Positions 1 through 64,000 of a stretch of 64,000 nucleotides of DNA are shown here, piece by piece. Location of the stretch: NCBI GenBank assembly GCA_053919585.1, contig CM132788.1. One strand, written 5' to 3'. Source of the stretch: Euprymna scolopes (taxonomy: Eukaryota). A program made the position numbers and the translations under genes. How positions within the stretch are numbered: the stretch's first letter is position 1; every line of letters begins with the position of its first letter. The notes beneath the pieces were generated by a model. That model was not told where the DNA came from and ran no database searches. It worked only from the letters and a program-made list of their open reading frames with translations.

Positions 1-19
1 CATGTTAAACATATTTAAT

Positions 20-740
20 TTTACATAGGCATTATCACTTATTAAGGCAGAGAGACCACTTGAGTATAAGGGTTAAAGAGTGTACAGTAGAAATCGGACA
101 ATGTAGTAATCGTTAGTAAGAGAACTTCGGTAAATTTGTTAACTTATATGGAACGGCTCATCAAAAACTAGTTTACGTTAGACTTGGAGTCAGCTGGAAA
201 GCAGGAAAACGAAAGACAAATACATAGGCGTGCAGTTCTAAGTAGAAGCTTTGTTCATGGAATCTATGTTTAGGTTTAGTCACAGATAAAGTGTGGGGGG
301 AATTAGTGATATTGTTTTCTGCTTGACGGGTTTTTCTTATGAAAGTTTGGCGAGGGGGATCATAGATTGGAACTAAGCCTAGCACTTGCCATGAAAATAA
401 CGATAAAGCAAGGACAAACTCGCAACATCTCTTTTTGTGAGAAAGATGTTGCAGGGAAGAGAAAAAGACATCCCTTACGAGGCTACGAAGTCTATTTCGA
501 ACTCTATCAAGGCAGGACAAGTCCTTTCTAGCAGCTCCTGCCCAAATGTGGCAAGAGTACTCCATCTTTGGGCGTACCTGGCTCTTATATAGATATACAA
601 TTGTATCAGCAGTGAGATATCTACTGGATGGATAGAAGGACCCCCCCATTTTTCTAGCGGCCTTGGGAACGCATTTAATGTATGTGTTCTATTTAAAATC
701 AGGAGTAAAGTTCAATCCCAGAAGATTGTCAAAAGATGAG
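20..740 (-). mobile_element. CR1-group LINE family A, 5'-truncated 3' fragment (RT C-terminus + 3' UTR)
   Basis: ORF 173-649(-) has YLYKSQVRPKMEYSCHIW..LSH, the CR1/L2-type RT C-terminal motif; 3' UTR matches copies at 14.1, 33.0, 54.5 and 61.3 kb. Confidence 0.9.
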
Positions 741-3700
741 TTGCAATTAATCCTTACGCAATATGGATAAACTCAGATTGTTCATAATCAATATCTTTAC
801 TTTTAGAATAACGATTAGAAGTCTGCTGAATAGTTTGATCACAGGAAATTTTGGTAAAAGCATTTGAGCAAAATCTTCTTCTACGCATTATTTATATATC
901 AGTGAATGAGTAGTAAAAAGATTGTACATCTCCAACTAATAAACTGCAAGACACCTGCTCAAGTTAACACGGTCATATGTAAAAACTCAAGATAGCATCT
1001 GTCAAACACTTGTCAACTGAAGTTCCAAATTTTACTCTAGAATACCTCAAAGAAAAAAGTGAGAATTTCTGCTATGTGGATATATTAACTCCAGAATTCA
1101 AAGCTATCTTTTGGGTATCACCTTGTATAAACTCTTCATCTGATAATATGATTTTTTGTAAATTTTCACTTTTGAGAATCTCTTCTATACTGAAGTCCTA
1201 CACATGACAAACATGTCTTTAACTGTTCTCCTGTTTCTGCCATTTCTTCAGGAACCTTTTCTGAATAGATTGCCATGATGCATTGTTCAGTTACTAAAAT
1301 ATGGGGTCCCACTGATTTATTGAAGTGTATCCCTGTAAAACTACATTAATTGAACATACATGAACAATTTGTGATCCAATAAGAATATCTTAAAGCCCGG
1401 CATCTCAGGAAACGCTTTACAAACACACAAGAACTGTATAGCAGGTGAAAAACTAATCTCTTTATAGAATATGGATTTTCGCATCTGATCAAATGTGCCT
1501 TTGAAGAGATTGTAATTGCAACTTTCTATAACTTGTCTTTCGATTTTTGGATTCTCATTATTTCCTTGTTTACAATAATTCGCGTTTGCGCCAAGTTGGC
1601 AAATACCTCAAATGTTTTACCGTATAGCGTTTGCTCAGTTTGTGAGGTTTTATGTTGGTTAAGCCAAGTATCGAGTGAAGTCACGTTAGCATGAGTTATA
1701 GTATTTCATCTCGATTGCTACAATTATTATTTTTTTTATTTGTATGAGAATTGTTTTATTTTAATCTTCTTCAACTTCTCGTTTAATTCTATATAGCACA
1801 TGTCACAATTTTCCCTGGTTCTTTTGCAAGATCTTTCGCACAATATCTTTTTTTATTTCTGTCACAATATACAAACATTTCGCAAAATATACTTTGATCT
1901 AACTAACAAAAATGACTGGTTAAAATTAATTAAAATTATTCAATCATGATTTGATAAAAGAAACACATTTGACTAATATGTTATTCTTTGTAGAGTTTAG
2001 CAACATAAAGAAAAATTATGTAGATAAAATGTGTATGTTTACATTATACAAAAATTGTTTGGTGAATTATATCAATCAGATCAAGAAATGTATTATGCAT
2101 TTTGTTGCTTATTAAAGTATACAAGTAAATTCAATCTGCGATGCATTTCATTTTACTAGTGAGTAACCATTTATCAGGGCTAGAAGCCACTCATAATAAA
2201 GGTTTATAAGTTTAATAGATTGTCAAGTTACTGGTTTTGGAAGTGCTAAATGTGAAATATTTTACCATAAACACTTGTATCTATATTTTGACATGAAACA
2301 ATTACACTTTTGCAGATTAATTAAGTATCTATTAATTTAAATGAGATCACTACAAAGCATTAAACTTAGAGAAATTGACAAATAGTAAGAGTTTTTTTTT
2401 TAACTGAGAGCAAATTGTAATGTCTACTCTGATAATATTGGTGATCGTTCCTTTTCTGATCAGTGAAGTAGAAGGTTTTCTATACTGAGGTAAATTTTCA
2501 TTTGGATCCCATTCAGACTGCCTTTTATAGTGGACCGAATTTAAAATTATATTAAAGCACGATATTTTTTCTAAATATATCAGGGGAAAGTAAATAGGGG
2601 CAAACGCTAATTTGTTTGTACGTGTGAGATTTTTCAAAATAGTTTTATATACATCCTTAATTTCTTATTTAAAGCAAAAAGGTATTAATGTACATTAACA
2701 TCCTCGTCTAAATAAAACAAAATGAGATTGTATGTGTTTAAATAAATTTGAATATGAAAAGTGAAAAAAACACTTAGCAAAATAAAATATATTTTTTCGA
2801 GTTTACTCCTGCGTTGTTTCGACGTCTTAGGGGAATTGCCCATATTTTTTCTATATGAGAACAAGTATGTACTTCTTAGAGGACTTGGTGGTAAATTTTA
2901 TTCGATTATTTGTGATTTTTCAATCTTGACACTCAGAATTTAGGTTAGTAGAAAAATAATTAACGACATACTCCACGAAATGGAGGATGAGTTTTTCTTA
3001 TAATTTACACATTAAACGTTACTCTATATTTATTTTTCTCCTCTAAAGTTTTATCTGGTGTCCAATTATCTATTAATAGTCTAAGAAAATAAAAACACCA
3101 TTTTAGGAGGTAGGATGAGAAAATATTGTCTCTTCAAAAATGTGTACCAATAAAATTAATTAACAACTTAAACTTACCTTAAAAAACTCATTATTCTTTT
3201 CTATTATTTCCTCAATTCTTTAAACTTTTTCTGATAATCCGGGAAATGCACATTCTATAAAACCCAATACGACATTTTTTGGCACGTGAATTACAAATAA
3301 AGTCGAAGTTCTATTTTGCAATCACTGCGTACGTGCTCGAAAATTTTGTAACATATTCTAAAGAGCGCGTACATGTCCTAGATGAAAAACATCTAATATT
3401 CAATATTTTATTCGGATATATGCACACAGCGGGCACGTTTTCGCCTCCGTTTACAAAAGTTTTTTTCCCTCACTGGAAGCAGCCAGAGAAATGTTTTGAC
3501 TCACACGTCGATGATTGTGATTGGTTGAGTGTAAGAAGTAATTTATATAAATATTCATTTTTTTACGAGTGCAAATACATAGTTAGCGCCTTTTTCTGGA
3601 TTTAAATTATTTATTAATGCACCAGAATCTTGCGTGTTAAAAGAATGCCTATGTTTCCTATGATTTTATACATATTATATTCATATTAAGGTTCATAAAT

Positions 3701-3901
3701 AAGTCATCATTTTCACCTCCAGGTTGAGGGCACATTTTGTCGTGATTGCTGTTTTTTTAATCAATTATATAAGTCCATTGAAATACATGTTTCAATTTTT
3801 CCAATGTAGTAGATAAAAACACAGGAGGAGAAAGAAAATATAATCTCTCTATTATAATTTCCATCGAACAAAGTTGACGAAAAAAAATTAAGTGTAAATC
3901 A

Positions 3902-3902
<1 letters not shown>

Positions 3903-3960
<58 letters not shown>

Positions 3961-4112
3961 TTCTGACGATGCTAGTTGGACATTTCCTCTCTTTGGGGAT
4001 CTTCCTCTACGTGAATCAATATGTAAACTCATTCAGGACTCACAGTAATAAATTTCTTATATACTGCTCTGGCTACACATTGAGCACTCTATTCCGGTTT
4101 TTTAACCACTGG

Positions 4113-4185
<73 letters not shown>

Positions 4186-4212
4186 TTATTAACTACGTAA
4201 AAGCTTTTAGTA

Positions 4213-4262
<50 letters not shown>
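3903..4262. repeat. Three (TA)n microsatellites
   Basis: Pure TA runs at about 3903-3957, 4117-4180, 4219-4262. Confidence 0.95.
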
Positions 4263-4267
<5 letters not shown>

Positions 4268-6633
4268 TACTATGAGCAGAACACAAAATTTGACCCTTAC
4301 AATTGTGAGATGAATTGCTATATTTTTTGGCGTAGGAAGGCATTGTATGCAACTTTCGGCCATTAAGTTTATTTAAGATATTTATTATAAATACACTTTT
4401 CTTTTTCTAAAACTTATCATAAAATGTCGACATTTAGATGATTGTCTGATTAGAGAAGATTAAGATAAGCTGTGGATTTTAATGAAAATCTAGCGAAGTT
4501 TACTTATTCTGTTCAATTCATTTAATCTTGAAGGAAACGTTTTGGTTTTATTTCATTATAGTTTGCTTGACTGAGTTTCATTTGTTTTTCCATTCGCTTA
4601 GCTTTAGTTCATACAAGAAAAGGCATTTCAAATGTCCAAAATGAACTTCAGTGAGGGAATAATTTTACTTGTACTGAAACTACGTAAATAGGAGCGATAG
4701 AAAAATTAAAGGAATGGATTCGTTTCGAGCTGAACTAATTAAAAGGACTCCCCACGAATGCATTTGAACAATCGAGAGCGTTGGATTCTTTATTATATTG
4801 TTTTGAAAGAAAAACACTTCTGGACTTAGCTTTTTTTCTGCAGACAAGACTTAGTCAAGAAAACACAATACCTCATACTCTTATGAACATTTTATATGGA
4901 GTAATGCCCTCCACGTGGATCTAACCAATGAGACAGGTTGGTTTCTCATTGATCCTTGTTCTATATCTCTCCAACATCTTTTTATTTTAAAAGCCAAAAG
5001 CGTGTATCATATTCGAAAGTTGTTAATCGAATTAATATAACTTCAAAATAAACGTATTTATGTATAAAGGTCGAGTCACATGTAGCTAAATTCTCTTAAT
5101 ATCTATACTTTGTTCTAGGAGAAATCCTTCCGGCTAAGCATATCATTAGCTGGCAGTTTCTAATCGCCTGTGAAATTAGCCCCGATTCCTCTTCCTGCAC
5201 TGACACTTTTGAACATTTTTCTTCTGTCATAGTTGCGTTTCTTCCTTCAGATATCCTGTTGTTGCTTTTAGCGCCGTTGAATAGGTGATATTTCTAACAA
5301 ACATAAAAACAAGGACTTCAAAAATAAAAAAAAAACACACACACACAATTCTTTGGCTTTAGTGTTTTCTTCCCCATCATTGTTTCTACGTTTAATTTTG
5401 TGCTTTCAATACCCGTTTCCAAATAACCTACTAATCTTATTTCATTCATAAACTGCTCAGAAGTATTAAAATGAATAGAACACGTATATATGAGACATAC
5501 CCGAAGCAATATCATAAGAAAATTTTCACACCTATTGGTTATATTACATGGGATATATTTGAGGAGCGCATTATCGGTGTACATCTCTTCCTTTGACAAA
5601 GCCAAAGCGAAACTTAAACCTAACTCTTTGTGCTACGACTCATGTATCTCTCAAACCTCGAACCTGAATCGCAGATGTAATTATTAATATATGCTTATAC
5701 AATAGTACCCCGCGATATGCTGGCCCTAGAATACGATTTATTCAGGTCACGATGTGGAATACGGTGTTTTCCCCGGTCACTGGTAAGGTATTTGTCCCAG
5801 ATTACGGTTTTATTTCTATTTATATATTATTATGAACATGTACATGTGAATTATAGACTGCCCTGTATTTTGTTGCTAATATTAATGCTGAATTCCGGGG
5901 TTCTACCGTGCATATTTATATTCATATTTAAGTGTTTTATTTTAGTCGTTCGTTTTATTCACAGGGGAACAAGTCAATCGAAATAACTGGTTATAACTAG
6001 CCGCATAACATCTGCTACAATCACATTGATGAAAGGTAATATATAATTTGGTGTCTACAGAACATTATCACTCTAAAGACATTGACTGAACTAATCTGAT
6101 TTATCTTTCTACTGTACAAAATGCACAACAGACGTTCAAGATTTTGTATCTCATTGTACATATTTTCTTTATCACTGAGTTTCTATTATTAAAACTGTTT
6201 CTATAAAACTATATTAGTTTTAGGAGCACCATATATGTGAGACATATTTCGTCAGGATTTTTTCTCTGGGGGCTACGATGTAATCACTTCTGAATTTAAT
6301 TCGAATAAAAATGTGCCATAATAATTCTATATTGAGTAATTAGCTAGTGGATAACTCTAATATTTATCAGCAAATTCTCTATTCATCGTTTTCAACTCTA
6401 AATCTATGATCTCATTAACCTGTATATTCATGTGAATTTAAGCATCTATATAACGTAACACACTAGTAAACTTATATAAAAAGTTACATTTTATTAAATT
6501 GATTCCACATCATTAATTTAATTCGTTATGCGCCGTTTAAAGTCGATGGCTGGGTAAGTTAAACGCGAGACCTGATATCTTGTTCCGCATATTGGTTTTA
6601 CGTTTTTTATATGAGAAAAAGATTCTAATATGC

Positions 6634-6636
6634 ATA

Positions 6637-6696
<60 letters not shown>

Positions 6697-6719
6697 TAGA
6701 TAGATAGATAGATAGATAT
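6634..6719. repeat. Compound (TA)n(GA)n(GATA)n microsatellite
   Basis: Seen directly. Confidence 0.95.
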
Positions 6720-8074
6720 GCATATAAGTATACGTATTCTTCTCGCCACCTCCGATGGGAACGTTATAAAGTTGTCAACTAATACTCTAACCGGTAAACT
6801 GTTTAAAGGTGTGATCAATTACAGACATAACTAATAAAACCATATAAAACAGACATAACTAATAAAAAAATCATTATTTTTAGTAATTCTGGGCGAATTT
6901 TTATTTCAATTTTTAACAGTTTAATAAAATATAGTCTACTGACGGTTCGTGTTTGCAACTAGAAATTGTTGAGAAACTCTATTGCACAGATCTAAATACT
7001 GAGATCAAATCTTGCATCAAGATATGTGCATGTCTTACTGGGTTGAACTGCTTACATCTGCAACATTTGAAATAATAAAACAGACATAAAATCACATACC
7101 ATATAAGGTAATTCATCTAATATTCCATCAACAATATTTTCTGAAAAATATTTTAACCTAGTAATATTAAAACAAATACCAAATTCCAGGCGATAAATAT
7201 TTAATAATTTCCATAGTAATGGAAGAGTATTTATTTAAAATATCGACAATGTACAGAAGTTTTTATCATTTTGAGTCTAATTTATTATGTTAAAAAATTA
7301 AAAATACGTGTTAATTAAAAAATAATCTGTAACGACAAATTTGCAAAAACAGTAATTTAATGCTCTAAGAAAAGAAAATGACTAATATGAGAACAGGCTA
7401 ACAATAAACACAATTTAAGATCATTGCACACACATGTGCATATTTAGTGCGTGTTTCTGTGTACCTGTAGACAGATACGTATAGAAATAGATGCATAATT
7501 ACTAATATTTTAATGGGCAGTTACATTTCACTTTGAGAAAGAAAACTCAGCTGAATAGAAACCAAGCGAAACAATCTGATGATAAAATGCAACACAAAAT
7601 TAACAAATAATTAATGGAAAAGCATCGATTTTACAAATATTTTTTATACCGAAATATTTATAATTATAAATTATGACAGTATCTTTAAGAATCGGTTTGG
7701 GACATCAACGTGAATAATTTATATTATCAGAAAACATATATTAATATCATATAATATCATGCATATAAAATTATAGGTCAGATATTTAAGTTAAAAACCA
7801 ATTATTTATACGGATTCACAGGAACGAACGTTTTACGACATTCGGTTGCGCATGCTCGCATAAACATTTACCCAGAACAACGTAAACAAATAAAGACAAA
7901 TCGCTTCTTTTTTTGTGAAATATTAACGTCATTATTACGAAATTATTATCTAACATGGGAAGAGTGGAGGTATTTTCAACTATTCTTTATCACAACTGTA
8001 CTGTCGTTATTTTCTTACAACTAAACAACTTTAACCCGTTGGCAAGCATAAGAACAATTGTAGTAAAGCCAAGA

Positions 8075-8142
8075 CGACTACTACTACTATTACTACTACT
8101 CCTATTATTACTACTACTACACCTACTCCTACTAGTGCTACT
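8075..8142. repeat. Imperfect (CTA)n microsatellite
   Basis: Seen directly; explains the poly-Leu ORF 7955-8218. Confidence 0.9.
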
Positions 8143-8691
8143 CTCTATCCGCCCCTTTTCCTTCCTTCATTCGTGCCTTCTTTTTTATTTTTTCTTTACA
8201 TTTCTAGATACAAAATAGTTGTGTGAAAACGGTGATAAGTTGACGCATTAACTAATCTGTTTCAATATCATTTTTATTTTATTTTATTTATTGAGGTTTC
8301 ATTTTTTGTTTCAGGTTTTATTAATTATCTTTGTTTTAGATTTTAAGTTTCTATAACTTGGTTGCAGGATTCCAATATGCGTTTTTCAGTCTCATATTTT
8401 TCATCGGTAGATTCCTGTGCGTTTTTGCTGCTAAATTACTTTCTTCGGCGTTGATTCTAAGGAAAATCATGTTTATTTTCGATTTTTGATCGATTATTCG
8501 GAAAAATAGGTACATTAACACGAATATGGAGTGTTTTCTTTTCATAGCTCAGTCATCCGTCCGTGATTTTTCCATTTAATATACTTTAATAGAAATGTTT
8601 ATGTTATGTAAAAAAAAAAACACCTATATTCTTTACGTCACAAGTGTAACGCTCATACATGCATTCCATAGCAAATATAACATCCTGGCCC

Positions 8692-8881
8692 NNNNNNNNN
8701 NNNNNNNNNNNNNNNNNNNNNNNNNNNNNNNNNNNNNNNNNNNNNNNNNNNNNNNNNNNNNNNNNNNNNNNNNNNNNNNNNNNNNNNNNNNNNNNNNNNN
8801 NNNNNNNNNNNNNNNNNNNNNNNNNNNNNNNNNNNNNNNNNNNNNNNNNNNNNNNNNNNNNNNNNNNNNNNNNNNNNNNNN
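8692..8881. other. Assembly gap
   Basis: N run. Confidence 1.
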
Positions 8882-10055
8882 ATAGAAATATGTATATTTA
8901 AATAAGGGGGTAGTCACCAACAATGTGTATTTTTTAACATTATTTTATTATTCCGTGTCTTGGTTTTTCATTGAGAATTGTGTTTGCATCATTGTAATCA
9001 TGTTTTTAAATCATTGAAATCGTTTTTACGCGTTTCAGACGTTCTGTGAAGCGTCCTCGTCAGAAATTATTTTCAAATGTGTTGGAGATGTAAAAATGGC
9101 ATTTTTCTAGTTCATTTGAGGTGTTTCCAAGTGGTGGAGGCGTGAAAGTGTCTATTATTCATTGGAATGTTCAATTTTTACTGCTCTTTTATTGGGCTTG
9201 TCGAGGCCGCTGACCTGTAGTCACTCTCGTGTTGTGTTTCTCTCTGTCTCACTCTCTCTTTCTGCTCGTGTTTTTCCCTTTCTCTTTAGTGTAGGGTGTG
9301 TGGGTGGGTGTATGTGTTTTCTTTTATTGGTTTGATAGTATTATGAGATTGTTTGCTAGGAAAGTGACTGTGATACAAGGTCGTTACTAATGTGTATGTG
9401 TGAGGAGGCGGGCCGGCTCTTCTGAAATAAGGGTAGGGGTGCTTTCATTCTATTTTGATATTTATTTTTTGGATTCTTGGATTTTAGTATTGTGATTTTT
9501 CGTTTCAGTTTTTTCGGGTATTTTTATATTATGTTCGTTTAGATTGGGGGTGTATTTAAAATATGTATAGGGGATTTTTTAATGTTTCTATTTATTTGTC
9601 TCCCCATGTGGGTATGCCCAGACCCAGGATCAGTTCCTAGTGCGGGGAAGATTTTGTTCCCCAGAGGGGGAATAGGGGGTATAGGTATGGGAGGGGGGTG
9701 ATAGAAGGGATGATAGTTGTCTGAGTCATGAAGGCCTTCTCTTCAACTGACGGATGAGAGAGCGAAGTGTTGGAACAGATATAATACTATGATTCTAGGT
9801 GTTTCCTAGTGTTGTTAGTTTCGAGGTTAAGTAGGGTTGGTATTGTTCAGTGTGGTGTATTAGAGATAGGGGTGTTAAGTCTGTGTGTGGTTGTATGCGC
9901 GCACGTGTGTGTTTTTATGTGTTGCTTGTGATTTATGTGTGGGGGTGTATATTTATATGTATATAGATGTGCATGCGAGTGTGCTTTGCATTTCATGTTT
10001 TTGTGTGTTGATATTAAGCTCTGTTCACTTCAGATTGGCATTATTTTGAAGACAT
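8882..10055 (-). mobile_element. Inverted copy of the Penelope-like element 3' end / pseudo-LTR
   Basis: Reverse complement of about 9996-10052 (ttcaaaataatgccaatct/gaagtgaacagagcttaatatcaacacacaaaaacat) matches 13118-13237 with a deletion of about 60 nt; strand composition flips from GT-rich to AC-rich at about 10055; contains a hammerhead core. Confidence 0.85.
9020..9070 (-). ncRNA. Minimal type I hammerhead ribozyme (Penelope pLTR type)
   Basis: Minus strand reads CUGACGA-GGACG-cuucacagaa-CGUCU-GAAA-CGCG-UA: intact core, 5-bp stem II, palindromic ACGCGU stem III; stem I is weak. Confidence 0.8.
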
Positions 10056-10062
10056 TTTTAAC

Positions 10063-13000
10063 CATGGAGGAGCAGTATATACCAAACAAATTCCGAGAAA
10101 AAGTCACACCAAAAGACACAGAGGAACAGAAGAAAATATAAAGAGCTCTAAACATATCAAAACTAAGCTGAAATCCTTATGCAGAGAGGAGGAGGAAAAC
10201 TCCAAAAGAATTATCGAAAGGAAGATAACCTGGCTGAAGAATCTACCAGAAAAAGAAACAAACGCACAAGTACCGAACATGACCAGTCAAACCTACCAAA
10301 AACTGAAACATACCCGATTTCAACAGCTGGGGAGATTCCAAAACAAAGGTAAGAAACGAGACAAACACCACTCTCAAACATACCCACACAATAGGCCAAA
10401 ACACACACAACGAAACGACCGGAACATATTCATACCATACACCCATGCTCACCAACTAACTAAACAAAAATTCCCATCTAGAACACCACACATCCACACA
10501 AGAACACAGACACAATACAAACACAAACACTACTACCAAAATGATCCTAAAAACAACATATCAACAACCGACAACCTACTACCACATGACAATACTAAAA
10601 GATACAACCTCCAACAACAATACGAAAATAGTTACTACCAACCACGTCACCCAACTCAGTCAAGAACCCTCTATCTCTTACCCCACCTCACCCACACAAA
10701 CCACCAAAAAATCCCCCTACTAAACAATTCCCACAGAAACAACCAAATGGAACAAAACCACCCCTATAGATACCACCCAACAAAAAACAATCTTTAGAAC
10801 ACCCACCCCTAGTACCCCACAGTACAAAACCGACCCCAAAAATATCCCCTACAAACACACAACCAATCCGAATACCCCAGATACCATCATAACCCACACA
10901 TACCTACAAAACGATACAACCCACGTCCCAACCGGATCAACGAAACTAACGACCCTCACAACCATTTTTTTTGGAATACCTCACAAAATGACAACACCAG
11001 TCCAGACAACAAAAAACCCAAAGTCATCAACCTATCTACAGAGACACTTACACAGGATGATATTGAAGTACTAAAACTAGGCCTCAAATTCGGCCCAACT
11101 TCCCAAAGTAAGATAGCAGAGTTAAAGAAAGACCTTGAAGAATTTGAACGCAAATTTAGACTCATAGATATACTTTATGACAGTGATAACACAACAGACG
11201 ACTCTCTAGTGAACAACAAATCAACATACTTCCCCAACAAACATAACAACACAAATGAACTAAATACCTTCTTTGAAACACTCTGGAGTCTCAACCCCCG
11301 ACAAAAAGAAACCCCCACCAGTAATCTAACACGAACACAAAATCAAGCACTTAAAAAATCCAACACTATAACAACTTAGTTATAAAGGAAGCAGCCAAAG
11401 CTAGTGCAGTGGTTATAATGAATAAGAACTTCTATAAAACAAATAATTTAGAATCACTAGAAAATGAAAATTATTACAAACTCATTAGCTCTTACATAGA
11501 CGACACAACCATATCTAAAATAACAAAACTCTGCACAACATACAATAGTACATTAACTAAAAAAGAAAAAGACTTCCATACAAACTTCACAACACAAACA
11601 AACATCTTCTATGGGCTACCCAACATACACAAATCTAACCAGGTAAGACATGCCATCAACATACAAAAGTCGGAGTACATAAGCACCCCAAACCCCAACG
11701 AGCTCACATTCAGACCCATAGTAGCAGCACCATCATGCCCAACACGCAGACTTAGCAACCTAATAGATATACTATTACAGTCCTTCACCAATATAGTCAG
11801 AAGTTTTGTAAGAGATGACACACACTTCCTTAGCTCCCTACCACAAGCAGTAGACAATGGGACAATACTAGCCACATTCGATGTTAGCAGTCTATATAGC
11901 AATAGCCCACACAATCTAAGAAAAGAAGCTATCGCATATTGGATTGACAAACATACACAGACTTTACACCCCAGATTCAACAAACAATTCGTGATTGATA
12001 GCATCGAAATAATCTTCAATAACAACTCCTTCCAATTCAATAAAGACAAATACGTCAAAATACTAGGCACAGCAATGGGTACTAAAATGGCACCGACATA
12101 TGCCACTCTTACACTCGCCTTCCTAGAAAGGATAGAGCAAAAGTACGGGCACACTATAAAAACACTCTTTATAAAATCTTGGAAAAGATGCCTAGACGAC
12201 TGCTTTATCCTCTGGAGAACCTCATGGGGGGATATCAAAGAACTCCACACCTTGCTAAAAAATCTACACCCAAAAATAAACTTCACACTAGAACAAAGCC
12301 CCACAGAACTACCTTTCCTAGACATCCTAGTAACAATCAAAAACAACAACATAATCACAGACATCTACCACAAACCCACAGACACTCAACAATGCCTCCA
12401 CTTCGAAAACCACCGTCCTAAAAACTGTCTAAAACCAATACCCTACTCCCTAGCACGTAGAGTCTGCAGCATAGTAACAGGCAGACACGTCCGTTCAACT
12501 AGGCTGAATGAACTACAAATAGCTCTGCGAAAAAGAGGATACTCACTTCCACTAATACAGAAAGGTATTGAACTGGCTGAAAAAATTCCAATCGACCAAC
12601 TAAGAACACCAAAAGAACACAACACGGAACAAATTTAAGCCTACGTCTCTACACACAACACAAACAACCGAGAAATATTCACACAGATAACAACAAACCT
12701 TATCCTCCTCAATCAGAACAACAAACTAAACAACATACTTAAAACAAGAAAAATAATTAAAAGCAAACGCCAACCTAAAAACTTAAAACACACCATAACT
12801 TCCTCAAAACTCGTCTCACACACTACAAAACGGGTTACAAAATGCAACAAACCGCGATGTGGGGAATGTTATATAATAATAGAAGGTAACATATACACAT
12901 TCAAAACCCCATCACAAACATTCAAAATAAAAAGGATCTAAATTGCACCTCCAGAAATGTAGAATATGCACTAAGATGCACAGCATGCAACAAATTCTAC

Positions 13001-13237
13001 ATAGGCGCCAGCAAAAATTTCAGCAATAGAGTGGCCTTACATAAGAGCACCATCAAAATTGAAAATAACAGACACCTCTATGTTTCAAAAAATGTGCACA
13101 CATGAAATGGAAAAAGCTTCAAAATAATGCCAATCTTCCAAACATACAATTATTTTTATTTACCTACACAGGAAAAAATTTCATCACCAGATTCACTCCT
13201 GAAATGAACAGAGCATAATATCAACACACAAAAACAT
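10063..13237 (+). mobile_element. Penelope-like retroelement (Naiad-like), decayed RT + GIY-YIG ORF
   Basis: FYGLPNIHK, FRPIVAAPSCPT, FDVSSLY, GTAMGTKMAPTYA, WKRCLDD, LPFLD, YHKPTD; linker CNKPRCGEC; endonuclease VEYALRCTACNKFYIG..RVALHK..FKIMPIF; several frameshifts and stops. Confidence 0.92.
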
Positions 13238-14112
13238 CATTAACGTTGTCTTGTCACAAGAAGAAACAATAAAAGATGAGACATCGGAATACCTTGATGA
13301 CATATACGTGAACGAAGACATTGTGTCATCATAACGTGTAAGGTCCAAACTTGCTGCGTTTGGTTTGATTTGCAAGGACCCAGAACGTTATAGAATGGCG
13401 CCCGTGTTTTGGGCCTGAACGTTCGACAGAAGCGAGAGACTTTGAAATGGAGGCGCGAAACTTCAGTTCCCGAAGGAGCCGATGTCTTCACGGAGCGAAC
13501 AGTATTTACCCTGTGTGAAAAAAATTTGGGCTACCTACCAGTGGGTGGAGGGACTCGTGTGGCAACAGGCATTATAAAAAGGAGGACAAGGACAGTCACT
13601 AAAGGCTGTCAGGATGAAACAGCGGAGAGTCTGTTGATTTGCATGATGGAGGAGAACATTGCAAGGGTAAAGCAGGATGACCCCGGCAAAGTAGGCATGT
13701 GTGTGCAGGGAGACAAACTGAATATTGGATGGGTGCTAGCTCTCTAGCAATTGGTAAGCTGTTGGAGAAGATTGGGGCTGCAATTGAGGACGCCTGCGAC
13801 CAGCGAATGACGCTGCTCATAATAGCCTGGCAGAGCTAGATGCGGTGATAAAAGGTATCAATCTGGCACTCCAGTGGAAATTCAGGAAATTGCGCATACA
13901 CACGGATTCGCTATGCGAGTACCACGGGCTACCAAACACACTGGCAGGCAAGACCAGATGCGCACTAAGGCAGCCAGCGAGATGCTGATCAGAGGGAGGT
14001 TGGAGACCGTAAAAAAACTGGTAACAGAATACAACCTGTCTGTGGATGCGGTACAGGTCACTTACAAATTGCAATCTTTCTGATAGGCTCAGTCGGGTGC
14101 CACAGAGGGTTT
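13235..14112 (+). mobile_element. Gypsy LTR retrotransposon pol remnant, part 1 (RT end + RNase H)
   Basis: SEYLDDIYVNED, LPVGG..RVATGIIKRR, LAELDAVIKGINLALQW..IHTDS, TKAASEMLIR, ending RVPQR. Confidence 0.88.
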
Positions 14113-17100
14113 TTTTTACACAGGCATCACCACATTGTCAAGGCCAAGATCCCACTAAAGGATAGGGATTAAAGAATGCACAGTAGTAATTGGACAATAT
14201 AGTAATAATCAGTAATGAAAATTCGGTAAATTTGATAATTTATATGGAACGGCTCATCCAGAACTTATTTACGTTAGACTTGAAGACAACCATATTGTAG
14301 TAAGCCGGAAAGCAGGAAAACGGAAGACAATTCGACAGGCATGCAGTTCTAAGAAACAAACTCTGTTCATGGAATCTACGATTAGGTTAAGGCACAGATA
14401 AAGAGTGGGGGAAATTATTGATAGTGTTTTCAGCTAGACGAGTGTTTCTTGTGAAAGTTTGGCGAGGGGGACCATAGACAGATGCTCAGTCGAACACTTT
14501 CCATGAAAATAACGGTACATCAGAGACAAACTCGCAACATCTCTTCTGTTAGATAGAGATTGCAGGGAAGAGAAAAAGACATATCCTACGAGGCTACGAG
14601 GTCTATTTTAACTCAATCAAGGCAAGACAAGTCCTTTCTAGCAGTTCCTGTCAAGATGTAGCAACAGTATTCCATCCCTGGAGTACCTGGCTCTTATATA
14701 AATAGAGAATTGCATCAGCAGTGAGATATCTACCGGAACGATTGAAAAATTCCACCATTTTTCCAGCGGCCTTGGCAACAGATTTGATGTACGTGTTCCA
14801 TTTAAGATCAGGAGTAATGCTCAAGCCCAGACGCTTGTCAAAACTTGAGGCCACCTGAAGACGAGAGGCATTCATTTCCATTGATGCCAGATGTGTATTA
14901 GGATGTTGATGATGTAAAGAGAGAAGCTTGGTTTTAGATGCATTAAAAGTAAACAACCACTCCTTTCCCCATTGTACTACGTGATCAAGATCAGAGGAGA
15001 GAGAATCGGACAGAACTTGGTCGTTTACCGTCTTAGATGTACTACCATAAATGGTAGTGTCGTCAGCATAAATGTCTACAAATGATGTACGGATGTGATT
15101 TGGAAGATCATTAATGTAGATCAGGAAAAGTGTTGGGCCCAGGATGGACCCCTGAGGAACACCAGCATTAATGATGTGAGCTTCGGATTTTTGCAACTCG
15201 ACTACCACTCTTATGGACAGATCAGAAAGAAATTATTTAATAATTGAGAACACATTTCCAGCTATACCATAGCTATAGATCTTGTGAAGTAAGCATTTAT
15301 GCAATATCCTATCAATACCTTTGGTCTGTCAAGAGCAATTGCCCTAGAAAGGTTGCCTCCGTCGAAAGATTTGCTAATCCTATGAGATATAACTGTAAGC
15401 ATATCTGATGTAGTTCTAACAGAACGGAAACCATATTGAGTGTCACTTAGAAGTTTTTTTTTTTTTTGTTGAGATGGTTGACTACTTCTGTATTTAACAC
15501 CGATTCGAGCAAATTACTCATGACGCACAGGATACTTATTGGCCTGTACTGAGAGGGGGATAAGCGATCACCTGAATTCTTAAATACAGGGAATACTAAT
15601 AAAATTTGCCACGGTGATGGACGCTATTCTCCTTAAGACGACGTTTAAACAGTTTTGTAAGTATGGGCGCTAGTTCAGGTTGAGGATTTCTGAGTACTAT
15701 AATTGGAATATCATCAGGGCAAGAATGAAGATTTTTGATTAACTTGGCAACATCACGTACTAATATATGTATATCACATAGCGTGTATTCTGATACAGCA
15801 GGAAATATTGAGGGTTGGCGGCCTCGGTCGCAAAGTGTAGAATTAGCTGCAAAGTTCTTGGAAAAGAGTTTGGCTTTGTTTGATGATGACGCGATTACTC
15901 AGGTCCATTGATGAGAGTTGGCATAGAGCACACGCTTCTGTTCAGGATTCTGTTTGCTATTTGCCAAAACTGGTGGGAACCAAGCCGCTGCTCAGCTACT
16001 TTGGACTAAACGCATTGAGCATACAACTTTCTTGCATTCTTTATTACTTTCTTACAATGGTTGCTGGCAGTCCTGAAAGCGGCTTTAGTTTCCATACATC
16101 TATTACGTTGGAAGCAGTGGAAAAAGGTAATTTCTGTGCTCCATGGCAGCAGCACATTCTGGAAAGAACCATGGCTATCTGTTAGGTTTTTGCTGGAACT
16201 TGTTGGAGGGTATGAAACGGTCGATACAATTAACCATTCCGTCAGGTATGATACTATAGATGACACATCCTTTTCATATAAATGCACGGCAGCTATCCCA
16301 GTCAGCCTTAGTGTATCGAAATACTGTACAATCGAGAGATACGTCTGGGGACTTATTACATTTCATTTTTATCTTAATTGATACAACAGAGTGGTTGGAA
16401 GATCCAAGAGAAGACAGAACAGAAACAGAACATAGTTCAGGGCAAGTTGTGAGAAAAAGGTCTAGTAGACTCGCATAGTGGTTGTCATGTTGGGCACACG
16501 GGTGAGTTCATGGGCAATCTGATTGAGGTCATAAGCAACGGAGAAATCATGACAGAACCTCCCCTCATTATCGGTCTTGTTTGAGTGGGTCAACCATTCC
16601 ACGTTGTGAACATAGAAGTTTCCACATACGTGAATGTTAGCTGAAGGATAAGCAGGTAGGAGTTGGTCAATTTTCTCAGATATGCTTTTAAAGATAGTAA
16701 CGCCGCTGTTTCGGGGGCGATAGAGAGTAAATATAAATGCAGTAGTGTGAGATAAAGCAACCCGGAAGCACATATAGGGTAAGTTAGGATCTTCCCTGGA
16801 GATGTCCCTACCACATGGAAGCCATGTTTAATATAGCCACATATTCCATGCCCATGGCAATCTTGGGGGCCAGATTTAGAAGTTAAGTTAGAGTATCCTT
16901 TAATTGCGAACTCTTCATGGTAAATAGCCTGTCCAATGCCAGTTTCGCTTAAAAATAAAGGGTCCGGGTTAGTCTCCTGTAATTGGATTTCAACCTGTGG
17001 AAGGTTGGAAAGTAGACCCCTGATGTTGGCGAAGGAGACATGGTAGTAGGGGTTTATGTTGAAAGTTGCAGAACCGGGTTTAATCATGGTTTTTTTCTTT

Positions 17101-17837
17101 AAACTTGTCATGATTAAATTTTGGAATTTGTGGACTAGGTCGTCAGATTTACTTAGAGCAGAACAGAGAGGGGAAACTAAGAGAGGAAAAGAAACGAATA
17201 TTTTTTGTAGCACATGATAAGGTAAAGCCGTAACAATTACCCACTAATATGGCATCGAGAGGCCCCACCAGAAGCTACTGCATTGTCCAGAATCCATTTA
17301 TCAAATGGCAATACAGCAGCCCCAGTACTTTGCACCTGCTGATAGGATAGCCTCCATAGTGGTTAATTCAAGGTTCGGGTCCCTGACTATCAGGCGGATA
17401 ACGTCAGCCCAGATAAAACGTTTACCTCCATCACTCTTACTAGTGACATGGCTACAAGGATAGACATAGAAACAGAACATTTCTGACATCTCTGCCAACT
17501 GTTCGCGCAAAATGCTGCCAACCGAGAAAACAGCTTTTTCTTCCCCCTTTGTCCGAAAAATCACTCATTAAAAAATAAGGAGTTAGAGGCAAATCAGGAG
17601 AAGCGAGAGCAACGTGAGCTGCCGATAAAGCATACACAATGCGTTTTCTACTGTACATTAAAAAATATTAAGTATTCTACTTAATAAAGTCCAACAGACG
17701 TGTTTAAGGGAAAGTATGGTAATAGATTCCCCTCTCACGAACTAAAAATGAGTACAATTACGTAATCTATTTTTGCAATCAACTTGGTAGATAAATAAAC
17801 ATTTATGGACAAGAAAAAAGCGAACATTTAATAAAAC
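14113..17837 (-). mobile_element. CR1-group LINE family A, near full length (APE + RT, decayed), inserted in Gypsy pol
   Basis: SFANIRGL..LSET (APE), LYRP..CGNFYVH, GVPQGSILGPTLFLIYINDL, YADD; A-tail at about 14109-14117. Confidence 0.92.
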
Positions 17838-19002
17838 TGACACCATGAAGAAAAAAGTCGAGCAAGTACCATTATTATGTGCCGCCTCTATTCAGGTGGC
17901 GGAGGAAATCAGTAAAATACACTACCTAAGTGGCCACCCCGGAGTGAGACTGACATGTTATTTGGTGTAGTTATCCAATCCGTCGGTGTCCAAAAGCGCA
18001 GTGAAAGGGTAGTCAATGAATTCCAAACATGCCAGTCAATCGAACCCGCCTGTGAAGGTCGGCTAGACGCGACTTGGAGCCGATGGGTATGGACATAACC
18101 AACTACGGAAGCCAGCACGTCCTCACCTTGATCGATTGTTGACCGACAAGGTTCGCGATCTGGTGCCCGTTAATAAGACAGGATTACTCCCGTGTCATCT
18201 TTGTATTGGAGTCCATATTATATGAAAGAGAGCCGCCTGAAGAGGTTGTCACAGACAACGACACGTCCTTCTGCAGTTGAGAGAGTTCAGACGTTTCGTA
18301 GACAAGTGAGTGATCAAGCTCAAACATAGATGTGCACATGTGCCAAGGGGCAACAGCATACCAGACCGGTGCATTGAAGCCTGAAGAGGATCGCGGTAAG
18401 AATACAATGCACGATCGCAGAGGTGGCCTATAGATATAATGTAGCACCGAAGGATAGCATGACTGCTGCAAGCGCACCCACCGAAGCGATCTATTGCTCT
18501 CGAGTGCGCATCAAGGATATTGAAGCCTGTCTGCCACATCTGTAGAAACCTGAGGAACGTATGAGTTAGGGGCAACTGTCTAGGTGAAGCCTCTCAATAA
18601 TCGATGCACCAACAACTTTCAAACGGGAGGAAACACTGGTATCTTCAATGAGCAACCGTCCTATTCAATGGTACCTAACGCCGTGTGAAGGATATCCGAC
18701 AAAATACGAAGCAGTTGGCGAGTAGCAGTAATGGTAAATCATCCAACGATCACCTGAAGATCTGAATTATTCCCCGTGATGGTACAACTGCGAACCCCAA
18801 CGCTGACACCGATAGTTCCAGCGCCCATTCTCAGAGATCCGATGAAGTTCAGTTTGATGGTATGACTGTACACCCTAACGCTGAGGTCAATGGTTCCGAC
18901 GCCTCTTTAGAGAGCTCCAATAAAGTGATGTGGTCCAGGCAATCCTCCTTCGTAGGAGTGCCATGTCCATCATGCCACATGTGTGGTCTCGAGACCAGGG
19001 GG
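17838..19002 (+). mobile_element. Gypsy pol remnant, part 2 (integrase) with polypurine tract
   Basis: IHYLSGHPGV..TCQSI (HHCC), GMDIT..LTLIDC, VVTDNDTSF, CAHVPRGNSI; ends with AGGGGG immediately before TG. Confidence 0.88.
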
Positions 19003-19089
19003 TGTAGAGTTGAACGTAATAATCAAAGAAGTAGCCGCTCGTGTGTGTGTGCATTGTGTGGTTATACAACTTACCTTCGGATGGTATCT

Positions 19090-19090
<1 letters not shown>
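19003..19090 (+). mobile_element. Probable start of the Gypsy 3' LTR (right end not defined)
   Basis: TGTAGAG directly after the purine tract at the end of pol. Confidence 0.5.
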
Positions 19091-19122
<32 letters not shown>

Positions 19123-20154
19123 GGAGGGAGAGATTAAAGATGGCAGCATTGGATTTATAAGGTGTAATCTCGTGGAATATCACGAGATCTCATCTTCCAC
19201 TGCACATGTATGCAAATAGGATCGAATCAGTTTTCTAATAAAATACCTGTTGGCAGAGGTGGTTGTGAGAGCACGTGCTGTAATTTTAGAGACAAAGTTG
19301 GCAGTGCCGAATTCTAGCTGAACTTCTGTTTATTGTATTTATTTTTTTCTTGTATACCATCCCATTTAACTGCATACCCAAATCTATAAAAAGTGTAATA
19401 TATATTTCCAAAACAGGGTAAGAAAGAATGTTGGCGATAATTCGAAAGGTGTCTCTCTACTTTACCAGTGAAGTTAAAATTTTATCACACCATGGTTTTA
19501 ATAGAGGCATTTAGAATCTGGTTGATAAAATTCATCAGAAAACTAATGTTGGATCAATTCGAAGTTTGCATGTATTTTAGATTATGCCCAACACCGTAAA
19601 ATATTTCCTAATTAAAAAAAAAATCGTAACATGATCAAAAGGAAAATATGTTGATATGAGTTGTCCATACCCTTCAACAATTTGTTTAAAGGAATCGAAT
19701 CTCCTGAGAAGCGGTAATTACTATGTCCTACTATGCAGATTGCAGAAGCAAGAATCAATAGTGTATGTAGTAATAAAATTAAATATGTTTTTTTTCAGAT
19801 ATTATCGTAACTTTTCTTATGAAGAATTTAATTTAAGCCATATTTACGAGATAGAGAAAAAAACTGTCCAAGTTATTGAATACACATACATATGACTTAC
19901 GTAAAATAGTCTCATGTCTGCTAGAAGTGAAATATGGCCGACATGGCTTTAAAAAGTACACAATTTTTTTTATTGATGTGTGAATTGCCGATGTTCTCGT
20001 ACAAAAGCCATTACAGTGCAGGGAGAAGAGTAGATTTATTGACAGGGTTAAGATCACGAGACCTGTAGTAATTACTAAATCTTACACTAGTGCTTCCAGA
20101 AGCAAAAAAACAAACCAAAAACAGTCATGTATGTAAGCATGCAAATTATTAATA

Positions 20155-20993
20155 CTAGCATGGGTGGCCGGCGTTTCACGGGTGTGTGGAGGTGTGTCTT
20201 GAGCAACAAAAATCGTGGTAATAAGGAAGCATGCTCGAAACCGTACCGAGAAGGAGGAAAATAACGGGGGAAAAACGTGACGACTTTGCTATTACGACCA
20301 CCGCCGAATTGGAAGTTACGCAGGTTTAATTAAGGCTAGACAATCGAAAAGAGAGGATGACTTTCGAAAATATTGGCGGAAAAAAGCGACCGCTCGCTGA
20401 AGAAAGTGCGCAGTTGAGGGTGAAGAAATTAATGTTGTTAGTCAATTTTTCGGTATTTGTCGTCTAAATGGTCGCGGTTCCAAACGATACTGATCGTGCA
20501 AAAATCTGTCGCCTCTATCGAAAGTTCTAGGCAGACATGCAAACATGCATACATACATTTATATGTTGGTAGCTAAAATTTTCGACCCAAACCGATTAAA
20601 AAGCTTGCTCTATCTCTGAATACACTGTCAAATTTCAAATGTTTAGACCAGAAATTGTCTTAATACTTTGCTAGACCTCAAAGGTCAAATTTTTAAAGTT
20701 GACCCCTAGTATGACTCCTTAAGATTTATTGTTTGGGCTCAAATCAAGTTATTAAGCAAGATCCATGTCCAAGGAACCTCTAACTAAAATTCCCATTGTT
20801 TATACCCAAAATTGGCAGACGCATTTGGTAGATTTCTCAAACGTCAAACCGTTGAACTTTGACTCCTTAATAGTCAAAGTTCTGACCGAACACGGATTAT
20901 AAAGATCTTCCCTAACCTCAGTAACCTGTATATCAAATTTCGAGTCTGTGTACTAAGAATTGAAATTTATATTTGACTTTATAGATATATAGA
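20155..20993 (-). mobile_element. Non-autonomous Helitron-like element H1
   Basis: Minus strand 5' TCTATAT...; 3' GC hairpin (cccgtgaaacgccgg) + CTAG; A/T insertion site; internal sequence related to 50850-51419. Confidence 0.7.
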
Positions 20994-21664
20994 TTTTCAA
21001 AAATATAATAGCTTTGTATGTATATAATATTTTTATTCATACACAAACACACAAACACACACACAAACACACACACACGCACGCACACACACATATTTTA
21101 TGCATTTCCACAAAATACAGTTTCAGTGAAATAAAACAATTAGTACTATACGAAGAGTACAATGGGTATTCTGGCTTTATTATAAGTTTCACTAACGGAT
21201 TTATCATTTTAATTTAAGGTATTTGTCATTTCCTATCGTGATCCTGCTCCTGCTATTATATTCCAAAAACGTTTGTGAAAATTCATGAAATATATCTATT
21301 TTGTGCTCATTCCACTGAAACGCAGCCATATCATGGAATCAATTTTCTTTAGACTGAAAGATGCTCATCTATTTTTTTTTTTTAGTTTTTGTAAATTTGG
21401 AATATTTTTTAGAGTTTTATAAATAACTAGCGGGCCTACCCGGCTTTGCTCGGGATAGTATAAAAATAAGAAAATTGAATTTGGTTTAGTAATATATGTG
21501 TTATTCTTATGAGATAGGAATTTGTATGTTTATGTATCATTTGATATTTCGAAGAAATGAATATTTTACCTACATAAGACGGGTATTACAAGTATGAAAT
21601 AATTGTATCTTACCTAGGGTAGGTAATTTACAGCATGTATATGAAAGGACGGGTAATATGCAAC

Positions 21665-22005
21665 ACATTTATCTCATCAAATCCCAAGCGATGCCAGGTA
21701 TGTTACTAATATATATTCTCGCCTATTTCATTAAATCCTGGCCAACGCTGGGTGTTTTGCTAGTATATATCTCAATTAATCTCATTAAATCCTGGGTGAC
21801 GCAAGGTATTCTGTGAGTAAATATTTCAATCAATCTTATTCAATCCAAGGCAACGCCAAGTATTCTGCTAGTATATATTTGCATCTATCTCATTACATCC
21901 CAGGCGACCGTGTATTCTGCTTTCATACATTTGCATGTATCTAATTGAATCCAGGGTGACTCTGGGTAATCTGTAAGTATATATGTGGACGTATCTCGTT
22001 AAATC
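21665..22005 (+). repeat. Tandem array of about 53-bp units (about 6 copies), each a GC hairpin + ..GCTAGT
   Basis: Example unit: tttcattaaatcctggccaacgctgggtgttttgctagtatatat. Confidence 0.8.
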
Positions 22006-23720
22006 CCATAATTCTTGGATTGTTACAAATTTCGACAATTTAACCCACATTATCGCTCACCTGTCTAAAATAATAACTTTGAGACATTGTCTTGGCTGGT
22101 TTTTCATTACAAGCACATCATCCAAATAACTCACATCTCACCATTTTTATAATTGTTGTATATGTAACTATTTTCAACAACCAGGTCACATGATTTCACT
22201 TACATTATCGCCGCCACTCTTACTAAAAACAAACTTTGATACATAGGCTATGGTATGTTACTAATTTCGACTACCACTTTTCATGAGTAAATCCAGATTA
22301 TCGCCCCCATCTATCAGTAAAATAATAACTTTTAGACATGGTATGGCTGGTTATTTCATTACAAACCCACCAAAGAAGTAAGTTACATTATATCATTCCT
22401 CATAATTCTTGGATATGTTACTAATTTTGACACTCATTTTTAATGAAGTAACCAAAAAAATCGCAACACCTTACTAAAATAATAACTTCCATACATTGTC
22501 TTGTCTGTCTACTTCATTACGAATACACCAGTCAAATAACTCACATTTCATCATTTTTCATAATTTTGGGATATGTTGCTAATTTCAAACGTCGTTTTTT
22601 CTGAGTTCAATCCCTCTCCTCTTACTAAAATAATACATTTGAGAATTTTTGGGCTGTTTATTTCATAAGAAACACATCAATAAAATACCTCACATTTCAT
22701 CATTTTTTATAATTCTTGGATATGTTATAAATTTCGACAATCAAATTTAATGGGGGCGCACATCTAATCGCCCAGTTATTACTAAAATCATAAATTTGCT
22801 ACATTGACTGGGCTGTTTATTGCATTATAAACACACACATCAACTAACTAAAGCTTTATTTTTCATAATTCTTGGATAGGTTACTAATTTCGACAATAAT
22901 TTTTCATGAGTTAATCCAAATAATCGCCACTTCTAGCCTGTCTATTTCATTACGAACACACCAATCAAATAACTCACATTTAATCATTTTTCATAATTCT
23001 TGGATATGTTACTAATTTCGACAATCATTGTTTATGATTTAACCCACATAATCGACCCCCCTTACTAAAATACTAACTTTGATACAGTATCTGGTATGTT
23101 TATTTTACTATAAAAACTCCAATCAAATAACTTACATTTAACAACATTTCATAATTCTTGGATATGCTACTAATTTCGACAATCGTTTTTCATAATTTAA
23201 TTCACATAATCCCGTCCCCTTTTGCTAAAATAATAACTTTGATACATTGTCTCTGGTTATTTCATGATAAACTCACCAATCAAATAACTCACATTTTACA
23301 TTTTTCATAATTCTATGATATGTTACTAATTTCGACAATAATTTTCCATGATTTAACACATATAATCGCCCCTCCCTTACTTAAATAACAACCAGGCGAC
23401 ATTGTCAAGGGTGTCTATTTCATTACAAACATACACATCAAATAAGTAACATTTCATCATTTTTCATAATTCTTGGATATGTTACTCATTTCGACAATCG
23501 TGTTTCATGAGTTTACCCACATAATTCCCTTCCTCTTACAAAAATAATACATTTAAGACATCGTCCGTGCTGGTAATTTCATTACAAACACACCAATCAC
23601 ATAACTCACATTTCATCCTTTCTCACTTTTCTTGGATCTGTTACCAATTTCTACACTCATTTTTAATGATGTAACCCACAAAATCGACCCCCTCTTACTA
23701 AAATATTAACTTTAAGACAA
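22006..23720. repeat. Satellite of about 155-158 bp, about 11 copies
   Basis: cataattcttggatatgttactaatttcgacaa recurs at about 22007, 22401, 22559, 22708, 22864, 22992, 23150, 23306, 23465. Confidence 0.92.
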
Positions 23721-24881
23721 CGACTGTATATTATTCTAAAGGTATTCGACAGGAAGCTACATCCAAGGGGGTCTCTCGCAAATTTTATCAATGATTGTAT
23801 ATTATTCTAATGGAATCTGACAGTGAAGCTACATCGAAGGGAGGCCACTTGCATATTATAAGAATGATTGTATATTAATCTAATGGTATTGGAGAATGAA
23901 GCTACATCCAAGGGAGGTCACTTGCATATAATGACAATGAATGTATATTCATATAATGGACATCTATAATGAAAAAACATCCAAGGGAGATCAATTGCAT
24001 ATTACACCAATTATGGTGTATTAGTCTCATGTTATACAACAATGATGCTACATCCAAGGGAGGGCACCTGCATATTATGACATTGATTGTATATACGTCT
24101 AATGGAATTCGCCAATGACGCTACATCCAAAGGGGGCCACTCGCATATTGTAACAACGATTGTCTATTAATCTAATGGAATTCGACAATAAAGCTACATC
24201 CAAGGGAGGTCACCACATATTATAACAATTATTGCATATTAATCTAATGGAATTCGACAATTTGGCTGCACTCAAGGGAGGTCACTTGCATAGTATAACG
24301 ATAATTGTCTATTAATCTAATGGAATCCAACAATGAAGCTACATCAAAGGGAGGTCACCACATATTATAACAATGACTGTGTATTAATCTAATGTAATTG
24401 GGCAATGTAGCTACACCAAGGGAGGTCACTTCCATAGTATAACAATGATTGTCTATTAATCTAATGTAATCCGCCAATTAAGCTACACCGAAGGGAGGTC
24501 ACTTGCATATAATAACAATGATTGTATATTAATATAATGATATTATAAATGAAGCTACATCCAAGGGAGGTAACTTGCATATAATAACAATGGATGTATA
24601 TTAATCTAATGGAATTCGACAATGAAGCTACATCCAAGGTAGATCACTTGCATATTATAACAATTATTGTATATTAATCTAAATGAATTCGACAATGAAG
24701 CTACACCCAAGGGAGGTCACTTGCATATTATAATAATGATTGTATATTAATCTAATATAATTCGACAATGAAGCTTCATCCAAGAGAGGTCACTTGCATA
24801 TTATAACAATGATTGTATATATATCTAATGGAATCTGACAATGAAGCTACATCCAAGGGAGGTCACTGGCATATTATAACA
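23721..24881. repeat. 73-bp minisatellite, about 16 copies
   Basis: catccaaggg at 23760, 23832, 23905, 23978, 24051, 24124 and onward. Confidence 0.95.
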
Positions 24882-24883
24882 TA

Positions 24884-24961
24884 CAAGGTGTTCCAAAAGT
24901 CTTGGGCACATTAAGCAGATATGAGGACTTGAAATGTGCCCAAGACTTTTGGAACACCCTG
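24884..24961. mobile_element. 78-bp Tc1/mariner-type MITE
   Basis: 29-bp TIR ca(a/g)ggtgttccaaaagtcttgggcacatt with 1 mismatch, 20-bp spacer, TA on both sides. Confidence 0.8.
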
Positions 24962-25245
24962 TATATACTGCGCAAGCACCTTCTATTTTTTTCAAATCGG
25001 ACATATACTGCACAAGCACCTCCAAAATTCTCAAATCGGACCTATAATGCACAAGAACCTTCAAAATTTTCACATCAGGCCTATACTGGACAAGCACCTT
25101 CTAAATTTTTCAAATTGGACAAATACTGCACAAGCACCTTAAAAATTGTCAAGTCTGACCTATAATGCACAAGCACCATCAAAGGTTTTCAAATCGGACC
25201 TATACTGCACAAGCACCTTCAAAATTGTCGAATTGGAACTATACT
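24962..25245. repeat. Minisatellite of about 39 bp, about 7 copies
   Basis: Unit tatactgcacaagcaccttcaaaattttcaaatcggacc. Confidence 0.92.
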
Positions 25246-25640
25246 TCCCCTATGTCATACACTCCCAGGCGACGCTTAGTATTCTGCTAGTACACATTCA
25301 CCTATGTCATACAATCCTGGGAAACGCGGGCCGTCCTGCTAGCGTATATACACCTACTTTATCCAATCCTGGGCTATGCCGGGTATTTTGCTAGTACATA
25401 TATCCACCTATGTAATCTATCCCGGGCGACACTGGGCATTAGGCTGGTACATATATTCACCAATTTTTTCCAATCCCAGGCGTCGCCGAGTGTTCGTCTA
25501 GGAAAAATTACATGACTTTTATCCAATGCCAGGCCATGCCTGGTAATCAGCTAGTATATATGTTCTGCTAGTGCTATGTCAAACAATTGAGGGCGACGCT
25601 GGGTATTTTGCTCGTACATACACACCAATTTTATCCAATG
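25246..25640 (+). repeat. Second tandem array of about 52-bp hairpin + GCTAGT units (7-8 copies)
   Basis: Example unit: cctactttatccaatcctgggctatgccgggtattttgctagtacatatat. Confidence 0.85.
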
Positions 25641-27210
25641 CGCATGTTTTTTTTTTACTTGGTCTTTTACTTTGGACATACACACATACATACATTTTCG
25701 CTTTTATATATATAGATTTTTCATAGAGTTTATGGATTAAATCCTCGGCGATTATTTTAGTTCATTATTGTATGTGTATGTAATAGTGCGGTTAGCTAAT
25801 CAATTGTAAGTTTAGGGAATAAAAGTAGGGTTCAGAGGTAAATGATCGTCTGTAAGACGATGGCTTTAACCAAAGTATGGCAACTGATGAAAGTGCGACT
25901 GGAAAAGCGGTTTGTATGTCCTAATTTTTGTGGACGTCTGTAAATAAGCGTATTCAACTTAATTAGAATGTCTTCAAGCCACACCTGTCAATTTGAATTT
26001 GTACGGACAATATTTAATAATAATTTGGTGGATAGTGATATAGAGTCTTATTGCCAAGATGAGCTACACAGGGAGGTAGTAAAATAAAGAGAATGCATTG
26101 ACATCAGTAAAGGCGCCCTCGTTCGTAAGTGTTTCTAATTAGTTATCATTAACGAGCGATGTCAGTTTACGCGGTTTGTTCTAACAACCCCACCCTTATA
26201 ATGTCGTGTCGACAAAAGCAAACGTAATGATGTAAATTATTACTAATGAGATACCAAACAAGACATGAATGAAAACGTGCACTAATTCACTACCAATGGG
26301 GCAATGTTTCGCATCACATGATCTCGAGAAAATATAATCCAATTCTTTAGCCAATAATTCTTACAGCTGATTTATATTATTCTAGTTACTCGAGCTACTA
26401 TATACGTCGTTAATGATATGCTCAATACACTTATCACAGTAAGATTTTTTTTCAACTTGGGGTGCATTTTCCAGAAGTTGGAAATATATACATGTTTTGT
26501 ATTCCAGTCACCAACTATGTTATGCACACATACTTTATATTTTATTATTTGTCAGTATCGCCTGTACTAACGGAAAAAATATTCACTCATGTACACTGCT
26601 TGTGATTCATACAGTTCTTGTATAAATTCGGACAACTTTAAACTTGAACTTATTTAGATGTATAGTATTACTAGTCATTACTATATATTCATATATAAGA
26701 AACATAAGATTTTTACACTCTAATAAAACTAAAAATGTGAGAGAAGAAAATATGCATTTTTTAAAACCAAAACACCTGGTCCTTAAGAAACAATGATGGA
26801 AATTGCATTAAAAATGTTGGGCCCGAGGATTGCGTCTTCCTATACAAATGGTTCTTAGAAATCTGGGGTTCAGATTGCTCATTGGCTGTTTTAATGCCCT
26901 TAATTGAGTTTTACTCTTGAGATTCCCCCCACAAAAAAACAAAATGACAAACGGATAAATGTGGCGACATAGGCGTTAAGGCAATACTACCGAACCTTGA
27001 GATCACGCGATTATCGGACAATTATCGAAGAGCCTACCATGTTTGTCGTGTATTGCGTTATATGACTTTATTCTGTTGTAACAAGTAATCGAGGGTTTTT
27101 AAATGGCGAAATATTTACTTTCTTAAGGTCAAAATCTCACAGTCTTTACACTTGATTATGTTTCGCCATACGCGCTTTAAAATCTGCGTGTTTTGAGGTA
27201 ACCGTATATA

Positions 27211-27269
<59 letters not shown>

Positions 27270-27270
<1 letters not shown>

Positions 27271-28100
27271 TAGCAAAAGTACCCGTCGGTGACTGGGTTC
27301 ACAAACAGCATACAGAAAAAAAAGGAATCTGATTTATGATAGTATGATAGGTTATGAAAAGGAAGGGTTGTAAAGAGATAGCTTCGAATTTGGGATTATC
27401 AAAACCAAAGAAAAATATGATGAAAGTAAAAATAAAATAGATAAACCCCATAATTTCGAACTTGGGATAATCAAAACCAAAGAAAAATATGATGAAACTA
27501 AAAATAAAATAGATAAACCCCATAATTTATTATATCATACCTGTTCACACTGAAACATTATCACAATATTCTTTGGATCTATATTTAAAAAAAAAAAAAC
27601 CTGTAAAACTTTGTGACATATTTCCATTCAATGGAGGTCAGGTGCGAACGAACCTCCCATAATTTTATTATACCATATTTCTTCAAACTGAAACATAATT
27701 ATCAAAGTATACTTACGCAGATAGATATGAAAAGTCTTTATTAAAGTGTGTGCCTATTTCGATCTTATGGAGGCCACGTGCGAACGCAGACCCCACAATT
27801 TTATTATACCATCCATATTTAAGTTAAAACATACTTATCAAAGTATGTACATCTATATCAAAAACACTTGTAAACGTTTCTTTTTTACTTTTAAGTTTCT
27901 TTCCATACTGTGTGGAGCAGGCGCGAGCGCAGACCCCACAATTTTAATGAACCACCGTTCTGCAAGAACAAACATACCCAGTCCTGTCTCGATTGATCTT
28001 CTATCATTATATGGGATCAGTTTTTTTTTTAAATAGTCAACTATATAGGAGCCAATTCGTGACCAGTCACACACACAGACATTCAGCTTTATATTATAAA
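27270..28100 (-). mobile_element. Non-autonomous Helitron-like element H3 with internal tandem repeats
   Basis: CTAG at 27270 next to hairpin cccgtcggtgactggg, abutting (TA)n; 72-bp tandem duplication 27383-27526; about 137-bp unit (cccataattttattatacc) x4; cacacagac..gctttatattata 5' end. Confidence 0.65.
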
Positions 28101-28435
28101 TATACTTTTTCTATCCTTGCATAGTGTAATCCTCTTTTCTATTAGTACACTATTGACCAGCCAGCGTATGCAAGTAACAAGTCTTTAAATATTTTACTTT
28201 TTTAGGTAATTTTTTTATCTTTATATAGTTGTATTCTCTTTTTTATTCTTAAACTTTTTTAGAGGTCAGGTAATGTAGGTGCTACGTCTATGATAAGTTG
28301 AATCTGCAAGATCAAACATACCTATTCCTGTCTCGATATATATTCTATCATTATATGGGATCATTTTTTTTTTAAATAATCAACTATATAGGAGCCAATT
28401 CGTGACGAGACACACACAGATATTCAGCTTTATAT

Positions 28436-28466
<31 letters not shown>

Positions 28467-28486
28467 CTGTATGTATATATATATGC

Positions 28487-28517
<31 letters not shown>

Positions 28518-29000
28518 ATAGTTAACATGCGGCAAAATAGATTCTTTTACTCTGATTATCAAATTAACTTTAGATATTATAATTTACTTATATTAATATA
28601 TATATATATGTATTAATATTTATATTTTTATATATAAGTATAAATAGTAACCGTATGGTTTTACATTTTGTTATTGGGAAGTGGTATATTCTAATAGATA
28701 ATTTTTAGCAGCTGTTCTGTTTTTAAATAACCGAAACAGTTGCATGGGAGGCAGCTGAAAATCACCTATTCCTATAACGGATATTTTAATTAAGGTTTTC
28801 TTTTTTCTATCCTTGCATAGTGTAATTCTCTTTTCTATTAGTACACTGTTGACCAGCCAGCGTATGCAAGTAACAAGTCTTTAAATATTTTACTATTTTA
28901 GTTTTTTTTTTTTAATCTTAATATAGTTGTATTCTCTTTTTTATTCTTAAACTTTTTTAGAAGTCAGGTAATGTAGGTGCTAAGTCTATGATAAGTTGAA
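27958..29000 (+). repeat. Interleaved local duplication A-B-A'-x-B'
   Basis: A 27958-28100 matches A' 28302-28440; B about 28105-28301 matches B' about 28802-29000. Confidence 0.9.
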
Positions 29001-29210
29001 TTTTGTGTTTATTCCGGGAATTAAAACTACATTCTTCATTTTCATTTTTACATTTTTTTAACTCAAAGCTTTTTTTTATATTAAACACACACATACACAC
29101 ACACACACGCATATATATATATACATTTACATATAACATAAATAAACACAAATATATTAACATTTATACACACACAGACAAACAGACATGTATACCTATC
29201 TTTATATATG

Positions 29211-29279
<69 letters not shown>

Positions 29280-30411
29280 GTATTAATGCATGTGTTAATG
29301 TATTGATTTAATTTTAATATACTATTAGTAATTATTGCTTCAATGGTGAATTAAATTGTATACCATGTCTACATAAAAAGATATGTATCGCCCAAACTGT
29401 ACGTTGCTCTTTTTAGAAATCTGGCGCTACATCATTTTTGACCGTTATTAGTGTTCCCTTCATCCAACAATTAGTCACTTTGTTTGTTCTGGCTCTATGG
29501 AGTCAGTAAAACTTTCAATATATCGATGGATTACGGCCTTAAATTAAGATCCGGAATATCTCAATTTCGATATACTGTTTTCTTTAAAAATTTCACCCTT
29601 TTTAAATGATTTTGGACACCAGACATACTCCCTAATCACAGTAAATGGTATCATATAGGTAACATAGTTCCTAAATGTCAACATCTACATGTTTCGTATA
29701 AAATAAACAGATCTCAATATTAGTCGGAGTGTTTTCTTGCTTGATTTAGATATTAAGCACAAGATGTTATGTATTTTAAACTTGCATACGGTGTTGTTTT
29801 ATTTAAATCCATCCATATCCTCCTTATATGTATTCATGCGTGAACAGATTGTTGTGGCTTTATGTTGGCCGCTACTGATGATCAGTTGCTTTGCAGTGCG
29901 AGTTGGTTTCAATAGGGATTGCTTTGTATACAAATTTCCTGAATCGTCTATTTATTTTTATCTCGATATCATTTAGAATGATGCTCTAGTGATTAATTTC
30001 TTGTTGTTCACCAATGTCGTATCAATCTTGTAACATGCGATCAATCTTGGTAGTGGCATTTGTAATTGTATTATTTAACATTACACATTCTCTTTAACAA
30101 TTTTACTTTACATAAGTTTACATATTCTATCAGCGCTGAATAGTTATCTTAGAATATCTGATTAACATATGTCCGGGATATGCATCTACTAAATACAATT
30201 AAGAATTTTTTCTTATATTTGCAAGGAGAGATGATTTTTGTTTCATGTATTCTGAAATGATAATATCATTAGCTGTCTAAATAATATCCTTTGCGACATA
30301 TATTAAATCGCAATGTTTAAACATCCCAGATGACAAACCAACAAAAAATATAAAGGTGTTACTGTCACACTTCAATAAAATGTGTGAACTATTAAAATAC
30401 CTTCTTTTCTT

Positions 30412-30580
30412 NNNNNNNNNNNNNNNNNNNNNNNNNNNNNNNNNNNNNNNNNNNNNNNNNNNNNNNNNNNNNNNNNNNNNNNNNNNNNNNNNNNNNNNNN
30501 NNNNNNNNNNNNNNNNNNNNNNNNNNNNNNNNNNNNNNNNNNNNNNNNNNNNNNNNNNNNNNNNNNNNNNNNNNNNNNNA
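30412..30580. other. Assembly gap
   Basis: N run. Confidence 1.
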
Positions 30581-32959
30581 TAAGATTATGCTATCAGACA
30601 AGTTCGTTGTATCTTCAACATACGTCGAGGTTTTGCGGACAAGGATACTGCATGTTTATTTATTCTTTGACTATATAATATTTTATTTGAAAAAGTAGTA
30701 CTACCTTTGCTGACGTTATCGTGTGTTGTTCGGTGTTAGAATGTGCTATTGAACAACGAAGAGCCATTAATGATAAAACCTTCTAATAAGATTTAAGCTA
30801 GGCATATACTTTTACACAAGTATAACAGGGAAATGAGTCCATAAACCTTTATATTCAGGCATCAAATCTTCTTGCAGCTGAACTCTCTCATGGAATCTTA
30901 CTGCTGTTTTTACAGCGATAGATCTTTCTGCAATGCATTTCTATGTGGCTTTCTATCTTTTGTGGTATGTTCCACACTGCCTGGAAATAATACTTAATAA
31001 CTCCAAGTGGCTGTACAATGTGCTAGAGTTTCAAAAGGTTCAACTTCACATGGACCTTCCCTTGCTGTTATTACTAATACTAAAATGTGTTTAGTGATTT
31101 TACTGATGCTGCCGCTGCTAGTACTATTATTACAACGTGTTCACTAATTCTGCTGATATGCGTATGATGTGTACTACCAGTCTTACTTATGCGGTAGCGC
31201 CATTTTATTAAACTGAAAACTGTTATATTAGCCCGTGGTAAAAATGGTGATGATTTTCCTCCCATTACTAAAATTGAACAGTTAAAGGTTAAACTCCCAA
31301 CTAAGAGTATAGATAAAGGCAGATCTTATTGTTTGGCCAATGCTCGTATTGTTTCAACAATGAACTTGTCTACTTTGAAACTAGATTTCGTAAGCCACAT
31401 GGTGTAATCCGACATTTTCAATGACTTTATTTGAGTATTATATTAAGAAAATTCTTCCGACAACCACGGGTATAAAAACATTTACTACACAATAGTATTT
31501 AATTCTTGACAAATATTATACTCGCAGTACACTTTTTTAATGTGTCCGGTGTATTATTATTTCTTTTGAAAATCTCGTTATATTCTAAGTATATGCGCAA
31601 AGTAAAAGTAAAATCGATTGTCCTCTCGTTAAATATTCTGAAATTTTAACCCCCTTAATTGCAAAACTGTTACAGCTACGTACCGGAATTACAGTGCTGG
31701 GGATATTTAATTCGTTGAAAACATTCTAAAACTGTTTGAAGATGATATGATGGGTCACTAAGATTGTTGAGACTTTTTCCCCTACGAATAGTAACCGATG
31801 CATTTTCTTACTGTTAAGGTTTTAGTGCTTACTTTCTTACCAACTATCGCAAATCGTGTAAAGCAAATAGGCTAGTCTCAGATCTTTAACATAATTTATT
31901 ATCTAACCTATACTACCAAATTAAAAGTTGTACCGAAGATCACTTGTTAGTCGCCTTTCAATCTAAATATCTTTTTAATCAATTTTGTAACCCGGCAAAT
32001 ACTCCAAGGAGTGTGCGCCGAGTGCACGTAAGCGCAGTTCTATCTGGTTTCGATTTCGGAACACTCAAGAGAGTTCCGCTGCTTAGCATTGCTCGTGAAA
32101 GTGTTTGATTAGACGACAGGCGTTGATGCGCCATTCTGATTATTTCCTTTCCACAAGAAGTTCGCAAAGTAGAAAAAGAAAACAACGACCAAAAACAAAG
32201 GATTCAAAGTCTTCAAGGATATAATGTAGCACGCACCTCACAATGTTTTTTTAGACCTGGAGGTCACAGTCTGTTCCCGGCACTGGAATAGATGCACTTC
32301 CGATCAGTGTCTCCTGAAAGAGAATAAATCATGTAGTCTGTTATGCATAATAGCTAGGATATTATTCCCGTAAAAATAAATACAAATTCCAATCGTCAGT
32401 TCCTTGTTTTTACAACAAGTATAGTATCGAATAAAACTTCTAAACTACACTATGTTTTATTATACTATGGGATAAACTCCCTATTACATTTTATCAACAA
32501 CACAATTATTTACAGTTAAATGTAACAGGTAGTTTCCAATAAAGAAATATCTATATAAGACGAACGGTTTATCTCTCTCGTTTGTCTAAATGTTCTCATT
32601 GGCCTAGTTAGAGGAGGTGGTCTGGCAGGCTAGAGGAACATTATTTATGTAGCTGATGTGTTGTTGTAAAACTAGCAAAATTTGCTCGTTCCGGTGTTTT
32701 GGTATCGGGTAACGTGGTGGGTCTGGAAAATTGGTAGTGTTTCTCCACGAATCAATAATCCTTACGTAAAAATCTGTTCACTATCGATTGGTCACTGGCA
32801 ACATTAATAAATTAAGAACTTTTACAAAGACAAGTTTTTCACGACGAGCCAGTTTCGGTCCTCCCAATTTCAGTGAACACAATACAACAAACCAATACGA
32901 TTCATCGCCAAATAATTGTTTCGTTAAGGAAGTATTATATTATCGTTTTGTTTTTGTTT

Positions 32960-35900
32960 TACGGAGGAGTCACCATTTATCAAGGTTCAGAGGCCACTTG
33001 AGGATAAGGGTTAATATGTGTGCAGTGATCAATGGGACAGTGACGTAGTAATTGTTAGTAGTGGAAATTTGGTAAATTGGATTATTTAAGGGGAACGGCT
33101 CATCAAAAACTTGTTTACCTTGGACTTATAGACGACCATATTATAGTCAGCCGGAAAGCAGGAAAATAGAAGACACATCCACAGATGTACAGTTCTAAAA
33201 AAGTGTTGCTCATAGAATCTACGTTTAGGTTTAGGCACGTATAAGGAGTTGGGAAAATTATTGATAGTGGTTTCAGCTAGAAGATTGTTTTTTTTATGAA
33301 AGTTCGGCGAGCGGGGGCGGAGATTGAAACTCACCGAGCACTTGCAATGAAAATATCGATAAAGTAGAGACAGGCTCGCAACGATTCTTCTGTGAGAACG
33401 AGGTTTCAGAAAAGAGACAAGAGCATCTCCTACTAGGCTATTAAGTCTATTTTAACTCCGTCAAGCAGGATAAGCTCTTGCTAGCTGCTCTTGCCCAGGT
33501 GTGACAGCAGTACTGTATACTTGTACGTACCTGGCTCTTATATCGATCGTGAACTGCAGTTAAATATCTACTCGATCGATAGAAGGACTCACCCATATTT
33601 CCAACGACCTTGGCAACAAATTTGATGTACGTATTGCATTTCAGATCAGGAGTAATGGTCAAGCCCAAGAGCCTGTAAACACATGGAACCTCTCATAGAC
33701 GAGATCCATTAATTTCAATTAATGCCAGATGGGGATTAGAAGGTTGATGATGTAAAGACAAACGCTTGGTTTCAGATGCATTAAAAGAAACCAGCCACTT
33801 TTTTCCCATTGTACCAAATGCTCAAGATCAGAAGTTTACGGTATTTGATGTATTGATAGATGTAGTGCCCTCAGCATAAATATATACGAATGATCTAAGG
33901 ATATGATTTGGGAGATTATTGATGTAGATTAGGAAGAGAGTTGGACCTAGGATGGAACCCTGAGGGACTTCAGCATTAATACTGTGCGTGTCTGATTTCT
34001 GCCCATCAACCACTACTCTTATGAAACCACCAGGGAGAAAGAATTTAATAATTGAGGAGACATTACCACCTATACCTTAACTGGAGGTCATGTGTAGTAG
34101 ACATTTATGCAATACTCTATCCAAGGCGTTTGATATGTCAAGAGCAACTGACCTCACAAAGAAAGCTCTGTCAGGAGATTCGCTAATCCTATAATATATA
34201 ATCGTAAGCACAGCTGCTGTATATCTAGCAAAACGGAATTCCATATTGTATGTATCTAAGAAGTTTATTTTTGCCGAGGTGGTTGACGACTCTTTTATTT
34301 AAAACAGATTTCAGCAACTTACTCATGGCACATAGGAGACTTATAGGTCGATACTGAGGAGATGACTGAACACCTGATTTCTGAAATATTTGACAATTTT
34401 GAGGAGGTTTTCCAGTGTGTTGGGAAACAATTCCTCTTAAGACAACACTTAAACAGCTTTATAAGTATGGGAGCTTGTTCGACTTAAAGCTTTTTTTTTG
34501 CACTATAATAGGAATGCCGTCTGGCCCAGTTGCTTTACTGGAATCAAGGTTTTTGATCAGCTTGGCAACATCACGCATAGATATTTGTATCAGGGAGTCT
34601 TTTCTAATACGGTAGGAAATAATAGGAGATGGTGGCCTTGTTCGCATAGTGTACAATTAGTTGAAAAGTTATTGGCAAATAGTTTTGCTTTATCTGATGC
34701 TGTCGAGATTAACTCAGCTCCATTGATGATAGTTGGAGTAGAGCAAAGGCTTTTGTTCAGTATCCTGTTCACTATTTGCCAAAACTGATTGGAACCAAGC
34801 CGCTGCTAAGCTACTTCGACTTGACAGGCTGAGCATACTACTCTCTTGCGTTCTTTATTACTCGTTTAAAGTGGTTGCTGGCCGTCCTGAAAGCGGATTT
34901 AGTCTTAGTACATCTATTATGTCGGAAGTAATGGAAAAAGGGATTTCTCTGCGCAATGGCAGAATCACATTCTGGCGAGAACCACTGCTGATTGTTAGGT
35001 TTTTTGCAGTAAAAGTTTTTGAGAGAATGAAACGATTTATACTAATAATTAACCATTCGTAAGGTCTGATATCATAGAGAGCACATATTTTTTAAACATG
35101 GGGCGCAGAGGAAGATCTGATATACATGTACGGAAGCTATCCCAGTTAGCCATACTCTATCGCTATACTGTATGATGTAGAGATACATCTAAGGACTTAT
35201 TACATTTCGTTTTTATATTAAGTGATACAACCAAATGGTGGGAGGATACTAGTGGAGACAGAACGGAAGACGAACATGGCTCAGTGCAAGTTGTGAGAAA
35301 CACGTCTAGGAGATTTGCCTACTGGCCATGAGTGTCGGGTACGCGGGTGAGTTCGTGAAAAATCTGGGCGAGGCCATAAGCAATGGATAAATCATGACAG
35401 AACATCCCCTCATCATATGTCTTGTTTGAGTTGATTAACCATCCCAAATTGATCACATCGAAGTGTCCACGGATGTAAATATTAGCTGAAGCATGAGCAG
35501 ACAGTGTGTGGTCAATTCTCTAATATATGCTTTTTAAGATAGTACTCTGTTGTTGTGGGAGCGAAAGAGAACAGATATAAACGCAGTTCTATGAGCTTGT
35601 GCAACCTGGAAACGCATATATGGGAAATAAGGACTTTCTGTGGATGTGTTTCTACCACATCCAAATCCATGTTTAATATAGGCACATATTTGGAAGTTAA
35701 GTTTGACTATCTTTTTACTACGAACTCATATAGGGAAATAATCGGTTCAATGCCAGTTGTGCTTAGGAATAATAGGTCTAGTTTAGTCTCCTATAGCTAG
35801 GTTTCAACCCCTGGAAGGTTGGAACCTAGAACCCTGATGTTGGGGCACGAGACCTGGTAGAGAGGGTTTACCTTGGATATTAGAGATCAGGGTTAGATCA

Positions 35901-36068
35901 TGTATTTTCTGATTTAATGATGGTGATTTCAGATTTGTGGAATAGGTCTACAAACTTGCTTACAGCAGTGCAGAGAGGGTAAGTAAGAGAGAAATAGAAA
36001 TGCAGAAATAATTATTTTTGTAGCACATGAAAACTAAAGTCGTAACAATTACCCACTAATATGGCATC
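32960..36068 (-). mobile_element. CR1-group LINE family A, second near-full-length decayed copy
   Basis: EVPQGSILGPTLFLIYINNL, LDSSKATGPDGIP; colinear with 14113-17255 up to aacaattacccactaatatggcatc. Confidence 0.92.
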
Positions 36069-36934
36069 ATAGTTTCCAACTCAGCTCAGTTTAATTTTAG
36101 ATTTTCCTTGCTTTGATTTAGTCTTCAACCTGCAAGGACGCCTGTAATTGCCCCGTGTTCTTCAATATCAATCGTTCTAATGAATGTGTTTTCTTTTACC
36201 ATTACTGTCATATTCACTATATCAAGAGGTGTTGTTAGAATTTAAACAGAACCCATGATTATCACAAATTTCAAAGTTTTATGGATCATTTTATCTCCAA
36301 TAACAAATAATATGGGATATTAATATTAGCGCTAAAATGAATTTTATGGAACACTATTTTATTATTTCTTGGAATCGCAACTGTTGCACATTAACGCTCT
36401 AAAGAGCTTATACTTGGCATTGGATTTCTATTACGTACTACCACTAATGCAATTTCCCACGAGCGCATATTTAATTTTTTATATGCGTTCTTTCACGGGA
36501 TCTGCATTACCTGTTTGGTTTTGAGCATGGTGTACTCTTATTGAAGCAGTTCGGCTGCAGATGCATGTATGACCTATCGTTGTGGAAGTGCCTTTCTTCA
36601 AAGCCAAACCTACACATGAGAGAAGTTAACGCTGTGATGATTGAGGAGATTCAGCTTCACTGAGACATTTGACACGTTTTAAACGCTCGAATCACCTGTA
36701 AAATTTTGCTGAAAACATTTTACCTAGTAATTTCTCTACAAATCTGATCTCTTAACTTAGTGTAAATTCTACAGAACGTGATATGGTGAATCAGAATGGT
36801 GAAATACATGATTTTCAAAGATCCGAAACGTAGTACTGCTCTTCCAATGGTCAGCTCCTTGTCCGTTTCTAACGATGACGAACACACTGTGTTTGTGTGT
36901 TATAAAATGTCACAGTAGTTATAGTTGTTTTAAA

Positions 36935-37200
36935 TATTGCATTTTTACCTCAAACAAGGCACAGTGGGACTATAACGTAGAGGGCTACAATATGTGGCAA
37001 AATTGAAAGGATTATATATAGGGAGTTAGGCAGCATGATATTTTTTACATTACATTTGAACTTCTGCATGTCTATATAGACGGAGAAGCAGTAAGAAGGA
37101 AGCAGGAAGGCATTCTCATGTCCAACAGTTATGGGGAAGAAACTATTAGAGTAAGAATCTTTCCAGCATCTGTCTATGTCCAAGCAATGGAGGAGAATGA
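36935..37200 (-). mobile_element. CR1-group LINE family B, 3' end fragment
   Basis: SYSNSFFP..MQKFKCNV; terminus gccttgtttgaggtaaaaat matches 47402-47425. Confidence 0.75.
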
Positions 37201-39969
37201 AATCGTGTTTGAAAATCGAAGAAATGTTCAGAAATGGGATCGTACAAAACCAGATTATAACGTCACGATAACTACCGGAAACGTTAAGATTCGAAAAAAA
37301 AGAATGCACTCTGTATGTCATAGGGCGTAGCCTATTCAGGCGAAAATACATAAAAAATGTTGTGACGTATTAATCCGATAAGTAAGCTTTATTTACATAT
37401 ATTAAGGATTTAAGGATGTAATGAGGAAAAAAACATATACGGCGCTCATGTATGACACAAAATGAAACAAATATGCGCGCGAAAAAATAAGAACCTTTTA
37501 AACCCCTGGACAACTTGAGGCATATCATAGATATTCCAACATATTCTGTATGAAGCTTTTAAATGGCCTGTTTTTCTAAATCAATATTCTCCAACAGAGC
37601 TTACCATAGACTCGAGGCCAGAGGGATCAGTGTGCCGAAAGTTACCATTGCAAGGAAGATTGTAAAATATGATGAAAAATACATAATAGATTTTTATTTC
37701 TTTTAATCAAAAAAGAAGGCATCGTTCCACGTTGGCCTAAGGGGCTACTATTTGAGACTAAATTTACTAGAACACTATGTTATTGGCTTTAGCAGCAATA
37801 TATGCGGGTTGAGACTTGGTTAACATTGCGCAACCTATAATGTTAACCAATCATTTATAACCATGTCTAGGTGTGAAAGACACGTAGTAGATACAGTAGC
37901 CCAAATCTGGTATACATTCAGAGAGTACACTTAGGATACCTGTAGTAGGGCAGACTTGCCTAAATCCACACTCTTGGTTGCAGAGAAATTTAGTGCTTGA
38001 TTAATTACGAACTCAAAAATATTTGCGACGAGATGTAGGCAACAATCGGGGTTACGCTTTAGTGCAACGGTTCTTTCGCCAGAATTCCTGTAACCAGGAG
38101 TCAAGATAATTATATCCGGTATCGTGCAGTTTTGAGAAAACCGGGCTAAACTCAGCCGATCATTATTTTAATAGTATAGCCAGGATGAGAACAAGTCCAC
38201 ATATCCTGACGTGTTTAGTTGTTATTTTTTCATTATATCAGATTTTAGAAATGGTTTATTTTACGCAATTGGGCTTTGTTTCTGTCCGCAAATAAACTTC
38301 TGGAAACGATGGTTTGCTTACTTAAAAGTGAAGTTAAATGCAAACCGTCAGGAAATAATGTTTGCCCTCTCGGTTTCTGTAGAAACAACCTCAAAGTTCA
38401 TAGGCATTCGTGGAATTATTGATTGCCGATTATTTAGTACACTGTGATAATTTGGCTAGAAATCTCTAGTTCCTAATGTCTGCGATTTTTTCTGCGACTA
38501 TTTCTTTCTTCTATATACTTTTGTTTATTTTTACTCGATTAACGTCAGATATCTCTGCGGTATTCATTTTGCTCTGAACAAGTAGAAGTGAACCAATAGT
38601 TTTTTTTATAGAATTGCTGTGTAAGAATATTTCATTCCCTTCCGTCTTTTAACGATTCCTTTGTCTTATTTGCGCATTGTTTCGAAAAAAAGAGAAAATA
38701 TATTTCCAATTGGAGCATAACTGATGTAATTCCTAATGACTCCCTCATAATTATTATTGTAGTAATTTTTCATCTTGAGCTATCTGTTCTCAACAGAGTA
38801 AAGGATTTAGAGTGATGTCTATAATTACTATCACATGATCGTCAGTTTCTAGTAAGCAAAATATGTCTGTTACACAATCTTTGGGATATGTGGTCAAGAA
38901 TAGGTCTAGAAATAAAGGTCGCTGATTTTGTCGATCTAAAAATCGGGTTGGAAACATCACTGCTTTTATCGAGGTATGCGATGCACAAATGGTTTGTGTT
39001 ATGCTATAAGCTATGTATGTAGAACTTGATAATCAAAACCATAAAAAGTAGCTATGTTTGTTCCTTGGTAAATTATGCAATACATATGTTTATATTCGGC
39101 TCCTTTCTTTTCTATACAAGGGTATAGTGTTCTGGTGAAGTCATAAATGTCGACGCATAGAAAATTCTCTTTACATACGTTGAAGGTACTCGGAACGCCT
39201 CACAGGCTAAAGATATTACCAGCGTCAACTAGTAACACTCATTCAGTAACGCTACTTACTCGATTATTACTCAAGCCTGTAGCAAGACACACTCATCTTT
39301 CCAAATATGTAATTTCGCGGAATATGGCAAACTTATATCGTGAGAATACGTTAAATAAAAATACAAAATAACAAAGAAAACATTAGTATTTATTTAATTG
39401 CATATTTGTCAGAAATTTATTTGAAATTAAAACAAATAGCCAACTGCTTAAAATATCTGAAAGTGCTAATCAGACTATATATCTTAAAATGTAAAAGAGA
39501 GAAACGTGCAAAATCTGATAAAAATCGAGAATATTATAGAATATTAAGTGTAAAGAAAACACGTATGGACTCTGAAAATAATGTAAACGGCCTTTAACAG
39601 ATATCTGTTACATTAATACGGGCACTTCCTTCTGTTCTTTGCAAATTGTTAAACATTGTGTTATTATGCAGAGCATATGTATTCCAACAAATAGGACACA
39701 ACGTTTCGGACATATGTAGGATTGTGCATATAATTCCATGTAAATTAATTTTACAGACAACTTAACCAAAGTAATATTGTACCGTTACACACGTGAACCC
39801 AACACATTGTAATCTCAATATCGCTGGAAATGAAGAATAGGAAAAAAACTTCAACTCGGTTTGATTTCTTGTGACATAGGGATTTATTTCCTTGTGAAGT
39901 GCTCGTTTGAGCTCCAATATCTTGTCCTACGTCGCCAATCTTTAACGAAAAACACACGTCTATCTGAAA

Positions 39970-40270
39970 CCACTATCTTTAATTTCCCCCACCCTTTATC
40001 TGTGCTTAAATCAAAACTTTGATTCCATGAACAAAGCTGCTTTCTTTAAAATGCACGCTTGTGGAACTCTCTTCCGTTTTCCTGATTACAATCTGGATAT
40101 CTTCAAGTTAAACATAAACAGGGTCCTGATAAACCGCCTCCTTAAGTGAGACACTTCATCAGATCTCAATTACTAACGATTACTACGATATTATCCCATT
40201 TATTTATGTACACCCAATAACGCTTATTTCCGAGTGGCCTTGATATGTGGTAACTTCCATGTAAAAAAAG
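39970..40270 (+). mobile_element. CR1-group LINE family A, short 3' fragment
   Basis: Colinear with 61140-61450; ends tgtaaaaaaa. Confidence 0.85.
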
Positions 40271-42289
40271 GTACTGTCCCGAATAAAACGTGATCGTGTT
40301 CCATCTTTCTGGCCTCTGACATCAGACGTTTTGAGAGTGCTCTGAAATCTGTTCCATCGCATGCTCCTTTGTGTGTGCAACTCTTCTTTTTTAATCTTAT
40401 TTTATATAGTCATGTCATTTCGATAACCCTTCTGTATTTGTATACAGTCATCTTACGATGTTATCAGCCACTATCTGCATATTACAGTAAACGCTAAGAA
40501 AATACGACTGTTTCCCGATATCACCCATTAATCATGTGCCGACTATGCTCATTTTGTTGTATAAACCATAAATTTTGTCTGAAAAATAATATTTGTCAGT
40601 TTTTAGCATAATATATTATATGCCACTATCATATTTCTAGAATCGCATGTGCAAGTTTTTTTTTTATTCTGATTTTAATCGATTTTACGGAGAATTTACC
40701 TGACCTTTTCAAAACAAAAGCGAAACCTGTTTTACCCCCGTGTGTGATATCATAGCAAAATGGCGTGGAAAAGGTCAAATCGCTGCTTCCAGCTCTCTTT
40801 TTATTCGATAGCCGTGTTTGCTCTATTGTCAGCAGAAGAATCGAACAGCACGAAAATAATACTAGGCTAAACATCATCAACAATACATCGTTACTTATGG
40901 TCAGGTTTCATCCATTTAGGTTGTATTTTTAAAGGATATGTTTTCTATTTCAAGGTCGAGTTACAAATCTTCGATTAGAAAGAGAAAACCACGTGAGCAG
41001 ATCGAAAATAACACAAAAATACGCCAAAATTTCCGTGGCTTTATTATGATACGCATATCTATATATATAAATCGTTCCTATATTTATGTTAGTCTGTCTA
41101 TCCTTTGGCTTGCTGATATTTCTTAGAGATAAGTCCAACGTTCAAATCCACATCCACCAGACTTTATTAATTGTTAGGTTGTTTTTATTTAAATCGAATT
41201 TATTATGTTTGAATATGAGGTGACAAGATCAAACCTATTAAAGAGAAATAGCAGCCATATTTCATTCCGTTTTTTTCTTACAAGCTAAACAACAAGGCAT
41301 TACTCGCGTGCTCTCGTGTGCGCGCGCGTGTGCGTGTGTGTATGTGTATGGAAATATATATGTGCGTGCAAATGTATATTTTTAGTTATTATATTTTGTA
41401 TCATTTATCGAGCACCGTAAACATTTAATCTTTATCTGAAAAAAAAGCCAAGTAGGTAGCTGAATATGACCAAAGATAACAAAATGAAGATATATATATA
41501 TATATTATATAAAGAAATGAATAAAAAGTGCTTGAAATTACTTTTTACATTTAATTAAAGCAAACATTTTATATAGATTAAGCACTCGATTATTTTTTGT
41601 AATAATATGAAATACCAAAGAATCAGGCAAAAGTTAAAATTGCTATGGCTTCCTCATGAAAAGACAGATATGGAGCCGTATATATTTTAATGATATTAAC
41701 TATATATTATTAAGAATCGCCCCCTGGCATTTTCTCTTCTACTAATCAAAATAATAAAAGTGTCTAAATAAGCATGTCAGTCATCTTGGAACTTCATTTT
41801 TAAACCATTAATACATGTTTTAGATAATCTACATAGTTTTATAGGGGAAGGTGTGTCTTCTTTTTACGCTGGTTGTGTGCGCCCTACTTTAGTTTAAATA
41901 ACATTTGGTGATCCTCACAATTTAGGACAGTGTAATTAATATATACGTATTTTTTAGATATGTTAGAGTTTAAGAACGTGACGAATAAACATCTCAGTAC
42001 GTGTTTATACTTTAAAGTATACCCATCGAAACACGGATTTCAAAATAATTAAATACACTGTTATATTTATAGTTGTATCATTGTACTAGCTGATTACTTT
42101 CAAGATGTGACCGTTTCCATAGGTTGTCTTGCTATTACCGATAATATATCCCAGAGAAAATCAATCCGATATTTGATAAGTTGAAGAACCCCCTATAAAA
42201 CCGCCTCAACTACATAGCATGTTATTACCATTTTAATTGTATTTTTAATGTTAATATTATCTAATGCGATAACTTGACGAACTTCATAT

Positions 42290-43335
42290 AGATGCAGCTG
42301 TGCGTCTGTGGGTCAAGGATAGCAGTTTTCTCTAAGTTTGTATACTTGGGTAGCACACTGAGTATGCCTGGTGCCCTTGATAATGTATCGTTACGGATCA
42401 GCAAGGCAAGTGATGCCTTCGGAAAGTTGGACGGGCGTTTGTGGAAACATCATGGGATTTTGCTGCCAACAAAGATTAAGGTATATGATGCATGTGTTCT
42501 CTCTACTCTTCTCTATAGTAGTAAAACTTGGACAACATACAGGGAGCATTTGAGACGTCTTGAGCGGTTTCACCAGATGTGCCTACGGCGAATATTAGGG
42601 GTGGGTTGGCAGATGTATGTCAGTGATGTGGAGATGCTTGATCGGACTCAATGTCTTAGCATTGAGGTCTACGTTATTAAGCACAGATTGAGATAGAGTG
42701 GGCATGTGGTGAGGATGTTAGACAGTCGACTTCCAAAACAACTCCTTTATGGTGAGCTCGCCGAGGGAAGACGTCTGGCTCAAAAGCCTTAATTGAGATT
42801 TAAGGATTGTTTAAGATCCACCTTAAAAAATGTGAGATTGATAAAAGACCATGGGAGTGTCTTGCTTTGGATCGCGGATGGTGGAGAAGGACACTGCGGG
42901 TAGGTGTGGGCAAGTTTGAGGTGGATCGAAGCCAGTATGAGCAGCTGCATCGCGATATACGGAAAGGGAGAGTGAAAGGAGCCGTTGATGGTAGGGGGAG
43001 CCAAAATGGTCTGAAGTGTGAGGTGTGCGGAAGAATACGTCTTAGCAGAGCTGGCCTGACGAGTCAAAACAGAGTTGAGCTGATGTATGGGCGGATGTAC
43101 AAAACGGATGTACAAAACGACAGGCGGTTATAAACAACATTTGATCCTGCCTAGAAAAGAACAGCAAGGATGTGCTGCTAGTGATGCACATGTCTTTACA
43201 ATGTGTGCTAAGGAATGCCAGAGTTTAGCAAGGTCTAAACGCCACATTCGTGCAGCCCATCACTAAATGTTTTCGTGTTTCTATATACCTTTTTTGTGCT
43301 ATATCAAGTGATATCAATGTTCGAAAACGAATTTG

Positions 43336-43345
<10 letters not shown>
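42290..43345 (+). mobile_element. RTE-clade LINE, 5'-truncated
   Basis: FVYLGSTLS..RISKASDAFGKL..TKIKVYDACVLSTLLY..RFHQMCLRRIL, GHVVRM..RLPKQLLYGEL; C-terminal CxxC motifs; runs into (TA)n. Confidence 0.92.
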
Positions 43346-43404
<59 letters not shown>

Positions 43405-44511
43405 TTGAAGTTTTTAACCTTTAAAACTATACAAAAATATTTTTTATCATTCGTTAGAAAACCATCTAGTCAGTAAGTCATTTAATCACCTGCAATCACT
43501 GCATCAACTCGCTCTCGAATTTACTATAGTACTAATAATTTATTTTTTAAGGGATCATCAGTTGTTTACAATGAAACACTGTTTCGGGGATTTAAAAACA
43601 AAACAGTATATTACATCATGGCTCCCCAGCAGTGTTGATCAAACACCCCCTCCCTTAATCTTAGGAAGAAGACATGTTACAAACATTTGATCCGATTTCC
43701 TATTCTTACTTGCAGGTACTAACCTTTTCATGCCATAAAAATGAATTTCTTACCTGTGTGATTCATAAATGTCCAATTTAAAAATGGATCTATATTTTAA
43801 TTTTTCAGCCTTGTATTTATAAGATTAGGATTAATCCATTTAACTACTTATCACCCCCACTATGATTAAAATTTAGTATATTTACATTCTTTTTTATTTA
43901 AAATTAGATATATAAAGGTTAAAAATATTTTTACATATGTACATATTTTCATTTATAAATATATAAATGTATCATATGTAATTATACATACATTTTATAC
44001 ATTGCTAATATAGTTTTGGATTTCCTTTATTCATATAGTCTGGTTAATCTTAAACGATTCAAAAGTATCAGGATAACGAACCACTTCGTGATTTAACTGT
44101 CTAAATGTTGTATTTTTATCCCCACCTTGTTTTATCACCCTTATTACTAGTCTATAAACTGGTGGTATACAATCTGTTAAGTTTAAAGTAATGCGAGCTA
44201 TTTTCAAATGGTTCCTAAAACTATAAAACAGGGCACCTGCTATCTTTATGCGGCATATGTACTATTTTAAAGGGGAAAGCGTTTCTTTTATCAAATATTT
44301 TATAAAGAAAAAACCCATCCTCAATTTTTATATCTAAATCCAGAAATGAAGCCTGTTGTCCTCTACGTTCACAATTCAATTTTTATTCGTTTGGATATAT
44401 AATATGTTTTTTTAATTCATCATTATCATTTATACATATAAGGTCATCTATAAATCTCCTACACCCATGAAAGTTATATGTTTTAGATATATCAGTTTTT
44501 TAATAGTGATG

Positions 44512-44584
<73 letters not shown>

Positions 44585-44653
44585 TATACTCGAGTCTATG
44601 TAAATACAAATTTGCACAAATATATATATAAATATATATAGATATATGTAAAT

Positions 44654-45226
44654 NNNNNNNNNNNNNNNNNNNNNNNNNNNNNNNNNNNNNNNNNNNNNNN
44701 NNNNNNNNNNNNNNNNNNNNNNNNNNNNNNNNNNNNNNNNNNNNNNNNNNNNNNNNNNNNNNNNNNNNNNNNNNNNNNNNNNNNNNNNNNNNNNNNNNNN
44801 NNNNNNNNNNNNNNNNNNNNNNNNNNNNNNNNNNNNNNNNNNNNNNNNNNNNNNNNACATTACCTTTTTATAATCTTTTAAAAATATACAATTATAATAA
44901 AATGTATGAGCTTTCTACAATTTAATTTGACAGTGCTCAACATCTGGGTAGATCTGTGTAGCACTGAACAAAAAATAAGCTTTTCCAATTAAGCTAGACA
45001 GAATCATTCATTTAAATCTACGGAGAAAAGTGTAGATTGCCTGATGTTTCATTACGAGGATAGATCACGAAACATTTATATATCCTAACCGCTAAAANNN
45101 NNNNNNNNNNNNNNNNNNNNNNNNNNNNNNNNNNNNNNNNNNNNNNNNNNNNNNNNNNNNNNNNNNNNNNNNNNNNNNNNNNNNNNNNNNNNNNNNNNNN
45201 NNNNNNNNNNNNNNNNNNNNNNNNNN
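44654..45226. other. Two assembly gaps (44654-44856, 45098-45226)
   Basis: N runs. Confidence 1.
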
Positions 45227-45619
45227 TTTCCTTTATAGTAAGACTCTGCACAGAATTGGCATGCCAACAAATCTCAACTTTTCCAGTACTAGCAGCTTAT
45301 TTTCTATGTATTTTAACAACGGTTGCATTCTTGAACTAACAGATGGTATAGGCTAAATATTTGTAGTGTTTCCTCAGTAATTGCTTTATCTCACGTTTGT
45401 TACGAGAGTAAAGGTTATAAAGATCCCATTCATATTGACGGCGTTCCATTTTCTGATAAGATTCTGAATTCTGCCTACGTCTCTAAGAATAATTTTGTTG
45501 TACATTTGAAATAGATACGGGGATGAAAATAACTAAGGTATGTCCATGTACTGCAGGCATTAATATCGTTAAATTAACACATACTTCTACTTGCGCGGCT
45601 GATATTTCTCAGAGGCAGC

Positions 45620-47430
45620 ATGAATGCCGAAAATTTTACCGACGTAAGTCCAGTTAAAACAGAGGGACGCACATAGAAGCTAGAAGTAACGTTAAGAAAG
45701 AAATAGCGACAGCTAAGAGAGAATTTACAGAAACCACTAAAACCATCATCGAGGCCAAATATTAGGAACTAGTGGCTTCTGGAAAATCTACAACAGTGTA
45801 GTAAATAATGGGCAATCACCAATGCCTCCACTAACCAACAATCAGGGGGTTATTTGCTCAGCAACCGAGAAGGCTAACATGCTTGCCAGTCGGTTTGCCT
45901 CAAACTCCACACTGGACCCTTCAAACCACCCCCTACCTGACTTTTTTTCGGACAGATGCTACGCTAGACGATCTGAAAATCACCGCTGCTCAGGTGCATG
46001 CAATCATAAAAAACCTTGACACTTCAAAAGCATGTGGACCCGATCTCATCCCATCTGTGCTCTTAAAAAATTTTTCAGTCGGTTCTTTCCAAACTCTACA
46101 ACAAATGCCTTAATAAATCTTTCTTTTCGGGCTGTCGGAAAACTGCTTCTGTGGGTCCAGTATTCAGGATGCTAGCGAAAGAATTGACCCATCAAATTAT
46201 CGCCCCATTAGCCTCCTCCCCTTTTCCACCAAAATATTTTAGACCATAATTAACCATGCTCTAGTCCATCACCTTACAGATGCTAAACTTCTGTCTGACC
46301 AACAATATGGATTTATATAAGCCCGTTCCACAGCAGCCATCCTTACTGGAAGGATACTTAACATAATTAAATTCTTCTAAGATAAGAGAAAAATCCGGGT
46401 TGTCCTCGACGGTCGTACATCCAAACGATATGATATAAATGCGGGAGTGCCTCAAGGGTCTATCCTTGGGCATCTATTCCTCATAATATTTATAAATGTC
46501 TTCCTCGACAAAATTGCCTCTGAGATGGGTATATATGCTGATGACGCCTCACTCTATAACAGAGACGACGGGAAAACAAATGAACACATATCTAAAGAAA
46601 TGGCAGAACCACTAGAGACTGATTTCCAATCTCTAGTGGAATGGATGGTCACATTCAATGCCGCCAAGACTAAACTGGTTTCCTTCAATAATTACAAGAA
46701 ATATTATCTGCCACTAATAGCAATGGGCAGTGATTCTTTATCTGATAGTACATCTTTCAAACTATTGGGCCTACCGTTCACAAGAAACATGAGTTGGAAC
46801 AATTACAGTGAAAGCATTGATGTGTCGGCTGCGAAGATGGTAGGCTCTCTATACCGTGCTAGAAAACTACTAAAACCCGAACATATCATGTACCTCTATA
46901 AGGCCACGATTCGCCCATGTATGGAGTATTGCTGTCATATTTGCGCTGGTTCATCTGCTACTTGTCTCTCGCTCCTAGACAAGGTTCAAAAGAGAGTCGC
47001 CAATCTTTTAGGCCCTGAACTTGCATCTAAGCTTCAGCCTCTGTCCCATCGACGAAATGTAACATTCCTTCGCCTGTTCTACAAGTATTTTAATGGTGAA
47101 CGCCCTGGCGAACTGCAAACAATTGTGCCCCAACGACGTAGATGCACTCAACAAACCCGACACACAGCTGAATCCTACCTCACACAGTAAAGATCCCTAG
47201 ATATAAAAGCTCTTTCTACTCCAATACTTTCTTTCCCAGAACCGCTAGACATTGGAATTCCATTCCAGGTCCCTGCTTCACCAACTGTACTGACATGCAG
47301 AAGGTCAAGTGTAACGTGAACCGACATCTTGGTGATCTAATACCTACATAGTACCCAGTGGTTGTTGTCCCTAATAGTAGCCCCCTACACCAAAGTGTCA
47401 ATTTGCCTTGTTTGGGGTGAAAATGTAATT
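45620..47430 (+). mobile_element. CR1-group LINE family B, 5'-truncated, with internal RT deletion
   Basis: LDTSKACGPD, NYRPISLL, GVPQGSILG, YADD, IRPCMEYCCHI, LSHRRNV; the ALD..AF segment present at 59390 is missing near 46345. Confidence 0.92.
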
Positions 47431-47532
47431 AAAGAAAATGTAATTCATATTTCATTATTCATATCATCTGACTAAATGAATTTTAAGTGTTGCATTTTAA
47501 TAATAATCATAGTGTTTGAAATTGTGAAAATC

Positions 47533-47596
<64 letters not shown>

Positions 47597-48254
47597 TATT
47601 TTTTATTACCGTTTTATCTGTTTGGTTACATATGTCTCAGATGTTGAACTATGTTTACGATCTAACAGCCTCGTCAGACCTTACAGGAGACGTTTTTAGT
47701 ATTAGAAAGAAGTGTTTTAGAAGAAATATGAAAGAAAAAAATATGGAAAAAGGGTGGGGTTAAGGTAGGAGACAATAAGGAGGAGGGAGACAGGTATTGC
47801 CAATATTTCAGTTTTGAGGGTCAAGATACTTTTGATTGTATTTTCCGTGTGGGGGTAGCAGATTAAGGTGGGCGTGGGTGGAGATATATGGATATAGGGA
47901 GGGTGAGGTCGAGACAGGATGGTAAAGAAAAGAAGAAAAGGGGAGAGGAGTAAGGAGAGGAGTGGGGGAAGTTTTAATTTTAAATTTTAACTGTATTTTG
48001 CTTGTTCAGTGAGGTATATTAAGTAGGTGAGAGAGAGGGAGAGCGATAGGGAAAGAAATGGAGAGCGAGATGGAAAGAGAGAGAGAGAGAGAGAGGCAAA
48101 GGGTTAGTGAAGTGTCATGTATTTTTGACAGGTACTGGGGTCCTTTAAAATTTTCGCAGTCGCTATACGATTCCTTGTCCATATCCTTTTACAATGCGCT
48201 GTTTTTTTGATAGTGCATACGTAGCACGCGCAAATAAGTATATATTCACTTGAC

Positions 48255-48727
48255 AACAAAAAGTTTAGCAGAGGGAATAGAGTGAATAAAAAAGTGATTT
48301 CACGTGAATTGATAGTCTGGTGGAGGGTAAACTCTCTTGGATTCTGCACCTTTGGATTTTACCGTCATTGGAAATTTTACGTAAGATGTATGCCTTACTT
48401 GTAGTTTAATTTATTTATTTTTTCAAGCAAAATCCGACCCCGCATCTTGCTAAACCCTACCCTAAGATGAGAAGGAAATCATTGCTTCGAAAGTCCACGG
48501 ATTAAGGACTTTCCATTTATTTAGCGTTTCCTTTTTTTAAAATTAAATGTTTTAACTCTTTTCCAAAGAAACTACTTGTTCTTATTATAAACTCTATCTC
48601 CCATTTTGTTTTATCAAACTTTTACATCTGGTTGAGATTATTTATAAATATAAATTATCTAATATTTATAATTTATTTTATTTGTGTCGCCTTGGATCAT
48701 TTTGGTAAACTTAACTATAATTCTTAA
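48255..48727 (+). mobile_element. Hammerhead-bearing non-coding repeat, copy 1 (decayed, rearranged)
   Basis: Homologous to 53140-53618; core mutated to AAGATGA..CGAAAG TCCACGGA TTA at 48461-48510; ends at (TA)n. Confidence 0.75.
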
Positions 48728-49048
48728 ATATATATATATATATATATATACATATATATACATATATATATACATGTATGTGGAAATATATTTTCTCATA
48801 ATATATATCAATGCTTATTTAGTAACCTCAATTTAATGACAGAAACAATAGGTAATAAATGACAAAAGACTATATTCCGAAGTTCATGATGTTGATTATC
48901 TGATAATGTATTCCTTTTTCCTTATGAGTTTAGGTCATTATAGATTCAATGATATATATAGTAATTAAGTGATTGATTTTGCGCTACCAAGCAGATACTG
49001 TCAAGGGCAACATCATGAACTTTGGAATATAGTATTTTGTCATTGATT

Positions 49049-49121
<73 letters not shown>

Positions 49122-49511
49122 GCGTATCACGGTTGACAACGGTATTCCTTAGATTACCGATGTTAGCATTGAGCTTGATCATTTATAGATGGAGTTGAGA
49201 ATGGTAGCTGGGTTGCCAATTTAAGACTTTTAGCTGGGTGGCCAATTTGAGAAAGATATCTGGGTGGCCAATTGTATGTAGGGGACGTCGACACCTTCTT
49301 GAAGGATTTTCAAAATCTTAATGTTGTCATCTGCCCTAACGTGGATATATATGCGACTGGACACTGTTTATTAATTACATACCTCCATGAGACTTCTTTC
49401 TGTTGCAGAATGCTACTTAGACCCGCATTAGACTTTACTATCAATTTAGCCCGGCTTTGCTAGGGACCTATGCACTGTTCATAACTTTTTGTGCATAGGT
49501 ATAAATAGATA

Positions 49512-50812
49512 CAGGGTGAACAGAAAGTCCTTGGACCATTTTTAGTTTTAAAATTAAATATTGTTCAAATCACTTTTTCTCTTTTCGAATAAAGTAAGTA
49601 TTTAGTCTAACTATTGATCTAATTATTTTCAACAAATATATTAAAATAATTTTGTTTAAACTTTCAGAAAAATGAGCAAAGGAGAGGTCATAATTCAGCT
49701 TCATTGCGCGGGATGGACAAACTCAGAAATTATTAAGCTCTTGAAAGTGGCCAAATCCACCGTGTACCGTGTTGTGAATAGATTTAAGGAACTTGGTACA
49801 TCTGAAGACCGTCCTAGGAGTGGAAGACCTCGCACTGCTCGAACAAAGAAGGTGATTAAAGCTGTCCAAGAGAGGGTAAGGAGGAACCCGAAGGGATCAG
49901 CAAGACAAATTGTTAAAGACATGAATGTGAGCGTGACCTCGATGAGAACCATCGTAAAAAACGATCTCCAGTTGTCCCCCTACAAGATGAGAAAGAGACA
50001 GTATCTCACACCTGCCCAAAAGCACAAGAGACTTGAAAGAGCAAAGCTTCTTCTTGGAGAACTGAAGGCTGGCACGGCAGAGCGAGATATCTTTTTTTCG
50101 GATGAAGAACTCTTCACAATTGAAGCGACTGTTAACAATCAGAACGACAGAGTTTACGCAAAATCTTCAGCAGACATTGATGACTCCGTGAGAATAGTTT
50201 TCCGCCGAAAAAAGCCGTCTTCCCTCATGGTGTGGGCTGCAGTCTCTAAATCTTGGAAGTCGCCTCTGATTTTCGTGGAGCAGCGGGGTTAAGATCAACA
50301 CAGATCGCTACATTAACGATATTTTGGTTCCAGCATTTGAAGAGATGTAGAAACACTTCAAAGATCAGCCTTTCTCCTTCCAACAAGATGAAGCACCATC
50401 CCACACCTCCAGAAAAACTCAGGACTGGTGCCAACGTCATTTTCCAAGATTCTGCAGTAAGGAGATGTGGCCTCCTGCATCGCCTGATTTGAATCCCATG
50501 GATTTTTCGGTGTGGTCTTTGTTGGAGGCAAAGGTCTGTTCTGTTGCTCATCCAAGTGTTTATGCTTTGAAGACATCTCTTCTGAGTGAATGGGGTAAAA
50601 TACCTCAGGAAACGCTGCGTGCCTCGGTTGGTAACTTCAGACAGAGAATTGAACGTCTAATCGAAAGGAAGGGACATCACATTGAAACTAAATAATTTGA
50701 ATTTATTCTTTGTTTCCTAACTTTTAATTTTCATTCATGTTTAAATTATATTTTTGTAATTTTCTATTAATACACCACTTTTGAATTGGTCCAAGGATTT
50801 CTTTTCACCCTG
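49512..50812 (+). mobile_element. Complete Tc1/mariner DD37D (maT) transposon, 1301 bp
   Basis: TIRs cagggtgaacagaaagtccttggacca / tggtccaaggatttcttttcaccctg; TA at 49510-49511 and 50813-50814. Confidence 0.95.
49672..50695 (+). pseudogene. DD37D transposase with one frameshift (about 50285) and one stop (about 50348)
   Basis: HTH..RSGRPR, FSDE, FQQD-(37 aa counted)-D in WPPASPDLNPMDFSVW. Confidence 0.93.
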
Positions 50813-51971
50813 TATATTAAAAATGTTTGACTCATCTTCAGGAAACCGACATTTAAATTCTCAAAAGTTTAGGCCGTGAATTGGCGGAATCTGGTAGAGT
50901 CTGCAAAGGTCAACTCTTTAAACTTTGACTGCTTAGCAGTAAAATTCTCGACTAAAAACTCATTAAAAAGCGTGTTGCATGTCTTAATACTCTTTATGTA
51001 AAATTTCAAATGTAAGACACAAAATTTGCTGAATAGTTAGCTAGAGATCACAAAGGTATTTTTTTTAAACTTTGACCACTTTGGCAGTAAAATCTTCGGC
51101 TAAAAAATTATTAAACACTTGCCCTATTTCTGAATGCAATTTATGTAAAATTATAAATCGTCAGTCATAAAACTGTCTGAGTAATTTTGTAGAGAAGGCC
51201 TTTTTTTTTAAATTGACCCAGATGTATACACCTTAACATGTATAGTTTTCGGCGCAAATGAAGTTAACATTTTTGAGCCATCTCACAGCAGCCTGCATCT
51301 AAAATTTCAAGTATTTAGACCAAAAATTGGCGGGGGTTATAGTATGCTTTTTAAAGGTCAAATCATTAAATTTTAACTACTTCACAGTCACGTTTCTGTC
51401 ACGTTTATAGGTATATAGATTCTGCAGTTTCAATATTTTTATTACTTTCTCTCTCTACATTTAATTCCAAATATTTTCCAGAATTGTTCACAGTGTTTTA
51501 GGCTTTTAATATTCCGGTAGTTTTATCGCATATGTTATATGCCAGCTGCCTGTTTGTTCTATTTTTAGTTTAAAGAGTGATGCTATATCTTTAAAATACT
51601 GCTGCTGTGCACAATATTTAAAAGGAGTTTGGAGAAAACATGTAGTATTTAACTACTGACCGATCAGTTTTCTGATCAATTAAATTAAATTAGCAATGAA
51701 TTAAAGAATCGACTAACATAGCTACCATCAAATTTTTCTATTCCTCAAAATGAATAAAGAACGAATCGACTGAAATACAATATTGGATATATGTATTATT
51801 TGATTGACATTCTATTATTCTATTGCGATAACTTTATTATATCAAAAGTATATGTAATGATTTAAAAAGTTATTCTCACAAGCTAAATACATATAATATT
51901 TCCGGGAATGTATTCGCTACGTTGACATATTATCTCTCGTATATGTATATTAATGTAGTTATATATATATA

Positions 51972-52255
51972 TAAGCAAACAGTTAAATAAATATGCTAAA
52001 AAACACTTTGAAATGAGTTAAACACATAGTCCTTAATCCGCGGAGTTTGAAATAAACACTCTCCTTCTCATCAGAGGGTAGGAATTAGCAAAATGCGGGA
52101 TCGGATTTTGCATGCAGAAGTATTTGATGAAACAACAAGTAAGTCAAAGATCTTACTTGAAAACAAAATAAGTTAAGCAGAGGGAATATGGTAAAGAAAA
52201 AGGTGATAACACATGAATGGATAGTTTGGTGGAAGATAAAAAATTCAGTGACGAT
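51972..52255 (-). mobile_element. Hammerhead-bearing non-coding repeat, copy 2 (inverted arm)
   Basis: Reverse complement of about 53155-53470; core CUGAUGA intact, GAAA mutated to CAAA (52028-52079). Confidence 0.85.
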
Positions 52256-52999
52256 AAATAGTTATCACGTGTACCCTATATAGATATAAAATATGATTTT
52301 ATGTATACTTTAGCGTTTTCCGACATACTTCTTATTACTTAACAATTTAATAATCCTTTATTTTAATTCTTTATCTCTTCTTTGCATGGCCGGTTTTTTA
52401 TCTGCATTTTCTGTTTCATTCTTTAAACTTTCCTATCTATCTAATATATCAATCTACCACCACTTTCATATCTTGTATGTATATTTACTTAAATTTTACT
52501 ATATGAATTTACTTACTTTTTCTTCGTTTTTTTTTACTGAAATTGCAGATACCGGCCATATTCTCCCCTTAATTAACTGTATTTTTTTATTTTTATCCTT
52601 ATTTTATTTTATTTTATATTATATATTATATTTTATATTCTATTTTTTATTATATTTTATTTTGTTATTTATGTATTTATTCTTTATTTTCTATTTATTA
52701 TATATTTATTTATTTATTTTATATCCCTTTTAGTGTCGTTTAACAACTCTTGCTGACATTTTTTTAAGTGGTGATCTGTACATTTCAGTTGACCTATATT
52801 ATTTTGCCCTATATATATTTTCGCGCCTTTAACATTTCCTATCTGCGTCATTTTGACTTTTGTGTCCCTTTATTTTATATTTTATATTTAACTTTATCAT
52901 TTTTCTCTCTATCCTTTCTCTTCCCAGATATTTTTTTATTCATAGTTATGCCTTGGAAGAAGAGGTAAAAGCACATCTTATATTTATTTTATTGATATT

Positions 53000-53613
53000 A
53001 TTTTTTCCTTGTACACATTTTTGTGAAATAGTCCATGGATTTCTGTCTTTGCATTATTATGGACCATCTTGTTCAAATTACGGGATTTCCTTGGATTTTA
53101 CTTGTACAAATGGAAATTCTTTTAACTTTCCTGAAGTTTTACATTTGGATTTTACTGTCACTGGATTTTTTATCTTCCACCAAACTACCCATTCATGTGT
53201 AATCGCCTTTTTCTTCACCATATTCCCTCTACTTAACTTATTTTTTTTTCAAGTAAGATCTTTGACTTACTTCTTGTTTCATCAAATATTCTGCATGCAA
53301 AATCCGATCCCGCATTTTGCTAATTCCCACCCTCTGATGAGAAGGAGAGTGTTTATTCGAAACTCCGCGGATTAAGGACTATCCATTTACCTAGTGTTTC
53401 CTTTTCAGATTAAATATATGTTTAATGCATTTCAAAGTGTTTTTAACATATTTTATTAACTGTTTGCTCATATTATAAGCTCTATTTCCTATTTGGTTTA
53501 ATCGAGATTTTTTATCTGGCCGAGATAATGTTATAAATATTAATTCTTTAATATTTATAATTAACTTTAATTTTACCATATTGGATCATTTTGGTAAATT
53601 CAATTGTAATTTT

Positions 53614-53618
<5 letters not shown>
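53000..53618 (+). mobile_element. Hammerhead-bearing non-coding repeat, copy 3 (5' boundary uncertain, may extend to about 52260)
   Basis: Homology to copies 1 and 2; same 3' end (ttggatcattttggtaaa..) before (TA)n. Confidence 0.8.
53330..53378 (+). ncRNA. Type I hammerhead ribozyme
   Basis: ccu-CUGAUGA-GAA..UUC-GAAA-C-UCCGCGGA-UUA-agg: intact core, 3-bp stems I and II, palindromic stem III. Confidence 0.75.
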
Positions 53619-53677
<59 letters not shown>

Positions 53678-54469
53678 CTCATATTATTTACTGTTTTATT
53701 ATTTCATGTATTATGTTTTTATTTGGTAGTGCATATGAAGCCTACTTTTGTGTTTGCTATATATATTTGCCATCTATTTATTCAATTAACTAATCATAGT
53801 TTCTATAGCCTTATATACTGATATGTGTTATTTTACTTCGTTTGTTTAATATTAACTAATGGTTATATGAAGCTTAAAGTACATGAAATATTTACAAAAA
53901 TATTACTTTAGCATATATTTCTAGTATTTGTTTTTTGTTGAAAATACTTCCAAGAGATTTTAAGTGCATTTTTGCAAGTCACCTATAGTAGTGTAATAGC
54001 TTTTAATTTGATATTGTATGCTAATAAAATAATCATTTTTGTGTAGTTCACATTTTACAAGTGTCCTTGAAAATTTTGGATTAAGAAGATTTTCTTGTAC
54101 TTTCCAGCTTCGTATTTATCTAAAATTTTGCAAATGTTTAATGACAGTGCAAGTTTTATACTATAGTTAAAAAACCTAATGTGTTTTTATTGTTACTTGT
54201 GGCTCACTCTTTCGAATATTGTCTGAGATAATATATTCTTTATATGGTATCTGTGTCTGTAAACATCCATTGAATTTTAATTATTTGTATTTTTTAAGAA
54301 AAAGGAATGTTTAGAAAGAAATACCACACCAGAAAATTCTAATCCGTAGATTAACAATATAAAATTGTGTCCTTGGATTGCAGGTGCATTGTCAACCTTA
54401 CAATTCCGTTCCCGAACAGTTTGGTGATTTTCTTTGTCATATGTACATTTTAAAACGTAAAATAATCTT

Positions 54470-55177
54470 TTTTTACATAGATATCACCAATTATAAAGCG
54501 CAGAGACCACTCGAGGATAAGAGTTAAAAATGTACAGTAGTCAATTAGAGAATATTGTAATCGTTAGTAATTGGGAATTCGGTAGATTATTTAACTTAAG
54601 TAGAACGGCTCATCAAGAACTTGTCTACGTTAGACTTGGAGACAATCACATTGTAGTCAGCTGGAAAGCAGGAAAACGGAAGTCAATTGCGCAGGCGTGC
54701 AATTCTAAGAAATAAGCTTTTTTCAGCGAATCTACGTTTATGTCTAGGCACATATAATGACCGAGGGAGAATAATTGATATTTTTTCAGCTAGACATGTG
54801 TTTCTTGTGAAACATTGGCAAGGAGGGGTCATAGATTGAAGCCCAGTCGAACACCTGCCATAAAATTATCAGTAAAGCAGATACAAACTCACAACATCAC
54901 TTCTGTGAGATAGAGGTTGCAGGGTAGAGAAAAGGGCATCTCTTACGAGGCTACGAACTCTATTTTGTACTCTATCAAGGAAAGATAATTCCTTTACAGC
55001 AGCTCCTGCCTAGATGTGCCAACAGTACTCCATCTTTGGATGTACCTGGCTCATACATATAGAGAATTGCATGAACAGTGAGATATCTACTGGATCGATA
55101 GAAGGATCCGAGCAGTTTTTCAGCGGCCTTAGCAACAGATTTGATCTACGTGTTCCATTTCAGATCTGGAGTAAAGG
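54470..55177 (-). mobile_element. CR1-group LINE family A, 3' fragment
   Basis: Colinear with 20-710 and 14113-14820. Confidence 0.9.
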
Positions 55178-56354
55178 TCGATAGATCCTCTTTTGTACAC
55201 GGTCACCGCTGTATTATTCTGTTTCCTTCTTGATTCAGTAGATTTATCTCGACATATAGTTAGGCATTTAATCATCCGTTAGCTTAATAACATTTCTTTA
55301 TCTCTATTATAAAGAGGTTGTTAGACAATATCCCTTTTCGCGTGATATCAACAATTTCCACTTATTTTCTCATCAGATTGCAATATTTCCTTTTCCAGGC
55401 CATTTCCTCTTTACCTAGCCCCGATTTAAGCAAGGGTTTTTACGCTCATATATTTTAAAGTTGGCTACAAATTCTCCAATATTCTTTCGGGAGATGTTAC
55501 TTCACATTATCCAATTTATCCTAAGGAATCTGGAGAGTCTTCACAGTTATTTACTAAATTTATATTAACATACGTGTATTAAGGTTTGTAACCAGGCGTA
55601 ACTATCTTTGTGTACTTGTAATTTTCTCTTTATTCTGGTAGATGTCTGAGTGTATTATGTTCGTTCTTTTTCTATTAAAACTTTAACATGTTTAACTTAA
55701 GTTGTCATTCATTAGTACGTTTCATTTATTTAATATTTTACTACATTACTAATTAGACATTCTCAAATGAATAAGTACTATTGATGAGTAATTAGTAAAA
55801 AATGTAGAGTTCTCTGTATTTTGACTGTCATCAATATTACTTAAATTCCAGTAGTTCCATGTAAATCGCCTGTCAAAAGATTCTCTTAACCAATTCTAAC
55901 TTCCAGCAGTCGTAAATATTTTTTCTAAAAAGTTTATTAGCAACCAGCCTCCACAGTGTTTTAATAAACTTCGGATGCCATATAATTGTATTTTGTCAGC
56001 TTTTGACATTTATTTGAACTGCCATGATTGTTTTGTATCTTATTACACGATATTAGCGCTTTCACTTGTCAAGGGAGTTCAAGTAAGATTAACTGTCTTA
56101 CATATTAGATTGGTGCAAAAAATTATGTTCTTTTGACGTATATATATTATAACTTATATATATTGTCTGGGCTGATTATTTAATTACAAACACATAAATT
56201 AATTCCGGGTATTCTCATAGTATCCACCTATCTTATCCAATCCCAGGTGACGCCACATATGTTGCTAGTATATATCTTTAACCTATCAAATTCGATACCG
56301 GGTGACACTGAGTATTTTGTTACTACTTGTTGTCCACTTATCTCATTCAAACCC

Positions 56355-56765
56355 GGGACTGACTTCATGCCCGCCAACCCACTATTAAAAATATACATGA
56401 AATAAAGTAATGTTTGAATCGTAACCTGTTTCAGCAATTTCTGGAACTGAGTTTATATCCCCAACCCGCTGCTAAAAATATATATGAAATAATGTAATGT
56501 CTAAATAGTAAATTGTTTTAGCCCTACCTCACTGTCATAAATATACATTAAATAAAGTAATGTTTAATGCGTAAACAGTTTCATCCATTTCCTGGACTGA
56601 TTTCATATCCCCCACACTACTGTTAAAAATATACATGGAATAAAGTAATGTTTAAATCGTAACCGGGTAAAGTAATTTCCGGGACTGAATTCATATCCCC
56701 GCTCCACTGTGTAAAATATATTGTAAATAAAGTAATGTTTAAATCATAAACTGTTTCAGCAACTT
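56355..56765. repeat. Minisatellite of about 88 bp, about 5 copies
   Basis: aaatatacatgaaataaagtaatgttt at about 56388, 56477, 56538, 56626, 56713. Confidence 0.9.
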
Positions 56766-57322
56766 TTCGAAATTAATACATATAAACATTAACACGGCTA
56801 GGGATCAGGCAACCATAGCTCCAATATGAATTTCTGAGTGTAGTGCCAGTCTCAGCATTCCAGTGACTTAAATACTCCCCTGTTTGGTCTTGATTAATTG
56901 GGGAGAAATCCTTCATTACTGATACAATTTTTATTTTTGTTACTGACCAGAATGCCCCTTTAGGTGAGCTAGATTCCCACCCCAATTTTTAACCGACCTC
57001 ATGCCCAATTCTGTCCTTATGGGGAGGCAAGTAAACAAAAAATAATAATCAGAAGGGACATTTTTCAATGCATCTTATAATTAATCAGAAGGGACATTTC
57101 CAGGGCATTTTGTAATTAAATCAGAAATTACTTTTCCTAGTTAATTTTGTAATATTAAAACTTTGTTACATTAAATATAGTACCTATTTACAATCTCTCC
57201 TCAGGGGACAGATTAAGGCACTAGGGTCGTTTTTTAACGTGGAGAAAAGGAACGAAAATTGTCTTAGTCGTAAAGGATTTTTCCTCCACTGAGAGAGAAC
57301 AAATTGAAATGTAGCATCTGAG

Positions 57323-57364
57323 GAACATATACTACACTTTGATCTAGGCCAAAAGGCCAAGAAG
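57323..57364 (-). pseudogene. U2: U2 snRNA 5' fragment (about 42 nt)
   Basis: Minus strand CTTCTtGGCCTTTTGGCctAGATCAAAGTGTAGTAtaTGTTC versus U2 CTTCTCGGCCTTTTGGCTAAGATCAAAGTGTAGTATCTGTTC; includes stem-loop I and the GUAGUA branch-pairing sequence. Confidence 0.88.
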
Positions 57365-58257
57365 AGCAAATCATTTTTGTTAGCTTTGCCGCAACAGCGA
57401 CACCAATTTTTTTTTTTTTTTTTTAATTTAAACGACCCGGATATAAGCGTGACACAAAAAAGAACACACGCGCTATCGTATTAATATATAGATTGCTAGT
57501 GTGAAAATACAATAACCTATTTTTCCTCAATTGCATCTTGAACAAGCGAATCTTTTTCTTTATAATATATCAAGGGCACTTGTAGTATTAAAAATAATAT
57601 GGTTAATACTATCGTAAAAGGTTCGGTTAGGATATAAACATTCTTTACAGTACAATCATGTTCCACCATTTTTCTGATGTTAAAATAGTCAGATGTGAAA
57701 TACAAGATAAGTAGGTTTTAAATTCTTGCGAAAATGAAATGTAGGTCTTTCAAAAATTTCGAAATTCTTCTGATGTTTCAGCATTGGCTTTTGCTTTATT
57801 TTCCCACGTTATCTGCGACGGTGACTTTACTGTGCTTTCTATAATAAAAAAAAAAAATAAAAAAAAAAACTATTTAGTGAAGATACGGAAAAACAAAAAA
57901 CAATACGACAATGCCTTAAGCTAAGCATAAGAAAATGCAATGTCGAAGTTAACGCGTTAGTAATATTGAACAAATTAGAATACATAAAAAAAGTATTTAA
58001 GATGCATGCCGGTATTGCAAAAGGAAAGAAATAGGGCAAATTACTTCATTTTAAAATTGAGTCAACATATATTCTTAGCAGTTACCTATTAAAGTTGCGC
58101 GTTTATCGATGAAAAATGTCTCAAAATAATAGTAAACTATAAAAATATTGCTATAAAGTTAATCGAACCTTTTTGAAACTTCGTAATTATGTCACCTTGA
58201 GAAACACAATTCTAATTGAACCTATGTATAGGAAACCTACATAAATATCATTTATAA

Positions 58258-58642
58258 ATTACTTTTCTCACACCTCTCATCATCCCTCACAGACTCTCTG
58301 CCTTCCAGAATCTGTTATGTCCCTCAAAAATTGTTGCCTGATTGATGCAAGATGGTCCAAAAGCAGTTTGAAACATTACATAGGTTTCTGTGGTATTTTT
58401 CGAAGTTGAAAACATATTTTCATTGCATATCGTTGTGTAAGATGTTCTTGCCTCCACCTTTCATTTTTGAAATTCACCAGTTGTAACAATCAGGCTTTAG
58501 TAGAGCGTATCCCGAGTCATGCTGTAGCTGTATACTAGAGTTTCATGTGTGTGCCGTAAGTGGGGTGGCCATGCGGATATTTCTGGAGACCTCTTAAATG
58601 CATGACTAACAGTGAAATTAAAATGTATAGACCACCCTCCTA
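58258..58642 (-). mobile_element. Mariner 5' fragment (decayed)
   Basis: RYAMKICF..TTETYVMFQTAFGPSCINQATIFE..EGRESVRDDERC, the mariner N-terminal HTH region. Confidence 0.8.
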
Positions 58643-59339
58643 TCCAACCTCACTATATGTGTTTTATGTTTGTGTAAATAAATTTTGATGTTGCATTGGT
58701 TTTCATGGTAATAAAAGAACACAATTAAAAAACAATTATATAACAAAATGTTTAAAGGTTTTTGATGAAACTGAATTGGGAATTTCAAAGAAAATCGGTA
58801 ATGTATCGGAATTGAGAAATAAGTGCAAATCGTCCCATCACTAATTCTAATTCAGGTAAATAATCATACACATCCATTTTTATATTAGTCTTTTAATAAA
58901 ACTATGAATATATAAAGAATTTAAACCTTAACATCTTTACCCTAAACATGAATTTTATTTTCATTTCAAAACTGTTCATTCTAAAATGTAAAAGAATGAA
59001 AACCAACTACATGACTGGACATTATAAAATATGTTGTCATATGTTTTATTAGTCCAGAAAGCAGTTATAGCTTTGTAAAAATGAAAAATGCTTCAAACAT
59101 ATCTTGTTGTAAATGAAAATTTATACCAGCAACAATATTTCAAACATGCATTAACATTGGATAAAATTATATTATACCTTCAAATAATGTGAAAAAAAAA
59201 CTTAAAGATACCCTGCTGTGACATAATAAGATGCAATTCAACAGCTAATACATTGAAACTTCATGATATGATCCATAGAACAATGTACACAGATTTGCTT
59301 CTAATAGTAAATAATTTTTAAAAAATCTTCAAATTTCAA

Positions 59340-60090
59340 ACACCTATAATCTCTAAACGTATATGGACAATGCAGGGAAGGGTAGAGTGGTAGCCCTAGA
59401 TACATCTACGGCTTTTTACAGGGTATGGCACGACGCCCTTCTCAGGAAAATCAGATGATATGTTATCACTGGAAGAATACATAGCGTAATTAAATCCTTC
59501 TTAAGAGAAGAATCAGATTGTCCTCGATAGTCACGCATTTAAACAATATGATATAAATGCGGGAGTACCTCAGGGGTCTATCTTTGAACCGTTATTTTTC
59601 CTAATATTCATAAATGACCTCCTTGATAAATTTTCTCTGAGATGAGTATATCTGCTAACGACACAGGTACGAGGGGGGAAAACAAATGAACACATATCTA
59701 AGCAATTGGTAGAAACACTAGAGGAATACCTCTAATCTGTAATGGAATGGGAACAGAAGTAAATGACCACATTCAATGCTGCCAAGACTTAGCTTGTTTA
59801 CTTCAATAATTACAAAATTGGCCACATTCAATGATGCAAAGAGTAAGCTTGTTTACTTCAATAATTACGAAAATACTTGTCTACCACCAATAATAATGGC
59901 AAAAATCACAAAACATTAAATGCGTCGGCCTATAATTCACAGGGAGCATGAGTTGGAACAGATATATTTTGAGCATTGCCAAGACTGCTGCAAAGAAGAG
60001 GGGCTTGTTCTACCGTGCTAGAAAACTAATTATGTCTGAAAGTATCATTTACCTCTATAAAGCTACCATTCACCTATGTATGGAGTAGTG
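59340..60090 (+). mobile_element. CR1-group LINE family B internal fragment
   Basis: Colinear with 46345-46935; GVPQGSI; tandem duplication of about 55 bp at 59768-59872. Confidence 0.88.
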
Positions 60091-60324
60091 CTGAGACGAT
60101 TTCAAATTTATTCCAATTCTGATTCAAGGAAAATGTTGATTAACGATTCCGATACCAAGTACGATTGCGATTACTATTCCCGTGGAATTGTTGTTTTGAA
60201 ATATACCATTATTAAAATCAATTTTTTTGTGTAGCGAAAAACGTCAGTACAGCGAAAAAGTGGAAATACAATTAAGGGAATTTCGAAAACGAGTTGATTG
60301 TTTTCGTAAAATTTATTTCATTGA

Positions 60325-60808
60325 AGAATTGGTTGATGGGCAAAAATCAAAGCCCCACAGTATTAATGCTTGAGTCCCTCAGGGGTCAATCCTGGAACCA
60401 ACTCTCTTCCCGATCTACATTAATGATCTCCCAAAATATATAGTTAAATCTTTGATGATGACGCGAACATCTATGGAAACACATAAAAAGCCGTAAATGA
60501 CAAAGTGGTATCTGATTTTCTCTCCTCGAATATTGAATGCGGTGTAGAGTGGGGGAAGAAGTGACTGGTTACTTTTAATGCATCTAAAACGAAGATCATA
60601 TCTTTATATCTTCAACGCTCTGATCCTTATCTGGTATCAATTGACATAGATTGTTCTTGTCTTGGGGAGGCTCCATGTTTTGACAAACTTCTGGGTTCGA
60701 CCTTTACTCCTGATCTGAAATGGAACACGTACATCAAGTGTGTTGCTAAGGTCGCTGGGAAAATGGTTGGATTCTTCTACCGCTCCAGAAGATATCTCAC
60801 TGCAGATG

Positions 60809-60878
<70 letters not shown>

Positions 60879-61452
60879 TACGTCCAAGGATTGAGTACCG
60901 TTGACACATCTGGATAGGACCTACTAAAAACCGAATATCATGCCTTGAAAGAGTACAAAATGGAATTCGTGGCATAGTGGGGGATGCCCTTTTCTCTTCC
61001 CTGCAGCTTCTCTCCCACAGAAGAGACGTTGCAAGCCTGTTTTTGTTTAATCGTTATTTTCGTGGCAATTGCTCGTCTTAGCTTCAATATCTGGTTCTTC
61101 CCTCGCAAATCTTTCACAATAAACACCGTCTTGCTGAAACCACTGTCAATACTTTTCCCCACTCTTTATCTGTGCCTAACTCCAAACGTAGATTCCATGA
61201 CAAAGCTGCTTTCTTAGAAGTACACGCATGTGGAACTCTCTTCCGTTTGCCTGTTTCCCACCAGACTACAACTTGGATGTCTTCAAATCCAAAATAAACA
61301 AACTCCTGGAGAATCGCCCCTTAAATAAGACCCTTTTTCAAATCTCCAATACTAACGATTACTAGGATGCGATCCCATTGATTACTGTACACTCAATAGC
61401 ACTTATCTCCGAGTGGCACCGGGCCTTGATAAGTGTTGACCACCATGTAAAA
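60325..61452 (+). mobile_element. CR1-group LINE family A, 3' third
   Basis: VPQGSIL..YINDL; family A 3' UTR ending catgtaaaa; (TA)n expansion at 60812-60877. Confidence 0.9.
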
Positions 61453-62746
61453 CAATATGGCTCAACCAGCAGAGCAAGTAAAATTGTGCCACCTTCTAAT
61501 ATATGTTATACATAGATATTGCAACATTTGGCACAGTGGATTTAACTAATTTTGAAGACTATGGCGTAAGTCATAATGCGTTGAACATCATAAAATATAT
61601 TTTTCTCCTGACAATTTCTTTTAATAAATTTAGTAAGGTTCCTTTCAAATGTCGAACTGCATCAACTAATCATCTGTGCCTAATTTCCTCAGTACTCCAC
61701 ACAAATCAGAAAGTGTTTCTCAACTTCAGCTTATCTTTTAAACTTTTTAACATGCAATTTTTTTTACTTTTTTAATATCATCCAAAATCAGAACAAGTAA
61801 CCTGCATGAGTAGGGGCTAATAAAATTGTCATCCATGTCGTATAATGTTTACAATTATGGTTACACGCAATGTGCAAATTCATTGCAAAAACGGTTGCGT
61901 ACTGAAACTGAACACTATAAACATAAATTAAACCATGCCTTTACTATTTTACCCGGCAAATGAATATATTTGAATATGTATTAACGATGATGATTGGAAT
62001 TGCTGTGCCAAATCAAAGCTGGTTATTTTCATTTCACAACTTTAAATATGGTGAAAACCAATGGTTATATCAATGTTGCATTTGTAAATAAATGTGTACT
62101 ATACGAATTATTTGAACTTATGCTAAATTTAAACAGTTTTCTTCTGCATTTTAATATTTGCATGTAATTTAATCCAAACCGTGCGTATAGACTTAATACA
62201 ATTGGTTTGTACATTATATTTTGTACATAAATAATGTAAATGATAATTAGTATATACTAATATTTCTAAAAATAGCTATGGAGTGGAATACACCTAGTAA
62301 AATCGTCACTAATATGTACTGTTTTGAAATCCTATTTTGTAACATTTATATAAGTTTACTATCTAAAGTTAATGGTCGTAATTGCTGCACCTCTTGATAT
62401 CAATTAACAGTAGGACGAGTGCCGTTACGCTGTTTATAATGGTCCTCCTTCGTTATTGCCTCTCGACAAATCGGCGGCAGAGCTATTGCAGACATCTTGA
62501 ATATAGTAAGACTGTTATTCGATTTAAGATTGCCGGTAATCCTCCTTCAATGTAGTGTTCAGTTTGACCGTGCGAGCATGAGCGTAGCGAGTCCAGGTAA
62601 CTCCATGTATATCGCGATCTAAATCTGAGGCTTAGCGCACGTACCTTGTTTTTCCAAGAACCGTTAACTAGGGTCGCGAGAAAGCTAATACGCGTCGTAC
62701 GCTTCATGCTGAGCTCCCTGAAGTGAGTTCTGTATGTGACACACCT

Positions 62747-63657
62747 ACCAGGTGCATTCAATAAGCTTCCAGAATTTTTTTCTCTATAGGTGATTTAATT
62801 GATAGTACACACATGAAACTCAAGTCTCATATGAAGTAATCTCCTCCGGCTAAAATGCAATTTTTTACGGTTCCAACAATTTCTAGAAGACACCATGCAA
62901 GTTATCCTGTATGAGCGTGTAAATGACCATCGTCACAAATTCTTTATCCACTTTATTTGTCTCATGAGTGCAACCTCTAAGGCTTTGTTTGAGCTTAAGG
63001 AATAAACTAAAATAACACGAGCAAAGATCAGGACAATATGTATGAGGAGGAACTGTCTTTCTGCTTATGACAATGTCTTTATTTCAGATTTTCTCTGAGC
63101 ACTCTTTGAACAAATTTCGTGCAAATCATTCGCATCTTCAATTCCTCGAAAAATGTGTATTAACTGTCTCTATAAGTACACGACGCCTTTTGTCCATTAA
63201 ACCATGTTTTTGGCCAATCAGCTCTGAAGTTTTGTTTTCCTTACTCTTTCTACACCTTTTATAATCTCCCTCACAATCTCCTTGGTTTCCCTGAATCTCT
63301 TGTATCACTGAAAAAATAATGTTCGATACATGAAAGACTGCCCCAAATGAGTCTGAAGAATTTACTCATTTTCTCTAGCATGTTTCCAAGTTTTAAAAAA
63401 TCATTTCATTATATATCATTTTTCTACAATATTCTTATTCCCAAAAAAACAGTTTAAAACTTAACCAGGTGTGGCAATCATGTTTTAGATGAGGGTATTT
63501 AAATACCAACTGTAGCCCATCGTTTGAACCTGAAATTATAAAAATAGGTCGGTTATATCCATAAGATGTGTTACAATATCATATAGAAATCAAGGGTCTA
63601 GGACAGTTTTAAATGCCTGTACAAAAAAGCCTTTGCACTTATTGCGGACACATCATA
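62747..63657 (-). mobile_element. Internally deleted, decayed mariner
   Basis: VPPHTYCPDL..FLKLKQSLRG..CILAGGDYF; degenerate TIRs (caataag..ttttt) at both ends; related to the 58.3-kb fragment. Confidence 0.75.
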
Positions 63658-63920
63658 TAAAACCTAGGATTGGATTGTTTCTAAGGGTTTTAACCCAGGT
63701 AAATTTGACCGCATTAGTTGTTGCTTACGATCGAATAAACACACCTTAATTTTACTTGGGTCAGGCGGATCGAACAAACAAGATCAGCATACACTGCCTG
63801 CGTCAATATAATGAGTCTGTCGAAGACAATAAGAAGGCTCTCCCGGCACAGGGAATAATTTCTTCGAAGGTTCTAGAATTTTCCAGGAAAAAAGTGAGTA
63901 ACACGTAACCGATACAGAGG

Positions 63921-63923
<3 letters not shown>

Positions 63924-63997
<74 letters not shown>
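63924..63997. repeat. (TA)n microsatellite
   Basis: Seen directly. Confidence 0.95.

Positions 63998-64000
<3 letters not shown>

What the first reader, a model, noticed from the sequence alone, without database searches (positions are those of the whole stretch)
21427..25716. Helitron-like element built as an ordered cassette of four different satellite types
Seen: between a 5' TC end and a 3' hairpin-CTAG end lie, back to back, a 53-bp array, a 157-bp array, a 73-bp array, a MITE, a 39-bp array and a second 52-bp array; over 90% of the 4.3 kb is tandem repeat with sharp junctions. Known: Helitrons/Helentrons often carry one central tandem array and seed satellite DNA. Several unrelated arrays in a bracketed layout is unusual. 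Inference: a mobile satellite-generating and dispersing vehicle; the 157-bp unit is near nucleosome length.
Basis: partly seen in the sequence, partly recalled or inferred. Interest (0 to 1): 0.7.

Follow-up and report, generated by a model that had tools for sequence, protein, structure and literature searches.

The report
Helitron carrying an inherited multi-satellite cargo
This 4.3-kb stretch is one decayed copy of an abundant non-coding rolling-circle transposon (Helitron) that carries a fixed series of tandem-repeat arrays around a large animal genome; it spreads those repeats but shows no sign of generating them at each new site.

Summary
Window 21427-25716 is about 91% tandem repeat. 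It lies between a hairpin-plus-CTAG end at 21427 and a TC end at 25716, read on the minus strand, and sits between a host A and a host T.

It is a non-autonomous canonical Helitron. At least 24 other copies on many chromosomes show the same modules in the same order between the same ends.

- The two 52-54-bp arrays are one repeat family, made of backward copies of the element's own 3' end signal. So there are three unrelated satellites (157, 73 and 39 bp) plus this terminator-derived repeat.
- The 78-bp MITE is a private later insertion with a TA duplication; 14 sister copies show the empty site.
- This copy has lost a middle terminator block and about 0.8 kb near its 5' end.

The arrays are cargo, not locally made satellites. 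Repeat units match the same-position unit in other copies far better than their own neighbours. No long free arrays were seen.

Helitrons with one or two internal arrays are already published, and the scan noted the backward-terminator array elsewhere in this genome. I found no empty site, and I could not retrieve the 3' end of the coding partner.

The parts
21427..25716 (-). Whole non-autonomous Helitron copy (4,290 bp), inserted between host A (21426) and host T (25717)
   Evidence: colinear copies on many chromosomes start and stop at these two points.
21427..21454 (-). 3' terminus: CTAG (21427-21430), an 8-nt spacer, and a 16-nt palindrome-like hairpin (21439-21454)
   Evidence: conserved in all copies examined; folds as a 4+2-bp stem, though the energy is no better than shuffled sequence.
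21455..21665 (-). Non-repetitive 3' region of the family (about 210 bp)
   Evidence: present at constant length (199-215 bp matched) in all 20 fetched copies.
21666..22006 (-). Array A: 6 units (plus a cut seventh) of the 54-bp repeat; each unit is a backward copy of the 3' terminator
   Evidence: constant at 6 units in all 20 copies. The unit core matches the terminus at 15 of 18 bases plus the CTAG.
22001..23726 (-). 157-bp satellite, 12 whole or partial units, with 315- and 442-bp higher-order periods
23712..24882 (-). 73-bp satellite, 15 whole and 2 partial units
24882..24963 (.). Private MITE insertion: 78-bp element (24884-24961) with near-perfect terminal inverted repeats and a TA target duplication
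   Evidence: arms; 14 sister copies show the uninterrupted site; absent from all other copies.
24964..25245 (-). 39-bp satellite, 7 units
25241..25639 (-). Array E: 7 units of the same backward-terminator repeat (52-bp period)
   Evidence: Arrays A and E are about 69% alike.
25640..25675 (-). Remnant of the family's 5' region; about 810 bp present in other copies is missing between 25668 and 25676
   Evidence: L013 5431-6400 matches window 25623-25668 and 25676-25721 only.
25676..25716 (-). 5' terminus (41 bp), beginning with TC on the minus strand (25716-25715); shared with a much larger set of Helitrons

Best explanation
Window 21427-25716 is one copy, on the minus strand, of a non-autonomous canonical Helitron family in a 5.9-Gb animal genome. 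Earlier scan notes call the organism a mollusc; I did not check that.

The family's master element already carried an ordered cargo. Read on the + strand it is: a 210-bp 3' region, six backward terminator units, the 157-bp satellite, three to four more backward terminator units, the 73-bp satellite, the 39-bp satellite, seven backward terminator units, a 5' region of about 0.8 kb or more, and the 5' end.

Mobilisation is inferred, not shown. Rolling-circle transposition by a RepHel protein supplied in trans would have copied the whole cassette to hundreds or more A|T sites. The genome holds hundreds of nearly identical coding copies that could supply this protein.

After insertion this copy lost the middle terminator block and most of the 5' region, and it gained a TA-targeting MITE. 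The arrays are inherited cargo. Differences in array length between copies come mainly from master lineages and deletions, with only a small share of local duplication.
For: Termini and target.
- TC and hairpin-CTAG ends flanked by A and T occur in the window and in about 25 other copies.

Family.
- All 34 best-scoring genomic candidates are colinear with the window copy at 81-93% identity.
- All 20 fetched copies keep the module order where the modules are present (one is rearranged and several lack a module).
- Four more loci show the 157-bp array followed by the 73-bp array in the same order and strand, by coordinates alone.
- First-look candidate counts are 8,292 for the whole element, 4,290 for the 157-bp array and 1,162 for the 73-bp array.

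Arrays inherited.
- Same-index units across copies are 0.90-0.97 identical, against 0.60-0.80 for different-index units.
- The nearest relative of 91-99% of satellite units lies in another copy.
- In-register hits reach 91-93% identity, out-of-register hits 77-82%.

Age.
- The 3' region plus array A is 94% identical pairwise (median), 2.7% from consensus at non-CpG sites and 19% at CpG sites.

Other support.
- Coding Helitrons exist: 6,421 candidates for PF14214, ORFs up to 1,603 aa, copies 97-100% identical. Their 5' end shares 14 of its first 16 bases with this family's 5' end.
- A contig from a second sample, differing from the window by five SNPs, bridges the left junction at 21102-21543.
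- The MITE is secondary, shown by 14 paralogous empty sites.
Against: - No empty site for this insertion was found. The flanks are single-copy, raw-read coverage was only about 0.3x per run, and no read skipped the element.
- The 3' end of the coding Helitron could not be fetched. The link to a specific autonomous partner therefore rests on 16 A+T-rich bases.
- The terminal hairpin does not fold better than shuffled sequence (z -0.3 to -0.7).
- Only 34-40 loci per search were actually scored, out of thousands of candidates.
Confidence: 0.9

Rival explanations
1. One reading: the element actively generates satellites. Its rolling-circle replication or its repeats would expand arrays at or after each transposition and seed free satellite DNA.
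For: - Array lengths differ widely between copies: 1-40 units of 73 bp, 1-19 units of 157 bp, and a 1.2-kb 39-bp array in L027.
- 30 of 328 73-bp units have their nearest relative in the same copy.
- Published models derive satellites from Helitron arrays (PMC12628747).
Against: - 91-99% of units are orthologous between copies.
- The best 40 loci for the 73-bp and 157-bp monomers are dispersed arrays of at most about 2.5 kb.
- Read depth on the satellites does not exceed depth on the unique 3' region.
Confidence: 0.15
2. It is a Helentron-type (Helitron2/HINE) element like the oyster and Drosophila satellite carriers, not a canonical Helitron.
For: Animal Helitron-like satellite carriers described so far are mostly Helentron derivatives (PMC7492417, PMC4067079).
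Against: - The ends are TC and CTAG.
- The insertion lies between A and T, not T and T.
- No subterminal inverted repeat pairs the two ends.
- The hairpin lies 8 nt before CTAG.
Confidence: 0.04
3. It is not one element. It would be a local pile-up of several independent insertions and tandem duplications, or a segmentally duplicated region.
For: Head-to-tail chains of different Helitrons are very common in this genome, so composites do form.
Against: The same internal order, the same two ends and A/T flanks recur on at least 20 different chromosome-scale contigs with unrelated flanks.
Confidence: 0.02

Closest known systems
Canonical (Helitron1-type) non-autonomous Helitrons, as defined in PMC4067079 (5' TC, 3' CTRR, 16-20-nt palindrome about 11 bp from the 3' end, A^T target, no duplication)
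   Same: All four structural hallmarks are present in this copy and its relatives.
   Different: About 91% of the body is tandem repeat, whereas canonical Helitrons are better known for carrying gene fragments. A coding partner with a matching 3' end has not been demonstrated.
Cg_HINE / Helitron-N elements of the Pacific oyster (PMC7492417, PMC8268682)
   Same: These are non-autonomous rolling-circle elements whose central part is a short satellite-like array, dispersed genome-wide. A few carry two consecutive arrays (Cg_HINE_10_13 and Cg_HINE_11_12).
   Different: The oyster elements are Helentron-type, with subterminal inverted repeats and T-rich targets, and they usually carry one array. 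Here the ends are canonical, and there are three unrelated satellites plus two to three blocks of terminator-derived units in a fixed order.
Helitrons with multiple termini, and tandem Helitron arrays (maize and Fusarium: PMC3288121, PMC5148889; the plant centromeric arrays of Xiong et al. 2016 as summarised in PMC12628747)
   Same: Extra copies of end signals occur inside or beside an element.
   Different: In those cases the extra ends are co-oriented and are ascribed to terminator bypass or truncated rolling-circle products. Here the 13-17 extra terminator copies are all backward, are decayed (CTAG intact in 56% of units), and are inherited as cargo.
Heli2Xen of Xenopus (PMC12001565)
   Same: Minisatellite arrays sit near both ends of the element, and non-autonomous copies are largely made of them.
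   Different: That family is Helitron2-type with a single 166-bp repeat, and no terminator-derived repeat is reported.

Membership tests
Canonical Helitron (non-autonomous) | 5' end begins with TC | tested here: met
   On the minus strand the element begins with TC at 25716-25715. The same 41-bp end occurs in the other copies.
Canonical Helitron (non-autonomous) | 3' end is CTRR | tested here: met
   CTAG at 21427-21430, and in nearly all of about 25 copies; a few are decayed to CTAA or TTAG.
Canonical Helitron (non-autonomous) | 16-20-nt palindrome about 11 bp from the 3' end | tested here: met
   A 16-nt palindrome-like motif at 21439-21454 lies 8 nt from CTAG and is conserved in all copies. 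It folds at -4.4 to -5.7 kcal/mol, which is not better than shuffled sequence.
Canonical Helitron (non-autonomous) | Insertion between host A and T without target duplication | tested here: met
   A lies before and T after the element in the window copy and in most copies with host flanks. No empty site was obtained, so the absence of a duplication is read from the flanks only. The two flanks of the window copy do share an imperfect similarity of about 17 nt that remains unexplained.
Canonical Helitron (non-autonomous) | A RepHel-coding partner in the genome with matching termini | tested here: inconclusive
   Abundant, near-identical RepHel copies exist. The first 16 nt of their 5' end match at 14 positions. 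Their 3' end was not retrievable.
Helentron / HINE (Helitron2) | TT target, subterminal inverted repeats linking the 5' and 3' ends | tested here: not met
   Flanks are A and T. No inverted repeat pairs the two ends.
Classical satellite DNA | Long homogeneous free arrays with units more alike within an array than between arrays | tested here: not met
   Arrays are at most about 2.5 kb in the best 40 loci for two of the monomers. Units are closer to their positional counterparts in other copies than to neighbours. Only a sample of loci was scored.
TA-targeting MITE (Tc1/mariner-like), for 24884-24961 only | Terminal inverted repeats and a TA target-site duplication | tested here: met
   32-nt arms at 97% complementarity. 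TA lies on both sides, and 14 paralogous empty sites show a single TA.

The most novel reading that the evidence does not exclude
The backward terminator blocks may be more than dead cargo. They may be remnants of one ancestral backward-terminator array into which the satellites were inserted or recombined. The phase data fit this loosely: array A breaks off at about unit position 10, the middle block resumes at position 22, and the middle block and array E meet near a unit boundary.

About a third of all 5' ends of this Helitron group abut another element's CTAG end exactly. Together these observations would mean that this lineage's nuclease uses its own end signals as preferred integration or recombination points. 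That would give a concrete mechanism by which Helitrons assemble multi-satellite cassettes and chains.
Probability: 0.12. Interest if true: 0.6.

Novelty: new variant of a known kind. Interest (0 to 1): 0.35.

Why it matters
This is a clean, well-bounded example of how short satellite-like arrays become scattered over all chromosomes of a large genome. The cause is a transposon copying a ready-made cassette, not local expansion.

For annotation, the 157-, 73-, 39- and 52-54-bp 'satellites' of this genome should be counted as Helitron cargo.

The fixed order of the modules, the backward terminator copies that punctuate the cassette, and the high rate of exact head-to-tail junctions are useful material for studying how rolling-circle transposons recognise their ends and build composite repeats. 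The basic phenomenon, Helitrons carrying and dispersing tandem repeats, is already established.

Tried and rejected
Walking upstream reached the 5' end. The downstream walk returned coordinates only.
2. Looking for the family's terminal sequences or repeat units inside the available parts of the coding copies: nothing beyond the first 16 nt.
3. Testing whether selection maintains the hairpin in the backward terminator units: paired fractions equal shuffled controls, with no compensatory pattern. Function of these units is therefore unsupported.
4. Fold significance of the terminal hairpin: not better than shuffles.
5. RNA families and tRNAs in 21000-26200: only a spurious sub-threshold miRNA-like hit on the MITE hairpin, and no tRNA.
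6. Similarity among the 157-, 73- and 39-bp monomers: none.
7. Empty site: no read or contig skips the element. A joined-flank query was not made because it has no reference, and the flanks are single-copy by depth.
8. A shared junction between this family and the second cassette at 56.1-56.8 kb: only generic unit-level similarity of 70-80%.
9. The big protein searches were not used, because they were not needed for the claim.
Full report
**Observation**

TRF on 19000-28500 and a relaxed run on the element alone show five tandem arrays lying back to back:

| Array | Coordinates | Period | Copies |
|---|---|---|---|
| A | 21666-22006 | 54 bp | 6.4 |
| 157-bp satellite | about 22001-23726 | 157-159 bp (also 315 and 442 bp) | 12 whole or partial units |
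| 73-bp satellite | 23712-24881 | 73 bp | 16 |
| 39-bp satellite | 24964-25245 | 39 bp | 7.2 |
| E | 25241-25639 | 52 bp | 7.4 |

Profile searches give unit-by-unit coordinates. An 84-bp inverted repeat with 32-nt arms at 97% complementarity sits at 24881-24964.

**Ends and orientation**

On the + strand the left boundary reads host A, then CTAG, an 8-nt spacer and a 16-nt palindrome-like motif (21427-21454). The right boundary reads ...TATAGA followed by host T (25716/25717). Read on the minus strand this is 5'-TC ... hairpin ... CTAG-3' between A and T. That is the canonical Helitron signature as defined in PMC4067079. The hairpin folds as expected, but its energy is no better than shuffled sequence. 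Its weight therefore comes from conservation across copies, not from thermodynamics.

**It is a family**

A search of the window's own 5.9-Gb assembly with 21300-25850 found 8,292 first-look candidates. All 34 that were scored are colinear with the window copy at 81-93% identity, and homology begins within a few bases of 21415-21427 and ends at 25668-25716.

I fetched 20 copies from 16 different chromosome-scale contigs and annotated them with the window's modules. Nineteen keep the module order wherever the modules are present; the twentieth (L027) is partly inverted. On the + strand the order is:
- 3' region
- array A
- 157-bp array
- a short block of the 52-bp repeat
- 73-bp array
- 39-bp array
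- array E
- 5' region
- 5' end

Some copies lack one module: L023 lacks the 39-bp array, L026 the 73-bp array, and L029 and L030 are shorter forms.

Left boundaries in about 25 copies all read A|CTAG plus hairpin with unrelated upstream sequence. Right boundaries read ...TATAGA followed by T-rich host DNA or by another element. Searches with the 73-bp and 157-bp arrays alone picked other loci. Where the two lists hit the same place (C13:120.51 Mb, C2:121.45 Mb, C12:65.46 Mb, C23:69.68 Mb), the 157-bp array precedes the 73-bp array on the same strand.

**What is particular to the window copy**

- The MITE is absent from every other copy. Fourteen copies show the uninterrupted site with a single TA, where the window has TA-MITE-TA. 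So it is a later TA-duplicating insertion of a 78-bp element (24884-24961). Contigs from another sample run from the MITE edge into many different sequences, as expected of a multi-copy MITE.
- A block of 1-5 (mostly 3-4) units of the 52-bp repeat lies between the 157-bp and 73-bp arrays in 16 of the 19 other oriented copies. It is missing in the window copy.
- Most other copies have about 0.8 kb or more between array E and the 5' terminus. The window matches only the first 50 bp or so and the last 41 bp of it, so about 810 bp is deleted between 25668 and 25676. In other copies that region holds repeated units with sub-threshold matches to U2 snRNA. Earlier scan notes read these as stacked U2-headed SINEs; I did not test that beyond the Rfam hits.

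**The 52-54-bp repeat**

Arrays A and E and the middle block are one family: 301 units in the window copy plus 19 of the fetched copies, 292 of them in the same orientation. The core of the + strand unit consensus is a GC-rich palindrome, 7 nt, then CTAG. It matches the element's own 3' terminus, read on the minus strand, at 15 of 18 positions of the palindrome region, with CTAG at the same distance. The units are therefore backward copies of the terminator.

They look like decaying cargo:
- CTAG is intact in 56% of units.
- The stem shows no more pairing than shuffled controls and no compensatory changes.
- Array A is fixed at six units in all 20 copies.

A possible history is one ancestral backward-terminator array split by the satellites. 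Array A ends at about unit position 10, the middle block resumes at position 22, and the middle block and array E meet near a unit boundary. This is an inference with modest support.

**Are the arrays made locally or inherited?**

- For arrays A and E, unit i of one copy is 0.90-0.97 identical to unit i of another copy, but only 0.60-0.80 identical to units at other positions.
- The nearest relative of a unit lies in a different copy for 298 of 328 73-bp units, 195 of 197 157-bp units and 120 of 124 39-bp units.
- A four-unit 157-bp query hits each other locus once in register at 91-93%, and out of register at only 77-82%.

The arrays, with their internal divergence, therefore pre-date the family's spread and are copied as a block. 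Copy number does vary (73-bp: 1-40 units; 157-bp: 1-19 units), but only about 9% of 73-bp units look like local duplicates.

No free long arrays were seen. The best 40 loci for each of the two monomers are dispersed arrays of at most about 2.5 kb. In raw reads from three runs, depth over the satellites does not exceed depth over the unique 3' region. This sampling cannot exclude rare long arrays.

**Age and fixation**

- The 3' region plus array A is 94% identical between copies (median). It lies 2.7% from consensus at non-CpG sites and 19% at CpG sites. The burst is therefore not recent, and the CpG loss fits what methylation would cause.
- A contig from a 2019 sample bridges the left junction (21102-21543) and differs from the window by five flank SNPs. 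Another contig starts 23 nt inside the right end and runs into the flank. So the insertion is shared by another haplotype.
- No read or contig skips the element, but raw-read coverage was only about 0.3x per run, so this says little about absence of an empty allele.

**Who moves it?**

The genome has thousands of matches to the Helitron Rep domain (PF14214), many in open frames of 1,486-1,603 aa. Hundreds of these are 97-100% identical to each other. Walking upstream located the 5' end of this young coding family. Its first 16 nt match the 5' end of the non-autonomous family at 14 positions. No further similarity and no arrays were found in its first 2.8 kb. Mobilisation in trans by a RepHel of this kind is therefore inferred, not shown.

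**Comparison with what is known**

- Helitrons and Helentrons carrying one internal satellite-like array are well documented. Two-array elements occur in the oyster (PMC7492417), and a review states that different array types can occur within one element (PMC12628747).
- Xenopus Heli2Xen has minisatellite arrays at both ends (PMC12001565).
- Extra, co-oriented termini are known from maize and Fusarium (PMC3288121, PMC5148889).

This element differs in three ways. It is canonical in its ends and target rather than Helentron-like. It carries three unrelated satellites in a fixed order. Blocks of backward terminator copies punctuate the cassette. I rate it a new variant of a known kind. The scan's own earlier notes reached the same reading of a backward-terminator array elsewhere in this genome.

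**Seen on the way**

- About a third of reads that reach the shared 5' end continue directly into another Helitron's CTAG-hairpin end (186-274 of roughly 500-900 such reads per run).
- In the fetched loci, 11 of 18 5' ends abut a 3' end exactly, and L029 holds four elements in a row.
- Exact CTAG|TC junctions are known from bat and maize. They are explained by insertion at the A|T formed by host A and the element's first T (PMC2267711). The frequency here suggests that resident 5' ends are strongly preferred targets.

**Verdict**

The thing is a decayed copy of an abundant non-autonomous Helitron with an inherited multi-array cargo. It disperses satellite-like repeats, but nothing suggests it generates them at its insertion sites.

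Noticed in passing
window 25716/25717; L029:437-5414; L012:8367; L015:8367; L020:1015; L025:5565; L026:3544; L028:1015; L030:1041: Exact head-to-tail junctions (CTAG directly followed by TC) between different Helitrons are very common. About 30-37% of reads reaching the shared 5' end run on into a CTAG-hairpin end. In the fetched loci 11 of 18 5' ends do so, and L029 holds a chain of four elements. The junction type is known from maize and bat (PMC2267711), but the frequency suggests end-targeted insertion.
   Followed up: partly
L011:6926-7656; L013:5464-5574 (5' region of other copies); window 57323-57367: The 5' region of most family copies holds repeated units with sub-threshold matches to U2 snRNA (31.7-39.2 bits against a gathering score of 46). 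The window copy has lost them. Earlier scan notes interpret them as stacked U2-headed SINEs.
   Followed up: partly
window 56146-57493: A second, distantly related Helitron-like cassette. It has a 157-bp-like fragment, two to three backward terminator units (56221-56316), a different 88-bp array (56530-56762, and by eye from about 56340), a U2-like fragment, and a TC-type end near 57493 on the minus strand. No matching 3' end was seen.
   Followed up: partly
L031-L056 (for example G000:C34:58.42 Mb): A very young coding Helitron family: hundreds of copies 97-100% identical, open frames up to 1,603 aa. The 5' end begins with TC followed by an A+T-rich run and is often preceded by (TA)n or (TCTTC)n tracts.
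   Followed up: partly
window 21404-21426 and 25717-25742: The two host flanks of the window copy share an imperfect direct similarity of about 17 nt (a T run, then AGAGTTT, then AT). A Helitron should make no target duplication. This could be chance or a pre-existing local repeat.
   Followed up: no
3' region plus array A of 20 copies (window 21427-22003 and counterparts): Consensus CpG sites are changed in 19% of cells, mostly to TG or CA, against 2.7% at other sites. This fits germline methylation of these elements.
   Followed up: no
L027 (G000:C24:75.23 Mb): A rearranged copy. The 3' half lies on one strand and the 73-bp, 39-bp and E arrays on the other, and the 39-bp array is expanded to 1.2 kb. 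This is the clearest local array expansion seen.
   Followed up: no

What the first reader, a model, noticed from the sequence alone, without database searches (positions are those of the whole stretch)
21665..25640. Internal arrays are inverted tandem copies of the element's own 3' terminator
Seen: the true 3' end reads atcccgagcaaagccgggtaggcccgCTAGt on the minus strand; the 52-53-bp units on the plus strand read about aatcccaggcgacgccgggtattctgCTAGt, with the same hairpin, spacing and CTAG. About 6 copies lie at 21665-22005 and 7-8 at 25246-25640. Known: hairpin + CTRR is the rolling-circle termination signal. Inference: banks of opposite-strand terminators, from repeated end read-through and re-capture or a nested plus-strand element; they could give alternative ends, bidirectional mobilisation or RepHel decoy sites.
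Basis: partly seen in the sequence, partly recalled or inferred. Interest (0 to 1): 0.72.

Follow-up and report, generated by a model that had tools for sequence, protein, structure and literature searches.

The report
Helitron end-derived repeats inside a Helitron
Two repeat arrays inside a non-coding rolling-circle transposon (Helitron) are decayed, backward-pointing copies of the stop signal that ends Helitrons in this mollusc genome; they look like inherited relics, not working stop signals.

Summary
Window 21427-25716 (minus strand) is a 4,290-bp non-autonomous canonical Helitron (A|TC...CTAG|T). It belongs to a family with at least hundreds of copies. Six units lie at 21680-22001 and seven at 25261-25636, all on the plus strand. 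Their first ~31 nt match the element's 3' end (z 5.1 for the window copy, 6.3 for the family consensus). They match the genome's standard Helitron end better still (z 7.7; that end has 12,262 exact copies). The spacer before CTAG is 1 nt shorter in the units. "Its own terminator" is not shown; "a Helitron terminator of this genome" is.

The functional reading is not supported.
- Stem arms plus CTAG are no better kept than other columns (p 0.36).
- There is no covariation, and stem changes are mostly one-sided CpG-type transitions.
- No unit consensus keeps the full stem.
- Unit CTAGs do not mark boundaries: 0 of 335 exact A2 units, and 1 of 862 T-spacer units abuts a Helitron 5' end, against 9.5% of standard ends.

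The arrays were already present and diverged in the family's master copy. Best reading: a minisatellite born from an antisense Helitron 3' end and carried passively. The first stage noted this same stretch twice (as this finding and as the four-satellite cassette note); it is not reported from other DNA.

The parts
21427..21457 (-). The carrier Helitron's own 3' end: short palindrome, 6-nt spacer, CTAG, then host T
   Evidence: All 19 family copies that keep the CTAG are followed by T and then by unrelated flanks. The window copy differs from the family consensus at about 3 of the last 31 nt.
21427..21679 (-). 3' tail of the carrier (254 bp), with faint remains of further units just before 21680
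   Evidence: at least 1,720 first-look candidates in the genome; the 40 scored are 92-94% identical over the full length. Searches show the sequence.
21680..22001 (+). Array A: six 52-54-bp units, antisense to the carrier; their palindromes are mostly decayed
   Evidence: The six positions are orthologous in 19-20 copies (92-95% identity).
22002..23719 (.). 159-bp satellite, about 11 copies
   Evidence: No significant similarity to the 53-bp unit. Array length varies between copies.
23717..24881 (.). 73-bp satellite, 16 copies
24964..25245 (.). 39-bp satellite, about 7 copies
25261..25636 (+). Array B: seven 52-58-bp units, antisense to the carrier; better preserved than array A
   Evidence: Only B6 folds clearly (-6.3 kcal/mol, z -1.8).
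25637..25716 (-). 5' region of the carrier. The first 46 nt are a Helitron 5' end (TC...) shared with another family.
   Evidence: 12 other loci start with the same 5' end, each after unrelated flanks. Nine show A directly before TC (one more reads TCTA after CTAG); two directly follow another Helitron's CTAG.
56203..56324 (+). Two to three further units of the same kind, followed by an 88-bp satellite (separate cassette)
   Evidence: E 3e-7, 0.005, 0.2. The carrier's ends and orientation were not resolved.

Best explanation
The arrays are a minisatellite that arose from a Helitron 3' end lying antisense inside an ancestral non-autonomous Helitron. Each unit has two parts. The first is about 31 nt of termination signal: AT, a 5-bp palindrome with a GCAACG/GCGACG loop, TA, a T-rich spacer, CTAG and T. 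The second is about 22 nt of AT-rich sequence of unknown source that starts with TATATAT. The unit was amplified in tandem and diverged. It ended up as three blocks: A, B and a third block C that most copies carry between the 73-bp and 159-bp satellites. All this happened before the family spread, so every copy inherited the same diverged units. Today they ride along as passengers. They are not maintained as hairpins and are not used as element ends. Shown: the homology, the inverted orientation, inheritance from the master copy, the decay pattern, and the absence of boundaries at unit CTAGs. Inferred: how the antisense end got in (nested antisense insertion, or read-through capture of a neighbouring antisense end with its (TA)n flank) and how it was amplified (slippage, unequal exchange or rolling-circle copying).
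For: The standard end pattern has 12,262 exact genome hits against 0 for the reversed control. Unit versus ends gives z 5.1 to 7.7. The family consensus end and the family-level units are cleaner than the window copy. All 17 long copies share the layout and unit positions, while units are only 56-87% alike among themselves and copies are 92-95% alike. For the stem, 52 of 75 cells are Watson-Crick against a shuffle mean of 53.3; 22 of 29 departures are transitions, centred on the two CpGs; no consensus unit keeps all five pairs. Arms plus CTAG are no better kept than other columns (p 0.36). In the boundary tests, T-spacer units followed by a 5' end number 1, against 861 with the normal continuation. 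For standard ends the count is 685 of 7,229. For the A2 unit, 335 have the normal continuation and 0 have a foreign one. Two 5'-truncated copies break inside a unit or 13 nt past its decayed CTAG site, not at the CTAG itself. A free Helitron-like end with a T-rich spacer abutting (TA)n lies at about 27261-27300 on the minus strand, which shows that such an end-plus-flank source exists. Nested antisense Helitrons, multiple termini and read-through capture are all documented (PMC5148889, PMC4778049).
Against: The 31-nt core is somewhat better kept than the rest of the unit (pairwise identity 0.757 against 0.660). That would fit weak constraint or a later origin of the remainder. The boundary tests rely on exact-match patterns for a few unit types and would miss rare or old events. 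All copies descend from one master, so the inverted layout is a single event and says little about selection. No intermediate form was found (a single antisense end, or a full nested element).
Confidence: 0.7

Rival explanations
1. The arrays are working banks of opposite-strand terminators. A transposase that enters on the other strand, for example by read-through from an antisense neighbour, stops at a unit's hairpin plus CTAG. This would give alternative ends or two-way mobilisation.
For: The units carry the full signal in the right order for the plus strand, and 10 of 16 family-level units keep CTAG. The loop, which matters in Helraiser (PMC4778049), matches that of true ends. The genome holds many intact RepHel reading frames.
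Against: None of 335 A2 units marks a boundary, and only 1 of 862 T-spacer units abuts a Helitron 5' end, against 9.5% for true ends. Truncated copies do not end at unit CTAGs. There is no extra conservation or covariation, and the stems are decayed.
Confidence: 0.06
2. The arrays act in cis without being ends. They could be extra RepHel binding sites (decoys or loading pads). Or, being complementary to the 3' end on the transposed strand, they could act as fold-back partners that bring the 3' end near the 5' region, as the asymmetric inverted repeats of Helentrons may do.
For: The units are complementary to the terminus on the sense strand over about 31 nt. In the window copy, array B lies 80 nt from the 5' end. 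The core is slightly better kept than the rest of the unit. The family reached high copy number.
Against: In full-length copies array B lies more than 1 kb from the 5' end. The own-end variant (CCCGAG) is not mirrored in the units. Conservation is not focused on arms, loop or CTAG. No direct test was possible.
Confidence: 0.1
3. The arrays began as rolling-circle concatemers of a minimal Helitron: a joined 3' end and 5' end of about 53 bp, copied round and round. This concerns origin only and is compatible with the units being relics today.
For: Head-to-tail CTAG|TC junctions and tandem runs of short Helitrons (about 440 to 630 bp) are common in this genome. Units continue after CTAG with TATATAT, close to the 5' end's TCTATATAT.
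Against: The unit remainder is not significantly similar to the 5' end (p 0.21) or to sequence upstream of true ends (p 0.34 to 0.56). The C of the 5' TC is absent in all units. TATATAT is equally well explained as a (TA)n host flank.
Confidence: 0.15
4. The resemblance is chance or convergence: a GC-rich palindromic satellite that merely looks like the terminus.
For: In a blind scan of the window the terminus scores only E = 1.5. Predicted hairpins are weak for units and true ends alike.
Against: Shuffle tests give z 5.1 to 7.7. Among the family-level units, 17 of 18 hairpin bases match the standard end in the best-kept units, with CTAG and T following in register apart from the spacer-length difference. 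The unit profile by itself picks up clean family termini at E below 1e-3.
Confidence: 0.02

Closest known systems
Non-autonomous Helitrons/Helentrons that carry internal satellite-like arrays (DINE-1/DINE-TR1 in Drosophila, Cg170-type elements in the Pacific oyster, Helitron Y4_CE in C. elegans)
   Same: Conserved ends, an interior made of tandem repeats, several unrelated satellite families in one element, array length varying between copies, and spread of satellites through the genome by the element (PMC12628747, PMC8268682, PMC4595182).
   Different: Here one of the satellites is itself derived from the Helitron termination signal and lies antisense to the carrier. I found no such origin stated in the papers read.
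Helitrons with multiple termini, and tandem arrays of truncated Helitrons made by rolling-circle amplification (Xiong, Dooner and Du 2016 as cited in PMC12628747; Fusarium FoHeli, PMC5148889)
   Same: Repeated Helitron ends inside or beside an element. Nested insertion in the opposite orientation has been proposed as a source of composite elements.
   Different: The published cases are repeated 5' ends with a single 3' end, in the same orientation as the element. Here 3' ends are repeated, as 53-bp units, in the opposite orientation, and no 5' end is detectable in the unit.
The Helraiser right terminal sequence (hairpin plus CTAG terminator) and 3' end bypass
   Same: A palindrome a few nucleotides upstream of CTAG, an AT target, head-to-tail junctions, and new ends arising by read-through (PMC4778049).
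   Different: The units are internal, inverted, decayed and not found at boundaries. The palindrome here has only 5 bp per arm, against 19 bp overall in Helraiser.
Helentron/Helitron2 asymmetric terminal inverted repeats
   Same: Sequence near the 5' side that is complementary to the 3' subterminal region.
   Different: This element has TC/CTAG ends and an A|T target (the canonical Helitron type). The complementary sequence is a tandem array, and in full-length copies it lies more than 1 kb from the 5' end. The features of Helentrons are from my own knowledge (Thomas and Pritham 2015, cited in PMC12628747) and were not tested here.

Membership tests
Canonical Helitron, non-autonomous | 5' end TC and 3' end CTRR | tested here: met
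   TC at 25716 and CTAG at 21427-21430 on the minus strand. CTAG is kept in 19 of 20 family ends listed.
Canonical Helitron, non-autonomous | Short palindrome a few nucleotides upstream of the 3' end | tested here: met
   The standard end has arms CCCGG/CCGGG. The family end has 4 pairs plus one mismatch, 6 nt before CTAG. Predicted stability is low.
Canonical Helitron, non-autonomous | Insertion between A and T without target-site duplication | tested here: met
   A precedes TC and T follows CTAG in all 19 copies. Flank similarity of the window copy is not significant (p 0.70). No empty site was examined.
Canonical Helitron, non-autonomous | Many copies with unrelated flanks; no coding capacity | tested here: met
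   At least 1,720 first-look candidates, and 40 of 40 scored copies at 92-94% identity. There is no open reading frame of 70 aa or more inside 21427-25716.
Canonical Helitron, non-autonomous | An autonomous RepHel partner in the same genome | tested here: inconclusive
   Pfam Helitron_like_N gives 6,421 candidates with open frames up to 1,603 aa. Whether those elements carry the same ends was not checked.
Functional Helitron 3' terminator (applied to the 53-bp units) | Lies at an element boundary, with unrelated sequence after CTAG | tested here: not met
   0 of 335 for the A2 unit. 1 of 862 T-spacer units abuts a 5' end, against 685 of 7,229 true ends. The two truncated copies do not end at the CTAG position of a unit.
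Functional Helitron 3' terminator (applied to the 53-bp units) | Palindrome maintained (pairing preserved, compensatory change) | tested here: not met
   52 of 75 cells are paired, no more than in shuffles. There are only two doubly changed pairs. 22 of 29 changes are one-sided transitions. No unit consensus is fully paired.
Functional Helitron 3' terminator (applied to the 53-bp units) | Recognised and cut by RepHel | not testable with these tools
   Needs a biochemical or transposition assay.
Tandem truncated Helitrons from rolling-circle amplification | Units contain a Helitron 5' end and lie in the same orientation as the flanking 3' end | tested here: not met
   No significant 5' end similarity (p 0.21). 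The units are inverted relative to the carrier's end.
Transposon-borne satellite (internal arrays of Helitrons) | Tandem arrays between conserved element ends, shared by many copies | tested here: met
   the same order of arrays in 17 long copies. The 73-bp and 159-bp arrays vary in length, and the six units of array A are fixed.
Helentron / Helitron2 | T|T target and asymmetric terminal inverted repeats at the very ends | tested here: not met
   A|T target with TC/CTAG ends.

The most novel reading that the evidence does not exclude
The antisense terminator copies are a cis-acting device. On the single-stranded transposition intermediate they are complementary to the 3' end, and they also repeat the RepHel recognition loop. 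They could therefore hold the 3' end in a fold-back or recruit extra transposase. That would help a non-coding, satellite-filled element out-compete its autonomous partner: a canonical Helitron that has reinvented something like Helentron-style inverted repeats.
Probability: 0.07. Interest if true: 0.7.

Novelty: new variant of a known kind. Interest (0 to 1): 0.38.

Why it matters
Helitrons that carry satellites are well known, but where those satellites come from is usually unclear. Here one satellite can be traced to the transposon's own kind of termination signal, turned around and amplified. This is a clean example of a transposon end seeding a tandem repeat, which then spread to hundreds or thousands of loci. 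It also gives a natural set of decayed and intact terminator variants. The 12,262 exact standard ends, the family's mismatched end and the 16 unit types could be used to define what RepHel needs in a terminator. It does not show a new mechanism of mobilisation.

Tried and rejected
1. 159 bp as three 53-bp units: the 159-, 73- and 39-bp satellites show no significant similarity to the unit on either strand (z -1.8 to 1.8). A local 14-of-15 match to unit A1 at the junction was not significant.
2. Homology beyond the 31-nt core to the element's own subterminal sequence, to standard subterminal sequence, or to the 5' end: p 0.34, 0.56 and 0.21.
3. An apparent 20-bp direct repeat flanking the window copy is chance (p 0.70).
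4. Rfam scan of the window at gathering thresholds: no hits.
5. Thermodynamic hairpin test: both true ends and units fold weakly (z about 0), so folding energy does not discriminate.
6. The second cassette at 56203-56324 as independent support for the inverted layout: its carrier's ends could not be found, and its U2 fragment has the opposite orientation relative to the units, so it gives no support.
9. Read laying was not used: the DNA holders are contigs and cannot show circles or ends.
Full report
WHAT IS THERE. The window is part of a 5.9-Gb genome (G000:C6). Public runs that share the sequence include rows labelled mollusc metagenome. On the minus strand, 21427-25716 is bounded by TC (preceded by A) and by CTAG (followed by T). 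Read on the plus strand, the interior runs as follows:
- a 254-bp tail;
- six 52-54-bp units (array A, 21680-22001);
- a 159-bp satellite;
- a 73-bp satellite;
- a 39-bp satellite;
- seven 52-58-bp units (array B, 25261-25636);
- 80 nt of 5' region.
There is no open reading frame of 70 aa or more inside the element.

IT IS A REAL, HIGH-COPY HELITRON FAMILY. The 254-bp tail has at least 1,720 first-look candidates in the genome, and all 40 scored copies are 92-94% identical over the full length. Seventeen copies fetched with 10 kb of sequence share the same order of arrays. Most also carry a third block of the same units (array C) between the 73-bp and 159-bp satellites. The 73-bp and 159-bp arrays vary in length between copies, whereas array A always has the same six units. 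In the 19 family copies that keep the CTAG, it is followed by T and then by unrelated sequence.

The first 46 nt of the window copy are a Helitron 5' end that also starts another family. In 12 loci it follows unrelated flanks; nine show A directly before TC (one more reads TCTA after CTAG), and two follow directly after another Helitron's CTAG. Those junctions showed the standard 3' end of this genome: CCCGGGCAACGCCGGGTA, then 5-10 nt, then CTAG. That pattern has 12,262 exact hits, against none for the reversed control. The Rep domain family PF14214 has 6,421 candidates, with open frames up to 1,603 aa. Flanking similarity around the window copy is chance (p 0.70).

THE OBSERVATION. MAFFT places the reverse complement of the terminus in register with the 13 units. 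The unit majority sequence aligns to the last 31 nt of the element with one gap.
- Window copy: score 13.5 against 6.67 +/- 1.34 for dinucleotide shuffles (5 of 5000 reach it).
- Family consensus end: z 6.3 (1 of 5000).
- Standard genome end: z 7.7 (0 of 5000).
A profile built from the units alone picks up clean family termini at E below 1e-3. It scores the mutated window terminus at only E = 1.5 in a blind scan of the window. Homology is limited to about 31 nt. The remaining 22 nt or so of the unit is not significantly similar to the element's own subterminal sequence, to standard subterminal sequence, or to the 5' end (p 0.34, 0.56, 0.21). So the units are inverted copies of a Helitron 3' signal. 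Whether the source was this element's own end cannot be decided. The arms and loop fit the standard end better. The AT just upstream fits the own end. The T-rich 5-nt spacer fits neither.

ARE THEY MAINTAINED OR USED? I grouped 224 unit instances from the fetched loci into 16 orthologous positions (A1-6, C1-3, B1-7) and took the family-level sequence of each. Units are 56-87% alike among themselves, while copies are 92-95% alike. The arrays were therefore old when the family spread.
- Conservation by column: arms plus CTAG 0.833, other columns 0.811, permutation p 0.36. The block from the hairpin to CTAG ranks 8th of 53 cyclic blocks. Pairwise identity is 0.757 in the core and 0.660 in the remainder, a mild difference that is not focused on the functional bases.
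- Pairing: 52 of 75 stem cells are Watson-Crick. Column shuffles average 53.3, and 3,962 of 5,000 reach the observed value. Of 29 departures from the ancestral arms, 22 are transitions, clustered at the two CpGs. No unit consensus keeps all five pairs.
- Folding: predicted single-strand folds are weak for true ends and units alike. Only B6 stands out (-6.3 kcal/mol, z -1.8).

BOUNDARY TESTS. True ends in this genome often abut the next Helitron's 5' end. Of 7,229 exact standard ends, 685 (9.5%) are followed by the exact 5' start. In the fetched sample, at least 7 of 19 family ends are followed by a Helitron 5' end. For units with the T-rich spacer the count is 1, against 861 with the normal array continuation. 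For the best-kept array A unit (A2), 335 exact copies continue normally and none has both following bases changed. Two 5'-truncated family copies break inside a unit or 13 nt past its decayed CTAG site, not at the CTAG itself. The units therefore do not behave as ends at the sensitivity of these counts.

ORIGIN (INFERRED). Arrays B and C are closer to each other (0.76) than either is to array A (0.69-0.70). This fits one old array that was split and separated by other satellites. The other satellites are unrelated to the unit. After CTAG the units run on as TATATAT. A free Helitron-like end with a T-rich spacer abutting (TA)33 lies at about 27261-27300 on the minus strand. An end plus its (TA)n flank is therefore a plausible source. 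It could have been internalised antisense by nested insertion or by read-through capture, both of which are documented (PMC5148889, PMC4778049). A rolling-circle concatemer of a minimal joined-end Helitron is also possible. It fits the many head-to-tail chains and the short tandem Helitrons seen here, but it has no statistical support.

COMPARISON WITH WHAT IS KNOWN. Helitrons and Helentrons with internal satellites, several satellite families in one element, tandem truncated Helitrons and multiple 5' termini are all described (PMC12628747, PMC8268682, PMC4595182, PMC5148889). The hairpin-plus-CTAG terminator and its bypass are experimentally established for Helraiser (PMC4778049). In the papers read I did not find a minisatellite whose monomer is the 3' terminator itself, inverted within its carrier. 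The literature search was limited to open-access text.

VERDICT. The functional part is not supported. This is a new variant of a known kind and is of moderate interest.

Noticed in passing
L029:1468-1560 (-), L032:1472-1520 (+), and many ends listed: Helitrons in this genome very often sit head to tail, with a precise CTAG|TC junction. Of exact standard ends, 9.5% are followed by the exact 5' start, and at least 7 of 19 family ends in the sample are followed by a Helitron 5' end. Runs of short Helitrons about 440-630 bp apart also occur (for example L043 7990/8421/8867, and C1:68860301/68860842/68861373).
   Followed up: partly
L034-L048, about 60-250 nt upstream of array B (sense orientation); window 25650-25670 keeps only a stub: Full-length family copies carry one or two fragments of the U2 snRNA 5' region, antisense to the element, within a repeat of about 190 bp. 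The window copy lacks them: its 46-nt 5' end is joined almost directly to array B, so it looks like a deletion or chimeric derivative.
   Followed up: partly
window 56203-56765 and 57323-57367: A second cassette: 2-3 terminator-like units followed by an 88-bp satellite. Nearby lies a U2 snRNA 5' fragment that is sense on the minus strand, the opposite arrangement to the main family. No standard Helitron end was found near it.
   Followed up: partly
window 27261-27300 (-), next to (TA)33 at 27205-27269: A Helitron-like 3' end with a T-rich spacer (GGGTACTTTTG then CTAG) directly abuts a TA microsatellite. It resembles the spacer and downstream part of the 53-bp units.
   Followed up: no
window 21612-21630: The element's tail holds a 7-bp-arm palindrome (TTACCTA GGG TAGGTAA) that contains a CTAG, and two GACGGGTA motifs 69 bp apart. 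The motifs may be remains of still older units.
   Followed up: no
window 11409-12638 (+), 14651-17213 (-), 42292-42696 (+): Reverse-transcriptase-like open reading frames of retroelements (a 409-aa frame, plus fragments with LINE-like motifs) flank the Helitron region. They are unrelated to the finding.
   Followed up: no
G000 genome-wide: Many apparently intact RepHel reading frames (1,486-1,603 aa without stops) suggest recently active autonomous Helitrons.
   Followed up: no
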